Source: Thainema sp. | Lineage (GTDB): Bacteria; Cyanobacteriota; Cyanobacteriia; Phormidesmidales; Phormidesmidaceae | Assembly: GCA_052168235.1 (NCBI GenBank) | Contig: JBQLZK010000034.1 | Coordinates: 12,128 to 76,127, forward strand | Direction: 5' to 3' | Length of the DNA: 64,000 bases | Shown: positions 1 through 64,000 of the stretch, one piece after another | Numbering within the stretch: the stretch's first letter is position 1 | How the letters are laid out: every line of letters starts with the position of its first letter | Notes under the pieces: generated by a model | Told to the model about the DNA's origin: nothing | Databases searched by the model: none | Seen by the model: the letters and a program-made list of their open reading frames with translations, nothing else | Position numbers and translations under genes: made by a program

Positions 1-1
1 A

Positions 2-178
2 ACCAAGAAAACCATTCCGGTGGCAGCAGCTCAAATCGGCGGCTCCTCAGTTTTTGAAATTCCCTATGGCCCAATTGCAGCTGCAACAGTGCTGGGTACG
101 TTGCCCCTGGTGCTGCTGGTGCTGTTCTTCCAGCGCAAGATTGTCCAGGGTCTGACCTCCGGCGCGGTTAAGGGTTAA
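2..178 (+). CDS. Carbohydrate ABC transporter permease, C-terminal part (runs off window start)
   Basis: Frame 2 translates to [58 protein letters not shown], a typical MalG-type C-terminus; directly upstream of a MalK-type ATPase. Confidence 0.9.
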
Positions 179-314
179 AAGCTGAAAACGTTCTTCCACA
201 GTCCTAGAGCACGATCCGAGGGAGCAGGGGAGCAACGATCTCTGATCTTTCAAACTGGTCTTTCAAACTGGAAGCGGCTACAGATATTTACGCTGAAACT
301 ACGTTAAAACCACT

Positions 315-1409
315 ATGTCTAAACTTGAAATCAAAAACCTCAACAAAACCTATGGCCCTGGCATTGTGCCAGTTAAAAATATTTCCCTATCGGTCGATGA
401 AGGCGAATTCCTGACGCTGCTGGGGCCATCCGGCTGTGGTAAATCCACCACGCTGCGCCTGATCGCCGGACTAGAACAGCCCACCCGTGGTGACATCTTT
501 ATCGGCGGCAAACGGGTGACATCCGTGCAAGCGGGCGATCGCAACATTGCAATGGTGTTCCAGAGCTATGCGCTCTATCCCCACATGACTGTCTATGACA
601 ACATGGCCTCCGGCTTGAAGCTGCGCAAGATGCCCAGTGATGAGATTAAACGTCGGGTTCGCGAGGCCTCTCAGCTCTTAGGTCTAGAAAATCTATTCGA
701 CCGTAAGCCCAGCAACCTGTCCGGTGGTCAGCGCCAGCGGGTCGCTCTGGGTCGGGCACTGGTGCGGAATCCCGATGTGTTCCTACTGGATGAACCGCTG
801 AGTAACCTAGACGCACTGCTGCGGGAACAGGTGCGGGCTGACCTGAAGCAGCTCTTCGAAACCCAGCAAGCGCCAGTGGTTTACGTCACCCACGACCAGG
901 TGGAAGCGATGACGCTTTCCAGTAAAGTGGCCGTTTTGTACGAAGGCGATGTGCAGCAGCTCGACCCACCCGAACGGATTTACACCCATCCCGCCAATCG
1001 GTTTGTGGCAGGCTTTATCGGCAGTCCGCAAATGAATATCTGGAACCTGCCGATTGATGGCGGCAAGGCCATGCTGGGCAAGTTTGGCTTCCCCGTGCCC
1101 GATGCCGTCCGTTCTGCGCCGGAGGTGCTGCTGGGAATTCGCCCAGAACATATCCGGCTGGCTAGTCCTGATGATGCCTATACTGTGCGCGGCAAGGTTT
1201 TTCTGGTTGAAAATCTGGGCATGAGCAATTTGCTCAGTGTCCATGTAGAAGATTCCAATTACACCATTCGAGCATTATTGCCAGCGGAGCATCGGTGGGG
1301 TGGTGAAGAGGTGGCACTTGCGATCGCACCTCGGATGATTCACTGGTTCGACAGCAACACCGAAGCTCGCATTCCTGAAACGGAGAAAGAACACGCCGTC
1401 GTATCCTAA
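315..1409 (+). CDS. Sugar ABC transporter ATP-binding protein (MalK/MsmX family)
   Basis: Walker A GPSGCGKST, VFQSYALYPH, LSGGQRQR signature, LLDEPLSNLD, C-terminal TOBE-like region. Confidence 0.95.
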   Translation: MSKLEIKNLNKTYGPGIVPVKNISLSVDEGEFLTLLGPSGCGKSTTLRLIAGLEQPTRGDIFIGGKRVTSVQAGDRNIAMVFQSYALYPHMTVYDNMASGLKLRKMPSDEIKRRVREASQLLGLENLFDRKPSNLSGGQRQRVALGRALVRNPDVFLLDEPLSNLDALLREQVRADLKQLFETQQAPVVYVTHDQVEAMTLSSKVAVLYEGDVQQLDPPERIYTHPANRFVAGFIGSPQMNIWNLPIDGGKAMLGKFGFPVPDAVRSAPEVLLGIRPEHIRLASPDDAYTVRGKVFLVENLGMSNLLSVHVEDSNYTIRALLPAEHRWGGEEVALAIAPRMIHWFDSNTEARIPETEKEHAVVS

Positions 1410-1411
1410 TC

Positions 1412-1458
1412 AAACAAGCAGTGAAAGACTGACTAAGTCAGTCTTTCACTGCTTGTTT
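1412..1458. terminator. Perfect 23-bp-arm inverted repeat immediately after the ATPase stop (terminator or repeat)
   Basis: AAACAAGCAGTGAAAGACTGACT-A-AGTCAGTCTTTCACTGCTTGTTT. Confidence 0.75.
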
Positions 1459-1752
1459 CGGCGCAGGGTTTAGAGATCTAGGTTTTATTACGCCCAGGTA
1501 TTAATAGTCGGTAGCAAATTCCGGATAAAAGCTGTAATTGACGCAGATAACACCTAAATGGGTTCCAAACTCAAAAAAATTTAGATTCACTAAATATACT
1601 TAATCCATCTATAAAGTTGTAGTTAAGAACCCGCAGAACCACTGTAGTCATTCGGTTCAGCCTCCAGTAGGATAAGCAATAGATCAAGGGGTGCTATTGC
1701 TTCATCAGAAAAGATTATGTAGACCATCAGGGCGATTGCCTTCCTACTGAAC

Positions 1753-2892
1753 GTGGAAGCTATTTTGCAAACACTCCTTAATGAATTACAGCAAGCGACG
1801 GGCGCTTCTGAGCAAAGCTGTCAGGCTGTTGCCCAGCGGCTTTATGCCGAGGTGCAACGCGTTTGTACTGAAAGCCATCGCATTCAAACATCTGGCGATA
1901 TCGAATCTTGGGCGCGATCGCTCATTCGTCATCGTCGCGATCAGTGCCTCAAGTATTATAAATTGGGTTCCCGGCAAGGGCGTGTTGAGCTGCACAGTAC
2001 GCTCAGCGCCATTGTCTATCGCTATATGTCACCGCCCCAAGTGCGGTCGAGCTATCAAGCTCGCTTGACGATCATTGAAGATTTTCTACAAGGATTCTAC
2101 CTGGAAACCTTGAATGCGTTTCGGCGTGAGAATCAGATGCCGGACGATTATTGTCCTCGCACGCTGCTAGAGCTGAGTGAGTACATGGCGTTTAGCGAAC
2201 GCTATGGCAAGCGGCGGATTCCGTTACCGGGTCGCCGCAGCCAGCAGATCATTATCTTACGCGCCAAAACGTTTTCTAAGCAGCAGCCACCGGAACTGTC
2301 AATTGATTTAGAACAAGCCACCGAAGCAGGCACAGATGACGACCAGCCGCGCAGTGCAGCTTCAGCACAGCGCGTTCGGGAGCAGATTGTCGCGCAGGCA
2401 CCCGAGCCAGCCGGAAACGCCCTGCGCGATCGCGTGATTCAAGAACTTGTGGACTACTTGCGAGAGCGCAATCAGGAAGACTGTGCCGCCTATTTTGAAC
2501 TGCGGCTGCAAGACCAATCAGCTCAGGAAATTGAACAAGCTCTAAATCTGAATCCGCGTCAGCGAGACTATTTGCAGCAGCGGTTTAAGTACCACTTGAC
2601 TCGCTTCGCCCTGTCTCACCATTGGGAACTAGTGCATCAGTGGCTTGAAGCGGATTTAGAGCGCAACCTAGGATTAACGCCTGAAGAATGGCGACAGTTT
2701 CAGGCGGAACTGCAAGAACCACAACAGCAATTGCTGGCCTTAAAATTATCTGGGTTAGAAGATGCTGAAATTTTACGGGAGCTTGGTTGTACTGCAACCC
2801 AGCTTCAGCGACAATGGTCGAAACTTCTAGAGCAAGCTTGGGACATTAGAAATTGCTCAATGTCCGGAGCAGGGATATTAGGTGATGAATAG
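1753..2892 (+). CDS. hetZ: HetZ family regulator
   Basis: Motifs GRVELHSTLSAIVYRY, IIEDFLQGFYLE, YMAFSERYGKRRIPLPGR and RQRDYLQQRFKYH match recalled Anabaena HetZ; followed by a PatU-like ORF as in the hetZ-patU locus. Confidence 0.85.
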   Translation: MEAILQTLLNELQQATGASEQSCQAVAQRLYAEVQRVCTESHRIQTSGDIESWARSLIRHRRDQCLKYYKLGSRQGRVELHSTLSAIVYRYMSPPQVRSSYQARLTIIEDFLQGFYLETLNAFRRENQMPDDYCPRTLLELSEYMAFSERYGKRRIPLPGRRSQQIIILRAKTFSKQQPPELSIDLEQATEAGTDDDQPRSAASAQRVREQIVAQAPEPAGNALRDRVIQELVDYLRERNQEDCAAYFELRLQDQSAQEIEQALNLNPRQRDYLQQRFKYHLTRFALSHHWELVHQWLEADLERNLGLTPEEWRQFQAELQEPQQQLLALKLSGLEDAEILRELGCTATQLQRQWSKLLEQAWDIRNCSMSGAGILGDE

Positions 2893-3958
2893 AGACTCAG
2901 AAGCAGCAGAGAGTTTACTTCGGTGGCTCTTACAGTCCCCTCACGATTATCCAGATAGGTCATCAGGGGCAGATGCCGACAGGGATAGTGAATCCTTGTT
3001 CGCTGAGGAGGCTGAGCTGCCGTCACACGAATCATGGGATCCACTGGATTCAGAAGATTTGAGTGATCATTTACCGTCTCGTTTGGGATTTCACATTCCA
3101 GATGAAGGCGCGGAATCCTCATCACTTGCGTCGGGAGAAAACTTTACAGTGAAACATCATGTGTATGCCCTGCTCAAACGTCGTTTGAGAATTGAAATTG
3201 CACGAAAGCCCCCCTTATTTCCTTGGGAAAAAGAAATTCAAGACTATCCGCTAGACTATGCAGACTGCGTAGAAGCAGAAGCGGTTCCTGCCATCTTTTG
3301 GGAGTCCCAACTGCGGGAATTTCAGTGGCCAGTGGCGCTACCAGCTTCGGTCATGGCAATTTTGATTGAGCGGGCGCAAGCGGCAATCCAAACCTCTATG
3401 AAGTCTGGTCTAAAACTGGTTCAGGTGGTTGAAACCCTGTTTCCAGATGAGCTGCCTACCCTCAACCATTTAGCTGGTGCGGTGCTAATGTCTCCTAATC
3501 GGTCTGGACTATCCAGCCTCTCAGCGACAGAACTACCCTCCAGCTACGAGGATGCGGCTCCGGTACAGCAGATGGTATTGTCCCTGCTCGCCGCTCGCGA
3601 TTTGTTGGACACGCTCACGTTCAAACTCTCGCCAGAACAGCCCCTGCTGGAGCGGCAGTGGCAAACCTCAGTGGGTGAGATCAAGCTGCAGCTGCAGTAC
3701 AGTCCTCAGCAACTGACAGTAGACGCTGAACTTCCTACAGGTGGACGAATCTGCTTGGTCAATAGCGCTAATGACGTGCGCGATCGCAACTTCGACTCTG
3801 CGGTTCTGGCCACACAGCGAGAGGATGCGGGTACACTAAACTTAGTCCTTACTGCCCCCCCAAATCCATCCCTGCACTACTTTGATTTGATTCTGTCGTC
3901 GTCTGATCCATCACCGATTCGGTTTGCGATTCAGATTGGCCCAGATGAAACCCTATAG
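2885..3958 (+). CDS. patU: PatU family protein (unsplit)
   Basis: Overlaps the hetZ stop; WDPLDSED, LLKRRL, PPLFPWE and QQMVLSLLAA motifs; synteny with hetZ. ATG at 2885 or GTG at 2882. Confidence 0.75.
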   Translation: MNRDSEAAESLLRWLLQSPHDYPDRSSGADADRDSESLFAEEAELPSHESWDPLDSEDLSDHLPSRLGFHIPDEGAESSSLASGENFTVKHHVYALLKRRLRIEIARKPPLFPWEKEIQDYPLDYADCVEAEAVPAIFWESQLREFQWPVALPASVMAILIERAQAAIQTSMKSGLKLVQVVETLFPDELPTLNHLAGAVLMSPNRSGLSSLSATELPSSYEDAAPVQQMVLSLLAARDLLDTLTFKLSPEQPLLERQWQTSVGEIKLQLQYSPQQLTVDAELPTGGRICLVNSANDVRDRNFDSAVLATQREDAGTLNLVLTAPPNPSLHYFDLILSSSDPSPIRFAIQIGPDETL

Positions 3959-4136
3959 AAACGTTTTTAGTTTTCTGTAAAAGTCTCGTGATGCGGGACT
4001 TTTACAGAAAGCCTGCCTAGGTGCGGCCTAGATGTGGCTAGATTACTAAATTGCCAGATTGAAGAAGGTGTCACGGTTGGATGTTTGGGGGTAGGTCGTA
4101 AGCGATCGCAGTTCTTGAACCTGTACTTCAACCACT

Positions 4137-6437
4137 ATGCCAGTTGCGGATCGTTCCACCCGTTCAGACGCCAAGCGTAGTTCATTGCAACAAGCTCTAG
4201 ATGACCTACAGCAGCGGCTTCAGCCTACTGAACCGACTCAGACTGAAGACTCCATCACGCTGCGAGTGCTGGTGCAACTGCTCGTTATCGTCGGGATTCT
4301 GTCCATTACTGTGGCTTCGGCTGGCGTCACTAGTACTTCACTGCTCAACTTGCTGGCCATTCCGTTCAGCGCCATTGGTGCCGTGTGGAGCTGGTATCGT
4401 CGCCATCAGCGCAATGTGATTGTCAAATTCTGCATTGCCATTGGCATGCTGCTAGCACTCGGGCTGTTTTTTATGCGCCTATGGGCTGAACCGGGTGACA
4501 CGCGTATTCTATTGGCCGAACTGCTGATCCATCTTCAGGTTCTACACAGCTTTGATTTGCCGCGCCGGAAGGATTTAGGCTACTCGATCACGATTGGTCT
4601 CATTCTCCTAGGCGTAGCCGCGACGATTAGCCAAACTTTTACCTTTGCCCCACTGCTGCTTATCTTTTTAGCGATCGCACTGCCGGTTCTGGTACTGGAC
4701 TATCGATCGCGCATTAATTTACTGAAGCAGGGCTGGCAACCGCTGAAAACAAATCTATCTATTCGCCGCCTGCTTATCATGCTGGCGATTACGCTGGGGC
4801 TGGGACTGCTGATTTTCGCATTCTTGCCACGCCTACCCGGATATCAGCTCGAAACCTATCCAGTTAGCTCCACAATTGACTTCAAGGGCAGTTTTGATGG
4901 TCGTGGCATTAATAATCCGGGCTATGTTCAAGAGGGAGGAGAAGGCAGCGGGTCTGGCGGCCTTAATTCGTCTAGATTAGAAGGCCCCGGTGTAGCAGAT
5001 TCTCGCTTTTACTATGGGTTTAATCAGCGGGTCAACCTGAATCTGCGCGGTGAGCTAAAGCCTGAGATTCTAATGCGAGTGCGATCGCAGGCCGCCGGCT
5101 TCTGGCGAGTGCTGGCGATGGATCGCTATACAGGCCAGGGCTGGGAAATTTCGCGGAATGACAATACGTTTAAGCTGGATCGCTCCAGATGGTCTTATCG
5201 CTTTACAGTGCCACAAAAGTCCTCTATTTTACCGACCCAGGATGTCGTTCAGACCTACACAATGGTGACGGACTTTGTGAATCTGATTCCGGCCCTCTAT
5301 GAGCCAGAGCATCTTTATTTTCCGACCGAGCAGATTGCAGTCGATGCGGAAGGTGGCTTGAGATCACCTCTGATTCTGACGCCAGGCTTAACCTATACGG
5401 TTATTTCCGAGGTGCCAATTCGCGATCGCACCGCACTGGGTCAGGCAAGTACCGACTATTCTGAATCTATCCGCAACCACTATCTGCAAATTCCGGCTGA
5501 CATTCGCGATCGCATCCGCCAGAAAGCTCTGGAATTGCTGGCTGAATCTGAACAGCCCATCACTAAACCCTATGAGCAAGCGCTTTACCTAGCCCAAGCC
5601 CTCAAACAGCAGTACGAAATTCAGCCCGACATGCCGTTTTTGGAGGCGGATGAGGATTTAGTTGAAGCGTTTTTATTCAAATACAACGGTGGTTATCCGG
5701 ATCATTTTTCCACCGTGCTCACCGTCATGCTGCGCTCGCTTGGCATCCCCGCCCGGTTAGTCATGGGCTTCGCGCCCGGTGAGTTCAATCCCTTCACAGG
5801 CTACTACGTGGTGCGAAACACCGACGCGTACGCCATGACAGAGGTGTATTTCCCTCAATTAGGCTGGTTTGCTTTCGACCCCATTCCGGGGCATGAAGTG
5901 GTTCCTGTTTCCATTGAAGATCGGGAAACGTTCAGCACGCTGCAACAGATCTGGAGCTGGGTCGCAGGCTGGTTGCCCTCGCCAGTTGCAGGCTTTTTAG
6001 GGGCCATCTTCAGCACGATTGGTAACATACTGACCTGGTTCATTCAGCTCTTTTCCAACGGCTGGGTCGGCATCCTCACTGGCCTCGGCATTACCACGCT
6101 ACTGGGGCTAGCTGGTTGGCTGCTGTGGGGACTCTGGCAGGACTGGCGCGATCGCAGATGGCTAGCCAAACTACCACCGATGGAGCGTCTGTATCAGCAA
6201 ATGGTGCGATCGCTGACTCACATTGGCTATCCCAAATCTCCCATTCAAACGCCGCTGGAATATGCCCAAAAAGCCCATACCCACGTCAACACCGAACGCG
6301 CCAACATCATTGAAGAAATCTCCCAAGCCTATGTCCAGTGGCGCTACGGCGGCTACAACCCTGATTTGAACCACTTGCAGGAACGATTAAAATCACTGCG
6401 TCGCCGCTCGTCGGCCAAGTCTAAACAGCCCTCATAA
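4137..6437 (+). CDS. Membrane transglutaminase-like protein (TgpA/DUF3488 + DUF4129)
   Basis: Multi-TM N-terminus; transglutaminase-like core (LRSLGIPARLVMGF, EVYFPQLGWFAFDP); C-terminal QTPLEYA motif. The usual catalytic GYC reads GYP. Confidence 0.85.
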   Translation: MPVADRSTRSDAKRSSLQQALDDLQQRLQPTEPTQTEDSITLRVLVQLLVIVGILSITVASAGVTSTSLLNLLAIPFSAIGAVWSWYRRHQRNVIVKFCIAIGMLLALGLFFMRLWAEPGDTRILLAELLIHLQVLHSFDLPRRKDLGYSITIGLILLGVAATISQTFTFAPLLLIFLAIALPVLVLDYRSRINLLKQGWQPLKTNLSIRRLLIMLAITLGLGLLIFAFLPRLPGYQLETYPVSSTIDFKGSFDGRGINNPGYVQEGGEGSGSGGLNSSRLEGPGVADSRFYYGFNQRVNLNLRGELKPEILMRVRSQAAGFWRVLAMDRYTGQGWEISRNDNTFKLDRSRWSYRFTVPQKSSILPTQDVVQTYTMVTDFVNLIPALYEPEHLYFPTEQIAVDAEGGLRSPLILTPGLTYTVISEVPIRDRTALGQASTDYSESIRNHYLQIPADIRDRIRQKALELLAESEQPITKPYEQALYLAQALKQQYEIQPDMPFLEADEDLVEAFLFKYNGGYPDHFSTVLTVMLRSLGIPARLVMGFAPGEFNPFTGYYVVRNTDAYAMTEVYFPQLGWFAFDPIPGHEVVPVSIEDRETFSTLQQIWSWVAGWLPSPVAGFLGAIFSTIGNILTWFIQLFSNGWVGILTGLGITTLLGLAGWLLWGLWQDWRDRRWLAKLPPMERLYQQMVRSLTHIGYPKSPIQTPLEYAQKAHTHVNTERANIIEEISQAYVQWRYGGYNPDLNHLQERLKSLRRRSSAKSKQPS

Positions 6438-6603
6438 ATGCTGTATAGATTCTGTTGCTGTTGATGCTTGCAACTTTGAGATGCAAGCATCAACAGCAAA
6501 AAAGCAGATAACGTTGCGATCGCAATTGAGCTCACTCCAAAGCTAGTCGTCAAGTTTGCTAGGATTGGCTACATTCAGGCATAGTCGCTATAGTTTTCCA
6601 GCA

Positions 6604-7200
6604 ATGAAATTCTTCACCAAACCTGAACCCGACCAGCGCGATCGCGTTCCCCCCGGCCAGCATCTCGCCAAGGGATTTCCCGTCTTAACCTACGGTCAGA
6701 CACCGGAGATTTCATTTGAAGCTTGGGAATTCAAAATTTGGGGGCTGGTAGACGAGCGAACATTTACCTGGCAAGACTTCCTTGACCTGCCGCAGAGTGA
6801 CTTCACTGCTGATTTTCACTGCGTTACCACCTGGTCCAAACTGGACGTGAAATGGACAGGAGTCAAAGTCACTGACTTCATGCAAGCGATTCAAGTTGAC
6901 CCCAAAGCTACTCACATTCAGCAGCACTGCTACGGCGGATACACCACCAATTTGACACTGGATGATTTTGTGCGGGAAGAAAACTTCTTTGCCCATACGC
7001 TGTTTGGCGAACCGCTGCCGCCAGAGCATGGTGGCCCTATGCGAACGGTCATTCCCCACCTATACGCCTGGAAAAGCGCCAAGTGGATCAACGGCATTGA
7101 ATTTTTAGACCACGAAGAACTCGGCTTCTGGGAGCGCAATGGCTATCACCGACGCGGCGAACCTTGGGCGGAAGAGCGCTATAGTAGCCGATTCTTCTAG
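6604..7200 (+). CDS. Sulfite oxidase-like molybdopterin oxidoreductase
   Basis: RVPPGQ, DFHCVTTWS, EHGGPMR, YAWKSAKW and GFWERNGYH motifs; ATG 6604 preferred over TTG 6556. Confidence 0.9.
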   Translation: MKFFTKPEPDQRDRVPPGQHLAKGFPVLTYGQTPEISFEAWEFKIWGLVDERTFTWQDFLDLPQSDFTADFHCVTTWSKLDVKWTGVKVTDFMQAIQVDPKATHIQQHCYGGYTTNLTLDDFVREENFFAHTLFGEPLPPEHGGPMRTVIPHLYAWKSAKWINGIEFLDHEELGFWERNGYHRRGEPWAEERYSSRFF

Positions 7201-7319
7201 CGTATCTGTCGCTAGTTATGGCTACTTGACGACTACTTGAATAGTGGCATCAGAGTCGATGGGCGTTGCCTACCGACTCTGATTTTCTTTCCTACTCCTT
7301 TTGGCCGCGCCGCGTTGCA

Positions 7320-8747
7320 TTACTCTGCGGCTGCAATGTCAACCGGAGCATCCATGATGATAGCTTTGAAGGGAATGACACCGGACTTTTCGCTGCCTAA
7401 ACATTGAGCTGCTCGATGAGACAGGTCTAGGTTGCGATTCTCAATGTAAGGCCCTCGATCGTTAATGCGGACAATTAAGGACTTATTGTTTTCGAGATTG
7501 GTGACTTTTAAGTAGGTGTCAAATGGCAAAGAAGGATGGGCGGCGGTCAGCTCCCCTTTGTCAAATATTTCTCCGGTTGCTGTGAGCCGACCGTGAAACC
7601 AGGGGCCATACCAAGAGGCGCGACCTTCTATCTGCCGTGATGTTTCTTGGAGGTCATACATGTCTGCCTGTATTTGAGCAACATCCAGTGGTGCACCGTG
7701 AAAGATCTTGCGCAGGTGGTTGAGCCAGTCAATCGCTAACAGCGTATTGTCATTGCTAAAGGCTTGAGCTAATTCATCGGTGACAACGAGCAGTGGTTCC
7801 CCATCTAGCGCATCCTTGATATAGATAGCGGGCTGATCCTGAAACAAGCGCAGCTGAAATCGTTCTGGCTCAAGCGACGTACTCTCTGCCAAGACGGTAC
7901 GCAGTTTTTGAGCAACCGCTTCAGCCTGCTCTGCATCCATCAGATTGAGTGCAACTTGCTTTCCGACCCAGACCTGGAATAGCTGTGAGTTCTGAGGCAA
8001 CGTGGAACGATGGGCACACGTGACATGCTCTGACTGTTCTGTAAGAGCGGGTGCTGATGCTGTAGCGACGGTCGATGATTTTGATGCCTTGACGATGATT
8101 GGGGTATAAAGCGTATGAGGCTTGAAGCGTTCTGCAGATCTCGTGCGGTTGGCTGGCGAGGTTGCGGATGAAGCAGATTTGTTGTCAGTTGTCGTATCCG
8201 CTGCTGATTTTTTACTAGATAAATCTTGATTGGCCGATCGGGGTTGCGATTGATGGATCACACTAGATGAAGCGGATTTCTCAACAGAATCAGGCCTCGT
8301 TTTAGCTGAGTCAATAAGGTGTGCTCCAGCTGAGTGGAGCCAAGTTTCAGAGTGTTTGGCTAGCTGATCAGGCTGAAACTGTACGTCCCTGCCTGTAATC
8401 AGTTCAGTTTGTTCCGTAGCAAGTTCAACAACAGCGGATAGGGTATCCCAATGGGAGGGAGAATGAGCCGGACGGGGATCGACGTCGGCTGGTGCAGCAG
8501 ACATTGTCTGGACTGATGCTGATGTAGCTTTGCTTGATGTCGTTTTAACTGAGGAAACGGTGTGCGCTAGTACAGCAGGAATGGAAGTTGAAAGATCAGC
8601 AATAAAACTAGCCGTTTTTGCCTGTTCATTATTTGCCTGTTCATTAAAAGTTGAGGTTAAAGAGCCCCTGGATATATCAAGCTGATACGGCTTGATTCCG
8701 GAGTCACTTTCGATCGATGCAACCAAAACAAGCTCAAAAAAGCTCAT
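7320..8747 (-). CDS. rlpA: Septal ring lytic transglycosylase RlpA family protein with long low-complexity N-terminus
   Basis: C-terminal DPBB motifs ASWYGPWFHGRLTATGE, LTAAHPSLPF, VRINDRGPY, LDLS. Confidence 0.85.
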   Translation of the reverse strand: MSFFELVLVASIESDSGIKPYQLDISRGSLTSTFNEQANNEQAKTASFIADLSTSIPAVLAHTVSSVKTTSSKATSASVQTMSAAPADVDPRPAHSPSHWDTLSAVVELATEQTELITGRDVQFQPDQLAKHSETWLHSAGAHLIDSAKTRPDSVEKSASSSVIHQSQPRSANQDLSSKKSAADTTTDNKSASSATSPANRTRSAERFKPHTLYTPIIVKASKSSTVATASAPALTEQSEHVTCAHRSTLPQNSQLFQVWVGKQVALNLMDAEQAEAVAQKLRTVLAESTSLEPERFQLRLFQDQPAIYIKDALDGEPLLVVTDELAQAFSNDNTLLAIDWLNHLRKIFHGAPLDVAQIQADMYDLQETSRQIEGRASWYGPWFHGRLTATGEIFDKGELTAAHPSLPFDTYLKVTNLENNKSLIVRINDRGPYIENRNLDLSHRAAQCLGSEKSGVIPFKAIIMDAPVDIAAAE

Positions 8748-9049
8748 TTTAATAACCCTGTAGTGAACAACTAATCCGAAGTCATTTCGTATAGTGGTTT
8801 AGTATAACGGACTGGGGATCATCGCAAATCCCTTGTCTGGTGGATGATCCCCGTTAAGAAACGACGGTTAATCTACCTATGGGGCAGTTGCCATGAAGAT
8901 AGTTTTCTGGAGGTGTGAGTGATTCATCCCTTACGGGGTAGGGGTTACACCCATCATGCCTGGGTGCCAACTTATGTGTTTTTACGGAAAAGAGTAGGCT
9001 GGCTTGTGTGAAATTCATGTAAAGATTACCCTTCTTATTAAAATTTCTT

Positions 9050-9985
9050 ATGAAAAAAATTGATCCACTCTCAATTCGGCATCGTTTAGCTGCACATTTG
9101 GCTGAAATTGTGCGCGATCGCAATCCCTATTTGAACCAGGGGGATCACTTTTGGGTGCAGTGTTACATCCGGCAGCAGTTTGAGCAATTGGGTACCGTTA
9201 CGACCCATGAATTCGACGTGCGGGGACGGACTCACACCAACTGGATCGTGAATTTGCCGTTTCAGCCTGTGTCGAACCGTGACCAAAATCAGAATGAAAC
9301 CCGTGCTGACGCGCACTCCCCTGCCGCACCCAGCAAGCGGCAGAATCGCCCCATTCTAATTGGCGCTCATTACGATACAGTGCCGGGTTCGCCAGGTGCC
9401 GACGATAATGCTAGCGGCGTAGCGGTTTTGTTCGAATTGGGTCGCTTGCTGACGGAATTTCCGAGTAACTGGCCAGTTCGGCTAGTTGCGTTCGACATGG
9501 AGGAATATGGGTTATCGGGCAGCCGGGCCTATGCCGCTCACCTCAAACGGCAGCGGCAAAAACTACGGCTCATGCTGGGTCTAGAAATGCTGGGCTACCG
9601 CAGTTCAGAGTCCGGTTCTCAGTCCTACCCGCTTTATTCACCTGGCCTGCAATTGTTCTATCCTGACCAGGGCGATTTTATTGGTTTAATTGGCAATCTG
9701 CGCGCCATTCCCGATCTGCGCCATTTGAGCAGAGCAATGCGGCAGGCTAAAGCTCAGTGCTACTGGCTACCTGTACCGCTCTTAGGTTGGGCAGTACCGG
9801 ATACCCGCCGCAGCGACCATTCGCCCTTCTGGGATCGCGGCGATCGGGCCATCATGGTGACCGACACGGCAAACTTGCGAAATCCCAACTACCACAAGCC
9901 CAGCGATACACTGGACACGCTCGATTTAGATTTCCTTACTCAAAATTGCCTAGGACTATTTGAAGGAATTCGTACGCTGGCTTAA
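9050..9985 (+). CDS. M28 family peptidase
   Basis: IGAHYD, GADDNASG, FDMEEYG, RSDHSPF and YHKPSD zinc-ligand motifs. Confidence 0.9.
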   Translation: MKKIDPLSIRHRLAAHLAEIVRDRNPYLNQGDHFWVQCYIRQQFEQLGTVTTHEFDVRGRTHTNWIVNLPFQPVSNRDQNQNETRADAHSPAAPSKRQNRPILIGAHYDTVPGSPGADDNASGVAVLFELGRLLTEFPSNWPVRLVAFDMEEYGLSGSRAYAAHLKRQRQKLRLMLGLEMLGYRSSESGSQSYPLYSPGLQLFYPDQGDFIGLIGNLRAIPDLRHLSRAMRQAKAQCYWLPVPLLGWAVPDTRRSDHSPFWDRGDRAIMVTDTANLRNPNYHKPSDTLDTLDLDFLTQNCLGLFEGIRTLA

Positions 9986-10008
9986 TTCAACTTTGTCTTT
10001 AAGAATAA

Positions 10009-10040
10009 GAAAGAGGGCTGTGCATGCACAGCCCTCTTTC
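10009..10040. terminator. Perfect 32-bp palindrome between convergent peptidase and tRNA
   Basis: GAAAGAGGGCTGTGCA|TGCACAGCCCTCTTTC. Confidence 0.7.
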
Positions 10041-10046
10041 ATTCAA

Positions 10047-10133
10047 CGGAGAGGGAGGGATTCGAACCCTCGTTAGAGTTACCCCTAAACAGCATTTCCA
10101 GTGCTGCGCCTTCAACCACTCGGCCACCTCTCC
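10047..10133 (-). tRNA. tRNA-Ser (GGA)
   Basis: Minus strand GGAGAGGTGGCCGAGTGGTTGAAGGCGCAGCACTGGAAATGCTG...GAGGGTTCGAATCCCTCCCTCTCCG: acceptor stem, TTCGAA T-loop, long variable arm, GGA anticodon, no encoded CCA. Confidence 0.97.
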
Positions 10134-10334
10134 AGGGGGTATTTAATTGTCGCGTTTGACACGCGAACTTTATCCTAGCAAACTCTGGTACCCGTGAAAA
10201 TGGGCAACCGTAACTTATTTCATTATTTTGCCCAGAAATTTACGCTGGAAATTGTTGCGATCGCACCAAACCCCACAACTTTTGCGTAAGATCAAAGCTG
10301 ACCTGACCGTTATCTGTGTTGGTATTCAGCCTCA

Positions 10335-10721
10335 ATGACTTTATCTAAACCTGCAACCTGCACCCACACCATCCGCATTCGTCATCGTCAACGCGGCGAA
10401 GAATATACGGTGCAAGTCCCCGAAGATCGCTACATTCTACAAACTGCTGAGAACCAAGGAGCCAATCTGCCCTTTTCCTGCCGCAATGGAGCCTGCACAA
10501 GCTGTGCTGTGCGGGTTATTTCAGGTGAACTAGAACAGCCAGAAGCCATGGGGCTATCTCCTGACTTGCGTCGTCAGGGCTATGCGCTGCTGTGCGTCAG
10601 CTATCCCCGCTCTGACTTGGTCGTTGAAACCCAAGACGAAGATGAAGTGTACGAACTCCAGTTTGGTCGCTACTTCGGTAAGGGCAAAGTCCGCTTCGGC
10701 TTACCGTTAGAGGACGATTAA
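10335..10721 (+). CDS. 2Fe-2S ferredoxin with C-terminal extension (Fed2/FdC2-like)
   Basis: CRNGACTSC...LLCV cysteine pattern plus DEDEVYELQFGRYF tail. Confidence 0.9.
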   Translation: MTLSKPATCTHTIRIRHRQRGEEYTVQVPEDRYILQTAENQGANLPFSCRNGACTSCAVRVISGELEQPEAMGLSPDLRRQGYALLCVSYPRSDLVVETQDEDEVYELQFGRYFGKGKVRFGLPLEDD

Positions 10722-10850
10722 ACATGCACATTCAATCAGTTTGATGACAGTTCGATGAGCGGCGCTCACCCTACGGGATTTAAGCGCATCGTTGGGAAAG
10801 AAATCGGGTTCAACTATGATGGCTAAGGCGATCAGTTGAACCCAAGATTT

Positions 10851-11675
10851 ATGTCTGAGCAATATAGCCCTACTGAACTGCAACTTTTTCTCGATATTGC
10901 CACTGAAGCCGCGCTGGCGGGTGGTGCTGTACTTGAAACCTACTGGGGCAACCTGGATACGGTCGAAGAGAAAGGGCGTTCAGGCGATCTGGTCACGATT
11001 GCCGATAAAGAAGCTGAAGCTGCCGTTTTGTCGGTCATTCAGCGCCATTTCCCTGAACACGCCATCCTGGCGGAAGAGTCAGGCAAACTGGGTGACCAAG
11101 CCGCACCGCTGCTCTGGGCGATTGATCCCCTCGACGGCACCACAAACTATGCCCACCAATATCCCTTTTCCTCTACATCCGTTGGCTTATTAATTAATGG
11201 AGTGCCTGCGGTGGGAGCCATTTACGACCCGTTCCACCGCGAGCTGTTCCGGGCCGCCAAAGGACTCGGCGCAACCCGCAACCGCCGCTCCATTCAGGTA
11301 TCGCAAACAGCAGATCTAAAAGATAGCCTGCTGGTAACTGGATTTGCCTACGATCGGCGGGAAACGAACGACAATAACTACGCTGAGTTTTGCCGCTTTA
11401 CCCATCTGACGCAGGGTGTGCGGCGGGGCGGTTCGGCCTCGATTGACTTGGCCTATGTGGCCTGCGGTCGGCTGGATGGCTACTGGGAGCGAGGTCTGTC
11501 GCCGTGGGATTTGGCGGCAGGGGTTGTGATTGTGGAAGAAGCGGGTGGTCAAGTGACGGCGTATGATGGCAGTCCCTTTGATATTCAATCGGGACGCATT
11601 TTGGCTTCTAACGGTCATTTGCACCCAGCCATGCAGGATGTCTTACAGCAGGTACAGCCACTAGAGCGATTTTGA
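10851..11675 (+). CDS. suhB: Inositol monophosphatase family protein
   Basis: LAEES, IDPLDGTTNYAH and PWDLAAG motifs. Confidence 0.9.
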   Translation: MSEQYSPTELQLFLDIATEAALAGGAVLETYWGNLDTVEEKGRSGDLVTIADKEAEAAVLSVIQRHFPEHAILAEESGKLGDQAAPLLWAIDPLDGTTNYAHQYPFSSTSVGLLINGVPAVGAIYDPFHRELFRAAKGLGATRNRRSIQVSQTADLKDSLLVTGFAYDRRETNDNNYAEFCRFTHLTQGVRRGGSASIDLAYVACGRLDGYWERGLSPWDLAAGVVIVEEAGGQVTAYDGSPFDIQSGRILASNGHLHPAMQDVLQQVQPLERF

Positions 11676-11823
11676 TTGATTCATCCCAACCCACGCCCAA
11701 TCAATTGATTGAGATGTTCAATTTTTGATGGAAATCGGCTATTTGACAGCCAACATCGCCCTACAACGCTCCATCTTGTTTCACAATGTAAAGAACTGGG
11801 CCTGTAGAGATTGTTTGGAACGA

Positions 11824-12720
11824 ATGGCGCGCTTTACTCCGACTCTGATTGAAAATCTGACCGAATCGACCTCGATTGCCATGATGAAAAACATGGTGCG
11901 ATCGCAGATTCCCACTCCGCTTTCGGAGCAACCGATCGAAACGGCCTACGTCAAGCAGGGCCAGTCGGACACGCCAATTGTGCTGATTGCGGGGTTTGAC
12001 AGTTCGCTGCTGGAGTTTCGGCGATTGCTGCCGCTGTTGGCGACGGAGGCGGAAACTTGGGCGGTGGACATTCTGGGCTTTGGCTTTACCGATCGGCCCG
12101 CAGATGTCGAGTATTCGCCGGAGGCCATTAAGCTCCATCTGCATGCGTTTTGGCAAACGTTAATCAAGCGTCCGATAGTACTGGTCGGGGCATCAATGGG
12201 CGGGGCAGCGGCGATTGATTTTGCGCTGACCTATCCCGAATGCGTGGCGCAACTGGTGCTGCTGGATAGTGCAGGCTTTGCGGCTGGGCCGGCGATGGGT
12301 AAGCTGATGTTTCCACCGCTGGATCGCTGGGCGACCAATTTCTTAGCCAGTGCCTGGGTGCGGCAAAAGATTAGCGAGAATGCCTACTGCGATCGCGCTT
12401 TTGCCACGGAAGATGCCCGCATCTGTGCGGCACTGCATTTGGAGCATCCCAACTGGGCCAAGGCGCTGATTTCGTTTACCAAGAGCGGCGGCTACAACTT
12501 CCTCAGCGACAAAATTGCCCGAATTTCTCAAGACACGCTGATTATTTGGGGAGAACGCGATCGCATCCTCGGCACGAAAGACGCCCACAAGTTTGAGAAG
12601 ACGGTGGCCAATAGCAAACTGGTCTGGATTCCCAACTGTGGCCATGTGCCGCATCTGGAGAAGCCTCAAGAGACGGCTCAGCCAATTCTAGAGTTTCAGC
12701 GGCAGGGATTGACGGTTTAA
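11824..12720 (+). CDS. Alpha/beta fold hydrolase
   Basis: GASMGG nucleophile elbow, GHVPHLE catalytic His; start probably ATG 11824. Confidence 0.85.
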   Translation: MARFTPTLIENLTESTSIAMMKNMVRSQIPTPLSEQPIETAYVKQGQSDTPIVLIAGFDSSLLEFRRLLPLLATEAETWAVDILGFGFTDRPADVEYSPEAIKLHLHAFWQTLIKRPIVLVGASMGGAAAIDFALTYPECVAQLVLLDSAGFAAGPAMGKLMFPPLDRWATNFLASAWVRQKISENAYCDRAFATEDARICAALHLEHPNWAKALISFTKSGGYNFLSDKIARISQDTLIIWGERDRILGTKDAHKFEKTVANSKLVWIPNCGHVPHLEKPQETAQPILEFQRQGLTV

Positions 12721-13847
12721 GTTGCGCTGCTTGTTTGGTTACTGTGATGGTGGATCACGGGCAAGGGAGAATACGCTTTGTTGGCAGATCCAGCGGCATT
12801 CAAGAATTTATCGATGATTTCCTGCTGATGCAGAATCCGTGCCTCTAGGGGATGAATGGGGCCAGGTGTGTAGACGCCGCTGGCATAACCCCGCTGCACC
12901 TGTTCGGTGATGGCCATGTCTTCAGCCATGAAGGTTTCGAACTCGTCTAGAAGCTGATCGACGGATGAACTGAGAGCGGGGATGCCATATACTTCCAGGT
13001 GAATGGTGCAGGTGTTCACCGTGACTGGATCAATTCGTATCCAAGCCAGGATGCCGTTTGGGAGTGCCAGCAGGTGCAGATTGGGGAAGATACCAAAGGT
13101 GAAAAAGCCGAGGCGGTTGCGATCGCACAAATGCTCCAGTGTCGAATTCTCGGCTCGCCAGCGGGGTGTTGTCGGCGTGTATAGATAATTCACGAAGCGG
13201 TCAAACTGATGTTCGTACTGGTTGACAGGGCCTTGAATCTTGTGCAGCGTGTGGCGATGGGTCACGGCAACGTGATAGTCGCATAGGGTGTTGTCGTGAT
13301 AGACCTTCCAGTTGCAGGCGACGGTGTAAGTTTTGCGAATGAGGGGTTGAGTGTCGGCGGTGCGATAGCCCTGAATGGTTTCTGGGATGGGTGATAAGAA
13401 CTCGGCCAGAGGCGGTGCGTCGGCATCAAAGCTGATGAAGGCAAAATTGGCCCAGGTTTCAAGTCGAACGGCGTGAAGGGAATAGTCAGCTAAGCAAAAG
13501 TCTGCTGGAAACTGCTGCTGCGCGGCGGTACCAATCAGTTCGCCGTCTAGGGAGTAAACCCAGGCGTGATAAGGGCAGACGAGGTGCTTGGCGGATTGGG
13601 GAGTGCTGGACTGGCAGAAGGCGGCAGCGCGATGCGGGCAAACGTTGTGGTAGGCGCGCAGATCGCCGGATTGGGTTCTGACCAACAGGATGCTGCGGTT
13701 GGCAATGTCGATGGTTTGGACGGTGCTGGGGGCGAGGTGCAGGCTGTCGCCGATGTAGAGCCAGGTGCGATGGAAGATGTGGGTTTGTTCGAGGGGTGGA
13801 ATGGTGGGGGAGGTGTAGAGGTGGGGGGGAAGGAGGAAGGTTGGCAT
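12717..13847 (-). CDS. Rieske non-heme iron oxygenase alpha subunit (choline monooxygenase/CntA-like group)
   Basis: Rieske motif CPHR...CPYHAW; mononuclear Fe motif NWKVYHDNTLCDYHVAVTH; C-terminal EDMAITEQVQRG. Confidence 0.9.
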   Translation of the reverse strand: MPTFLLPPHLYTSPTIPPLEQTHIFHRTWLYIGDSLHLAPSTVQTIDIANRSILLVRTQSGDLRAYHNVCPHRAAAFCQSSTPQSAKHLVCPYHAWVYSLDGELIGTAAQQQFPADFCLADYSLHAVRLETWANFAFISFDADAPPLAEFLSPIPETIQGYRTADTQPLIRKTYTVACNWKVYHDNTLCDYHVAVTHRHTLHKIQGPVNQYEHQFDRFVNYLYTPTTPRWRAENSTLEHLCDRNRLGFFTFGIFPNLHLLALPNGILAWIRIDPVTVNTCTIHLEVYGIPALSSSVDQLLDEFETFMAEDMAITEQVQRGYASGVYTPGPIHPLEARILHQQEIIDKFLNAAGSANKAYSPLPVIHHHSNQTSSAT

Positions 13848-13849
13848 TG

Positions 13850-14200
13850 GGAGATGCTACTGGGGAGGGTTAGTTGGGAGATGTTGGTTGGAAGATGTTA
13901 GTTGGGTGTTAGAGGTTGGTTCTGAGGGGACTAGCCCCCTCAGACTCCCCCACTGGTGCGTTCCGACGCCCCAGGCCCCCCCGGACGAGTTGATCGGTAG
14001 GTCGTGTCACAGCGCTTCGCTTTGCTGGAGTGATCGGGCGTTACCTGTGAAGGCTTCCAAGGTTTGGCGTTCCGCCAAACCGCTACACATCACAGATAGC
14101 TGTTGATGCTCACAGGTTATTTGTTTGGAGGGGGTCTGGGGGACGCAACCGTCCTCCAGCGGGGGCGTGGGGGCAAGCCGCCCCCACAAACGGGGTTTTC
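13850..14200. repeat. Intergenic repeat cluster: degenerate 14-bp tandem repeats plus GC-rich hairpin (MITE-like) element
   Basis: GTTAGTTGGGAGAT/GTTGGTTGGAAGAT/GTTAGTTGGG; imperfect hairpins around TCTGAGGGGACTAGCCCCCTCAGA and GTGGGGGCAAGCCGCCCCCAC. Confidence 0.55.
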
Positions 14201-14233
14201 GCAACAAATTAGCTATCCTATCGCAAACATTCC

Positions 14234-15007
14234 CTAACCCTTCACTGTGGCAACTTCCCTTCCCCTCAGCAAATCCATAATTTCCTCCCGATACGTGTGA
14301 AACTTCGATAGTCGCTTAACGTGATAAGTGCGATCGCACGGTAAATCTATCTCAAACTCCTGCTGCACGGTTCCTGGACGAGCCGACAGCACATAGATCC
14401 GCTGAGAGAGGAAAACCGCTTCTTCGACATCGTGGGTAATCATTAAAATACTGGTGCCTGTTTGTCGCCAGAGGTCAAGCAAAAACTCCTGCATGGATTC
14501 TTTAGTTTGTACGTCCAATGCCCCGAAGGGTTCATCCATCAGCAAAATTTTGGGCTGGCAGGCCAGAGCACGTGCGATCGCAACTCGCTGTTTCATGCCG
14601 CCAGAAAGTTCTTTGGGTAGAGAACCGGCAAATTGAGTCAGGCCGACGACATTGAGATAGTAGGAGGCGCGTTGGCGACGTTCGGCTTTATCGATGCCTT
14701 GTAGTTTGAGGCCAAATTCGACGTTTTTCTGGACGGTCATCCAGGGATAAAGGGTGTAGCTTTGGAACACCATGCCTCGGTCGGCTCCTGGGCCAATTAC
14801 GGGTTGGCCATCGACGATGATTTCGCCGGAGGTAGGCTGATCGAGTCCGGCCACCAAGCGTAGCAGGGTGGATTTACCGGAGCCGGATGCGCCAACAACG
14901 CAGACAAATTCGCCCGTTTCCACATGAAGGTTAATGTCCTTCAGCGCTACTAGGGTGCCGTTATGAACGGGAAACTGCTTATAGAGGTGGTTAATTTCGA
15001 GGTGCAT
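14234..15007 (-). CDS. NitT/TauT-family ABC transporter ATPase (guanidine operon)
   Basis: GASGSGKST, LSGGMKQR, LLMDEPFGALD; operon position. Confidence 0.9.
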   Translation of the reverse strand: MHLEINHLYKQFPVHNGTLVALKDINLHVETGEFVCVVGASGSGKSTLLRLVAGLDQPTSGEIIVDGQPVIGPGADRGMVFQSYTLYPWMTVQKNVEFGLKLQGIDKAERRQRASYYLNVVGLTQFAGSLPKELSGGMKQRVAIARALACQPKILLMDEPFGALDVQTKESMQEFLLDLWRQTGTSILMITHDVEEAVFLSQRIYVLSARPGTVQQEFEIDLPCDRTYHVKRLSKFHTYREEIMDLLRGREVATVKG

Positions 15008-15066
15008 AATCGATTCAAAATACTAAACAAAATAGGAGCGGAATTTATATCAATTCGGTGAGTCTC

Positions 15067-15142
15067 GTAGGTTGGATTTCGCGTTGCTCAACCCAACATT
15101 TTCAGGGCTTGTTGGGTTTCGTTATCACTCAACCCAACCTAC
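15067..15142. repeat. GTAG-type REP doublet
   Basis: GTAGGTTGGATTTC...CTCAACCCAAC paired with inverted GTTGGGTTTC...TCAACCCAACCTAC; similar copies at 48896-48924 and 63903-63933. Confidence 0.75.
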
Positions 15143-15158
15143 AAAATTGATGACTAGC

Positions 15159-15998
15159 TCAAAATGCCCATTTACAGGTAAATTTCAAGAGCTGACGAAA
15201 GAAGAGATCTAGGCCAAAACCAATCAGCCCCAGCACAATCAAGCAGGCAAAAATCTCATCGGTGTTGAGGAACTTCTGAGCGAGCACAATGCGCTTACCG
15301 AGGCCAACTTCGGCGGCGAGCAGTTCCGCTACGACCACCAGGTTCCAAGATGTGGCGATGTTGATCCGGAAGGCGTCAATGATGCTGGGCACCACGTATG
15401 GCGTAATCACTTGAAACAACACCTGAGACCGTCTGCCGCCGAGAGTGTAGGTGGATTCAATCAGGTCTTTGGGCACGAACTTGACCGCATCCATAATCAT
15501 CAGGATGTTGAAAAATAATGTTCCGATAAAAATCAGCGCGATCTTGGGGGCTTCACCAATGCCCAGGTAGATGATCAGTAACGGAATAAACGCGGGCGCA
15601 GGCATGTAGCGGAGGATGCCGCTGATCGGTTCAAACAGCGATCGCACACTAGCAAAGGCTCCCATTGCAATACCAATCGGCGTAGCAATGATGGCTGAAA
15701 GCAAAAAGCCAATGCTGACCCGCGCAAAGCTCGCACCAATGTCCTGCAAGAGAAAGCCTCGCTCCCAAAGGCTAACCAAGGCAGCAATCACATCAGCGGG
15801 ACTGGGCAGAAAAACGGGATCAATTTCAGTAAACGCGGTTAGCACCCACCACAGGGTTAGGGGAATCGCAACCGATAAGATCATTAACGTCCAATTGAGG
15901 GACGCTGGAATGGCTTCTGCAATCCGCCAAAAAACCGTGGGTCTGAGCTGTCCAGCAGGTACGCTCAAGGATTTAGCGGGACCAAAGTCAGGATTCAT
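15159..15998 (-). CDS. NitT/TauT-family ABC transporter permease (guanidine operon)
   Basis: FLPSP, RYMPAPAFIPL, EAA-like loop, VVAELLAAEVGLG. Confidence 0.9.
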   Translation of the reverse strand: MNPDFGPAKSLSVPAGQLRPTVFWRIAEAIPASLNWTLMILSVAIPLTLWWVLTAFTEIDPVFLPSPADVIAALVSLWERGFLLQDIGASFARVSIGFLLSAIIATPIGIAMGAFASVRSLFEPISGILRYMPAPAFIPLLIIYLGIGEAPKIALIFIGTLFFNILMIMDAVKFVPKDLIESTYTLGGRRSQVLFQVITPYVVPSIIDAFRINIATSWNLVVVAELLAAEVGLGKRIVLAQKFLNTDEIFACLIVLGLIGFGLDLFFRQLLKFTCKWAF

Positions 15999-16129
15999 GA
16001 TTAGAAATTAAAAATAAGTGTGCGAGGAAGCTGGGTAAGGGCGAAAGGCATTTCGCCCTCAAATAACAGGAATTCAAAAATAGGTTGTCTAAGGATTGTG
16101 GATTAAATAGCCTGTAAACCGTTCTGTCC

Positions 16130-16158
16130 GTAGGGATACGGCATTGCCGTGTCCCTAC
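16130..16158. repeat. GTAG-type REP palindrome
   Basis: GTAGGGATACGGCATTGCCGTGTCCCTAC; related copy at 55639-55666. Confidence 0.75.
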
Positions 16159-16218
16159 CCAAAGATTTCACTCGTTAAAACCCGCCTTTACAGGGTGTAC
16201 GACAGGGGCACTAACGAC

Positions 16219-17268
16219 TTAACCTGCCTGCGTCGCGGCGTATGCCTCAACAAAACGGCTATCGAAAAGAGTGGTCAGATCAGGTGCTTCGGGAATAAAA
16301 CCAACATCCACCATGAAATTGGCCATTTCTTGAGCGGCATAGGGCATGTGCGTCATGTCATCGCCATCGCTAAAAGCCTCTAGGTTGTCCTCAAGTGTGA
16401 ACATCCTGGTGCCTTCTTTCAGCATTTGCAGCTCTTCAATCGAGACATTGGCGCGGGCAGCCATGATTTCGTCGGCCCGTTCGGGATTCTCTTCCATAAA
16501 GGCGAGAATATCGAACCAGGTATTGACCATTGCTTGCGCTTGATCAGGCCGCTCGTCAACTAGCGTTTGAGTCAACACGAGTAGGTCAGGAATCGCTCCC
16601 GGATATTCTGCGGACGACAGCAATTCTTTGCTACCTTCTCGCTTCAGCGCCGTCAGCCAAAAGGGAGGAAACGCACCTACGGCATCCACTTGGCCAGCGG
16701 CAAAGGCGGCAGCAGCAGCGCCCGTTTCTAGATCAACAATTTCCACATCATCACGGGACATACCATTCTCTTCCAGGGCCAGCGTCAGCAAAAAATCATC
16801 GACGACGCCTGCTTCCACGGCCACTTTTTTGCCTGACAAGTCCTGAATCGAATTGATGTCTTCCGTGACGATAATCTTGTCGTTGCCAGCGGAGTTGTCG
16901 TTCACCAAGACAACAACCTCGCCATTCACGGCGTCAGCGGCAAAGGAAATGGTGTCGTTCAGCGTTTGACAGTTGCCGTCAAGCTGTCCGGCGGCCAAAG
17001 CCTCCATTGACGCCAGATAGCCGTCGAACCACTTCAGCTCCACATTGGCTCCGTTTTGCTCAAATAGCCCTTCCTCTTCCGCGATCGCCCACGGCCACCA
17101 GCCCGCCCAGTTGCTATAGCCAATGACAATCGTTTCTCCGGCGGGAGCGGGAGCCACTGCATCGGGCGATTCGCTCGTCTCTTGGTTTCTGGGTGTACAG
17201 CCAACTGCGATCGCAGTTGCCAGCACAAACATGACGCAAAGCGAAAGGAGTCTGCGTAACTTCATCAA
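16219..17268 (-). CDS. ABC transporter substrate-binding lipoprotein (likely guanidine-binding, Sll1080-like)
   Basis: Signal peptide with AVGC lipobox; GYSNWAGWWPW; position in the gdmH operon. Confidence 0.85.
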   Translation of the reverse strand: MMKLRRLLSLCVMFVLATAIAVGCTPRNQETSESPDAVAPAPAGETIVIGYSNWAGWWPWAIAEEEGLFEQNGANVELKWFDGYLASMEALAAGQLDGNCQTLNDTISFAADAVNGEVVVLVNDNSAGNDKIIVTEDINSIQDLSGKKVAVEAGVVDDFLLTLALEENGMSRDDVEIVDLETGAAAAAFAAGQVDAVGAFPPFWLTALKREGSKELLSSAEYPGAIPDLLVLTQTLVDERPDQAQAMVNTWFDILAFMEENPERADEIMAARANVSIEELQMLKEGTRMFTLEDNLEAFSDGDDMTHMPYAAQEMANFMVDVGFIPEAPDLTTLFDSRFVEAYAATQAG

Positions 17269-17376
17269 CTTTCCTCAAAAACAAAACTTCAATCACAGAG
17301 AACACGCAACAGGTCACCCACAACAGCCAATCCACCTTTGAACCCAATCCAAAAATCGGCAATCCAAAATCCAAAA

Positions 17377-18069
17377 TCAAATCAAGGCAGGTTCAGTTTG
17401 GTGGATCAGGTGAGATCGCACCCAGTCGTACCAGCTATCTAACCCTTCGCCTGTTTTGGTCGAAACCGGGATAATCGCGCAGTGGGGATTCATCTGGCGG
17501 ACGTTGGCTTCAATTTGGGCCAAGTCCACATCTAGGTAAGGCACAAGATCAATTTTGGTGATCAGCAGACAGTTAGCTTCTTGGAACATCACCGGATATT
17601 TCAGCGGTTTGTCCTCTCCTTCTGTGACGCTCAGGAGTGCGACCTTGGCGTGTTCGCCCACTTCAAACTCGGCTGGGCACACAAGATTGCCAACGTTTTC
17701 CACCAGCACCAGGTCAAACTGATTGGGATCGTACTGGTGGCTGAGCTGATGAATGCCGCCCGCCACCATCTTGGAATCGAGATGGCAAGAGCGTCCGGTG
17801 TTGATAGCAATCACGGGTACACCATGCTGCCGGATGCGTTCGGCATCCAGTTCCGTGGTCATATCGCCTTCAATCACGGCAATCTTCAAATCAGCGCTCA
17901 GTGTGGCAATGGTGCGCTCTAGCAGTGCAGTTTTGCCTGCTCCTGGGCTGCTCATAACGTTGAAGCAGGTGATACCCCACTCGTCGAAATGTTCGCGGTT
18001 GTGATCGGCTCCTTCCTGATTCGCATGGAGCAGATTAATTCCCAGAGCGGCGTCTACGGTTTGATGCAT
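17377..18069 (-). CDS. hypB: HypB-like Ni-insertion GTPase (GhaB-type maturase for guanidine hydrolase)
   Basis: [36 protein letters not shown]. Confidence 0.92.
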
Positions 18070-18152
18070 AAGAATACAGCGTTAACGGTGTTGATTTCGA
18101 AAAATTGAACAAAATACGGTCTTGGTGAGGCTGAAATGGCTTAAGCGAGTGA

Positions 18153-18521
18153 TTACGGCGAATAGCTCGCAGCAGTGGCATATTCCACCCGATCAATTTT
18201 CAGCTCACGGCCCGAACGGATATCTTCCATCGGGCTGCCGCAGTCGGGGCAGGCGTAGCGCAGGCCAATTTCGGGCTGATACTCCTGCTGGCAGGGATGA
18301 CAATAGGCAATCAGTGGCACATCTTGAATCACCAATTCGGCTCCGTCTAAAAACGTGCCGCGCGTTTGGGCATCAAAGGCAAACTGGAGACCAGCGGGTT
18401 CCACGCAGGTAAACTGCCCCACGACCAGATGCACCTTCGCAATGGGCTGCTGCTCCGCTTGCGACTCCCACCAGTCGCGCAGGGTGATAATCAGCGCTTT
18501 GGTCATATCAACTTCATGCAT
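18153..18521 (-). CDS. hypA: HypA-like Ni metallochaperone (GhaA-type)
   Basis: N-terminal MHE, CHPC...CPDC zinc site, SGRELKI. Confidence 0.92.
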   Translation of the reverse strand: MHEVDMTKALIITLRDWWESQAEQQPIAKVHLVVGQFTCVEPAGLQFAFDAQTRGTFLDGAELVIQDVPLIAYCHPCQQEYQPEIGLRYACPDCGSPMEDIRSGRELKIDRVEYATAASYSP

Positions 18522-18531
18522 GGGTCATCTC

Positions 18532-19719
18532 CTACTGCCACGGTTCATCGACAACTTGCGCTTCCTCATGGATGTAGTTAGGTTTGCCGTTGCGCGGTAG
18601 CTGACCGGACAGCACCAAATGCGCCATCGTGTCGCAAATCACGCGGGTCGCCATTAGCGAGGTCATGTCGCTGACATCGTAGGGTGGGGACACTTCTACG
18701 ACTTCGAGGCCGCAAACAGGAGCTTTTTGCACAATTTTGCCCAGTAGATACAGTGCCTCGCGCGGCAGCAGGCCACCGGGTTCTGGCCAGCCCGTTCCAG
18801 GGACGAATCCGGCATCAATACAGTCAATATCGAAGCTAATCCACACGCAGTCGGTACCATCTAGCGCTCGCTCTAAGGCAAAATCTACGGCGGCATCTAG
18901 CCCCATTTCTGTAATATCGGTGACGGTCAGGATATTGGTGCTGCGCTCTCGGCAAACTTTCACGCCGGGGCGAGGCACTTGCCAGCCGCCAATTCCCAGT
19001 TGCACTAGGTTCTTTGCAGGCGCGTTGGCCATGTTGGTCGCATGGAACCAGGGGCAGGTGTGCATCCGCTCATCCAAGTCCGTTTCCTGTGTATCCACAT
19101 GGCGGTCAAAGTGGATAATGCCAACTTTCTTGTCGCCCAGGTGACGGCAAACGCCCCGCACTGTGGGGAAGCCAATGGAGTGGTCGCCGCCTAGGATGAT
19201 GGGGAACGCGCCGGAGCTGAAAATATGGGAAATGCCTTTGGAAATTTGGTCGAACGACTTTTCGTTATTCGCCGGAATCGTGAAGATATCGCCCACGTCG
19301 CACAGGGTAATTTGCTCCCGCAGATCCACGCCTAGCTCGAAGTTGTAGGGCGTATACAGGGCTGAAATCCGCCGAATGCCCTGTGGCCCAAACCGCGTAC
19401 CGGGTCGATAGGTCGTGCCGGAATCGTGGGGCACCCCCACAATCGCCACATCGTACTCGCCCACCTTCCGCACGTCTTCTAGATAGGGCGCTTTCAAAAA
19501 AGTATTGATGCCTGCAAAGTGAGGCAGTTCGCCTCGTGAGAAGGTAGAAATTGTGCGATCGCGGATGCTCTCAGCTGCTTCCAGACCATACTCTAAGCCT
19601 TTGGACACTTCCTGCTGCCAGCCCGTCATCGGCAGCTGGGTTTCTTTTTGTAAGGCTCGTTGAGCTTCGGTATCCCCTGGATTTTGAAACAATGATTCGT
19701 CAGTCATGAACTCAGGCAC
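18532..19719 (-). CDS. gdmH: Ni-dependent guanidine hydrolase (ureohydrolase family, Sll1077-like)
   Basis: GGDHS, HFDRHVD, SFDIDCIDAGFVPGTGWPEPGG; long N-terminal extension; followed by hypA/hypB/ABC genes and preceded by a ykkC riboswitch. Start may be ATG 19707. Confidence 0.88.
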   Translation of the reverse strand: MPEFMTDESLFQNPGDTEAQRALQKETQLPMTGWQQEVSKGLEYGLEAAESIRDRTISTFSRGELPHFAGINTFLKAPYLEDVRKVGEYDVAIVGVPHDSGTTYRPGTRFGPQGIRRISALYTPYNFELGVDLREQITLCDVGDIFTIPANNEKSFDQISKGISHIFSSGAFPIILGGDHSIGFPTVRGVCRHLGDKKVGIIHFDRHVDTQETDLDERMHTCPWFHATNMANAPAKNLVQLGIGGWQVPRPGVKVCRERSTNILTVTDITEMGLDAAVDFALERALDGTDCVWISFDIDCIDAGFVPGTGWPEPGGLLPREALYLLGKIVQKAPVCGLEVVEVSPPYDVSDMTSLMATRVICDTMAHLVLSGQLPRNGKPNYIHEEAQVVDEPWQ

Positions 19720-19816
19720 CTAAATAAATTGGGTCGAATCTGTTATAGGTCAATGCCAGCAATCGCGAGCGAAAATTTTGCCCCAGATTCCCATTCAATC
19801 AACAAAAATTAGCTAC

Positions 19817-19872
19817 AAAAAAACCGGGGAAACGCAAACAAAGCTGCTAACCTTGCTGCTGTTTCTCCCGGG
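19817..19872 (-). terminator. Intrinsic terminator of the riboswitch expression platform
   Basis: Minus strand CCGGGAGAAAC...GTTTCCCCGG followed by a T run; its 5' arm overlaps the 3' end of the aptamer (ON-switch layout). Confidence 0.8.
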
Positions 19873-20098
19873 CTTTTATCCCGCCGTGTGACCAAGTTTG
19901 TCACGTCAACTGGTGCAAATTACTTGGCTGCCCCTCTTGGACCAGACACGATGGCTATATCTTGCAAATCCGTCAATAAAAACCGAGTAATAGTTTGGAT
20001 GAGAGGCAGACTTCGCCTGCCTCTCATCCAAACTATGCTGGGATCTCATAACCGGAACTTGCATGAGACATTGCTAAAGCCGGAACCCTAGAAGCAAT
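19864..20098 (-). ncRNA. Guanidine-I (ykkC-yxkD) riboswitch
   Basis: Minus strand TGCTTCTAGGGTTCCG...CTGGTCCAAGAGGGGCA...ACACGGCGGGATAAAAGCCCGGGAG matches the ykkC consensus blocks; sits upstream of gdmH. Confidence 0.9.
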
Positions 20099-20135
20099 TT
20101 TGGATGAATTAAAGAGTTTGAGTTGTCTAGTCCAA

Positions 20136-20177
20136 GAAATACCAATCTGCCGCTGAGGCAGAGGTAGCTTCTGATAC
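20136..20177 (-). promoter_or_regulatory. NtcA-activated (class II-like) promoter of the guanidine operon
   Basis: GTA-N8-TAC box GTAGCTTCTGATAC at 20164-20177; on the minus strand a TATTTC -10-like hexamer follows exactly 22 nt downstream. Confidence 0.75.
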
Positions 20178-20289
20178 AAAAATGGAAATCGTTCAGCTCA
20201 AACGCTTGATGTGGACAGAACCAGCCAGTTTTTCGGCACCTGCCATCTTTCGTTACAATAGTTAACTAAGCAAAACTTAAAGTATTCAA

Positions 20290-20485
20290 GATGCGTTAGG
20301 TACTGACGGTACGTATTGAGCGTAGTTGTCCGATCCCCCGCTGTCGCCGCCCCCTTGAAAAAGGGGCTATACCACCGCTAGCTCAAAGTCCCCCTTTTTC
20401 TAGGCGAAGCCATGCCCAAAGGGCTATAGGGGGATTTAGGGGGATCTGTCAGAGTATTTCGCTAAACAAGTACCGCTAACGCATC
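20290..20485. mobile_element. Nested MITE-like repeats
   Basis: Outer inverted ends GATGCGTTAG(CG)GTACT; inner GATCCCCC...AGGGGGATTTAGGGGGATC element (20332-20446) related to 48197-48271. Confidence 0.6.
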
Positions 20486-20509
20486 AATCCTCAATCCGTC
20501 GTAGTTTAG

Positions 20510-20926
20510 TTGCCCACGATGTCCTCGACTCCTCAAACCATTCAGTACCCACCCTCGACGCTGGCTCGTGCTGAGCGAGCCGTGCGCTGTAGCCCATTTC
20601 GACCTCAGCTCTTCACAACGATTCAGTGGCAAAGCGTGGAGCTACGTGCGATCGCATCTGAGCGAGGCGTGCGTAATGGCTATACCACTCGCGCTTTGCC
20701 CGAACTAGTGGCTGAAACCGAATTGCTCTGGCTAATTCAAGTCGGCCTCCTGCGGCGTGAGGTCGATGGTCAGGGCTTAACCGATAGCTTCCGCTTGACC
20801 CCCTTGGGACGGCAACTGGTGCGCCGCTGGGAACAGCAAAGAGACAAATCTCTATCTGCTTCCTGGCTTGACCAGCTATTAAATTGGCTGAATCGCTGGT
20901 TCCGTCGGCCAAGTTGGTTGTCATAG
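20510..20926 (+). CDS. Conserved cyanobacterial protein (Npun_F0494 family)
   Basis: RAERAVRCSPF and WLIQVGLLRREVDGQGLTDSFRLTPLG motifs. Confidence 0.75.
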   Translation: MPTMSSTPQTIQYPPSTLARAERAVRCSPFRPQLFTTIQWQSVELRAIASERGVRNGYTTRALPELVAETELLWLIQVGLLRREVDGQGLTDSFRLTPLGRQLVRRWEQQRDKSLSASWLDQLLNWLNRWFRRPSWLS

Positions 20927-21050
20927 TAGAAAGGTAAATATCGCGGTAATTAGGTTCTAACGTTTAAACGTTAGAACGTGCGAACGTTTAAACGTTCCAA
21001 CATTAAACTCATCCCGCTACTGCTATCCCTTCAAATTTCTCCCCAAACTC

Positions 21051-21809
21051 TTGGTCATCACATTTCTCGCCTTTATCGGACTGCTAGGCTTCACGGTGAT
21101 TAATCCGCGATCGCAACTTCGTTTGCGACAAAAATCGCGTGAAAGTTGGATTTTGGATATCAGCGGTTTATGGGTACAGGGGTTAGTGATTCCCTGGCTG
21201 CAAATTGTGCTGGTGATGCGGCTGTATGGCTGGTTGATGCCGTCGGCTCAAGCGATGCTATCGCTGCATCCTGTGCTGGCGTTTTTGCTCAGTTTTGTGG
21301 CGGTGGACTATCTATATTACTGGAATCATCGGTTGCTGCATTCGCGATCGCTCTGGTTCATTCATCGGGTTCACCACACGGTGACGGATATGGATGTGCT
21401 GGGTACGTCGCGCAATACGCTGTGGAGCAGCTTTTTCATTGTGTATCTGTGGGTACATGCGCTGTTTATTTTCTGGCTGGCTGACCCAATGTGGTACGTT
21501 ATCGGCGTTGGCCTGTCGAATGCGCTGGATTTGTGGCGACACAGTGAGGCGCATTTGCCGAATTGGATCAGTCGCTGGTTATCGCCGTGGTTAATTATGC
21601 CGATTGACCATGCGACACATCACCATCGAGACTTTTGTGGGACGAACTTTGGGGCAAACTTGAAAGTTTGGGATTGGTTGCATAGGACGGCTTGCGAGGA
21701 AATACGTTCGGCTTTGCCGCCGCATAGAGAATTGCAGGTTCCTCTAGCAGATAGCTTAGGTATACCGTTGAAGATCGGCTTAATACGCCAGCTTCTACTA
21801 CCGCTATAG
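21051..21809 (+). CDS. Sterol desaturase / fatty acid hydroxylase family
   Basis: His boxes YYWNHRLLH, IHRVHH and DHATHHH; NFG motif. Confidence 0.85.
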   Translation: MVITFLAFIGLLGFTVINPRSQLRLRQKSRESWILDISGLWVQGLVIPWLQIVLVMRLYGWLMPSAQAMLSLHPVLAFLLSFVAVDYLYYWNHRLLHSRSLWFIHRVHHTVTDMDVLGTSRNTLWSSFFIVYLWVHALFIFWLADPMWYVIGVGLSNALDLWRHSEAHLPNWISRWLSPWLIMPIDHATHHHRDFCGTNFGANLKVWDWLHRTACEEIRSALPPHRELQVPLADSLGIPLKIGLIRQLLLPL

Positions 21810-21831
21810 CGTTGAGCGGTCAACCCCTTAA

Positions 21832-23514
21832 CTATTTTTGAATTCTGGCTTTAGCCGGCTTAAACCTTACAGCCAGTTCACTCAACATGCCCAGAATGCA
21901 AGTCCAAGCCAATACATAACAAGGAAACAAATAACGCCAGAATGGAAAAGAATCAGGAATTAAATTACCAAATGCATATACCACACTAAATAATGCAGGG
22001 ATCGTCCATTCAATACGACGAGCAACCAGCCCAATTAATACTGTCAAAATTGAGACTATATAGAAAAAGTAGTGCCTGAAAGTAAAATTGGTAATTGGAA
22101 AAGCTAGCATCCAATTCATGACTTTTCCGTATGCTTCTTGAGCCAGCGGGATTTTGCTATCTAAGCCAATATTTAAATCTACCATTCTGGGCATTGGGGG
22201 ATGATCGGTGATACCTCCCCAATCTTGGTACATGACCCTTGAATTTTGTAATACATGGGCAAAATTACAGGCTTTATGCCTTGCATATGCAATTGGATAT
22301 TGGAACATCATGCCTATAGTCTTGTGCATAATAAAGCGAGACTCTTCTAGAACTAGCTGTTCCTTATCCGCCAACCTAATATTTCTGGCCCAAATCATGG
22401 GAAACACGCAATTAAAACCATCACCCATAAAAAGGTCAAACGTTCCATTGCCAAACCTTTCATCAATCGACTGTCGTTCGGCTTCCAATTCAGCCTCACT
22501 GATAATGGATTTAGCATTATGAATAGTTCCGACATACTGACTAAGGAAGACCTGACCTGCTGGTGATTCTCCAGTTACATTGGGACTGATCTCAACTAGT
22601 TTGCCTGGAACAATTAGAAGAATAAGCATTAACGGCAGTGCCTTTAACGCCCGGTAAACTTTATTCTGCCTCCATGCAAAATAGAACAGATATCCAATAG
22701 GAATCGGAATCAATACAACCGCTTCGCGACGAAAACAAATCGCAATTGAAAGACAAATGATCGACAACAAAAACGACGATTGACTATTAAGTCGAAACGC
22801 ACGAATTAGACAAGCCGTTGATAGCATCACAAATGACGCCATAGACGTATTTGAAATTGCCGCATTCGAGTACAGCCAGATCTGCGGAATCAGAGCAATA
22901 ACGACCGTACTGACAAAAAAAAATTTGGGCTTTTGGATAATTTGCCACAGCAAATAGAAGGTAGAACTCCAGAAAGCAAACCCTTGAAGACTAGTGAATA
23001 AGCTTTGGTTTTTGACAATGAACTGCGTCAAGTGCATGATCATTGCCAAGAACGGAGGATGCCAGGCATTATATTCGTTAATCAGTGCCTGTTCCCAGGC
23101 CATGCTCGCATCATAGGACACAATTCCTGGATAGAAAACGAGCATCAAGAAAACGCTTAGCGTCATAGAAGCTGAGAAAATATAAATTGGTAAAATCGGC
23201 AACGCATATTTTCTGTAGTCTATTCTGTCGCTATACAGCAATAAGTAGGCACTGAGACCAAGACTGACTAAAACCGCCCATTCTAATAAACAGAAAACAA
23301 CCGCCATCAGCACAGCCAAAAACAGAGGCAATTGGAACGTAAACGAAATAAACAAGCCAGGGTCAGAGAACGTACTTAGCCAGATAGGGAAACTGAGTAC
23401 TCCTAAAACGGCTGCAGTTAAACTTACCCATTTAGTAGCTTTCTGGTGTTCTGTAAACAAAAAGTACAGGTTATTTAGAGTAGCTGAATCTTTTATTTTC
23501 ATTTGAGCAATCAA
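21832..23514 (-). CDS. Polytopic membrane protein, possible GT-C-type glycosyltransferase
   Basis: YPGIVSYD...WHPP motif, many TM segments, C-terminal RY; AT-rich with no HIP1 seen. Confidence 0.6.
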   Translation of the reverse strand: MIAQMKIKDSATLNNLYFLFTEHQKATKWVSLTAAVLGVLSFPIWLSTFSDPGLFISFTFQLPLFLAVLMAVVFCLLEWAVLVSLGLSAYLLLYSDRIDYRKYALPILPIYIFSASMTLSVFLMLVFYPGIVSYDASMAWEQALINEYNAWHPPFLAMIMHLTQFIVKNQSLFTSLQGFAFWSSTFYLLWQIIQKPKFFFVSTVVIALIPQIWLYSNAAISNTSMASFVMLSTACLIRAFRLNSQSSFLLSIICLSIAICFRREAVVLIPIPIGYLFYFAWRQNKVYRALKALPLMLILLIVPGKLVEISPNVTGESPAGQVFLSQYVGTIHNAKSIISEAELEAERQSIDERFGNGTFDLFMGDGFNCVFPMIWARNIRLADKEQLVLEESRFIMHKTIGMMFQYPIAYARHKACNFAHVLQNSRVMYQDWGGITDHPPMPRMVDLNIGLDSKIPLAQEAYGKVMNWMLAFPITNFTFRHYFFYIVSILTVLIGLVARRIEWTIPALFSVVYAFGNLIPDSFPFWRYLFPCYVLAWTCILGMLSELAVRFKPAKARIQK

Positions 23515-23801
23515 TAATTTATAAAGTCAGCTGTCTTAATTGCTTGAAATACACGGATATTAATGTTTTATCGAGCACTAGCTAGTTACTGATTAGCTTG
23601 AAGAGATATAACTTGCGCTTGTTTTCCAAGCCTATGTATCAGGCCTAAATTCCATGCCAGCTTTGTACCAACAGTATTCGGGCCATGTTTGGCGATGTAA
23701 TCTCTTTCATACAGCAGATTCATACAGCAAAAAAATGTTTGCTCAAGAGTGAGTTGGGATTAGTTGGAAGTATATCAAAGTTTAAGAAGTAACAGCCCTT
23801 C

Positions 23802-25715
23802 TTATCTTTCCTCGCCATCATTACCATCATTACCATCATTGGTGACATCGTCCTCATTGGGTGACAGCGTGGCTGTGCGAGGTGGACGATTGCCGTTGTG
23901 GGTATCAGCTTGGGAGGAGTGGTGACCGTCTTGTTGGTCAACATCGCGATCGCGGTTTTGCCCAAATCGTCCGCCTTGAATTTGCATGGGTAGCGTGTCC
24001 ACGCCGTGGAACCACAGATCTTGCTGAGGAATGGGAATCTGAATATTGGCTTTGTCGAAGGCAAGCTTGAGGCGGCGGCGATATTCGCGAGCAACGTCCC
24101 ACTGCTTCATCGGTTGAGTTTTAATCCACAGGCGAATGATGACGCCGTTTTGGCCGAAGTCATCAACACCGAGCATATTGGGTTCTTCCAAAAACAACGG
24201 TTGCCAGTCGGGTTCATGCCGCATATCTTCAGCGACTCGATGCATGATCGATTGTGCTTGTTCTAAATCGGAGTGATAGGCGACTGGGATTTGCAGGTCT
24301 ACCCGTGACCAGTTGTTGGTTAGGTTGGCAACTGCGCCAATTTGGCTGGTGGGAACGGAAATCAGTCGTCCGGCGGTATCGCGGAGCTTGGTGACGCGCA
24401 GGTTGAAGTCTTCGACGACGCCAGCAAGGCCGTGGTTATCTTCCAGCACCACAACGTCACCAATGGCGTATTGGTCTTCCAGGATGATAAAAATGCCGTT
24501 GACTGCGCCGCGAATCAGATTCTGGAAGATGAGTGAAATGGCGACGCTCAATAAGCTAAAGCTGGTGAGTAAGACGGCTAAGTCAATACCGGCAACGGCT
24601 AAAGCAATCAGAACGCCAATCACAATCCAGGCAAAAACAGCAATATTTTTCAGGACGCTGGACACGGTGGAAACCCTAAGTTCAGTCCGCCGATTATGCT
24701 GAGGCGCAATGTTAATGCCCATCATGAAGCGATTAATTAACACAAAGCTGAGCCGTGCGCCGACGTAGGCCACCACAATCACAATGATGGCCAATAGAGG
24801 AACCCGCAGTACAGCGATTACACTTTCCTGTAGTGCTCTCGTTTCAGGGAAAATGCCTAAAATCAGCACGACTGCACCAATGAACAGGATGACCTGTAGC
24901 AGCTGTAGGACGCGCCGCTGAATTTCATGCAGATTCTTGTGCTGCTCTTGCTCAACTTCGTCCGATTCACCCGGTTGAGTAAACCAGCCCAAAATCTGAT
25001 TGGATAGCCAGGTTCGCTTCTGCAGCAGCCCCGCCAAGAGAATGAGCAATAGCGCTCCCACACCAATAACCGCTGATCGAGTGACCTGCTGAATCCGTGC
25101 ATCTGACTGGCGGGCCTGCCGCGCCTCTTGTAAGACTTCTGGTAAGCGCTGCTCTAGCTCTTGGGCTAAGGCCCACGGGGTCAGGCCGAGGAGCTCGGCA
25201 TCCTGCTGATTGAGCGTGGTCAGATAAGTCCCGTTGACATAAATGCTGGGTAGCTCTTGCTCCCCTGTCGCCTCAATCGTTACGTCCAAGTCTGCACTGT
25301 CTTGGCTGACATATTCGTTGCGAATCTGCTCCAGATTGGTTTCAACTTGGTTAACCCGTCGGGAAAGCGCCGACTGAGGGGCCGTCACCTGAAACACCCG
25401 TCCTCCATCGAGAGTGATCCAGCCCGCTGCATTTTCTGTACTGGCGCTATCGCCCCCGCCAGCCGATAAGTTCGGTAGCGAAATTTGCTGGAGCACTGGC
25501 GGCTGCGATGCAGGTGCAAGCTGGGCTTGAGCAGGCTGAGCCCAAAACGTGCCCAGCAGACTGCTGAGGCCCAAGCTGATGACGCAGAGTACACCACATA
25601 GCCAACGCCACTGCTGCCGGGATAAAAGGTGCGATCGCAAATCTACACCCCTTGCCACAGTTTTACGCTGCCGCATATTCGGTTTTCTTGGCGGTGATTG
25701 GGATGAATAAGGCAC
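23802..25715 (-). CDS. MscS-family mechanosensitive channel
   Basis: QNLIRGAVNGIFIILEDQYAIGDVV, GVVEDFNLRVTKLRD, QWDVAREYRRRLK. Confidence 0.9.
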   Translation of the reverse strand: MPYSSQSPPRKPNMRQRKTVARGVDLRSHLLSRQQWRWLCGVLCVISLGLSSLLGTFWAQPAQAQLAPASQPPVLQQISLPNLSAGGGDSASTENAAGWITLDGGRVFQVTAPQSALSRRVNQVETNLEQIRNEYVSQDSADLDVTIEATGEQELPSIYVNGTYLTTLNQQDAELLGLTPWALAQELEQRLPEVLQEARQARQSDARIQQVTRSAVIGVGALLLILLAGLLQKRTWLSNQILGWFTQPGESDEVEQEQHKNLHEIQRRVLQLLQVILFIGAVVLILGIFPETRALQESVIAVLRVPLLAIIVIVVAYVGARLSFVLINRFMMGINIAPQHNRRTELRVSTVSSVLKNIAVFAWIVIGVLIALAVAGIDLAVLLTSFSLLSVAISLIFQNLIRGAVNGIFIILEDQYAIGDVVVLEDNHGLAGVVEDFNLRVTKLRDTAGRLISVPTSQIGAVANLTNNWSRVDLQIPVAYHSDLEQAQSIMHRVAEDMRHEPDWQPLFLEEPNMLGVDDFGQNGVIIRLWIKTQPMKQWDVAREYRRRLKLAFDKANIQIPIPQQDLWFHGVDTLPMQIQGGRFGQNRDRDVDQQDGHHSSQADTHNGNRPPRTATLSPNEDDVTNDGNDGNDGEER

Positions 25716-25999
25716 AACTAAATCTTTGATGACGACTCAAAAACGTTTGAATTACAGTCCGCAGATTAAGCAAATCTACTCATCCATTCATCATTCGCAA
25801 GTGAGAGACTCTAATGCTATAAGGTAGACTGCCAAAACCCTTTGTGTGCTTGAAAATACGGGGATCAGACCTGTTTCTCAGACGCTTTTCAGACAAACTA
25901 CTTTGTCTCTAGGAACAACTGCTATACAATCCATGCAGCAATGGATTGAGCACACAACTTGCACCCCAAAGTGGGTCAATCTCCTAAAGAGGACAACCC

Positions 26000-26812
26000 T
26001 TGGTGGATGACGAATCTCGCACTCGGATCAATCGCCTAGCAGTCCTGATTGATGCCGACAATGCTAGAGCTGATTTAGTAGAGCCGCTGCTGAAAGAAGT
26101 GGCCAAATACGGCACGGCTAATGTCAAGCGCATCTACGGCGACTGGACGCGATCGCACTTAGCCAGTTGGAAGGAAAAGCTGAATCAGCACGCGATTCAG
26201 CCCATCCAGCAGTTCGCCTATACAACGGGCAAAAACGCTACCGACAGCGCCCTGATCATCGACGCGATGGATTTGCTCTACACGGAAAATTTTGACGGAT
26301 TCTGCATTGTCTCCAGTGACAGCGACTTTACTCGTTTGGCCTCCCGTTTGCGAGAAGCCGGGCTGTCCGTGTACGGCTTTGGCGAACAAAAAACGCCAGA
26401 AGCCTTTGTGAAAGCCTGCGATCGCTTTATCTATACCGAAATTCTAGAAGACACCGATGATGAAGTTGCGGATGAAGTCGCTGGTGATGAAATCACCTCG
26501 GGACAACCCACACCCGTCAAATCGGTTAAGCAAAAATCTAATAAACGTAGCGGTTCAACCCTGCGCCGCGATCGCAAGTTAGTGAAACTCCTGATCGACG
26601 CTTACGAAGCCACTGCCGAAGAAGACGGTTGGGCTAACCTGGGGCCGCTCGGTTCTCAGCTCAACAAGCTTTCATCCTCATTTGACGCCCGCAACTACGG
26701 CTACAAAAAACTCGGTGAACTGGTGCGCGCCATCGGCCTATTCGACGTGCAGGAAATTCGGCGCGGCAACGCCGTCAAAGGCATCCGCGTCTGCCTCAAA
26801 TCTGAACACTAA
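26000..26812 (+). CDS. NYN (DUF88/LabA-like) domain + OST-HTH/LOTUS protein
   Basis: LIDADN, KNATD, SSDSDF acidic motifs; C-terminal FDARNYGYKKLGEL. Confidence 0.88.
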   Translation: MVDDESRTRINRLAVLIDADNARADLVEPLLKEVAKYGTANVKRIYGDWTRSHLASWKEKLNQHAIQPIQQFAYTTGKNATDSALIIDAMDLLYTENFDGFCIVSSDSDFTRLASRLREAGLSVYGFGEQKTPEAFVKACDRFIYTEILEDTDDEVADEVAGDEITSGQPTPVKSVKQKSNKRSGSTLRRDRKLVKLLIDAYEATAEEDGWANLGPLGSQLNKLSSSFDARNYGYKKLGELVRAIGLFDVQEIRRGNAVKGIRVCLKSEH

Positions 26813-26902
26813 ATTCCCCTTGCTTTCCTGCTCCCGCTCTCAACTCATCAATCTACGTCATGATGAGGGAATAGAGATCTCAAACCTAAGGAGAATTCGC
26901 TC

Positions 26903-27376
26903 ATGCAACCTGAAGTCTATGTAAAATCAGCATCGTTGTATGACACCGACTTCCAACTCTGGATTGAGCAAACGGTAGAGCAGTTACGAGATCGCAACTT
27001 TAGCCAGCTTGATCTAGAAAATTTAATTGAGGAGATCGAAAGCTTGGGTAGAAGTGATAAACGCGCGATTTCCAGCTACTTAATGCGACTCTGTGAACAT
27101 ATTCTCAAGCTGAAATACTGGGAATCTGAGCGAGAAAGATGTTTTCGAGGCTGGCTGGTAGAGATCACTAATTTTCGCTTGAATATTCAAGCCATACTTG
27201 ATGATAGTCCTAGCCTGAGAAACTATCTGGATGAGAAATTTATGCTGGAGTACCAGAGAGCAAGAAAGCTCTTTCTCAAAGCCAGTGAGTTAAATGCCAA
27301 CCTGATTCCCGAAGAACCAGACTTTACGCTCGAACAAGCACTTGACGAAGATTGGCTGCCCTGGCAGCCCCAATAG
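26903..27376 (+). CDS. DUF29 family protein
   Basis: LYDTDFQLW, LDLENLIEEIESLG, DSPSLRNY, FTLEQALDEDWLP. Confidence 0.9.
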   Translation: MQPEVYVKSASLYDTDFQLWIEQTVEQLRDRNFSQLDLENLIEEIESLGRSDKRAISSYLMRLCEHILKLKYWESERERCFRGWLVEITNFRLNIQAILDDSPSLRNYLDEKFMLEYQRARKLFLKASELNANLIPEEPDFTLEQALDEDWLPWQPQ

Positions 27377-27420
27377 TTTCCGTTACACTGCATGAGAGAC
27401 TTCATGGGTTATATCGATCA

Positions 27421-28182
27421 ATGTCCTCAATCGGTCGTCAAATCATCACGCTTGTAGGTGCGATCGCACTTTGCCTCAGCCTCTGTGCCTGCAATGCTCT
27501 CCCCTTTACGCAAACCTTCAGCGGCACCTTTGATCCCGCCCAGCCCTATCGGACCACCTCGCCCAGTTCGGACGGCATTGGCAAAGTTTACCTGGGGCGC
27601 GAAATTGCTCAGGTGATGGGCTATCGGGGCGCTTACTGGCTAGAGCGCATGGGCCGCAGCTTGGAAGAACGGCCCCAACTGGTCATCCAAGCACTTGATC
27701 TGGAACCCGATGATGTCGTGGCCGATATTGGCGCAGGCACAGGCTACTTCACATTTCGCATGAGTCCCCTGGTGCCAGAGGGTCAGGTACTGGCGGTAGA
27801 CGTACAGCCGGAAATGCTGAAACTGATCCGCGATCGCATCTCCGAAAAAGCGGTCACGAACGTGGAACCCGTTCAGGGCGCTATTGACAATCCTCATCTG
27901 CCTGAAAACAGCGTCGATCTAGCCTTAATGGTGGATGCCTACCACGAGTTTGAATATCCCTACGAAATGATGACGAACTTGGTCAAAGCGCTGAAGCCCG
28001 GTGGCCGAGTCGTTTTGGCCGAGTACAAAGGCGAAAACCCATTTATCCAAATCAAACGGCTACACAAAATGACCGAGCAGCAAGTTCGCCGCGAAATGGA
28101 AATTGTTGGCCTACACTGGCTCAAAACCTACGATGAGCTACCGCAGCAGCATCTTCTATTCTTCGAAAAGCCTGCAGTCTAA
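27421..28182 (+). CDS. Class I SAM-dependent methyltransferase, probable lipoprotein
   Basis: ADIGAGTG, VDAYHEF, LKPGG; N-terminal hydrophobic stretch with Cys. Confidence 0.85.
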   Translation: MSSIGRQIITLVGAIALCLSLCACNALPFTQTFSGTFDPAQPYRTTSPSSDGIGKVYLGREIAQVMGYRGAYWLERMGRSLEERPQLVIQALDLEPDDVVADIGAGTGYFTFRMSPLVPEGQVLAVDVQPEMLKLIRDRISEKAVTNVEPVQGAIDNPHLPENSVDLALMVDAYHEFEYPYEMMTNLVKALKPGGRVVLAEYKGENPFIQIKRLHKMTEQQVRREMEIVGLHWLKTYDELPQQHLLFFEKPAV

Positions 28183-28189
28183 CCAAATT

Positions 28190-28287
28190 CTAGTGCTGTC
28201 TCAGGTTTGGATTGAGGGTTGAGGAGTCGTGCTTTGCGCAACTCCTCAACCCTCGGAACTATTAAAACAAAGCTGACAGACTACTAG
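28190..28287. mobile_element. CTAG-flanked MITE-like element with internal hairpin
   Basis: CTAGTGCTGTC...GACAGACTACTAG ends; 14-bp stem GAGGGTTGAGGAGT/ACTCCTCAACCCTC. Confidence 0.55.
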
Positions 28288-28382
28288 GCATAAGACTTTG
28301 CGCGAGTTGATACACGACCAAAAGCGGGATCAAAAGTTTTGGTCAAACCGAACTACCTCACTACGAGTAATATCGACATCAA

Positions 28383-28472
28383 TAGACTTTATGGGAAATT
28401 GTTTTGTAGCGCGGCGGAGCCGCGCTACAAAACAATTTCCAACCCCAAAAACTTTATTTCCAATAAAGTCTA
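28383..28472. mobile_element. ~90-bp MITE (copy 1)
   Basis: TIRs TAGACTTTATGGGAAAT/ATTTCCAATAAAGTCTA and internal hairpin; near-identical copy at 52655-52743. Confidence 0.8.
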
Positions 28473-28666
28473 ATATCATCCGATCGCGCCAACAATCACT
28501 TTTCCCCAACGCGGCAGCTTCATGGTGTTCTGTTTTATGACAGTTCAGCTCTAATCTAACTGTGTCTATTGGCAGCTGTCACGGTGCGCTGAATACGAAA
28601 ATCCCTTTCCCGCTTTGGGAAGGGATTTTGGAGCGTTATACGAAGTCCAGTTAAAACCCGATAATT

Positions 28667-28711
28667 TATTGTTGGAAAAAAGCAGGCTAAGCCTGCCTTT
28701 TTCCAACAATA
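28667..28711. terminator. 21-bp-arm hairpin downstream of the HPF-CSD gene
   Basis: TATTGTTGGAAAAAAGCAGGC-TAA-GCCTGCCTTTTTCCAACAATA. Confidence 0.65.
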
Positions 28712-28739
28712 GTTCAGGTTCCTGTACACGGACTTGATA

Positions 28740-29375
28740 TTACTTCGGATCGTAAGACCAACCTTGAGGCACATCCATTCCGTCTCGATTGGTGCGCTCT
28801 TCGGCAGGACGAACACCAGACTTATCGATTAAACGTACCGTACTTGCCTGCGGCCCTTCTCGACCTTCCGTCACAAAAAACTGGACACCCGAACCGACTC
28901 GTAGCCGATCGAAGTCGCTATGTAAGACGCTATTGCGGTGGAAATACACGTCTTGGCCTTCTGGAGTCTTCAAAAAGCCATAATCTTCGGCGGGAAACAA
29001 CTTGGTGACGATACCGCCAACAGCTTGTTCTGGATGGCTCTTAACGTGATTCTGCTGCTTCTCGGTCAGCGTTTGTAATTGGCGGCGGGCCGCATCGAAA
29101 GCCTCCCGAATCACCGACTCCAGTGTGTCATACTGCACACCTTCACTGGGATTCTTATCCACTGCTAATTCGTGACCGGGCGGAACCATCAAATCCAGTC
29201 GCACTCGATAGGGCGAACCGTGGCTGGGATGGGTATGAGCACGTTCAACCGCGACGTGGCAACTGATAATGTGATCGCAAACTTCTTCGAGTTTTTCCAT
29301 TTTGCTGCGAATCAAACTATCGATCGCACTGCTTTTTTCAACGTCTCGATAAGTGATATCTAATGGTACTTGCAT
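28740..29375 (-). CDS. HPF/RaiA ribosome-associated protein fused to a cold-shock domain
   Basis: N-terminal S30AE-like region (IREAFDAARRQL); C-terminal YGFL...VYFHRNSV...GPQASTV CSD motifs. Confidence 0.88.
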   Translation of the reverse strand: MQVPLDITYRDVEKSSAIDSLIRSKMEKLEEVCDHIISCHVAVERAHTHPSHGSPYRVRLDLMVPPGHELAVDKNPSEGVQYDTLESVIREAFDAARRQLQTLTEKQQNHVKSHPEQAVGGIVTKLFPAEDYGFLKTPEGQDVYFHRNSVLHSDFDRLRVGSGVQFFVTEGREGPQASTVRLIDKSGVRPAEERTNRDGMDVPQGWSYDPK

Positions 29376-29420
29376 AAATTTAGTTTTCGTCTCGTAGCTA
29401 CAATATTAGAAAATCCCGAT

Positions 29421-30575
29421 TTATCCGACTGAAATCGTTGTTGGCAGCGGTGGCTGTACGTTGCGGCCCAGTCGCGCCCGATAGAGATCGCCAACCCGTT
29501 CTTCAAACCGCACTAGATTGTGGGCAATGCGATCGAGAATATCGCTCGTTTTCGGATCTGTAAGCTGAGCTGAGAATCGAGTCGCATCAACTACCCCCGT
29601 TTGCAGATCGCCTAAGGCTCGCCGCAGTAAATCAATTTTGTCGTTGCTGGACTGAAGCCAATTTTGCAAAGTTGCAAATGCTTCACTGCCAACCGCTTGC
29701 CAGCTTACCTGCTCGCCCATCTGGCGCAGGCGGATTTCTAAGGACTCAACGTGCTGCTCCTTAGCTGCGATCGCATTTGCAAAAACATACTGCATTTCCG
29801 GATCATTGGAATCCGCTAGCTTCTCCACATACTGCCGAAAAGCTGCCAGCGTATAGCGCTCACCCACTAGAGCCGTATTAATCACGTTGATAATATCTTG
29901 CTTTGTAGAACCGCCCCAATGTTCGCCCAACTGCCACCATTCATAGTCTTCAGTTGCCGCATCGGGCAGCGTTTCACCGTCAATCGTTAGCCCTAAATAG
30001 CTGAGTAGGGTAGTTGTAAACAGCGGCAAATCGCCGGGACGACGAGCGGTAATCAGGTTTTCGTCCACAACAACAGGCTCGTCAACATAGGTCGCACCCG
30101 CGTTTTGAATGTCTTTGCGAATGGAGCGAAATCCCGTAGCTTGCTTTCCGCGCAGTTGATCGGCTTCGATCAGCACCTGCGGCCCATGACAAACGGCAGC
30201 GATTAATTTGCCCTGAGCCATACCGTCAATCACCATCTGCACAGCGCGATCGTCCATCCGAATGTGATCGGGAGCCTGACCACCCGGAATCAAGATGGCA
30301 TCAAAATCATCGGAGAGCACTTCTGTCGTAGTGGCATCCGGCTGGATTATGACGGTATTGCGCTTGCCTTTGTACTGCTCGTTCATCCGACTACCGAGCA
30401 CCACAACCTCAGCGTTTGCCCGCTTCAGCGCGATATAGGGCACCTGAAATTCTGAGTCTTCGAAACCGTTTTCCACCAGAATGGCAACCCGTTTCGTCGC
30501 TGAGTCATTCATCGTTGAGCTGTTATCCGTCGAAACTGTCATACATTCCTCCCGCTCCTGCGTCGGCATCAGCAA
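29421..30575 (-). CDS. DJ-1/PfpI family protein with C-terminal helical (ferritin-like) domain
   Basis: GFEDSE, IPGG, AVCHGP; helical C-terminal half. Start possibly ATG 30542. Confidence 0.85.
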   Translation of the reverse strand: MLMPTQEREECMTVSTDNSSTMNDSATKRVAILVENGFEDSEFQVPYIALKRANAEVVVLGSRMNEQYKGKRNTVIIQPDATTTEVLSDDFDAILIPGGQAPDHIRMDDRAVQMVIDGMAQGKLIAAVCHGPQVLIEADQLRGKQATGFRSIRKDIQNAGATYVDEPVVVDENLITARRPGDLPLFTTTLLSYLGLTIDGETLPDAATEDYEWWQLGEHWGGSTKQDIINVINTALVGERYTLAAFRQYVEKLADSNDPEMQYVFANAIAAKEQHVESLEIRLRQMGEQVSWQAVGSEAFATLQNWLQSSNDKIDLLRRALGDLQTGVVDATRFSAQLTDPKTSDILDRIAHNLVRFEERVGDLYRARLGRNVQPPLPTTISVG

Positions 30576-30858
30576 CTGCGATCGCAGTTACTAGCTTTTG
30601 GCTACAAACCTGATTGGGTCTACTGTTCAGAGCAACCGCTATTGTTTTAATCTTAGAAATTCTTTAATCTAGCTAGCCTCACTCAATCGTCCGAACTGCT
30701 CTCACTCATCCGGCAGATATTGCAGGCAGAGCCAGCAGTGAGAGCAATTGAAACGATGCTGGAATCTAGACAAACGTCTAATAATAATTTCTTCAGTTGA
30801 CGTATAACACTGGACGAATCGGGAGATTCGCTTCAGTCCATATTCGGTAGGCTTCATC

Positions 30859-33540
30859 ATGGCAAAACAGCAACACGTCAGCCAATCAGCTCACGATGTT
30901 TCGGCTGTTCCATCAGCGAAACTGCTACAGACGCGCCCGTTTCACAATGAGCATGAGACAGAAAAGCCGCAATCGTCTCCAGCCGAGGCTCAAACTCAAT
31001 CTGTAACAGGTGGCTGGGATTTGACCCCAAAAATTCTGTCGGCAACCAGTCCATCAACGCCTTCACCAACGCCAGTAGTTGGCCTACCGCTACAGGCAAA
31101 GTTAACCATTGGCGAACCGAATGATAAGTATGAGCAAGAAGCCGATCGGGTTGCCCATGATGTTGTCCAGCGAATTAATGCACCAGATACGGCTTTATCT
31201 CAAGATGCTGAGGATGAAACATCGACGGTTAATTCAGCTCAGCAGGTTCAACGTCAAATAGCACCTCCCTCCATGACAAGTGGATTTGACCTGACAACTA
31301 AGTGGTTATCCCACTCAAGCCCCCCCTTTTCGACTTTTGGTCAGCCGCTTCAAGCAAAACTGACGCCTCATGAATCGCCGATTCAGCGCGAAATGCAGGA
31401 AGAGGAAGATGAGCTACAGATGAAGCCGCTGCTGCAACGAAAATCGGTAAGCAGTGGTGATGCTTCCAACGAATTGGAATCAAGCATTAATCGTGCTCGC
31501 AGTGGTGGGCAATCACTCGATGCTGGTCTGCAACAGTCAATGGGGCAGGCAATGGGAGCCGATTTCAGTAACGTAAAAGTTCATACTGATTCCACCGCAG
31601 ATAGTTTAAATCAATCAATTCAAGCTAAAGCCTTTACCACAGGCCAAGACGTGTTCTTTCGACAAGGAGCTTATCAACCAGGAAATCGAGGAGGACAAGA
31701 ATTAATTGCTCATGAGTTGACTCATGTAGTACAACAGAGCAACCATTCAGTTAAACGATTTCCTCAACCAGAAAGTTCACTTCAAAGCCTTGAATCGTTT
31801 GGAGGCTCAGTCATACAGAGGCAGACAGGGGAATTGATTCAAGCAACTCTTCGTCTTAAAAAAGGAACTAGGGTTGAAATCCTCAAGGATATTGGCGACA
31901 GATTTCAAGTTAAAGTCATTGAAACATCACAAAAATGTTGGATTAGCGGCAGGCTTAAGGATTACTTTAAAGAAGATTCATCAATAGAAATTACTGAAGA
32001 TACGGTTATTGAAACACCAACTAAAACACCAGTCAAGGAAACGCAAACCGAAGATTTAGTTGGAACAGTAACTACTCTTGATAAAGAGCCAAAATCCGAA
32101 GATGTCATTGTTGATAGTGTACCTGAATCTCAAACTCAATCTATACCTGAAGATACAGAAAGCGAGACATCAGACGTTTTACCACCTCCCAAATCAGGCG
32201 ATCAAGTAACAATGAAGGTGGCTCCTAAGCCGACCTTAGCTGAACCTGTAGCAGGACAGAAAGTCTTTCAATCTGGAGGAGGTGATACCTTAAAAGTTAA
32301 GGTGACAAGAAAAGAGGGAACGGAGAAAATTGATTTAAAGGCAGGACAAAATTATCTAAATGATGAGCTGTCAGCCCTTTACTATTCCAGTGAGAGCGAA
32401 ATTAAAGCTGGTAAAGTAACATACGGAATGCTGTTTGGTGGATCTGCTGTTTTGGGGGACGGGCATCATCGCTTCTTATGGTTAGCTCATCATGGCAAAC
32501 CAATACAGGCTCAAGTAAAACGAAGTGCTGGTGGCCAAGCTTGGAGTGGGATGACATATCAACCTGATCCCAAAAAGCCGAAGAAAGCTTATTCACAAGA
32601 TTCCACTACACCAACTCTAGATATCGAATCAGCAAATCTAGATTCGAATGAAGTTGCCAAAAAGCTACGATCCAAATGGGAAGGGATTGACTGGGGTGAA
32701 TTAAAGAAGCCAGGTTTAGTTTTTTCAACCAAATCTGGCGAGTTGACAACTACAGCACAGTACAATCCGGAGAACCACACCATTAAACTGAATAAAGATG
32801 AGACTGATCCAGTTAATCTCTGGGATAATGTCTTATTTGAAGCTCAAAATGCACTAAATGCAAAAGTATTTGATGAATTAGGTGGAGAAAAAGGTGGAAA
32901 ATCAGAGACGACTTTTAAGGAGTATGGACAAAAAATGGCCACAGCCGAATATGATAGCGTCAAACGATATGTTACAGCACTTAGAGAACTTATATCAAAC
33001 GGTTTGAATAGAAATTCTCTCACAACACTAGCAAAGAATAATTTAGCTAAATGGGATAGTTGGGATGAGCAATCATTAGAAGAGTCTAGCAGGATTAAAC
33101 TGTTTAATAATGCACCTCATGATGCAAATGCAACGGATACTAAAGCAGCCTTGAGTTCTGCAGAACTTTATGCCTACGAGGCCGTTGAATCAAGTCTGTT
33201 GAAAAATATTAATGGCAAAATGTCGCTCATTCTAAAGAACATTTTTCATCCTAGTGCTTCGAATGGATATTATATGAAAGATCAGTTCACAAGTCTAAAA
33301 ACAGTTGTCAATAAAGGTCCTGCACCTTGGCCTGAATCTGGTGCAGCAAGAGTTATTAAATACTCCACATGGTTGGAAGAAGTAGAGAAGGCTGCAAAGA
33401 GTATTAAGGATGTAGTTTCCATGTCAGGCGCAGGAGTTAATGGCAAAACATTAGAAACCTTTAAGGAACAATTTGTTACGCTAATTGATAGCGCTAAACT
33501 GTCAGAGAAAAGTGTAGATATAGCTGGGAAGCTGATATAA
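30859..33540 (+). CDS. DUF4157 (eCIS core) domain protein with variable C-terminal effector region
   Basis: QAKLTIGEPNDKYEQEADRVA, GADFSNVKVHTD, AKAFTTGQD, LIAHELTHVVQQ; sequence becomes AT-rich after ~31750. Confidence 0.85.
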   Translation: MAKQQHVSQSAHDVSAVPSAKLLQTRPFHNEHETEKPQSSPAEAQTQSVTGGWDLTPKILSATSPSTPSPTPVVGLPLQAKLTIGEPNDKYEQEADRVAHDVVQRINAPDTALSQDAEDETSTVNSAQQVQRQIAPPSMTSGFDLTTKWLSHSSPPFSTFGQPLQAKLTPHESPIQREMQEEEDELQMKPLLQRKSVSSGDASNELESSINRARSGGQSLDAGLQQSMGQAMGADFSNVKVHTDSTADSLNQSIQAKAFTTGQDVFFRQGAYQPGNRGGQELIAHELTHVVQQSNHSVKRFPQPESSLQSLESFGGSVIQRQTGELIQATLRLKKGTRVEILKDIGDRFQVKVIETSQKCWISGRLKDYFKEDSSIEITEDTVIETPTKTPVKETQTEDLVGTVTTLDKEPKSEDVIVDSVPESQTQSIPEDTESETSDVLPPPKSGDQVTMKVAPKPTLAEPVAGQKVFQSGGGDTLKVKVTRKEGTEKIDLKAGQNYLNDELSALYYSSESEIKAGKVTYGMLFGGSAVLGDGHHRFLWLAHHGKPIQAQVKRSAGGQAWSGMTYQPDPKKPKKAYSQDSTTPTLDIESANLDSNEVAKKLRSKWEGIDWGELKKPGLVFSTKSGELTTTAQYNPENHTIKLNKDETDPVNLWDNVLFEAQNALNAKVFDELGGEKGGKSETTFKEYGQKMATAEYDSVKRYVTALRELISNGLNRNSLTTLAKNNLAKWDSWDEQSLEESSRIKLFNNAPHDANATDTKAALSSAELYAYEAVESSLLKNINGKMSLILKNIFHPSASNGYYMKDQFTSLKTVVNKGPAPWPESGAARVIKYSTWLEEVEKAAKSIKDVVSMSGAGVNGKTLETFKEQFVTLIDSAKLSEKSVDIAGKLI

Positions 33541-33683
33541 AGCCCGTCTCTCCCCCCCAATTGACGTAGTCGTTTTTGGGCAATCAGTGCTAAGACTGTA
33601 TATATAGTCACCTGATCTCAGAGTGGCTGGTTACAAGTCACTCCTCAGATCCGACGCGGCGCTACATGTGGAGGATCACCGTT

Positions 33684-34157
33684 ATGAGTTTAACGAAACA
33701 CATTCAAATCTCGGCTTTACACTGCATTGAACCCGCTCAGGGAATCGAAATTTGTCCTGTTGATCAGGCTCTAGGGATCACCGAGTATCAAATGCCCTCC
33801 AGCCATGAAACGAATTTGGTTTACATTGCTCCTAGTGTAATTGAAGACCTGTTCGTGCATCACTTTCAAACCGATCAGCTTTTGGTAGTCAAAGGTCACG
33901 TAGTTTTAGCGGTACTGCAAAACGGAGCGTATCAATACATTTTGATGCGCGATCGCAATCCGCAGGTGATCAAAATTCCGCCTGGGATTCCCCACGGTGC
34001 AATTCACTTGGGCACTGAACCTTGTGTAGCGATCAACTCCGTCATTCGGCACGGCCCACCCTACGCACGGGATTATCGTCCAGTGCCCCAGCGATTACCC
34101 TACGACCTAGAAAAAGTGCGATCGCTGTTTGCTGAGGTTGAAACAACGTCAATTTAA
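33684..34157 (+). CDS. Cupin protein (dTDP-4-dehydrorhamnose 3,5-epimerase-like)
   Basis: LFVHHFQTDQL and IPPGIPHGA cupin motifs. Confidence 0.75.
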   Translation: MSLTKHIQISALHCIEPAQGIEICPVDQALGITEYQMPSSHETNLVYIAPSVIEDLFVHHFQTDQLLVVKGHVVLAVLQNGAYQYILMRDRNPQVIKIPPGIPHGAIHLGTEPCVAINSVIRHGPPYARDYRPVPQRLPYDLEKVRSLFAEVETTSI

Positions 34158-35065
34158 AGATTGTTGAAGTAAGGTTTAACTTAACAAAGGAAGCTTTGCT
34201 GAAAACAAGGCTTCCTTTGTTCTCACAAAAAGCCCCCGGATCAGATCATCTATTTCTTCGAATATAGCTATCAATTAATCTCACTGTTTGCCAAGCATCT
34301 TGTAAAACAAGCATCATTTCAGCAATGCTTAGCTAACAACAAACAGATTAAACTGCTATCAGTCGAACACGTTGCTAGTTAAACTAAAAGCATAAATAAT
34401 TTCAAGATTAACGCATTACAACAATTCAAAAATCGCTATATTGCATTAATTAAAATATTTATTGTCTAAATTTTGAAAACCAGATATATACGAAACAGTT
34501 ATTTTCCACTGTTACTCATCCTAAACCCTCCACTGGCTCATGAGTTTCGGCAAAATAAGGTCAGTTAAGCAATGGTCGTGTTGCTTAATCTGGTAAAGGA
34601 TTATTGAGATACTGATTACTATAAAAATCATTGGGAACGATAGACTTATCAGTAACTCAAACAATTCATTTTGTGCCTCATTTAACAATAAATTGCAATT
34701 TGAGCACTGATAAATTGAATAGTGTGCTTGGTTTTACGGAGTGCGATCGCAAAATTGCGAATTAGCACACATAATCTATGATTGTGCAATTTGTTATGGA
34801 AAGGATAAGAAATGACCAAGTTACGCTCTGCTGACAAATAGCTGGCAAAATGATTAAGCTCATACACTACAAATTAAATTATTCCTAGAATTTTAAGAGT
34901 AGACATTGATTACAGCTTTAGATGTATATGTGTTGCGATCGCGTGGACTGATCCTTCTATCTCGGCGAATTCATCACACTGAATAAAATTTCAGATCAAA
35001 AACTGAATTTAATCAGATTTGCGTAAAAAATTTAATTTTCCCCTGACGAGTTGGCAATAGCCACT

Positions 35066-37828
<2,763 letters not shown>

Positions 37829-37853
37829 GTAATACCCCTATTCAATACAGCTC

Positions 37854-39002
37854 ATGAACTGGTGGACTCGGCTCAAGAAAAATACCCTTGCTCGTATAGG
37901 AGCAATCATTCTTCTCATCCTTTACATATTGGTGATTGGAGCCGACTTTTTTGCGCCCTATGATCCCTATGTGTCCCAGGTGAATGGTTCGCTCCTGCCA
38001 CCCACAGCTGTTTACTGGCGGCTTCAATCAGGTCCAGACGAGGGCCAGTGGATTGGCCCCCACGTCTATCCCACCACGCAAGGCCCCGTATCTCTGGAAA
38101 CGGGTCAGCGAGACGTCAATGTAGAGTTTGACCAGCCCTCCCCCATCCGGCTGTTTGTGCAAGGCGATGAGTATCGATTCCTCCAGTTAAAGCTGCCGCT
38201 GCCGACACGGTTTTCGCTCAAAGCACCCAACTTCGAAGAGTTTGTGGTTCTACCCGGAATTCCCGGCAACATCCACCTGTTTGGCACAACCGGAGAAGGC
38301 AGGTTCAACGTCCTCGGCACCGATGAACAAGCACGCGATGAGCTGAGCCGCTTGATTCACGGTGGACGAGTGAGCTTATTTATCGGTCTAATTGGCGTCG
38401 CCATTTCATTCCCGTTGGGTATGCTGGTGGGCGGCATTTCCGGCTACTTTGGTGGCTTTGCCGACTCAATTTTGATGCGTCTGGTCGAAGTGATGATGAC
38501 GATTCCCACCATTTATTTGCTAGTTGCTTTGGCGTTCGTCCTTCCACCGGGACTGACCAGTTCACAGCGCTTTTTGCTGATTGTGTTGATTACCTCGTTC
38601 GTGAGCTGGTCAGGACTAGCCCGGATTATTCGGGGTCAAGTGCTATCAATCAAAGAACAAGAATTTGTCCAAGCTAGCCGAGCGATGGGTGGCAAACCAC
38701 TCTATATCATCCTGCGCCACGTTCTGCCCCAGACGGCTACCTACATCATCATTGCAGCCACTCTGGCGATTCCCAGTTTTATCGTGGCCGAGGCGACGCT
38801 GAGCTTTATCGGCTTAGGAATTCAGCAGCCGGACATGTCCTGGGGCAACATGCTTACCCTGGCGAATAATGCTTCTATTCTGGTGCTGCAACCCTGGCTG
38901 ATTTGGCCACCCGTCATCTTGATTGTGGTGACGGTGTTAGCGTTTAATTTGCTCGGTGATGGCCTGCGGGATGCGCTGGATCCGAGGAGTTTGCAGCGGT
39001 AG
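37854..39002 (+). CDS. Peptide/nickel ABC transporter permease (DppC/OppC)
   Basis: LGTDEQARD, ARIIRGQVL, EFVQASRAMG, SWG, GDGLRDALDPR. Confidence 0.92.
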   Translation: MNWWTRLKKNTLARIGAIILLILYILVIGADFFAPYDPYVSQVNGSLLPPTAVYWRLQSGPDEGQWIGPHVYPTTQGPVSLETGQRDVNVEFDQPSPIRLFVQGDEYRFLQLKLPLPTRFSLKAPNFEEFVVLPGIPGNIHLFGTTGEGRFNVLGTDEQARDELSRLIHGGRVSLFIGLIGVAISFPLGMLVGGISGYFGGFADSILMRLVEVMMTIPTIYLLVALAFVLPPGLTSSQRFLLIVLITSFVSWSGLARIIRGQVLSIKEQEFVQASRAMGGKPLYIILRHVLPQTATYIIIAATLAIPSFIVAEATLSFIGLGIQQPDMSWGNMLTLANNASILVLQPWLIWPPVILIVVTVLAFNLLGDGLRDALDPRSLQR

Positions 39003-39150
39003 ATCAGTAGGACTGTAGAGGACTGTAGAGGGCTGTAAAGAAAGTGCGATCGCACTTATTGCGTCTACGCTAAGCTGTCCCCAGCCAGAGCAAACTTGGC
39101 TCAAGCTCCCAATTTTTAATTTTTCCAGACCCAACTCTAAACGCGCATCC

Positions 39151-40119
39151 ATGACCTACCTCGAAACCACGGCCAAATTCTACGCCGAAGCTGCCGAAAC
39201 CCCACAGGCAAATCTGTGCTGTGTCAGTACGCCGCCCCTGCAACTGCCAGGATTGAAGATTCCCTGCATCATGCAGCAGATGAACTATGGCTGTGGCTCT
39301 ACCGTTCATCCTGCTGAGCTGTCCGGCAATCCCACCGTGCTTTACATTGGCGTGGGCGGCGGCATGGAAGCGCTCCAGTTCGCCTATTTCTGTCGTCAGC
39401 CCGGCGGCGTGATTGCCGTTGATCCGGTTGCCGAAATGCGCCAGGCCGCGACCCGCAACCTGCAAAAAGCGGCCCAGGACAACGACTGGTTTGATCCTGC
39501 GTTCGTCAAGATTCTAGAAGGAGATGCCTTTGCGCTGCCCGTGCCGGATGAGTCGGTGGATGTTGTGGCTCAGAACTGTCTTTTCAATATCTTTGAGCCG
39601 GATGATCTGAAAAAAGCGCTCTCTGAAGCTTACCGCGTGCTGAAACCCGGTGGACGTTTGCTCATGAGCGATCCAATCGCGACTCGTCCCATCCCGTCGC
39701 ACCTCCAGCAAGATGAACGTCTCCGCGCCCTCTGTCTCTCTGGCGCACTCATCTATGAAGACTACATTCAGTCCCTAGTAGACATTGGCTTTGGTCAGGT
39801 AGAAATTCGTGCCCGTCGTCCCTATCGTCTATTAGATAATCAAAGCTACAACCTGGACGCTCCGTTGTTGCTAGAAAGCCTGGATTCTGCCTCTTTCAAA
39901 GTTCCCATTCCTGAGGATGGAGCCTGTATCTTTACAGGTAAAACTGCTATCTATGCAGGTACAGAAGCTTCACTCGATGACGGTGCTGGCCATGTTTTGC
40001 TACTCGGAAATCCCGTCGCTGTGTGTGATAAAACCGCTGCAAAATTAGCGCAAGAATTCCCACAGGATGTCATAATTACCGACTCGACCTGGCACTACAC
40101 GGGCGGTGGCTGCTGCTAA
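39151..40119 (+). CDS. arsM: Arsenite methyltransferase (cyanobacterial, arsenosugar-associated type)
   Basis: LCC, NYGCG, GVGGG SAM motif, QNCLFN, LCLSGA and C-terminal GGCC. Confidence 0.85.
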   Translation: MTYLETTAKFYAEAAETPQANLCCVSTPPLQLPGLKIPCIMQQMNYGCGSTVHPAELSGNPTVLYIGVGGGMEALQFAYFCRQPGGVIAVDPVAEMRQAATRNLQKAAQDNDWFDPAFVKILEGDAFALPVPDESVDVVAQNCLFNIFEPDDLKKALSEAYRVLKPGGRLLMSDPIATRPIPSHLQQDERLRALCLSGALIYEDYIQSLVDIGFGQVEIRARRPYRLLDNQSYNLDAPLLLESLDSASFKVPIPEDGACIFTGKTAIYAGTEASLDDGAGHVLLLGNPVAVCDKTAAKLAQEFPQDVIITDSTWHYTGGGCC

Positions 40120-40140
40120 GTGCGATCGCATTCCCCAACG

Positions 40141-41745
40141 TTACCAAGCTAGTGCTGCACCATCGCTGCGGGGATCGCAGCCACCCTGTAGCTGTCCCGT
40201 TTCAGCATCAATGCGAATCATATGGGCGTGTCCCATCTGTTCTGACCAGTTTGGCAGTCGCCGCACTTGATGACCGCGACTTTCAAGTTTGGTTTGGATG
40301 TCAGGGGAAATCCGGCCTTCGAGGGCTAGACCGCTGACCGATTCGCCCCAGGTGCGGCCCTGGAGCCAGCGCGGTAGGTCAATCGCCGTTTGGGGATCAA
40401 AGCCAAAATCCAATACCCGCGTCAGCATCGCAATCTGAGTTTGGGGTTGGCCTTCGCCGCCCATCGTACCGAAAACCAGCTCTGGCCGACCGTTACCATC
40501 CAGCGCCATGCCCGGAATCAGCGTGTGAAACGTGCGCTTACCTGGTTCTAGGCGATTAATGTGCTGATCGTCCAGCGAGAAAAAGCAGCCTCGGTTTTGC
40601 AGCACAATCCCCGTATTGCCCGCTACAACACAGGAGCCAAAGTCAAAATACAGGCTCTGGATCATTGAGACCGCATTGCCTTCAGCATCCACCACGGCGG
40701 AGTAGGTTGTATCGCCACCAGGGGATTGCGCGGTGAAAGATTGGGCTTTGGTCAAGTCAATCTGCGATCGCAACTCATCAGCGTACGCTTTAGAAATTAG
40801 CCGCTCAACGGGAATATCGGCAAACTCTGGGTCAGTCACCCAGCGATCGCGGTCGAGAAAGGCCAGTTTGGTTGCCTCAACCAATAGGTGATAATAATCC
40901 GCCGTGTCATGACCAATTGCTGTTAAATCAAAGGATTCAATTAAATTCAGGATTTGCAGAACGGCCAGTCCTTGGGTATTGGGCGGCATTTCGCAAATGG
41001 TGCGCCCCCGATAGGTCGTCGTGATTGGGTCTACCCAGTCTGAGCGATGGGCGGCAAAATCCTCCATCGTCAGCAATCCGCCCAGTGCCTGCACTGCCTC
41101 GACGATCTGTTCAGCAATTTCGCCCTGATAAAAAGCATCCCGTCCCTCAGCCGCCAGCGTCCGCAGCGTATATCCCAGCCCCGGATTCGTAATGGATTCG
41201 TCCGTTTGGGGGAAAATGCCGCGTGGCATAAACGCATACTGGGAAGAGGGATACTGGCGCAACGTGCCTTCATTCTGACGCGTCCAGTAGCGCTGCGAAG
41301 CGGTGACGGGATAGCCCTGCTCGGCATGTGCGATCGCAGCTTGCAAACACTCGGCCAGCGGCAGCTTGCCAAAGCGCTCATGCGCCATTGCCCAAGCATC
41401 CACCGTGCCCGGAACGGTGATCGCCGCCAGTGGTCCCCGCTGGGGAATCGTACTTAAACCCTGCCGCTGATAGAACTCCCGTGTGGCCGCCTGCGCCGCC
41501 CGTCCCGACCCGTTGAGGCCATACACCTGCTGGCTTTTGGCATCATAAATCAGCCAAAATGAGTCGCCCCCAAGCCCCGTCATGTGTGGATATACCACAC
41601 CCAATGTACTGTTAATTGCGATCGCGGCATCAATGGCGTTGCCTCCCTGTTTAAGGACATCAAGTCCGGCTTGAGATGCTAAATGATGAGGACAGACAAC
41701 TAAACCTTGCTGTCCGATCGCGATTGGACGGGTGGGATAGGGCAT
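40141..41745 (-). CDS. ggt: Gamma-glutamyltransferase family (Ntn hydrolase)
   Basis: GGNAIDAA, GLGGD, GDTT nucleophile site, QNRG, GTMGG, DPRSDG; start likely ATG 41745. Confidence 0.9.
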   Translation of the reverse strand: MPYPTRPIAIGQQGLVVCPHHLASQAGLDVLKQGGNAIDAAIAINSTLGVVYPHMTGLGGDSFWLIYDAKSQQVYGLNGSGRAAQAATREFYQRQGLSTIPQRGPLAAITVPGTVDAWAMAHERFGKLPLAECLQAAIAHAEQGYPVTASQRYWTRQNEGTLRQYPSSQYAFMPRGIFPQTDESITNPGLGYTLRTLAAEGRDAFYQGEIAEQIVEAVQALGGLLTMEDFAAHRSDWVDPITTTYRGRTICEMPPNTQGLAVLQILNLIESFDLTAIGHDTADYYHLLVEATKLAFLDRDRWVTDPEFADIPVERLISKAYADELRSQIDLTKAQSFTAQSPGGDTTYSAVVDAEGNAVSMIQSLYFDFGSCVVAGNTGIVLQNRGCFFSLDDQHINRLEPGKRTFHTLIPGMALDGNGRPELVFGTMGGEGQPQTQIAMLTRVLDFGFDPQTAIDLPRWLQGRTWGESVSGLALEGRISPDIQTKLESRGHQVRRLPNWSEQMGHAHMIRIDAETGQLQGGCDPRSDGAALAW

Positions 41746-41939
41746 GGGGATAGACGTGGTAGAAAAGGTGGGAGAGTGAAGGGCTGTAAAGTTTTTTATG
41801 GTCGGTTGGGCATTGCCCACCATGACTAACGGCCTAAAACGGTCTAAATGTTTAAAAGTGCCAAGGTTTGAATTTTATCGGAATTTGGAGCGTTCGATAA
41901 GCTAGAAGTAGTTGTCGTCTTCCCTTGGTTCCTAAAACT

Positions 41940-42533
41940 ATGGCTTATCAATTCAATCTCGGTTCTGGCCAACAGCTCTTTGTGCAGCAGCAGGGTGAAC
42001 AAACTGCGATCGCGCTTTATTCGGGTAGTGCAGGCCAACAGCAGCAGCAACAGAATACGGTGACAACAGGACAGTGGCAGGAGCCGCCAACACTGTTTCG
42101 GACGGGCGGCGGATTCATCCTGCGATTAGAAGGGAGCCAAGGTAAAACCATTGTGCAGATTCAAGCCAATGGTCTGCAAACCTTATCAGCGACGGCTGCC
42201 CCCAATCTGGCCAATGCGGATACCATTGCGGGGCAACGAGTCGCGGATTCAGCCACATCGCAGTCCAGTCAAGCAGGCTTTGCAATGGAGCCGATGCAGC
42301 CGATGAAACCAATGGAACCCATGAAGCCGATGCAAATGGGCAATATGTCGATGCAGATGGATCCGATGCGGATGCAGATGGGCGACATGAAACTGGAAAT
42401 GGGCAATCAGCCTGCATCCTCCTCGTCATCCAGTCGTGAAGCTCAAGCGAGCCGATTCTGTACTCAGTGCGGCCAACCCGTGGCAGCTAGCGATCGCTTT
42501 TGCGCCCACTGTGGGCATCAACTATCTGCTTAA
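41940..42533 (+). CDS. Zinc-ribbon domain protein with Met-rich repeat
   Basis: C-terminal FCTQCG...FCAHCG; MEPMQPMKPMEPMKPMQMGNM. Confidence 0.8.
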   Translation: MAYQFNLGSGQQLFVQQQGEQTAIALYSGSAGQQQQQQNTVTTGQWQEPPTLFRTGGGFILRLEGSQGKTIVQIQANGLQTLSATAAPNLANADTIAGQRVADSATSQSSQAGFAMEPMQPMKPMEPMKPMQMGNMSMQMDPMRMQMGDMKLEMGNQPASSSSSSREAQASRFCTQCGQPVAASDRFCAHCGHQLSA

Positions 42534-45133
42534 GACGCCGCAACACAGGCTCCCTGCTGATCCGGATCGGTGACAGAAATGGGTTCAACGTGGGGCAAAA
42601 GCTCGGTTTCTGCAATCCAGCCCACCGTGCCAGCTTGAAGGATGAGATCGGAATTAACCGTCGGACTGCTAGCAGAATCCGGCGCTGAATCGAGCGGCGT
42701 CACAGAAGGCGCTCCCGTTTCAGAGGGAGTAACGGTGTTGGGATTAGGCACTGGAATTGAGCAAACCTGAACTTGAATCCAGCGGGGCTGATCGAGTTGA
42801 GTTTGCTGTGTGCTTTCGACCTTGAGAATGCTGCCGACGGGTAGAATGCCCTGCTCCTGGCTGATTGAGCCAGTACTGCCCGGACTAGGAGATGGAGACG
42901 CCGCCGAGCCGGGAGCGGCTGAGCCGGAATCCGGCTCGGCTTCATCGTCAACTGGCAAACTGGGCAAGGCCGGTCGATCGCGCAGGCGCAACTGGCTCAC
43001 TTCACCATCAGCCGTGAGCTGACGGACGCGCAAAAAGTCCTGGGCTGCCAGAGAATCGATAGTTGCAACGGCTGAGTCGTCTATACCAGGCGGATCTAAA
43101 TCTGGGGTACTGGTCACAGGTATCTCGGATGGAGCAGATCCGGCAAAGATCTGATTAACGCGACGATTAACCGTCGGCACCAGCAAATAGAGCAGTAATC
43201 CGCCACAGGCAAGCACGGCAGCCACACTCAGCAGCAGCACCAATGGCGATCGGCGGGATGACCGGGCTGGTGGCTTCAGCGTCGGGGAATCAGCGGCGGT
43301 TGGTGTGGAGCGCGCGCCAGCGGGCTGAACCAGTTGAGTGGAATCTACTAAGTCTGTGTCTTCTATATTTGTATCATCGGCTGTTACGGCTTCCGCTGGA
43401 GCTGTCGTTGGCTGGGTGGATTGCGATCGCGCATTGCCATCGGCACCACCATACAGTGCCGCCACCACACTGGCCGCATCATCAGGTGCGGGCTCCGCAT
43501 TAAGCGCCGTTTTGATGGTAGCCCAAGCCGGATCGTGAACTTGAACGTGCATCAGCCCGACGGTGACATTGTCATAGCCGTTGCACTGATTCGCCACGTT
43601 GATCAACTGCTGGGCAGCAGCGCGCAGTTCCCGCCGCCCGTCCAAAATCGGCAGCAGTTCTGTCTGCCAAAAATACTCCACTAAATCGTTGTCGCTCAGG
43701 CCATCGGAACAGAGCAGAAACACCCCGTCTTCGTCCAGCGTGAGCTGCAGCACCGACGGATGTAAGTAATTCGAGTTGGCCATACCGAGAGCCTGCACCA
43801 GGGCACCACTACCGGGCTGCTGGACGGCTTCTTGGTGCAGTAAATAGCCCAGTCGCACATCGCGAGTGGCCACGTCATCATCCACCGTAATCTGGCGGCA
43901 GCCCTGGCGGGTAATCCAGTAGGCCCGGCTGTCACCAATGTTGGCAACATAGAGTTCGTGGTGCTGGGCAAAGGCCATCACCAGCGTGGTGCCCATGCGC
44001 TGTCGCTCTTGCCGCTGCTCCTGATCGTTGCGGTTGGCAATCTGGTCGTTGGCCGCACAAATGGCCACCTCTAGTTCTGTAGAGACGGTTGCTGGCTCCG
44101 GTAAACGGTTTGCATCGGCGGCAGGCCGTAGTAAATCCTGCAGATGATCATGAATTGTTGCGATCGCTAAATTGGATGCAACGTTACCGCCCTCATGCCC
44201 ACCAATGCCATCACAGACAATCAGCAGCGGCTGAGCCTGATTCGCTGCCGCAGGCGTTGGCGTAAGCTGCCAGGTCTGCACGCCGCCGTTGCTGTCGGGG
44301 AAGCAAGCATCTTCATTCCGTTGCCGAGTGGGGCCTTGATCCGTTTGTGTCGCAATGTAGATACGGCGGGTTTGGCTTTCTCCCTGCTGGCGAAGCTGCT
44401 GATCGATCACTTGCGTAATGGCTTCGCTATTTGTCAACTCTCCCTGAATGATTCGCTGGCTCAGGGTTTGACAGAAATCTCGAATTTCCGGCTGGGCGGC
44501 AGCACTCCACGTCTGCCACTGACGACCCAAGCGGGATAGGGTAATCGGCAACTTGGACTGCTCTGAAGAGGGCAAATGCAGCTGCAGCAGCCGCACCGTC
44601 GAACCATCCACGCGCAGCAGCACCGGATCGAGTAGAGTCGCGGCAACGCTTTCTTGCTGACAGGGTAGCCAGAGCTCTGCAATCTGGCGCAGCCAACTGA
44701 GCTGGCGCAGGGCGGGCACCGTGGGCCACAGTCGCTCTAGGGCAGGCAAAATATGGGGAATTTGCGCGGTTTGACTGGCCAGCGGACGTGCGATCGCAGC
44801 TTTCTCCAGCAGCAACAGACGATCGTTGAGTCCAGTCTCTTGAGCAGAGAGAATCGCATAGAGCTGGGGCACATGCAGCTGATAGGGAGACAGCCGCATA
44901 TAGGGCAGATAAAGAGACGGAATATCGGTGGGAATCTTAGCCTTCAACCCCGGCTTGATGTCCAAAACCGTCTGTTCACTGACCACCTGATAGCGATCAG
45001 CCAGGAGAGAACCCACGGTACTTGGCAAACGCCCAACGACCCAAAGGTAGCGTTTGGGAATGGGGGTACGACAGTTCTGACAGAACTGATTCGCAATCGA
45101 ATTCAGCGTTTGACAATTTGGACAGTGAATCAC
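42530..45133 (-). CDS. PP2C Ser/Thr phosphatase with N-terminal zinc ribbon and a TM segment
   Basis: CPNC/CQNC; RQRNED, VCDGIGGH, MGTT, IGDSRAY, LLCSDGL, DNVT; TM near residues 630-650. Confidence 0.9.
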   Translation of the reverse strand: MIHCPNCQTLNSIANQFCQNCRTPIPKRYLWVVGRLPSTVGSLLADRYQVVSEQTVLDIKPGLKAKIPTDIPSLYLPYMRLSPYQLHVPQLYAILSAQETGLNDRLLLLEKAAIARPLASQTAQIPHILPALERLWPTVPALRQLSWLRQIAELWLPCQQESVAATLLDPVLLRVDGSTVRLLQLHLPSSEQSKLPITLSRLGRQWQTWSAAAQPEIRDFCQTLSQRIIQGELTNSEAITQVIDQQLRQQGESQTRRIYIATQTDQGPTRQRNEDACFPDSNGGVQTWQLTPTPAAANQAQPLLIVCDGIGGHEGGNVASNLAIATIHDHLQDLLRPAADANRLPEPATVSTELEVAICAANDQIANRNDQEQRQERQRMGTTLVMAFAQHHELYVANIGDSRAYWITRQGCRQITVDDDVATRDVRLGYLLHQEAVQQPGSGALVQALGMANSNYLHPSVLQLTLDEDGVFLLCSDGLSDNDLVEYFWQTELLPILDGRRELRAAAQQLINVANQCNGYDNVTVGLMHVQVHDPAWATIKTALNAEPAPDDAASVVAALYGGADGNARSQSTQPTTAPAEAVTADDTNIEDTDLVDSTQLVQPAGARSTPTAADSPTLKPPARSSRRSPLVLLLSVAAVLACGGLLLYLLVPTVNRRVNQIFAGSAPSEIPVTSTPDLDPPGIDDSAVATIDSLAAQDFLRVRQLTADGEVSQLRLRDRPALPSLPVDDEAEPDSGSAAPGSAASPSPSPGSTGSISQEQGILPVGSILKVESTQQTQLDQPRWIQVQVCSIPVPNPNTVTPSETGAPSVTPLDSAPDSASSPTVNSDLILQAGTVGWIAETELLPHVEPISVTDPDQQGACVAAS

Positions 45134-45182
45134 GGGATCTACTCAGCCTGGAACAGTCTGCACTACGTTAAGCACCCGCTGA

Positions 45183-45272
45183 TATCAAGTTGATCTCTCA
45201 AAACCCGATTATTTTCTGTGAAAAGCCTGGGGACAGACCTTTCACAGAAACGGGATGTTAACCAGACTTGAT
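45183..45272. mobile_element. MITE-like element with TATCAAGT/ACTTGATA ends
   Basis: Terminal inverted 8-mers plus inner TTTCTGTGAAA/TTTCACAGAAA stem; similar architecture at 54752-54854. Confidence 0.5.
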
Positions 45273-45273
45273 A

Positions 45274-45636
45274 CTAGGCTTTCTTTTCGTCACTGACGAC
45301 TTGAGGTAAGCCCATACTGTAGTTCAGTACGCGGCTCTTGATGTTATAGCTAATTTCGCCATTTTGAAGTAGCGATCGCACAAAATGCTCCAAGTCTGAT
45401 CCAATGCGCCGCAGATTATAGTCGGTTAAATCTTCGCCGCTGTAGGCTTCTACGAGTTCATCAAACTTGCGATACACCTTCTGGAGGGCATCTTCATTCC
45501 AGTTCAGCTCATTATCTGGATCAATATCCAGCGTTAGAACGCTGTCGCTGGGTACAAATTCATCATCCTGAACTTCAGCAGCAAAAATTCGGATATGACG
45601 AGTTGTAGACTTGGTTAACGTAGACTGGGTTGACAT
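45274..45636 (-). CDS. ndhM: NAD(P)H-quinone oxidoreductase subunit M
   Basis: KSTTRHIRIFAA, LTLDIDPDNE, YNLRRIGSDLEHF, RVLNYSMGLP. Confidence 0.95.
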   Translation of the reverse strand: MSTQSTLTKSTTRHIRIFAAEVQDDEFVPSDSVLTLDIDPDNELNWNEDALQKVYRKFDELVEAYSGEDLTDYNLRRIGSDLEHFVRSLLQNGEISYNIKSRVLNYSMGLPQVVSDEKKA

Positions 45637-45861
45637 AGGGCTGTCGCTGAACGTTTAACAGTAAGCTTTAACAGTAAGTCATGAACTAACCGCCATTGTA
45701 AACGGTGAAGCAGCATTACAGGCGTCAAAGCCAAATTCATACCGACTATGAAAACTCAAAAGTCAGGATATTACCACCGCAGCGCAGCGGCAATATCCTG
45801 ACTCTGCGTTTAGAGTCGTAATCAGCACAGTAACTCAATAAAAATGCTGAAATTACTGCAA

Positions 45862-46971
45862 TTAATGAAGCTGGTGAATCTGCTCCTGTACCTCTAGCTG
45901 CCGTGGCTGGAGCGTTGCTTGAAACAAATCCGTCGGTAGCACCTGCTCCACGGGATAGACTCCCGGCTGATTAATTTTGCCAGCCAGCATCAGTTCAGCA
46001 ATGCTGCCCGTACCTAAACCCGTGGCTACGGCAGCGCTTTCATGGGCAAAGGTGCTGACATAGTGAGTGGGTTGGCTATCCTTCTGACCCTTGATATCGC
46101 AGCGCATTGCAACTCCTGTCCCGCTGATGCGATCGCTAATGCTGGTCATTGAGTGGCTGACGTGAGCCAAAAACTCTACGGTTTTGGGACTGCGCAACAC
46201 CGCACCCGGTAGCCAGTGCGCCATCATCCAGGTCGCGTGGTTGTAGAAATCGGGCACGACGCCGAACTTGGTAATCACGCTTTTGACGGGAAAAGTCTCC
46301 TGCAGCGTGATCGCTTCCGGCATGTCATACCAGTACACATGGGCGCGACCGTAGGGCTTAGGAAATTCCAGCGTTTCTCGTTCTGTATAAGGCTTAATCG
46401 ACTGCCAGGAACCGTCTACCCAAGCTTCAAAGGGGCGCTGTAGACCAATAAAGGTGGTTCGCATCACCGTCACTCCGGCTCCACCGGAGCTGGCCACGAT
46501 GTAGCTGAGCTGAATCGAATCAGCTTCGTCGAGGGCTTCCACGCCCTGCCGCACCATGCTGTTTGACATGCCGGGAAAGACACCCGTGTTAATCACCGCC
46601 GTCACGCCTGCTGCCTTGGCTGCGTCACTTTGGGCTAGTGCCCGTCGAGTAAAGCTACGCTCGTCGCTGACATCGGTGTAGTCCACGCCTTGCTCGATAC
46701 AAATGCGTAAAACCTCGGCATCGCGATAGTGAAACGGCCCAGCCGAATGCACAACTAGATCAGCTTTCTCAACGGCAGTCCGGATCTGCTGCGGCTGGCT
46801 GAGGTCTAAAACCTGAAACTGCACTCTAGACCCCAATCGTTCTAGAGCGGCCATGCCTAACTGTGGATTGCGCCCGGTGATGGTCACCTCGGCATCGGTA
46901 TGAGTCAAAATGTCTCTGGCAATGTTGCTGCCAATCCGTCCGCAACCGCCAATGATAAGGACTCGTTTCAT
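45862..46971 (-). CDS. Saccharopine dehydrogenase-like oxidoreductase
   Basis: IIGGCGRIG Rossmann motif, HSAGPF, GVFPGMSN, PGVYPVEQ. Confidence 0.85.
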   Translation of the reverse strand: MKRVLIIGGCGRIGSNIARDILTHTDAEVTITGRNPQLGMAALERLGSRVQFQVLDLSQPQQIRTAVEKADLVVHSAGPFHYRDAEVLRICIEQGVDYTDVSDERSFTRRALAQSDAAKAAGVTAVINTGVFPGMSNSMVRQGVEALDEADSIQLSYIVASSGGAGVTVMRTTFIGLQRPFEAWVDGSWQSIKPYTERETLEFPKPYGRAHVYWYDMPEAITLQETFPVKSVITKFGVVPDFYNHATWMMAHWLPGAVLRSPKTVEFLAHVSHSMTSISDRISGTGVAMRCDIKGQKDSQPTHYVSTFAHESAAVATGLGTGSIAELMLAGKINQPGVYPVEQVLPTDLFQATLQPRQLEVQEQIHQLH

Positions 46972-47119
46972 AAACTATCTGACTATTTGGTTTTCACCCA
47001 GATTTCTACATCAACGTCACGTTGATTCTGCTTGCAGGTTATCGGGGTGCTAGCCGCGCCACATCGGTCATCCGGCAGGATTCGCAGGTTGAGTGATGTG
47101 TCAAAAGGGCGACGGGTGC

Positions 47120-47818
47120 TTATGACCAAAAGTGGGTGGTTATGCGATCGCAATATGCACCTAAATTCTCAAACTGCTGAGCATAGTCTGTCAGCGGTAG
47201 GGGCAACGTTGAGCGCATCAAGTTCGCCAGCAAACCATAGCCCGAAGCATCGACGCTGGTGGGCTGTTCGCCCATCAAGAATGGCTTATCGGCTAAAAAA
47301 TCACTGATCGCGCGCAGATCGCGTTTACCAATTTCATAAATCTCCTCCCGCGTGTGTCGCCCAATGCCGTGCCCATAGAGATTGCGCTGAGCGTCTTTTC
47401 GCACCTGATTGGGCACAATGGAGCGCAAAATTGGCGGCAAATCGCCAAAAAAGGTTTCGCGAATTGCTTGCCAGTTTTCATCCTCAAACCAGCGACCATA
47501 AAAGGCCACCCAGTAGAGGTTTTCTTCCATCAGTCGCTGAAAGGCAAGTGCGATCGCATGTTCGGCTGGTGTGAGATGCTGATCCAGCGGATCGCCGTAG
47601 GTTTGCTTCAGGTAGTCAATGATGAAGTTGGAATCGGCAATGGTGCGATCGCCATCTTGGATGTAGGGCAGCTTGCCTTTGGGGGCTTTGCGAATATCGG
47701 CATCAGAGGCAATTTGGTAAGGCAAACCCGTCATTTTCAGGTAGGTTTCCACCTTGAGGCAAAACGAGCTGGGATTGGGCAAGCCAAAGGCGGGCTGGAA
47801 CTGGTACAGCGTAATCAT
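47120..47818 (-). CDS. Glutathione S-transferase family (metaxin/FAX-like)
   Basis: SSFCLKVETYL, PKGKLPYI, IADSNFII, GIGRH. Confidence 0.85.
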   Translation of the reverse strand: MITLYQFQPAFGLPNPSSFCLKVETYLKMTGLPYQIASDADIRKAPKGKLPYIQDGDRTIADSNFIIDYLKQTYGDPLDQHLTPAEHAIALAFQRLMEENLYWVAFYGRWFEDENWQAIRETFFGDLPPILRSIVPNQVRKDAQRNLYGHGIGRHTREEIYEIGKRDLRAISDFLADKPFLMGEQPTSVDASGYGLLANLMRSTLPLPLTDYAQQFENLGAYCDRITTHFWS

Positions 47819-48018
47819 GGGGACACGTCTGAGAGGCACGCAATCATTGTAGGTTGAGCAGAATAAAACTCAATTAAGAAACCGGGTTCTGCTGAGAATC
47901 ACTCGTTTTGCCCGAAATTCATCCCAGAACCCAATTTCTAGCGCTTTTAACCTGTGGCTAGCTAGCTGAGATAGCTACTGTTTATACATATCTGAATGGT
48001 TATTCTAAATCCCGGACT

Positions 48019-48271
48019 GATCCCCCTAAATCCCCCTTGAAAAGGTATTCATATACTTGGCGCATCATAGTAAGTCATCTCGCTGCCCTCACCCTAAATC
48101 CCTCTCCCACGGGGCGAGGGACTTCCGATCCGGCTCCCCTTCTCCTTACGGGCTACTGTGTACACACATCTTGATTACTGCCTCTCAACCCCGAATGATC
48201 CCCCCTTGCCCCCCTTAAAAAGGGGGAATTGACTCAAAGTTCCCCCTTTTTAAGGGGGATTTAGGGGGATC
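48019..48271. repeat. Cluster of C/G-run palindromic MITE fragments
   Basis: GATCCCCCTAAATCCCCCTT (48019), CCCTCACCCTAAATCCCTCTCCC (~48086), full unit 48197-48271. Confidence 0.7.
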
Positions 48272-48289
48272 TCAATGTCGAAGCGGAGT

Positions 48290-48598
48290 CTAGAGGACTT
48301 GTCTATAAGCAGTAGAGCTGAGATAGCGGGTGAGAATGCTGATTTGGTCGTCGGGCTGGCGCTGGGCGAGAATTCGCGCCACGTCGCTAGCGCTGGGGCA
48401 GGGGATGGGTTGGCTCCACTCGTCAGCGGGGGCAAAGCCGCGCCGATGCAGATTTTTGATCGTAACGATGATGTCGGGACGGGTGCCGAGCAGAATGATG
48501 CGCAGCGGATGGCGACCGTCGCGTTGAGTTGGGCTGGGATTGGTCGCACCAGGCTGTGGCGCTGCGTTGGACGCAGCACCGAGGATGAGATATGACAT
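48290..48598 (-). CDS. Small hypothetical protein (cyanobacterial accessory family)
   Basis: RIILLG...TIKNLHRRGFA...EWSQPIP pattern; AGGAG RBS upstream; own promoter at 48837-48865. Confidence 0.65.
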   Translation of the reverse strand: MSYLILGAASNAAPQPGATNPSPTQRDGRHPLRIILLGTRPDIIVTIKNLHRRGFAPADEWSQPIPCPSASDVARILAQRQPDDQISILTRYLSSTAYRQVL

Positions 48599-48836
48599 TG
48601 GTTTCTCCTGTGTTTTTGACTTTCAGAGGAAAGCCAAAAATCTAGCCCTCCTGCTTTGAAGTGCAATGCAGAAGGGCTAAGGAGCTATAATCTCCCAAGC
48701 CTGTTGCGTTGCTCGCTCAACGTGGCAGGTCAGCGACTCAGGATTGTTCGCAGCAATGCTGGGTCGCGCCGACTAGATTCTTGGTATCCAGTTGCCGACA
48801 GCGGTTAGACAGTTCGCTTCAACAACTTAACGTTTC

Positions 48837-48865
48837 ACAGTACGGGATCTGACCTGTGGAGTCAA
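48837..48865 (-). promoter_or_regulatory. Sigma70-type promoter
   Basis: Minus strand TTGACT-N17-TACTGT. Confidence 0.6.
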
Positions 48866-48949
48866 TACAGGATTATTGACAGAAGTTTTTATGGTGTTGG
48901 GTTTCCTTCGTCAACCCAACCTACAAAATCTATAAAGTCTGCGATCGCG

Positions 48950-51211
48950 CTAATCACGATAAAAAATTTCCAAGGTGCTGTAGGGGTACCAGTTCTGCTC
49001 ATCTATATTAACGCCAATTACTAAACATCTTTCTATGTCAAGATCTATAAATAGTCCACTTGCAAGATTTTGCATAAAGTCATGAGATTGATCTTTTTGA
49101 AGTTCGCGAAATGCTAAAAAACCAGCTGCCTCACGTTTTTGAGGAAGATATGTAATAACAGAATCGGTACGCCCTGGCTTTCGCCATGTTTTTTTTACAC
49201 TTCTCATGATCCTTTTAAGCCCTCTCTCAGCATCACGTTGAGAATCAAGAGAGATGCTGAGTAATATGGCCGACATTTCTAGCCAATTATAAGGGCGTTG
49301 TTCTTCAAGCTTATTCAAAATAGCATGCCACCATTGAACCAACTTCTGACTTGGTTTTTTGCGATGAATATCCTGATCTAAAGCCATGTAGTACTCGTCA
49401 ATCTTTTCTGACATGTCCAAAAGCACTAACTCTCTTTTGCCGTTTATACCAAATTCTTCTTCATTGAGACTGAATCCTGTTTCAAGGTATAAACCCAATA
49501 AATCTAGCTCATTGCCTGCATAGTTTATATGCTGTTCCAGGTAAGTGCGTTGCACTAAATAATGAATCTTTTGAGCTTTATAAGGTAAAATATCAAATAT
49601 GACTTCCAAATCAGCAAATAATATAGTCGGTATAGTAAAAGAAACTTTGTCTATCCAACCTGTATTTTTCAATGATGCTATCCGTGACTGTATAGTGGCA
49701 AAGTCCTCAAGCGTTATTGATAGTCGAACTATCTTGTCAATGCGGTCAATATTAAGTCCTAAAGCTTTAAGCCTTTCTGCAGTGACTTGGTCATACTTGA
49801 GAGTTTTTAATTTGTCTTCAAAGCGCTTTGATTGAATTGCAGGATCCAATAACAGTTCCTGAATATCATCTTTTGCTGAACCTGGTGCTCCACGTAATGC
49901 TGCTCTAGAAACAGAACCAGATTTGGCTTCAACAATCAGAATATAATCATCGATTTGCGCAAGAAGATCCGTTTCATATTCAATATCTGCATCTTTCCAT
50001 TTAAAGTTTTTTACAAATACGCCCTCTGGGAATGCCCACTCAAACAATTTAGCAATCTCATCTTCAAGGAATTTAGATCGATATTTATCCTGAACCTCTT
50101 TGAGCTTCTCTGTAGATAGAAGGCTATCAATCGTCTGAAAAATAAAGCTAAAAAACAACTGTGGCATAGCACAGAAGTAGCTCCCTGATGATAGTTTGAC
50201 TAAAGGCTTGCTCCAAATTGGGTTACTTAGAAAAAAATGTTCTGGATTGCTATCTTTCAAATCACCAAATTGATAGCTTAGCCTAGACAAAGCAAGTTCA
50301 AGTGATTGGGCTGGTATATCAAGAGAGTCTGATAGTTGCTCAAGCGTAAATGAGAAGTAATGGGCAAGAGCTAGATCTGAATGGCTCAAGATTAAAAACT
50401 GAACTTCTCTAATGTCTTTATCTTTTACAAAGTCGACGGCTTCCTCTAATGATCCTGGCAAGTTATAAGTTTGATAATATCTTGTTATTGCCTCTTCTGC
50501 TGTTTTTGATTTGAATATAGTTCGCATCTTCTGCAAACGTTCGCTAACTACTTGTTCAGAGTAGAAAACCAAACAATCGAAAATATCAATTATTGTTGTT
50601 GCTTCTAATCCAATTGACTCTTTGAAAAGAAAATCGGCATCAGCATACAACCTCTTTGAAATTGATATGACGTTCCTGTAATATCCCCAGTTACGAACAC
50701 TACTAGTATGTAGTCGAAGCCATTCCTGTATTTCCAAAATTGCCCTCTTCTCTTTCGACTTAACATCTTTAATTTGTGCAAGTCGTTTAGAGTTAAAAGC
50801 TCTGTTAAGAGTAGGTAATAGGTTCCAGATTTCTTGAACTTGATCGGGAGGCATAGGCTCACAATGTCTTTCTAATACAACATATAATGCAAATGCCTGA
50901 ATGAGTTCTATATGGTTTTGGCGAATCATGGAATCTTTTTCAAAGATTTTTCCTGATTTATTTGTTCCTACATAAAGGCCGTAAACTGCAAGGACTGAAA
51001 TTAGATGTAAAGGATCTACAGAAGCGACAATTTCTAAGGCTCTGTTCAAGCAGCTATCGAATTTCGTGTCATTGGATTTCCCAATTTTCTCTAATAGCTC
51101 ATCAATTTCCTTCTGAGAACGGCTGCCAAAATTGAATCCAAATTCTACGAGTTCCAATTTATCCGAACTCTTATGAAAATACTTTTTATTATTTCTTTTA
51201 CTCTTTGACAT
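48950..51211 (-). CDS. Large AT-rich hypothetical protein with NERD/PD-(D/E)xK-like nuclease motif
   Basis: FLED...ETDLLAQIDDYILIVEAKS; start probably ATG 51211 (MSKSKRNN). Confidence 0.7.
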   Translation of the reverse strand: MSKSKRNNKKYFHKSSDKLELVEFGFNFGSRSQKEIDELLEKIGKSNDTKFDSCLNRALEIVASVDPLHLISVLAVYGLYVGTNKSGKIFEKDSMIRQNHIELIQAFALYVVLERHCEPMPPDQVQEIWNLLPTLNRAFNSKRLAQIKDVKSKEKRAILEIQEWLRLHTSSVRNWGYYRNVISISKRLYADADFLFKESIGLEATTIIDIFDCLVFYSEQVVSERLQKMRTIFKSKTAEEAITRYYQTYNLPGSLEEAVDFVKDKDIREVQFLILSHSDLALAHYFSFTLEQLSDSLDIPAQSLELALSRLSYQFGDLKDSNPEHFFLSNPIWSKPLVKLSSGSYFCAMPQLFFSFIFQTIDSLLSTEKLKEVQDKYRSKFLEDEIAKLFEWAFPEGVFVKNFKWKDADIEYETDLLAQIDDYILIVEAKSGSVSRAALRGAPGSAKDDIQELLLDPAIQSKRFEDKLKTLKYDQVTAERLKALGLNIDRIDKIVRLSITLEDFATIQSRIASLKNTGWIDKVSFTIPTILFADLEVIFDILPYKAQKIHYLVQRTYLEQHINYAGNELDLLGLYLETGFSLNEEEFGINGKRELVLLDMSEKIDEYYMALDQDIHRKKPSQKLVQWWHAILNKLEEQRPYNWLEMSAILLSISLDSQRDAERGLKRIMRSVKKTWRKPGRTDSVITYLPQKREAAGFLAFRELQKDQSHDFMQNLASGLFIDLDIERCLVIGVNIDEQNWYPYSTLEIFYRD

Positions 51212-51889
51212 TTCGCAGGGTGTATTTCTGTTCAATCTTCGTTGGTTATAGCATTTAGGCTCATGTTCAGTGCGATCACAGATTTTGTAGAGATCGCAGT
51301 TCTGACAGATTGCGTTCCAAAACACAACCTTTGTTAGTCATAACATCTACGTTCTTGAAACACACCATCTTATCTCTTCATTGTTTCGGTGTGTTTCGCT
51401 TCGCTCTACACACCCTACGCGAGAAGTGCGATCGCAGGTTTAGAGGAATGAGAGGTGCGATCGCGCTCCTGCAACAACGACTAACCTCATGCCATCATCG
51501 AAGTCACATCCCAATTTTTTAATTCACTCCGCGCCAACAACACCCACACTTTTGCATTCTTGAGTGACGCTCGTGACTACGTTGATTGCACCCGTGCCGA
51601 TAACGTAGTCACTGCCCAACTCTTTCACTGCGTTGATTACAGCGTTAACTGCATTGATTACAACAATAGTTGCACCCGCATAAATAAGATAGTTATCAAT
51701 ACCATCAACGATCACAGCGCTCAACTCGTTGATGGCATCGTCACACTAACGATTACACAGCTCAATCTTGCGATCGCTCGACCTTAACCAACGATCACCG
51801 CGTCGAACTCGTCGATGCACGCCGACGATATGCGATCGCACTCTGCAAATTTGATGTATCGGAGGTACGATTCTTTTCGCTTGTAGAAA

Positions 51890-52448
<559 letters not shown>

Positions 52449-52572
52449 TTAAATTCCCAAGTGGATAGAAAGCTGGCTCAACTCCATGATGACCTATGAA
52501 ACCGTATTTTCAGAAATCAAGCGCGATCGCAATTTGTCTCATGAATAAATTCAATTCATAATAGACATTTTC

Positions 52573-52600
52573 GTAGGGGCGAATGGCTATTCGCCCCTAC
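52573..52600. repeat. GTAG-type REP palindrome
   Basis: GTAGGGGCGAATGGCTATTCGCCCCTAC; one base different from 59039-59066. Confidence 0.85.
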
Positions 52601-52654
52601 AATTCAGGGTTATGTAAACAGGAATTTGTATTCCTCACAACGGGATTAATCCAT

Positions 52655-52743
52655 TAGACTTTATCGGAAATTGTTTTGTAGTGCGGCTCAGCCGCGCTAC
52701 AAAACAGTTTCCAACCCCAAAACTTTATTTCCAATAAAGTCTA
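52655..52743. mobile_element. ~90-bp MITE (copy 2)
   Basis: Near-identical to 28383-28472. Confidence 0.8.
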
Positions 52744-53886
52744 TTAAAACTGGAGCCGCACACCCGCCTGAATCGTGTGGATAAACACCGAATCCGCATC
52801 AAACTCCACATCATCTAGCTCAAAACTTTGCCCCGGCACGACAAAGAGCCGATAGCCCAAGAACAGATGCGTAAACGGCGCTAAATGATAGGTGACGCCC
52901 GCCTTGCCCTGGAAGACAAAGGCGACTTCAGAATCATCAATCGTTGTCGCTGGCAAACCCGGCACCGCCAGCTCTAAATCATTGACGGATAGAATTCCTA
53001 TCCCCGCACCGCCACCAATGTAAGGACGCAACCGCCCACGGGTGGGCACATCAAAATAGCCATTCAGCATCAGGACAAAATTATCAATGCTGCCGTCCGA
53101 TTCCGACGTTAGACTGCCGCCCGGAATCAGCGCGCTGTTGAGCGTCACATCATCAATATCGTTGTTGTTGTAGTTCAGTTCCAACTCAGCCCGCGCCACC
53201 GAGAACCGATAGCCCACCGCACCGCTGAGGCCGAAGCCCGTTTGCGTATCCAGTTCCACCGATGCATCCGGCGAAACCCCTGGCGGCAGCGGCACAAGTC
53301 CAAATGCAGGGACTATCACCGAATCCGCATCCACATCGTAGCCAAAGACCAGGGATGGCGAGGCCGAAACATACCAGCCCATTCGGATACCAAACGGATT
53401 GGGCAACTGCGAGAGATAAACCGGATCAGTTGGCAGTGACTCTAAACCACGCGGTTCGGTGTTGAATAGATCTTCAGCCAGATTGGTTGAGGTTGATGAG
53501 AAGCCGATGCTCAGAGGCTCAAGTGCGATCGCGCTTGTCTCAATCGCATTAATCTCCACCTGATCAGAGACCTCTGCCGTTTCCACTGTCTCCAACGGAT
53601 TCAGCTCTAACGGCGCAAGTTCTACGGGCTGGAGAGTAGATGCTGGTTCAGCAACAATTGAATCGGTAGCTGATGCAGCAGGTTCTGAAACAGGTTCTAC
53701 AACAGTCTGGGCCAGAACTGGCGCAAGTTCTGAAGATAGATTTGCCTCCGGTTCTACCGCCACATTTGGAGCAGTCGCAGCAGGCGAGGCCGCATCCCAT
53801 TTCGCTTTAGCAAACGCCGCATCACTCAAAGCGAGCAGCGCAACGAGTCCAGTACATCCAGTTAGAGCAAGCCGAGCAGCGTACAT
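52744..53886 (-). CDS. Outer-membrane beta-barrel protein (OmpA-like/opacity family) with acidic N-terminal linker
   Basis: Signal peptide; GAVGYRF, RAELEL, RPYIGGGAG, FQGKAG, LGYR; terminal Phe. Confidence 0.8.
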   Translation of the reverse strand: MYAARLALTGCTGLVALLALSDAAFAKAKWDAASPAATAPNVAVEPEANLSSELAPVLAQTVVEPVSEPAASATDSIVAEPASTLQPVELAPLELNPLETVETAEVSDQVEINAIETSAIALEPLSIGFSSTSTNLAEDLFNTEPRGLESLPTDPVYLSQLPNPFGIRMGWYVSASPSLVFGYDVDADSVIVPAFGLVPLPPGVSPDASVELDTQTGFGLSGAVGYRFSVARAELELNYNNNDIDDVTLNSALIPGGSLTSESDGSIDNFVLMLNGYFDVPTRGRLRPYIGGGAGIGILSVNDLELAVPGLPATTIDDSEVAFVFQGKAGVTYHLAPFTHLFLGYRLFVVPGQSFELDDVEFDADSVFIHTIQAGVRLQF

Positions 53887-54007
53887 GGTTGATCTCCTTG
53901 GGGCAATTGGGAGTAAACATAGTCTTAGTGCCTTTTATAGTACGGAGTTTGAGCAGAATTGCACCTAAAGAATCAATAACGAAGAAATTACCGTTTTCCC
54001 AACCCCT

Positions 54008-54751
54008 ATGCTCCTCCTCCTCCTCCTCCGCCATGCCGAATCCGCTGCCAATCAAGTCCAGCGGATGCAGAGCAGTAACAACACCGATCCCCTATCTGAA
54101 CGCGGTGCAGAACAGGCACAACGTCTAGGACACCAGCTCAAGCTAGCGAACTGGTGCCCCACGCATATTTATTGCAGTCCTGCCTTACGGACTCATCAAA
54201 CCCTGGAGATCTTGTTGCGATCGCAATTTTCTGATTCACTGCCCACCAAGCCACCCATCCTGCACCCGGACAGTCCAGATATGGTTTACCACTGGACACC
54301 ATCTTCCAGCTCTGAACCCGTCCCAATTTCGATTACCTATACCCATGCGCTCAGCGAACTCAACCCCGGCATTTTCGACGGCTTGACTTGGGCAGAAGCA
54401 CAGGCACAGTATCCTGATTTGTGTGAAAAACTCCTGTCAACACTAGACTGGGTGCCGATTCCCAATGCTGAATCCCCCGATCAGGGACGCGATCGCGTTC
54501 AGCAGTTTATCCAGCAGTTGATTGACCAGCATCAAAACTGCGATCGCATTTGGATTATTACCCATGCTGGCATTTTGCCGTACTTAGTAGCGGCATTGTT
54601 AGGTTGCGATCGCGCCTGGGGTTTCGCCGCCCAACACACTGCCCGCTTTGAATTTACTCTTGACCAATCTCGCTGGCCGCAGCCGATACAGCGCAACAAC
54701 ACCACCCTCTGGCGAATTGAACGATTCAACGACACCAGTCATTTGATTTAA
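54008..54751 (+). CDS. Histidine phosphatase family protein
   Basis: LRHAES, SPALRT, ES and THAG motifs. Confidence 0.85.
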   Translation: MLLLLLLRHAESAANQVQRMQSSNNTDPLSERGAEQAQRLGHQLKLANWCPTHIYCSPALRTHQTLEILLRSQFSDSLPTKPPILHPDSPDMVYHWTPSSSSEPVPISITYTHALSELNPGIFDGLTWAEAQAQYPDLCEKLLSTLDWVPIPNAESPDQGRDRVQQFIQQLIDQHQNCDRIWIITHAGILPYLVAALLGCDRAWGFAAQHTARFEFTLDQSRWPQPIQRNNTTLWRIERFNDTSHLI

Positions 54752-54771
54752 TATCCAAGTCTGCGTATAAG

Positions 54772-54912
54772 AACCCGTAATTTATTTTTGTGAAGCGTTT
54801 GCGGAGCAAACGTTTCACAAAAATAAATTACGGGTTTTCAACCAAACCTGATATAAAGCCGAAAAGCGAAGTTGCCGCTGTAGTGCAGCGGCAACTTCGC
54901 TTTTCGGCTTTA
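54772..54912. repeat. Two adjacent very long hairpins (31-bp and 27-bp arms) between convergent genes
   Basis: 54772-54836 with GGA loop and one mismatch; 54854-54912 perfect arms overlapping the recR stop. Confidence 0.85.
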
Positions 54913-55506
54913 ATCTAATTCCCGCCGACCTTCTAGTGCCCTTGCCAACGTAATCTCATCCGCATACTCCAAATCGCCGCCCATCGGCAAGCCAAACGCA
55001 ATCCGCGTCACCTTCGTAAACGGCTTCAGCAATTGCCCCAGATAGAGCGTCGTCGTATCGCCCTCAATGCTGGGACTAATCGCCAAAATGGCTTCCTTGA
55101 CACCGCCATCGCTCACCCGCCGCACCAGCGGTGAAATGTGGAGCTGTTCAGGACCAACGCCATCCATCGGCGAGATCACACCGCCCAAAACGTGATAGCG
55201 CCCCTTATACTCGCGCGTTTTTTCAATTGCAATCACATCTCTCGAATCGGCCACAATGCAAAGCGTATGCTCATCCCGATTCGGTGCCCGACAAATTTCA
55301 CAAACAGGTTCTGCCGACAGGTGAAAACACACGGAACATAAACCGACCTGCTGCTTCGCCTCGACCAGTGCTTGCGCGAGCGCATACACCTCGGATTCAG
55401 GACGCTTGAGAATGTGCAAAGCAAGGCGCTGAGCCGTCTTTGGCCCAACTCCTGGCAGTCGTTGAAGCTGCTCGATCAACCGAGCCAGTGGACGTGTATA
55501 AGCCGT
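54910..55506 (-). CDS. recR: Recombination mediator RecR
   Basis: [14 protein letters not shown]4 zinc finger, [23 protein letters not shown]; conserved N-terminus extends upstream of TTG 55479. Confidence 0.93.
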
Positions 55507-55692
55507 AGCCGAACCCTCTCAAATTCTCCCTTTCTACTCTACAACTTCTACTTGAAATCCTGGAGCGGAATAACCGAAATGATGATTCAGGAGAATACAC
55601 CCTGGAGCGGCTGTACTACGAAATAAACTGAGATCGCAGTAGGAACACGGTATGCCGTGTTCCTGCAAAACTAAATTGCACGCTATACATAG

Positions 55693-55729
55693 CAATGGGG
55701 GCTACGCAAGCGTTGCGTAGCCCCCATTG
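55693..55729. repeat. Perfect 17-bp-arm hairpin
   Basis: CAATGGGGGCTACGCAA-GCG-TTGCGTAGCCCCCATTG. Confidence 0.75.
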
Positions 55730-55850
55730 TGAGATCAACCTCAATTTTTTCTGACTAGTATTCATTGAAAATAGGAGTCAGCTATTTGAGCTTAAGGTGT
55801 AATCTTGACCCGATATTCAATATTCAAGTCATTTAAGTTCAATTATTCAA

Positions 55851-56123
55851 TTATGCGGCTGTCCGGCTGCGGAAGAAGCCCCAGATAAAGATAGCAATCA
55901 ATGCACCAATGATCGCGAGGATAATGCCAGGAATGCTCAACGAAGCTGCCGTGAGCTGTAACGTTCCTGTCGTGATCAGAGTGGCGATACTACCACCAAT
56001 GAAAGCACCAACGATACCTAAGATGAGGGCGCTCAGAAGGCCGCCACCCTGATGTCCAGGATAAATCGCTTTTGCGATCGCGCCTGCAATTAAACCAAGT
56101 ACTAACCAAGCAATAATATTCAT
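55851..56123 (-). CDS. GlsB/YeaQ/YmgE stress response membrane protein
   Basis: MNIIAWLVLGLIAGAIAK..PG, GIVGAFIGG. Confidence 0.9.
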   Translation of the reverse strand: MNIIAWLVLGLIAGAIAKAIYPGHQGGGLLSALILGIVGAFIGGSIATLITTGTLQLTAASLSIPGIILAIIGALIAIFIWGFFRSRTAA

Positions 56124-56255
56124 AAAATGGGTTCCTCTTCGTATTGCATCAAAAACCGTTTCTATGAATTAGTCTACGAAAGTGGAACCCAATCCTCGTC
56201 TATCACAGGAGATAGAGGGCCTTGCCACAAGGCAGAAGTTTTATTCAGAAAAATC

Positions 56256-57671
56256 TTAGAGAAATCCTTTGGACTTAGACTTCTTCTTGTTCTTTTTCGG
56301 TTTACTAACTTCGGCTAGTGCCGCTTGAAAGAGTTCGTTCAAATGTAGCGGTACACTGGCAATCTCTGGCAGAGCAGGCTCCAGTGGCTTATTAAATTCC
56401 TGGAGTAGTGCATCTAAATCATCAATTTGAAAATCTGGGCGCTCCAGCGCCATTTGAACGGCAGATTCTAGCGTTTTGGGATGGTTTTCAGCCAATTTCC
56501 GACAGACAAAGGCATTGATACTGTCGTCTTTTAAGTAGTTCAGCACCAGCTTTTTGAGGGACTGCGCCTCTGACGTGTCCGGTTCAACCGGCTTAGCGAG
56601 TAGATCCTGAAATTTTTGATAGTTCGTCAGCAGGCTTTGTCCCCAGCGAGGATGCGCCAACACCGTCACCTGCTCGGCCTTTTTGATTTCAGGCGGCAGT
56701 TGCACCTGGGGCGAGGCCATCTTGGCCGCACGAGGATTGAGCAGCACTTTTGATAAGGTTTCGGGGTTAATCCCCAATGTCTCCGCGATTTCGTCCATAT
56801 CTTCGCTGGTCATGCCCGCTTCTTCTGCCAGTTCTGTGAGGGGCTTGGACGGATCAATGCCAGCGGCTTCCAAATGCTGCTGCGTCACCTGTTTCTGAAA
56901 CTCGTCAATCTGCTTGTTCAACTCGTAACCCGACAGCGTAATCTCATCACCGCCAAAGTGCTTCACAAACACATCGTGGTAGCGCTCCACCGACTGCCAC
57001 GCTTCTTCCAGCAGCTCCGGCGCATCGCCATAGACACAGTGCCAGTGATCGTCTTTGAAGGTTCCGATCGCAACGGCCAATTTGGGCTTACCCAAGCGTC
57101 CCTTCAGCACATGGGGGCCGAAAAACATCCACTCCGTCTCGGTCACAGGCGCAATTCGGCTCAAAATAATATCGCGGGGCTGGAGTCGCGCCATATCCTG
57201 CTGCCGTTTCGGGTCAGTCCAGCGCACCGTGTAGGGTTTGGCCGTCAGCCAGTTCACCAGCCGCAGTCCGTCCGGCAGCACCTCGCTCACGGCAAATAGG
57301 CCGATAAACGCCTGCTTCCAGCCTTGCAGCAGCGCCTTATCTGTTTTCGATAACTTCGGCGTTTCCTTGATGAACTGATCAATAGCTGTCTCGGAATCGG
57401 TTAAAAACCGATCAAAGGCTAAATCTGACTGATTAATATCTCGCACTGGCGTTTTGAGCTGCTCAGCGATGGATTTCTCCATTGCGATCGCAAGTTCGCC
57501 CTCGGCATCATAGACAAAATCAACTAACGACTGCTTCAATTCGTGCGCTCGTTCAAATACCGTAGACAAAGCTGTTTCTCCTCTCAAAAACCAATACACA
57601 GAATCTCGCCTCTCGACAGTGCCACATTGGTGAGCAGTTGACATCACCACAGAGAGAGAAAAATCTGGCAC
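56256..57671 (-). CDS. Conserved hypothetical protein
   Basis: Long ORF with genome-typical composition and HIP1 sites; true start probably near 57570. Confidence 0.75.
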   Translation of the reverse strand: MPDFSLSVVMSTAHQCGTVERRDSVYWFLRGETALSTVFERAHELKQSLVDFVYDAEGELAIAMEKSIAEQLKTPVRDINQSDLAFDRFLTDSETAIDQFIKETPKLSKTDKALLQGWKQAFIGLFAVSEVLPDGLRLVNWLTAKPYTVRWTDPKRQQDMARLQPRDIILSRIAPVTETEWMFFGPHVLKGRLGKPKLAVAIGTFKDDHWHCVYGDAPELLEEAWQSVERYHDVFVKHFGGDEITLSGYELNKQIDEFQKQVTQQHLEAAGIDPSKPLTELAEEAGMTSEDMDEIAETLGINPETLSKVLLNPRAAKMASPQVQLPPEIKKAEQVTVLAHPRWGQSLLTNYQKFQDLLAKPVEPDTSEAQSLKKLVLNYLKDDSINAFVCRKLAENHPKTLESAVQMALERPDFQIDDLDALLQEFNKPLEPALPEIASVPLHLNELFQAALAEVSKPKKNKKKSKSKGFL

Positions 57672-57746
57672 GGTCTTGGTATGAGTTGATCGATCAACGA
57701 CCGACTATGATTAAGGCAGCTTTTTAGAGCTGATATTTCTGCATTT

Positions 57747-59042
57747 ATGACTGGGACAGATCGCTACGAACGCTTTTTGGCAGCCTATCGAAATCTGGCG
57801 CTGTTTCCGCTGCTGAAACCGGATGAGATTGAGCATTTTCGGGTGCAGTATGGGCGGCGCACATTGTTGAAGCTGAAGTCGGAAATTACCGCTTCTGAAC
57901 CCAATGGCAAGCTGATCTTCACCGGGCATCGCGGCTGTGGCAAATCGACGCTGCTGAATGAACTGGCAGGGATTATGCGTCAGCAGCAGCATTTTGTAGT
58001 GTTCTTCTCGATTGCAGACATGGTGGAGATGTCGGACGTGAACCACGTCAATATTCTCTATGCCATTGCCCTGAAGCTGTTGAGCAATGCGACAAAGCTG
58101 CAAGTCCCAATTCCTGAAACGACTAAAACGAAGCTGCTCAACTGGTTTACCGAAACGAAGACTCAAACTTATACGGATCAACTCAAGCAAGAGCTATCGG
58201 TTGGTGTTGATATTTTCCAGTGGCTGACGGCAAAGCTGCAAAAGGAAGACACCTTTCGCGAAGAGATCAAGCTCACCTACGAAAAACGAGTATCAGAACT
58301 GTCGGATACAATTGATCGGATTGCAGCGGCGATTCAAGCGGCAACGAAAAAGGAAGTCTTGGTAATTATCGATGACTTGGACAAGCTGGATCTGTCCGTC
58401 GTTGAGGCTATCTATCGCGACAATATCAATGCGCTGTTCTCGCCCAATATTCGGATTGTGTTTACGATACCGATTGCGGTGGTGCGAGAGCCAAGATTGT
58501 TGGCGACGTTGAACTCGTTCTGCCAGATTATTCTGCTGTCGGTGACGAAGTTTTACACCCAAGACCAGGCGCATCGACCGGATGGGGAAGCAATTCAAGT
58601 GAATGTTGAGATTTTGGCGCACATTCTGGACAAGCGAATTGACGCTGAGCTGATTACGCCAGAGGTGAAGCAGCAGTTGGTGCTATTAAGCGGTGGAGTG
58701 CTGCGAGAGCTGATTCGGCTGGGACAGGAGTGCTGTCGGGAGTGCATGTTGGAGCTGGAGCTAGAGCCAGAAAAGGCCGATCGGGTGATTGATGCCGAAA
58801 TTTTGGCGACAGCGGTGAAAAATCTGCGAAATCAGTTTGCTCGCAGTTTGGGTAGTCAACTCTATGAGCTGTTGGTGGAAATTTATGGCAGCTTTACGCC
58901 GCCAGATGCTCGCGATCCGCAGTTTTTGGAGCTGCTGCATGGGCTATATGTGTTGGAATATGAGAATGATGATTTGTGGTATGACCTGCATCCGCTGGTG
59001 GTGGATCTGTTGCAACGAAAGCAGTTGTTAGGCGTTACGTAG
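57747..59042 (+). CDS. P-loop ATPase (STAND/KAP-like)
   Basis: GHRGCGKST Walker A, LVIIDDLDK Walker B, SGGVLR, LEYEN..WYDLHP. Confidence 0.85.
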   Translation: MTGTDRYERFLAAYRNLALFPLLKPDEIEHFRVQYGRRTLLKLKSEITASEPNGKLIFTGHRGCGKSTLLNELAGIMRQQQHFVVFFSIADMVEMSDVNHVNILYAIALKLLSNATKLQVPIPETTKTKLLNWFTETKTQTYTDQLKQELSVGVDIFQWLTAKLQKEDTFREEIKLTYEKRVSELSDTIDRIAAAIQAATKKEVLVIIDDLDKLDLSVVEAIYRDNINALFSPNIRIVFTIPIAVVREPRLLATLNSFCQIILLSVTKFYTQDQAHRPDGEAIQVNVEILAHILDKRIDAELITPEVKQQLVLLSGGVLRELIRLGQECCRECMLELELEPEKADRVIDAEILATAVKNLRNQFARSLGSQLYELLVEIYGSFTPPDARDPQFLELLHGLYVLEYENDDLWYDLHPLVVDLLQRKQLLGVT

Positions 59043-59066
59043 GGGCGAATGGCCATTCGCCCCTAC
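59039..59066. repeat. Perfect 28-bp GTAG REP supplying the ATPase stop codon
   Basis: GTAGGGGCGAATGG|CCATTCGCCCCTAC; the TAG at 59040-59042 is the ORF stop. Confidence 0.85.
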
Positions 59067-59117
59067 CAGCCATTCACCCCATACGTAACGCGATTATGGT
59101 TTGGTGTTGTTGTCCTT

Positions 59118-61238
59118 ATGGTTAGTCCAGTTACGCTTAGTGCGGCGAATCAGAGAGAACTGCATCGGCTGCTGCTGTCGATTCGGGCAAATCCGCAGCG
59201 GCTAGATTTGTTTTTAGCGATTTGTGATGACCCGGATCTGCGAGATACGCTGATTCATCAGTATGAGACGACGCTGAAAGCAGATGGTGTGACAACCTAT
59301 CGCACGCGGCTCGACCCAAAAGATCCAAGTCTGAAGGCGGTTTTGGCGGAGTTGGTGAAATATAACCCAGCGCTGCAAGCGGGACAAAAGGCAGTGGTGA
59401 CGGTGCTGGGGGGCGCTCAGTTGTTTGGCGTGTCGCCTGTTGCGGGCGAAAAGTCGGAGCAGGAGAAGTTTTTCTTTTCGCTGCAATGGACGCGGGAATC
59501 GCTGCGGGAGTATTGCTTTCCGGTGGTGATTTGGCTCTCTGACCCCGTGGCAACGGGTGTGGCGCGACAGGCCGAAGATTTCTGGAGCTGGCGCAGTGGA
59601 GTGTTTGAGTTTGAGGCGCAACCTCAAGCTGTTGAACCGTTTCAATCAGACATATCTGAGGCTGGACAACCTGTAACAGTAGAAGCGCCAGATGCCGCAG
59701 AGCGGCAAGCCCTTGATCAGTCAATTACTGACCTGAAGCACCAAATTACGGAACTGCAACAGCAAAATCCTAAGTCGCCGCTGCTGACGACGCTTTACCG
59801 GGATTTGGGTGATGCCTACAAAAAGCGCCAAGACCATGAATTGGCTATCAATGCTTATCAAACCGCACTTAATCAAGCCAGTTCTGACAAATCCCAACAG
59901 GCAGAAATCGATCTTAAGCTCGGCGAAACCCTGCAAGACTGCCGTCGCTATGATCAAGCTCAACATTTTTTTGAACAAGCTTTAGCAATTTTTCAAGAAA
60001 TTGATGATAACTATGGTCAGGCGAGTGCTTTTTTTGAACTAGGCTTCGTTACTTTTAATCAGCGAAAATTCAAATCAGCAAAATTCCATTTTCAGCAAGT
60101 CATTGATACCTATGAACAAATCGGCACTCGTCGTATTCAAGCGAGTGCTTATCACATGTTGGGCTATGCCACTCAAGAGATGAGGGAGTATGAGCAAGCG
60201 CAATCTCACTATCAGAAGGCTCTCGATATCTGCATTGAATTCAACGACAGATACAATCAAGCTCGCATCTACCACAATTTAGGTATGGTTGCTCAAGAAC
60301 TGAGGGAGTATGAACAGGCGCGATCTCACTTTCAGCAGGCCCTCGATATCAAAATTGAATTCAACGACCGGTATAGTCAAGCCAGCACCTACCACCAATT
60401 AGGCAGGGTTGCCCAAGAACTGAGGGAGTATGAGCAGGCGCGACCACACTTTGAGCAAGCTCTCGATATCTGCATTGAATTCAACGACAGATACAATCAA
60501 GCTCGCATCTACCACAATTTAGGTATGGTTGCTCAAGAACTGAGGGAGTATGAACAGGCGCGATATTACTTTCAGCAAGCTCTCGATATCTTCGTTGAAT
60601 TCAACGACCGTTACAGCCAAGCCAGCACTTATCACAATTTGGGCGCTGTTGCCGAAGAGCTGAGGAAGTATGAGCAGGCGCAATATCATTATCAGCAGGC
60701 TCTCGATATCAAAATTGAATTCAACGACCGCTATAGCCAAGCCAGCACCTATCACCAATTAGGCACGGTTGCCCAAGAGCTGAGGGAGTATGAGCAAGCC
60801 CGATCGCACTTTCAGCAAGCGCTCGATATTGATATCGAATTCAATAACCGTCACGGCCAAGCCAGCACTTACCATCAGTTGGGCATGGTTGCCCAAGAAC
60901 TGAGGGAGTATGAACAGGCGCGATATTACTTTCAGCAGGCTCTCAATATCTTCGTTGAATTCAACGACCGTTACAGCCAAGCCAGCACCTATTTCCAGTT
61001 AGCTAAAGTATTTGAAGCGACAGGTAATCTCTCAGAAGCGATGACCTGCTATCTGCAAGATCTACAAATCGTCGCAGAATTCAACGATGAACATGGATTA
61101 GGTATTTCCATGCAAAATCTGGCTCGGTTTTATCGTGAGCATCCAACCGAAAAGTTTCTTGCCAACGTCGCCCAGTGCCTCAACACCACCATCGAAGACA
61201 TCCAGCAGCAATTCGCCGACATCAACCGCGATGAGTAA
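59118..61238 (+). CDS. TPR protein with N-terminal degenerate NTPase-like domain
   Basis: LQWTRE..FPVVIWL..DFWSWRSGVFEF; 40-aa TPR-like repeats. Start ATG 59118, because ATG 59049 lies inside the REP. Confidence 0.85.
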   Translation: MVSPVTLSAANQRELHRLLLSIRANPQRLDLFLAICDDPDLRDTLIHQYETTLKADGVTTYRTRLDPKDPSLKAVLAELVKYNPALQAGQKAVVTVLGGAQLFGVSPVAGEKSEQEKFFFSLQWTRESLREYCFPVVIWLSDPVATGVARQAEDFWSWRSGVFEFEAQPQAVEPFQSDISEAGQPVTVEAPDAAERQALDQSITDLKHQITELQQQNPKSPLLTTLYRDLGDAYKKRQDHELAINAYQTALNQASSDKSQQAEIDLKLGETLQDCRRYDQAQHFFEQALAIFQEIDDNYGQASAFFELGFVTFNQRKFKSAKFHFQQVIDTYEQIGTRRIQASAYHMLGYATQEMREYEQAQSHYQKALDICIEFNDRYNQARIYHNLGMVAQELREYEQARSHFQQALDIKIEFNDRYSQASTYHQLGRVAQELREYEQARPHFEQALDICIEFNDRYNQARIYHNLGMVAQELREYEQARYYFQQALDIFVEFNDRYSQASTYHNLGAVAEELRKYEQAQYHYQQALDIKIEFNDRYSQASTYHQLGTVAQELREYEQARSHFQQALDIDIEFNNRHGQASTYHQLGMVAQELREYEQARYYFQQALNIFVEFNDRYSQASTYFQLAKVFEATGNLSEAMTCYLQDLQIVAEFNDEHGLGISMQNLARFYREHPTEKFLANVAQCLNTTIEDIQQQFADINRDE
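60170..61000 (+). repeat. Seven ~120-bp tandem repeats encoding TPR units
   Basis: TGAGG(G/A)AGTATGA recurs at 60181, 60301, 60421, 60541, 60661, 60781 and 60901. Confidence 0.95.
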
Positions 61239-61262
61239 GAGTGTTTGCAATTCAACCATCTC

Positions 61263-61329
61263 GTAGGAGCGGGTTTCGTTAATCAATTGTGGTTGAGAAC
61301 CAAACGTTAACCGCTAAACCCACTCCTAC
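61263..61329. repeat. GTAG-type REP with spacer
   Basis: GTAGGAGCGGGTTT...AAACCCACTCCTAC. Confidence 0.7.
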
Positions 61330-61440
61330 ACCTGCGCCCACTCCTCTACCTCCTCCTTTACAGCCTTTACAGTCTCAAACCCTCTACAGCCTCCCCCCGC
61401 CCTAATATGATAAAAGTGTTCTACTGCCCACCACCTGCCC

Positions 61441-62949
61441 ATGCCCCGCATCCCCACGATCAAATTTGACCGAGGCACGCTGATTATCCATCCGCCACCG
61501 AGGGGGAAAGGCTGGATTGACTACGCCGTTTGGGATGACCGGATTGAGCGATTCCGGATTCCGGCCAATCACTACCGTCCCCTGGTGGAAGCGCTGCGAG
61601 CCGAAGGGGTGACGTTTGAAGATAAGGTATCAGCCTTTGAACCGCTGGAGCTGAACTCCCAGCTCACGAAAAAGCCCTATCCCCATCAGCAGGAAGCGCT
61701 GGACGCCTGGATCAAGAATAAGTGGCGCGGGGTAGTCGTGCTGCCCACCGCTGCCGGGAAAACCTATCTGGCGCAGATGGCGATGCAGGCCATACCGCGC
61801 AGTACGCTGATTACCGTGCCGACGCTGGATTTAATGCACCAGTGGTATGCCCAGTTGAAGACGGCATTTCCCAATGTGGAAGTCGGTCTACTCGGTGGTG
61901 GCTCCCGCGATCGCACCCCCATCCTCGTCTCAACCTACGACAGTGCCGCCATTCATGCGGAAAGCTTGGGCAACTTGTACGCCTTTCTGATCTGCGACGA
62001 GTGCCACCATTTACCGAGTGACTTTAATCGAGTGATCGCCGAATTTGCGATCGCACCTTATCGGCTGGGACTCACCGCCACACCCGATCGCTCCGATGGT
62101 CGGCATGAGGATTTAGACGAGCTGCTGGGCGAGGTAGTTTATCACCGCACCGCTGAGGATTTGGCCGGCAAAGCGCTGGCCGAACATGAGATTGTGCAAA
62201 TCAAAGTGGCGCTGTCCGAAATGGAACGGAAGCGCTACGACCAGTTGATTCAAGTGCGAAACGACTTTCTGCAACGCGAGAATATTTGGCTGGGCAGTCT
62301 GAACGGCTGGCAGCAGTTTGTGCGAGCCAGTGCGCGATCGCAGTCGGGTCGCCGCGCCATGCTAGCCCATCGGGAGGCGCGCAATATCGCGTTGGGTACA
62401 GAAGGCAAGATTCAGATTTTGGCCGATCTGCTGGCGGATCACCATCCGGAGCAGACGCTAATTTTTACTAACGACAACGCTACGGTCTATCGGATTTCCC
62501 AGGACTTTCTGATTCCGGCAATTACCCACCAAACGCCTGTTAAAGAGCGACACCAAATCCTACAAAATTTCCGGACGGGCGAGTATCGCACCCTCGTCGC
62601 CTCCCATGTGCTGAACGAGGGCGTAGACGTGCCGGAGGCTAGCATCGCCATTTTGCTGTCGGGCACAGGCTCAGCGCGGGAATATATTCAGCGATTAGGA
62701 CGAGTCTTACGGCGCGGCACGGGCGCGAAACAGGCAATTCTATATGAAGTTGTGGCAGAGGAAACCACCGAGGAAGGAGTCTCCAAACGGCGGCGACAAT
62801 CCACCCAAAAACGTAAAGCTAAGACTCAACTTGAACTAATTGCCCCTGAGCCGATTTACAATAAACAGTCTATGCCTCCGACCCGGCGAGCAGCCGAAGC
62901 AGAGGGTGACTGGCATTCGGATTCGTCTGAATCTCCGCCGGAACGCTGA
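61441..62949 (+). CDS. SF2 DEAD/DEAH helicase (XPB/Rad25-like)
   Basis: PYPHQ, LPTAAGKT, DECHH, LTAT, LNEGVD, QRLGRVLR. Confidence 0.9.
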   Translation: MPRIPTIKFDRGTLIIHPPPRGKGWIDYAVWDDRIERFRIPANHYRPLVEALRAEGVTFEDKVSAFEPLELNSQLTKKPYPHQQEALDAWIKNKWRGVVVLPTAAGKTYLAQMAMQAIPRSTLITVPTLDLMHQWYAQLKTAFPNVEVGLLGGGSRDRTPILVSTYDSAAIHAESLGNLYAFLICDECHHLPSDFNRVIAEFAIAPYRLGLTATPDRSDGRHEDLDELLGEVVYHRTAEDLAGKALAEHEIVQIKVALSEMERKRYDQLIQVRNDFLQRENIWLGSLNGWQQFVRASARSQSGRRAMLAHREARNIALGTEGKIQILADLLADHHPEQTLIFTNDNATVYRISQDFLIPAITHQTPVKERHQILQNFRTGEYRTLVASHVLNEGVDVPEASIAILLSGTGSAREYIQRLGRVLRRGTGAKQAILYEVVAEETTEEGVSKRRRQSTQKRKAKTQLELIAPEPIYNKQSMPPTRRAAEAEGDWHSDSSESPPER

Positions 62950-62971
62950 ATATAAATCGATTTCAAACCCG

Positions 62972-63892
62972 ATGGCCATGCATACTTTTCTGCCGATCGC
63001 ATATTTTCAAAATCAGTTTGTCCCGTTTGAACAGGCCAATATTTCCATTGCCACCCATGCCCTGCATTACGGCACAGGTGCGTTCGGTGGTTTGCGTGGC
63101 ATCCCTGATCCGCAAAATTCGGATCAGATCTTGCTGTTCCGTCTGGATCGCCACTGCCAGCGGTTGAGCAACAGCGCTCGCTTTCTTCAGTTTGACCTGC
63201 CTGCGGACAAGATTCAGCAGGTGATTGTCGATTTCGTCAAAAAGAATGCGCCGAGTACGTCATTTTATATTCGCCCCTTTGTCTACACATCAGACTTGGG
63301 CATTGCGCCCCGTTTGCACAATGTCCAGAAGGATTTCTTTGTCTACGGTCTAGAGCTGGGCGATTATCTCTCGCCCGATGGCGTTAGCTGCCGGATCAGC
63401 TCCTGGTATCGACAGGAAGACCGCAGTTTGCCGCTGCGCGGTAAGATTAGCGGTGCCTACATCACCTCCTCAATGGCGAAGACAGAAGCGGTAGAATCCG
63501 GTTTTGATGAAGCGATTCTGATGAACTCCCAGGGCAAGGTCAGCGAGGCATCCGGCATGAATGTCTTTGTGATCCGCAACGGTAAGCTGATTACGCCAGG
63601 TTATGAGCAGGACATCCTGGAAGGGATTACCCGTGACAGCGTGCTGACCATCGCGCGGGATCTGGGCATTGAAGTAGTCGAGCGGCCAATCGATAAAACC
63701 GAGTTACTGATTGCCGACGAGGTCTTCCTCAGCGGCACAGCGGCAAAGATTACACCCGTCAAGCAAATCGAGAACTATAAGCTCTCAACCGATCGTCCGA
63801 TTACGGACAAGCTGCGCGACAAACTCACGGCCATCACCGAAAACCGCGACCCTGATTACCAAGACTGGGTATTTGCGATCGCGCTTAAATAG
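62972..63892 (+). CDS. ilvE: Branched-chain amino acid aminotransferase
   Basis: ALHYGTGAFGG, KISGAY, EASGMN, ILEGITR, EVFLSGTAA; start ATG 62972 or 62978. Confidence 0.92.
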   Translation: MAMHTFLPIAYFQNQFVPFEQANISIATHALHYGTGAFGGLRGIPDPQNSDQILLFRLDRHCQRLSNSARFLQFDLPADKIQQVIVDFVKKNAPSTSFYIRPFVYTSDLGIAPRLHNVQKDFFVYGLELGDYLSPDGVSCRISSWYRQEDRSLPLRGKISGAYITSSMAKTEAVESGFDEAILMNSQGKVSEASGMNVFVIRNGKLITPGYEQDILEGITRDSVLTIARDLGIEVVERPIDKTELLIADEVFLSGTAAKITPVKQIENYKLSTDRPITDKLRDKLTAITENRDPDYQDWVFAIALK

Positions 63893-64000
63893 CTCAAACT
63901 GTGTAGGTTGGGTTGAGCAACGCGAAACCCAACGTATGAAGTAATGTGAGGCGAGAGCGATTATCTTAAAAGTCAAGTCGAAAGGAGGTCAATTACGTCA

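Follow-up and report, generated by a model that had tools for sequence, protein, structure and literature searches.

Cyanobacterial guanidine assimilation was worked out only in 2022-2025. The cluster of Synechocystis sp. PCC 6803, sll1077-sll1082, has the order gdmH-ghaA-ghaB-gimABC (PMC12704784), and the published model, with the riboswitch, GdmH, GhaAB and GimABC, has no place for a Rieske gene. In the passages of Doré et al. 2023 that deal with this cluster (PMC10119275), the Synechocystis version is without a Rieske gene, and CK_00002251, described as a putative Fe-sulfur protein of the Rieske type, lies downstream of the speB2/hypAB/ABC cluster of marine Synechococcus and Cyanobium; those passages propose iron as a cofactor and give neither substrate nor reaction. 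Demethylation of methylguanidine is known only with the 2-OG/Fe(II) dioxygenase MgdH, which is attached to a guanidine operon (Sinn 2025, PMC12508155). Among Rieske enzymes, oxidative N-dealkylation is the chemistry of CntA, Stc2 and GbcA.

The window analysed here is a 64,000-nucleotide stretch from Thainema sp. (contig JBQLZK010000034.1). Its guanidine locus has a leader of the same kind (an NtcA-type box and a candidate guanidine-I riboswitch) and the same six genes in the same order as the Synechocystis cluster and adds a Rieske gene at the end, the place that CK_00002251 occupies in the passages cited above. A first-pass annotation of this DNA had listed an NtcA box, a guanidine-I aptamer, gdmH, hypA- and hypB-like genes, ABC genes and a Rieske gene, and we found all of them, the aptamer as a candidate, on the minus strand:

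20164..20177, minus strand: NtcA-type box GTA-N8-TAC, GTATCAGAAGCTAC, a motif match upstream of the riboswitch
19863..20097, minus strand: candidate guanidine-I (ykkC) aptamer, conserved cores aligning with relatives
19800..19862, minus strand: putative expression platform, a stem and then a T-run, terminator-like and conserved with locus L034, as read from the sequence
18532..19719, minus strand: gdmH, arginase family, Ni-dependent guanidine hydrolase type (PF00491, 1e-76)
18153..18521, minus strand: hypA-like Ni chaperone gene (ghaA type)
17377..18069, minus strand: hypB-like Ni GTPase gene (ghaB type)
16219..17268, minus strand: gimA-type substrate-binding protein gene, NMT1/SsuA family (name after PMC12704784)
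15159..15998, minus strand: gimB-type ABC permease gene
14234..15007, minus strand: gimC-type ABC ATPase gene
13848..14233, minus strand: spacer of 386 bp; a dispersed (MITE-like) repeat, from genome self-matches, makes up about 300 bp
12717..13847, minus strand: Rieske non-heme iron oxygenase alpha subunit gene, 376 aa (PF00355 and PF00848)

An arginase-family hydrolase, HypA/HypB-type chaperones and a NitT/TauT-type importer are encoded in order on one strand, and the gdmH product scores below agmatinase cut-offs. A domain search of the seven operon genes found no 2-OG/Fe(II) dioxygenase among them. Compared with the Synechocystis cluster, an insertion in the aptamer and the repeat before the extra gene are features of the window.

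The window gave no match to the guanidine-I aptamer at the Rfam gathering level; for 19863-19998 the model reaches 37.6 bits, where the cut-off is 63. Every conserved aptamer stretch is present and aligns with relatives scoring 64-89 bits, and the 5' half, CTAGGGTTCCGGC, lies at 20079-20091. The score is low because of about 123 extra nucleotides in the P1a loop, roughly 19950-20072, a stretch replaced by 23 nt in one contig of a relative that is ~90% identical. This insert contains a perfect 20-bp hairpin (19990-20036) and folds as a self-contained hairpin (z -7.6). We considered whether it is a multicopy mobile element and rejected this, as it matched only itself and one short piece. Judged on its sequence, 19863..20097 is a candidate guanidine-I riboswitch aptamer with a P1a insertion. 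Within the window the bare GTA-N8-TAC motif shows no enrichment (5 occurrences, 4.5 expected by chance); in six of seven related loci such a box stands 75-125 nt upstream of the riboswitch.

A gene-neighbourhood survey had been set beforehand as a test of the link to guanidine, with a lack of enrichment near gdmH or guanidine riboswitches as the outcome that would speak against it. The opposite was found. In a quick-type tree, which omits 4 of 94 rows for lengths outside 330-480 aa (rows L026, L029, L032 and L102 had read-through or mis-started ends), the window protein falls within a clade of 25 cyanobacterial sequences (SH-aLRT 100, stem 1.26), set apart from 65 other homologues. A paralogue in the same genome, on contig C82, was considered as a clade member and rejected, since it falls outside the clade. 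In 24 of the 27 clade loci the Rieske gene comes immediately after a gimC-type ATPase gene and has the same orientation. The gap is at most 70 nt in 19 of 21 measured loci, with an overlap of 1-7 nt in nine, and 16 of these operons are preceded by an RF00442 match above the gathering cut-off. Because one clade keeps this position despite identities down to 32-36%, we regard the link between Rieske gene and importer as old. The clade takes in the small-genome members of the sample (33-37% identical), which may correspond to CK_00002251.

Orthologues of gdmH, 81-92% identical, lie behind guanidine-I riboswitches, and gdmH is present in 54 of 401 sampled genomes of the phylum, compared with 12 of the 12 genomes that have a clade member; in ten of these 12 the Rieske gene is inside the gdmH operon. 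When homologues were counted at E<=1e-40, they occurred in 14 of the 401 genomes, 13 of which have gdmH. Seen from the side of gdmH, 10 of the 54 positive genomes have the Rieske gene in the operon, including most small-genome picocyanobacteria that have gdmH; the gene is absent from the two other sampled genomes of the same family.

The window protein matches PF00355 (2.5e-16) and PF00848 (Ring_hydroxyl_A, 5.5e-24). Its Rieske [2Fe-2S] motif, C70-P-H72 ... C91-P-Y-H94 (CPHR..CPYH), is invariant in 24 of 24 aligned clade sequences, and the iron site H192/H197/D310, which aligns with H208/H213/D323 of CntA, is likewise invariant. By these motifs it is a Rieske non-heme iron oxygenase alpha subunit with its cofactor sites intact. 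Purifying selection acts on the gene, with a dN/dS of 0.12 across the 125 codons that can be compared with L034, and the other operon genes range from 0.05 to 0.11. The enzyme is small and single-subunit, and it is easy to test.

The first-pass annotation had drawn on CntA/GbcA/Stc2-type Rieske enzymes, which remove N-alkyl groups. By sequence as by fold, the closest solved relatives of the window protein are Stc2 and CntA, both Rieske enzymes that carry out N-dealkylation, with CntA the best structural match to the predicted model (pLDDT 89.4); TM scores are 0.75-0.79 at 22-25% identity to CntA (6y8j) and Stc2 (3vca). The alpha-only architecture, with no beta-subunit gene near the window gene, and the Rieske and 2-His-1-carboxylate motifs are also shared. 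The relationship is distant, however, and the defining residues are absent. Group V is defined by the residue at CntA position 203, Tyr/Phe in Va and Asn in Vb (PMC7948474); the window protein has Thr187 there, invariant in the clade. In place of E-C-Y-H-C it reads C189-D190-Y-H192-V193, with Cys for the bridging Glu205 and without the Cys pair that, in the relevant part of PMC10952381, flanks the first iron His of CntA-type enzymes. The picocyanobacterial branch reads D-D-Y-H-V, that is, with Asp where CntA has the bridging Glu205. The GbcA model NF058607 gives 128.6 bits against a cut-off of 670 and covers residues 2-205 only, and no reductase gene adjoins. Because these hallmarks are absent (Thr, no Cys pair, Cys for Glu), the analogy with group-V demethylases is a loose one.

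In seven loci (L022, L025, L027, L029, L030, L032 and L100) an ORF of Hri1 fold directly follows the Rieske gene, and D39-V40-R41 is invariant in its alignment. Compared by eye with the published MgdL alignment (supplement 3, PMC12508155), this small protein has GxWQR, WxQ, AD[IV]R, FAG, CTWH and VEHW in common with MgdL. AD[IV]R holds the catalytic D49/R51 of MgdL, a D-x-R pair that the ORF keeps, and the published alignment contains a Leptolyngbya protein (PMC12508155); two relatives listed in our profile search are missing from it. We judge by eye that the ORF is likely an MgdL homologue, and no scored match of the cyanobacterial family to V. boliviensis MgdL was obtained. A word-index search with the L027 protein returned 34 matches, close cyanobacterial relatives only. 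A profile search of 1.84 billion representatives returned 270, and among the 150 listed none had Halomonas-type motifs; a protein atlas has the family only in "hypothetical protein" clusters. A search for the gene in the genome of the window (99.99% complete; single query, the L027 protein) was negative, as was a profile search of each of five other Rieske-bearing genomes, which limits the lyase link to a minority. The family also stands beside Rieske genes in two Acidimicrobiia loci with no obvious guanidine genes. At L119 it is by an FA_desaturase-type oxygenase adjoining an NMT1 ABC system, and at L120 it occurs with a Rieske gene, methylamine dehydrogenase and an arginase-family gene. A second neighbour, in 10 of the 27 clade operons, is a GmaS-type glutamate-methylamine ligase (591 bits with TIGR03105, whose cut-off is 470; 1e-128 with PDB 9qur, a glutamate-methylamine ligase). 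The lyase-like and the ligase neighbour each fit a methyl-removing role of the Rieske enzyme.

By gene order the Rieske gene is the conserved last gene of the operon, and we put forward, at roughly even chances, that its product hydroxylates the N-methyl or a small N-alkyl group of a substituted guanidine. Somewhat more tentatively, just short of an even chance, the clade may be a Rieske-type methylguanidine (small alkylguanidine) monooxygenase, the non-homologous counterpart of MgdH, recruited to the GdmH pathway across cyanobacteria including marine picocyanobacteria. In such a pathway GimABC would take up methylguanidine or a close analogue, and ferredoxin would supply the electrons, a donor suggested because the operon has no reductase gene. 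Hydroxylation of the N-alkyl group would give a hemiaminal and from it free guanidine and an aldehyde. In this strain, where the lyase homologue is absent, N-(hydroxymethyl)guanidine would decay spontaneously, and in lyase-encoding relatives the MgdL-like enzyme would split it. GdmH would then hydrolyse guanidine to urea and ammonium. The NtcA promoter would drive expression under nitrogen shortage, and the released guanidine would open the riboswitch in a feed-forward loop. Two published points count against this scheme: in V. boliviensis a guanidine-I riboswitch that was tested showed no binding of methylguanidine (PMC12508155), and guanidine is the only known ligand of GimA, with methylguanidine unmentioned in PMC12704784.

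The MgdH/MgdL system has the same plan, in that an oxygenase (with a lyase in some relatives) is added to a guanidine-riboswitch operon with an ABC importer and a guanidine-degrading enzyme. It differs in that MgdH is a 2-OG dioxygenase, not homologous to the Rieske oxygenase of the window, in that its host pathway is guanidine carboxylation rather than GdmH hydrolysis, and in that the lyase is absent from the window and most relatives. A guanidine-linked N-demethylation branch, as first proposed from the sequence, thus gains support from synteny, co-occurrence with gdmH and the MgdL-like and GmaS-type neighbours, but not from the CntA/GbcA/Stc2 class residues. The accompanying remark that no such enzyme was known to have been described for the operon needs amending on two counts: the adjacency is in print, in the passages of PMC10119275 on this cluster, and methylguanidine demethylation has been described, with a 2-OG dioxygenase (PMC12508155).

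The enzyme could instead release guanidine from larger guanidino compounds (agmatine, arginine, 4-guanidinobutyrate, taurocyamine or creatine) as a C-N oxygenase, hydroxylating the carbon beside the guanidino nitrogen in a CntA-like manner to give guanidine and an aldehyde. The same synteny speaks for this, as does the fact that the best structural match, CntA, cleaves C-N bonds. In genome G083 the gene lies behind a second ABC system, with a binding protein only 32% identical to that of the window, together with an isochorismatase-family hydrolase, a context that hints at a substrate other than plain guanidine. We nevertheless consider a larger substrate unlikely. The importer in most loci is orthologous to GimA, whose binding of guanidine is at 97 nM (PMC12704784) and whose pocket would presumably be small; MgdL was characterised on N-(hydroxymethyl)guanidine and is inactive on dimethyl intermediates (PMC12508155); and the GmaS-type neighbour points to a one-carbon amine.

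Oxidation of guanidine itself or of another imported small nitrogen compound, whether through N-oxygenation or through demethylation (of methylurea, for instance), appears improbable. It would account for the importer, not gdmH, being the constant partner (gdmH lies outside the operon in seven loci), and for an active site in which small polar residues replace the aromatic quaternary-ammonium cage and Asp190, beside the iron ligand H192, is invariant in the clade. However, with GdmH present in all of these genomes, passing through N-hydroxyguanidine would be a poor way to reach ammonium, and probably a toxic one, and an MgdL-type partner implies a carbon-bearing hemiaminal.

Pairs of a GS-like ligase and an oxygenase are known in amine catabolism, for example in the aniline dioxygenase system. 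By analogy, the Rieske enzyme could demethylate the product of the GmaS-type ligase, for instance gamma-glutamylmethylamide to glutamine and formaldehyde, and besides the ten clade operons with a ligase, four proteobacterial loci have GS-like genes, 46-68% identical to this ligase, in the vicinity of distant Rieske homologues. We hold this to be very improbable, because the two genes occur independently: the window's genome has no ligase orthologue (best match 42%), the ligase is absent in 14 Rieske operons with a visible upstream region, and genome G264, of the same family as the window, has the ligase in its gdmH operon and no Rieske gene.

The gap before the Rieske gene had been described as 387 bp of mostly repeat DNA. 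Its length is 386 bp; positions ~25-335 match at least six long copies in the same genome (81-86% identical), so "mostly repeat" is correct. Shorter pieces and the self-match included, there are 21 genome matches in all, and short tandem units lie at the 3' end of 13848-14233. In this window the Rieske gene is set apart from gimC by the ~300-bp repeat, which counts against the operon reading. RNA-library contigs of a ~90% identical relative (X11, X12 and X16, from one study), compared with 12500-20300, lie as separate contigs over the Rieske gene, gimC, gimB and gimA to gdmH; none bridges 13942-14124, and such contigs are no proof of transcription. The best-matching DNA data sets contained less than half of the words sampled. 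A guanidine-unrelated role (e.g. pigment, iron stress or aromatics), with a merely common transcription unit that the repeat may have uncoupled here, would suit this spacer, the three clade members found elsewhere (one behind a heme oxygenase gene, one behind isiA, one in unrelated surroundings) and the iron link that alone appears in the cited passages of Doré et al. (PMC10119275), but it is the least probable reading, hardly to be expected when the place behind gimC is kept at 32-36% identity with stop and start codons overlapping, the stray copies are nested inside the clade in the tree and the gene is under purifying selection.

A Rieske enzyme acting on substituted guanidines would likely open their nitrogen to the cell. 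Should it demethylate methylguanidine, the reaction reported for the first time in 2025 would have a second, independent enzymatic solution, and Rieske N-dealkylation chemistry would reach guanidines. In that case the guanidine operon would amount to a kit of modules (hydrolase, importer, demethylase, lyase and methylamine ligase), and methylated guanidines would be a real, so far uncounted nitrogen source for phytoplankton that would matter in aquatic nitrogen cycling.

The first-pass annotation had described guanidine operon elements followed by a Rieske gene, and the ORF listing, Pfam/NCBIfam scans and aptamer alignment located all of them on the minus strand of the window. The gene order is as follows.

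18532-19719, minus strand, gdmH-type arginase-family gene
18153-18521, minus strand, hypA-like gene
17377-18069, minus strand, hypB-like gene
16219-17268, minus strand, NMT1/SsuA-type binding protein gene
15159-15998, minus strand, permease gene
14234-15007, minus strand, ATPase gene
13848-14233, minus strand, 386-bp spacer between the ATPase and Rieske genes
12717-13847, minus strand, Rieske gene, whose 376-aa product combines a Rieske (PF00355) with a Ring_hydroxyl_A (PF00848) domain
11725-12720, plus strand, alpha/beta-hydrolase gene, convergent to the Rieske gene

The alpha/beta-hydrolase and Rieske genes share 4 bp at the Rieske stop codon, leaving no space for a terminator or an additional operon gene downstream. 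As had been claimed, the gap before the Rieske gene is mostly repeat: approximately 300 of its 386 bp match a dispersed element with at least six long copies in the genome that are 81-86% identical. In metatranscriptome contigs, short stretches in other operon gaps (15097-15138 and 16084-16171) have summed contig depths from the thousands to >100,000, and such high-depth intergenic stretches are where assemblies break.

To survey the neighbourhood of the Rieske gene, we searched 401 genomes across the phylum using a homologue threshold of E<=1e-40. A homologue was found in 14 genomes and gdmH in 54; these counts and the locus counts below include non-independent kin and describe a pattern rather than a statistical test. 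The linkage to gdmH or guanidine riboswitches that the first-pass annotation had proposed to look for was found: 13 of the 14 homologue-bearing genomes carry gdmH, and 16 operons are preceded by a guanidine-I riboswitch scoring above gathering. In 10 of the 14, the Rieske gene sits in the gdmH operon, immediately behind the ABC ATPase gene. The gene is optional, being in the operon of only 10 of the 54 gdmH-positive genomes; both other genomes from the family that the window belongs to are without it, and so is Synechocystis PCC 6803. Fifteen further cyanobacterial loci came from a scan of species-representative genomes. The loci considered number 27 in all and are arranged as follows.

10/27 loci, gdmH-hypA-hypB-gimABC-Rieske
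3/27 loci, the same order with a GS-like gene inserted after hypB
7/27 loci, GS-like-gimABC-Rieske, and a gdmH gene at another genomic site (checked in 5/7)
3/27 loci, cut upstream by a contig end
1/27 loci, Rieske gene behind a second ABC system of divergent sequence that includes an isochorismatase-family gene
3/27 loci, ABC genes lacking in the vicinity (one behind heme oxygenase, one behind isiA, one in an unrelated context)

Taking the first in-frame start codon as the beginning of the Rieske ORF, the spacer behind the gimC stop is <=70 nt in 19 of 21 loci, with overlapping genes in nine; the exceptions are the window (386 nt) and locus L023 (305 nt). In a quick tree of 90 homologues, 25 cyanobacterial sequences formed one group (SH-aLRT 100), separate from proteobacterial, actinobacterial and other cyanobacterial paralogues, and the three stray copies lacking ABC neighbours were nested within it. 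Identity inside the group falls to 32-36%, which shows that the association between the Rieske gene and the importer is old. We conclude that the Rieske gene behind the guanidine operon is real and conserved.

The divergent ABC arrangement is that of genome G083 (L103:7363-11906), where the binding protein is 32% identical to that of the window, the isochorismatase-family hydrolase gene is flanked by those for the permease and the ATPase, and no riboswitch was detected at the locus; the gdmH operon of G083 is on another contig and has no Rieske gene. At L024:4685-5906, the gdmH match is in two pieces, which may reflect a pseudogene or a sequence error.

No guanidine riboswitch reached the Rfam gathering level in the window, where a sensitive scan gave Guanidine-I a score of 37.6 bits (cut-off, 63). 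Reading of the sequence and alignment with relatives scoring 64-89 bits showed that all conserved aptamer stretches are present, and the low score is explained by approximately 123 extra nucleotides in the P1a loop (19950-20072, minus strand). The extra segment folds as a self-contained hairpin, contains a perfect 20-bp hairpin at 19990-20036, and was not a multicopy repeat when searched in the window's genome. It is replaced by 23 nt in a relative approximately 90% identical (one contig) and is lacking in L034, a locus 92-98% identical to the window. Taken as a bare motif, the NtcA-type box at 20164-20177 does not reach significance; a box 75-125 nt upstream of the riboswitch recurs in six of seven related loci. 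Divergently upstream of the riboswitch, a 138-aa ORF without a Pfam match (20510-20926, plus strand) is kept. Its relatives stand in gdmH-type operons (L034, 96%; L123, 61%) and, at 47-49% in six loci, in GS-like-type operons; its product may act as a conserved partner or as a regulator.

The Rieske cluster and iron ligands are invariant in the clade. A confident AlphaFold model (pLDDT 89.4) matched CntA and Stc2 best (TM 0.75-0.79); terephthalate and biphenyl dioxygenases came after them, and CntA and Stc2 also lead by sequence. We mapped the CntA pocket (PMC7948474) by pairwise alignment, with chain numbering equal to that of the paper plus 20.

CntA Y203, Thr187 in the window protein, invariant
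CntA F216, Thr200, invariant
CntA Y225, Tyr211, invariant
CntA Y295, Leu284
CntA F319, Phe306
CntA bridging E205, Cys189, with Asp in the picocyanobacterial branch
CntA C206, Asp190, invariant

By this mapping, the quaternary-ammonium aromatic cage is gone and an acidic residue lies beside the iron site, a combination that would suit a guanidinium group. The protein falls outside the regular group-V enzymes: it resembles CntA and Stc2 in fold and sequence but lacks group-V hallmarks and scores far below the GbcA model cut-off. The operon contains no reductase gene, so ferredoxin would be the electron donor.

As its most likely function, at about even odds, the enzyme would oxidatively strip a substituted guanidine of a methyl or another small alkyl substituent, with the guanidine then passing to GdmH. 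A related reaction is known from Sinn et al. 2025 (PMC12508155): methylguanidine is hydroxylated by MgdH, a 2-OG dioxygenase, and the resulting N-(hydroxymethyl)guanidine, which is unusually stable, is cleaved by MgdL, a new lyase with catalytic residues D49 and R51. An Hri1-fold ORF lies directly after the Rieske gene in seven loci. Read by eye against the alignment of PMC12508155, which includes a Leptolyngbya sequence, the cyanobacterial protein has the conserved MgdL blocks, and D39-V-R41 is invariant. By hhalign, the only scored bridge is to a member from the Gammaproteobacteria (98%, E 1e-13); a profile search gave no direct match of the cyanobacterial family to MgdL among the matches listed. 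In Gammaproteobacteria, the family adjoins other oxygenases as well as genes for methylamine dehydrogenase and arginase-family proteins, and in Acidimicrobiia it adjoins distant Rieske genes; an MgdL-like lyase seems to pair with several unrelated hydroxylases. Against demethylation, the lyase link is found in a minority of loci, a tested guanidine-I riboswitch ignores methylguanidine (PMC12508155), GimA is known to bind guanidine only (PMC12704784), and the group-V hallmarks are absent. The lyase is also absent from the window's genome and from all five other Rieske-bearing genomes searched.

In genome G074, the MgdL-like ORF (L100:8507-9232) is split by one in-frame stop and may be a pseudogene or a sequence error. 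Two gammaproteobacterial loci carry the Hri1/MgdL-like gene: in one it is linked to a gene for an FA_desaturase-type oxygenase, next to an NMT1 ABC system (L119:1921-3800), and in the other it stands between methylamine dehydrogenase and arginase-family genes with two Rieske genes nearby (L120:6227-14364).

Alternatively, the Rieske enzyme could release guanidine from larger guanidino compounds, or it could act on a gamma-glutamylated amine. The GS-like gene is a GmaS-type ligase that passes the TIGR03105 cut-off, and its closest solved relative is glutamate-methylamine ligase. Ligase and Rieske genes occur independently of each other: the window's genome has no ligase orthologue, and genome G264 has the ligase and lacks the Rieske gene. 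Further alternatives are that the enzyme oxidises guanidine itself and, last, that its role is unrelated to guanidine. Besides the Rieske gene, the ligase gene is the second optional component of guanidine-riboswitch operons (L025-L030, L022, L105-L107 and L122), with or without gdmH in cis and with or without the Rieske gene.

The Rieske gene at the guanidine operon was noticed in print earlier, in marine Synechococcus/Cyanobium, and never explained (Doré et al., PMC10119275). The word "Rieske" does not occur in PMC12704784, its preprint, PMC12186494 or PMC12508155, which cover cyanobacterial guanidine assimilation and MgdH/MgdL, and we found no description of such an enzyme in the full-text guanidine and methylguanidine literature, bioRxiv supplements excepted. 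If the Rieske enzyme does dealkylate substituted guanidines, it would be a new enzymatic version of the reaction reported in 2025.
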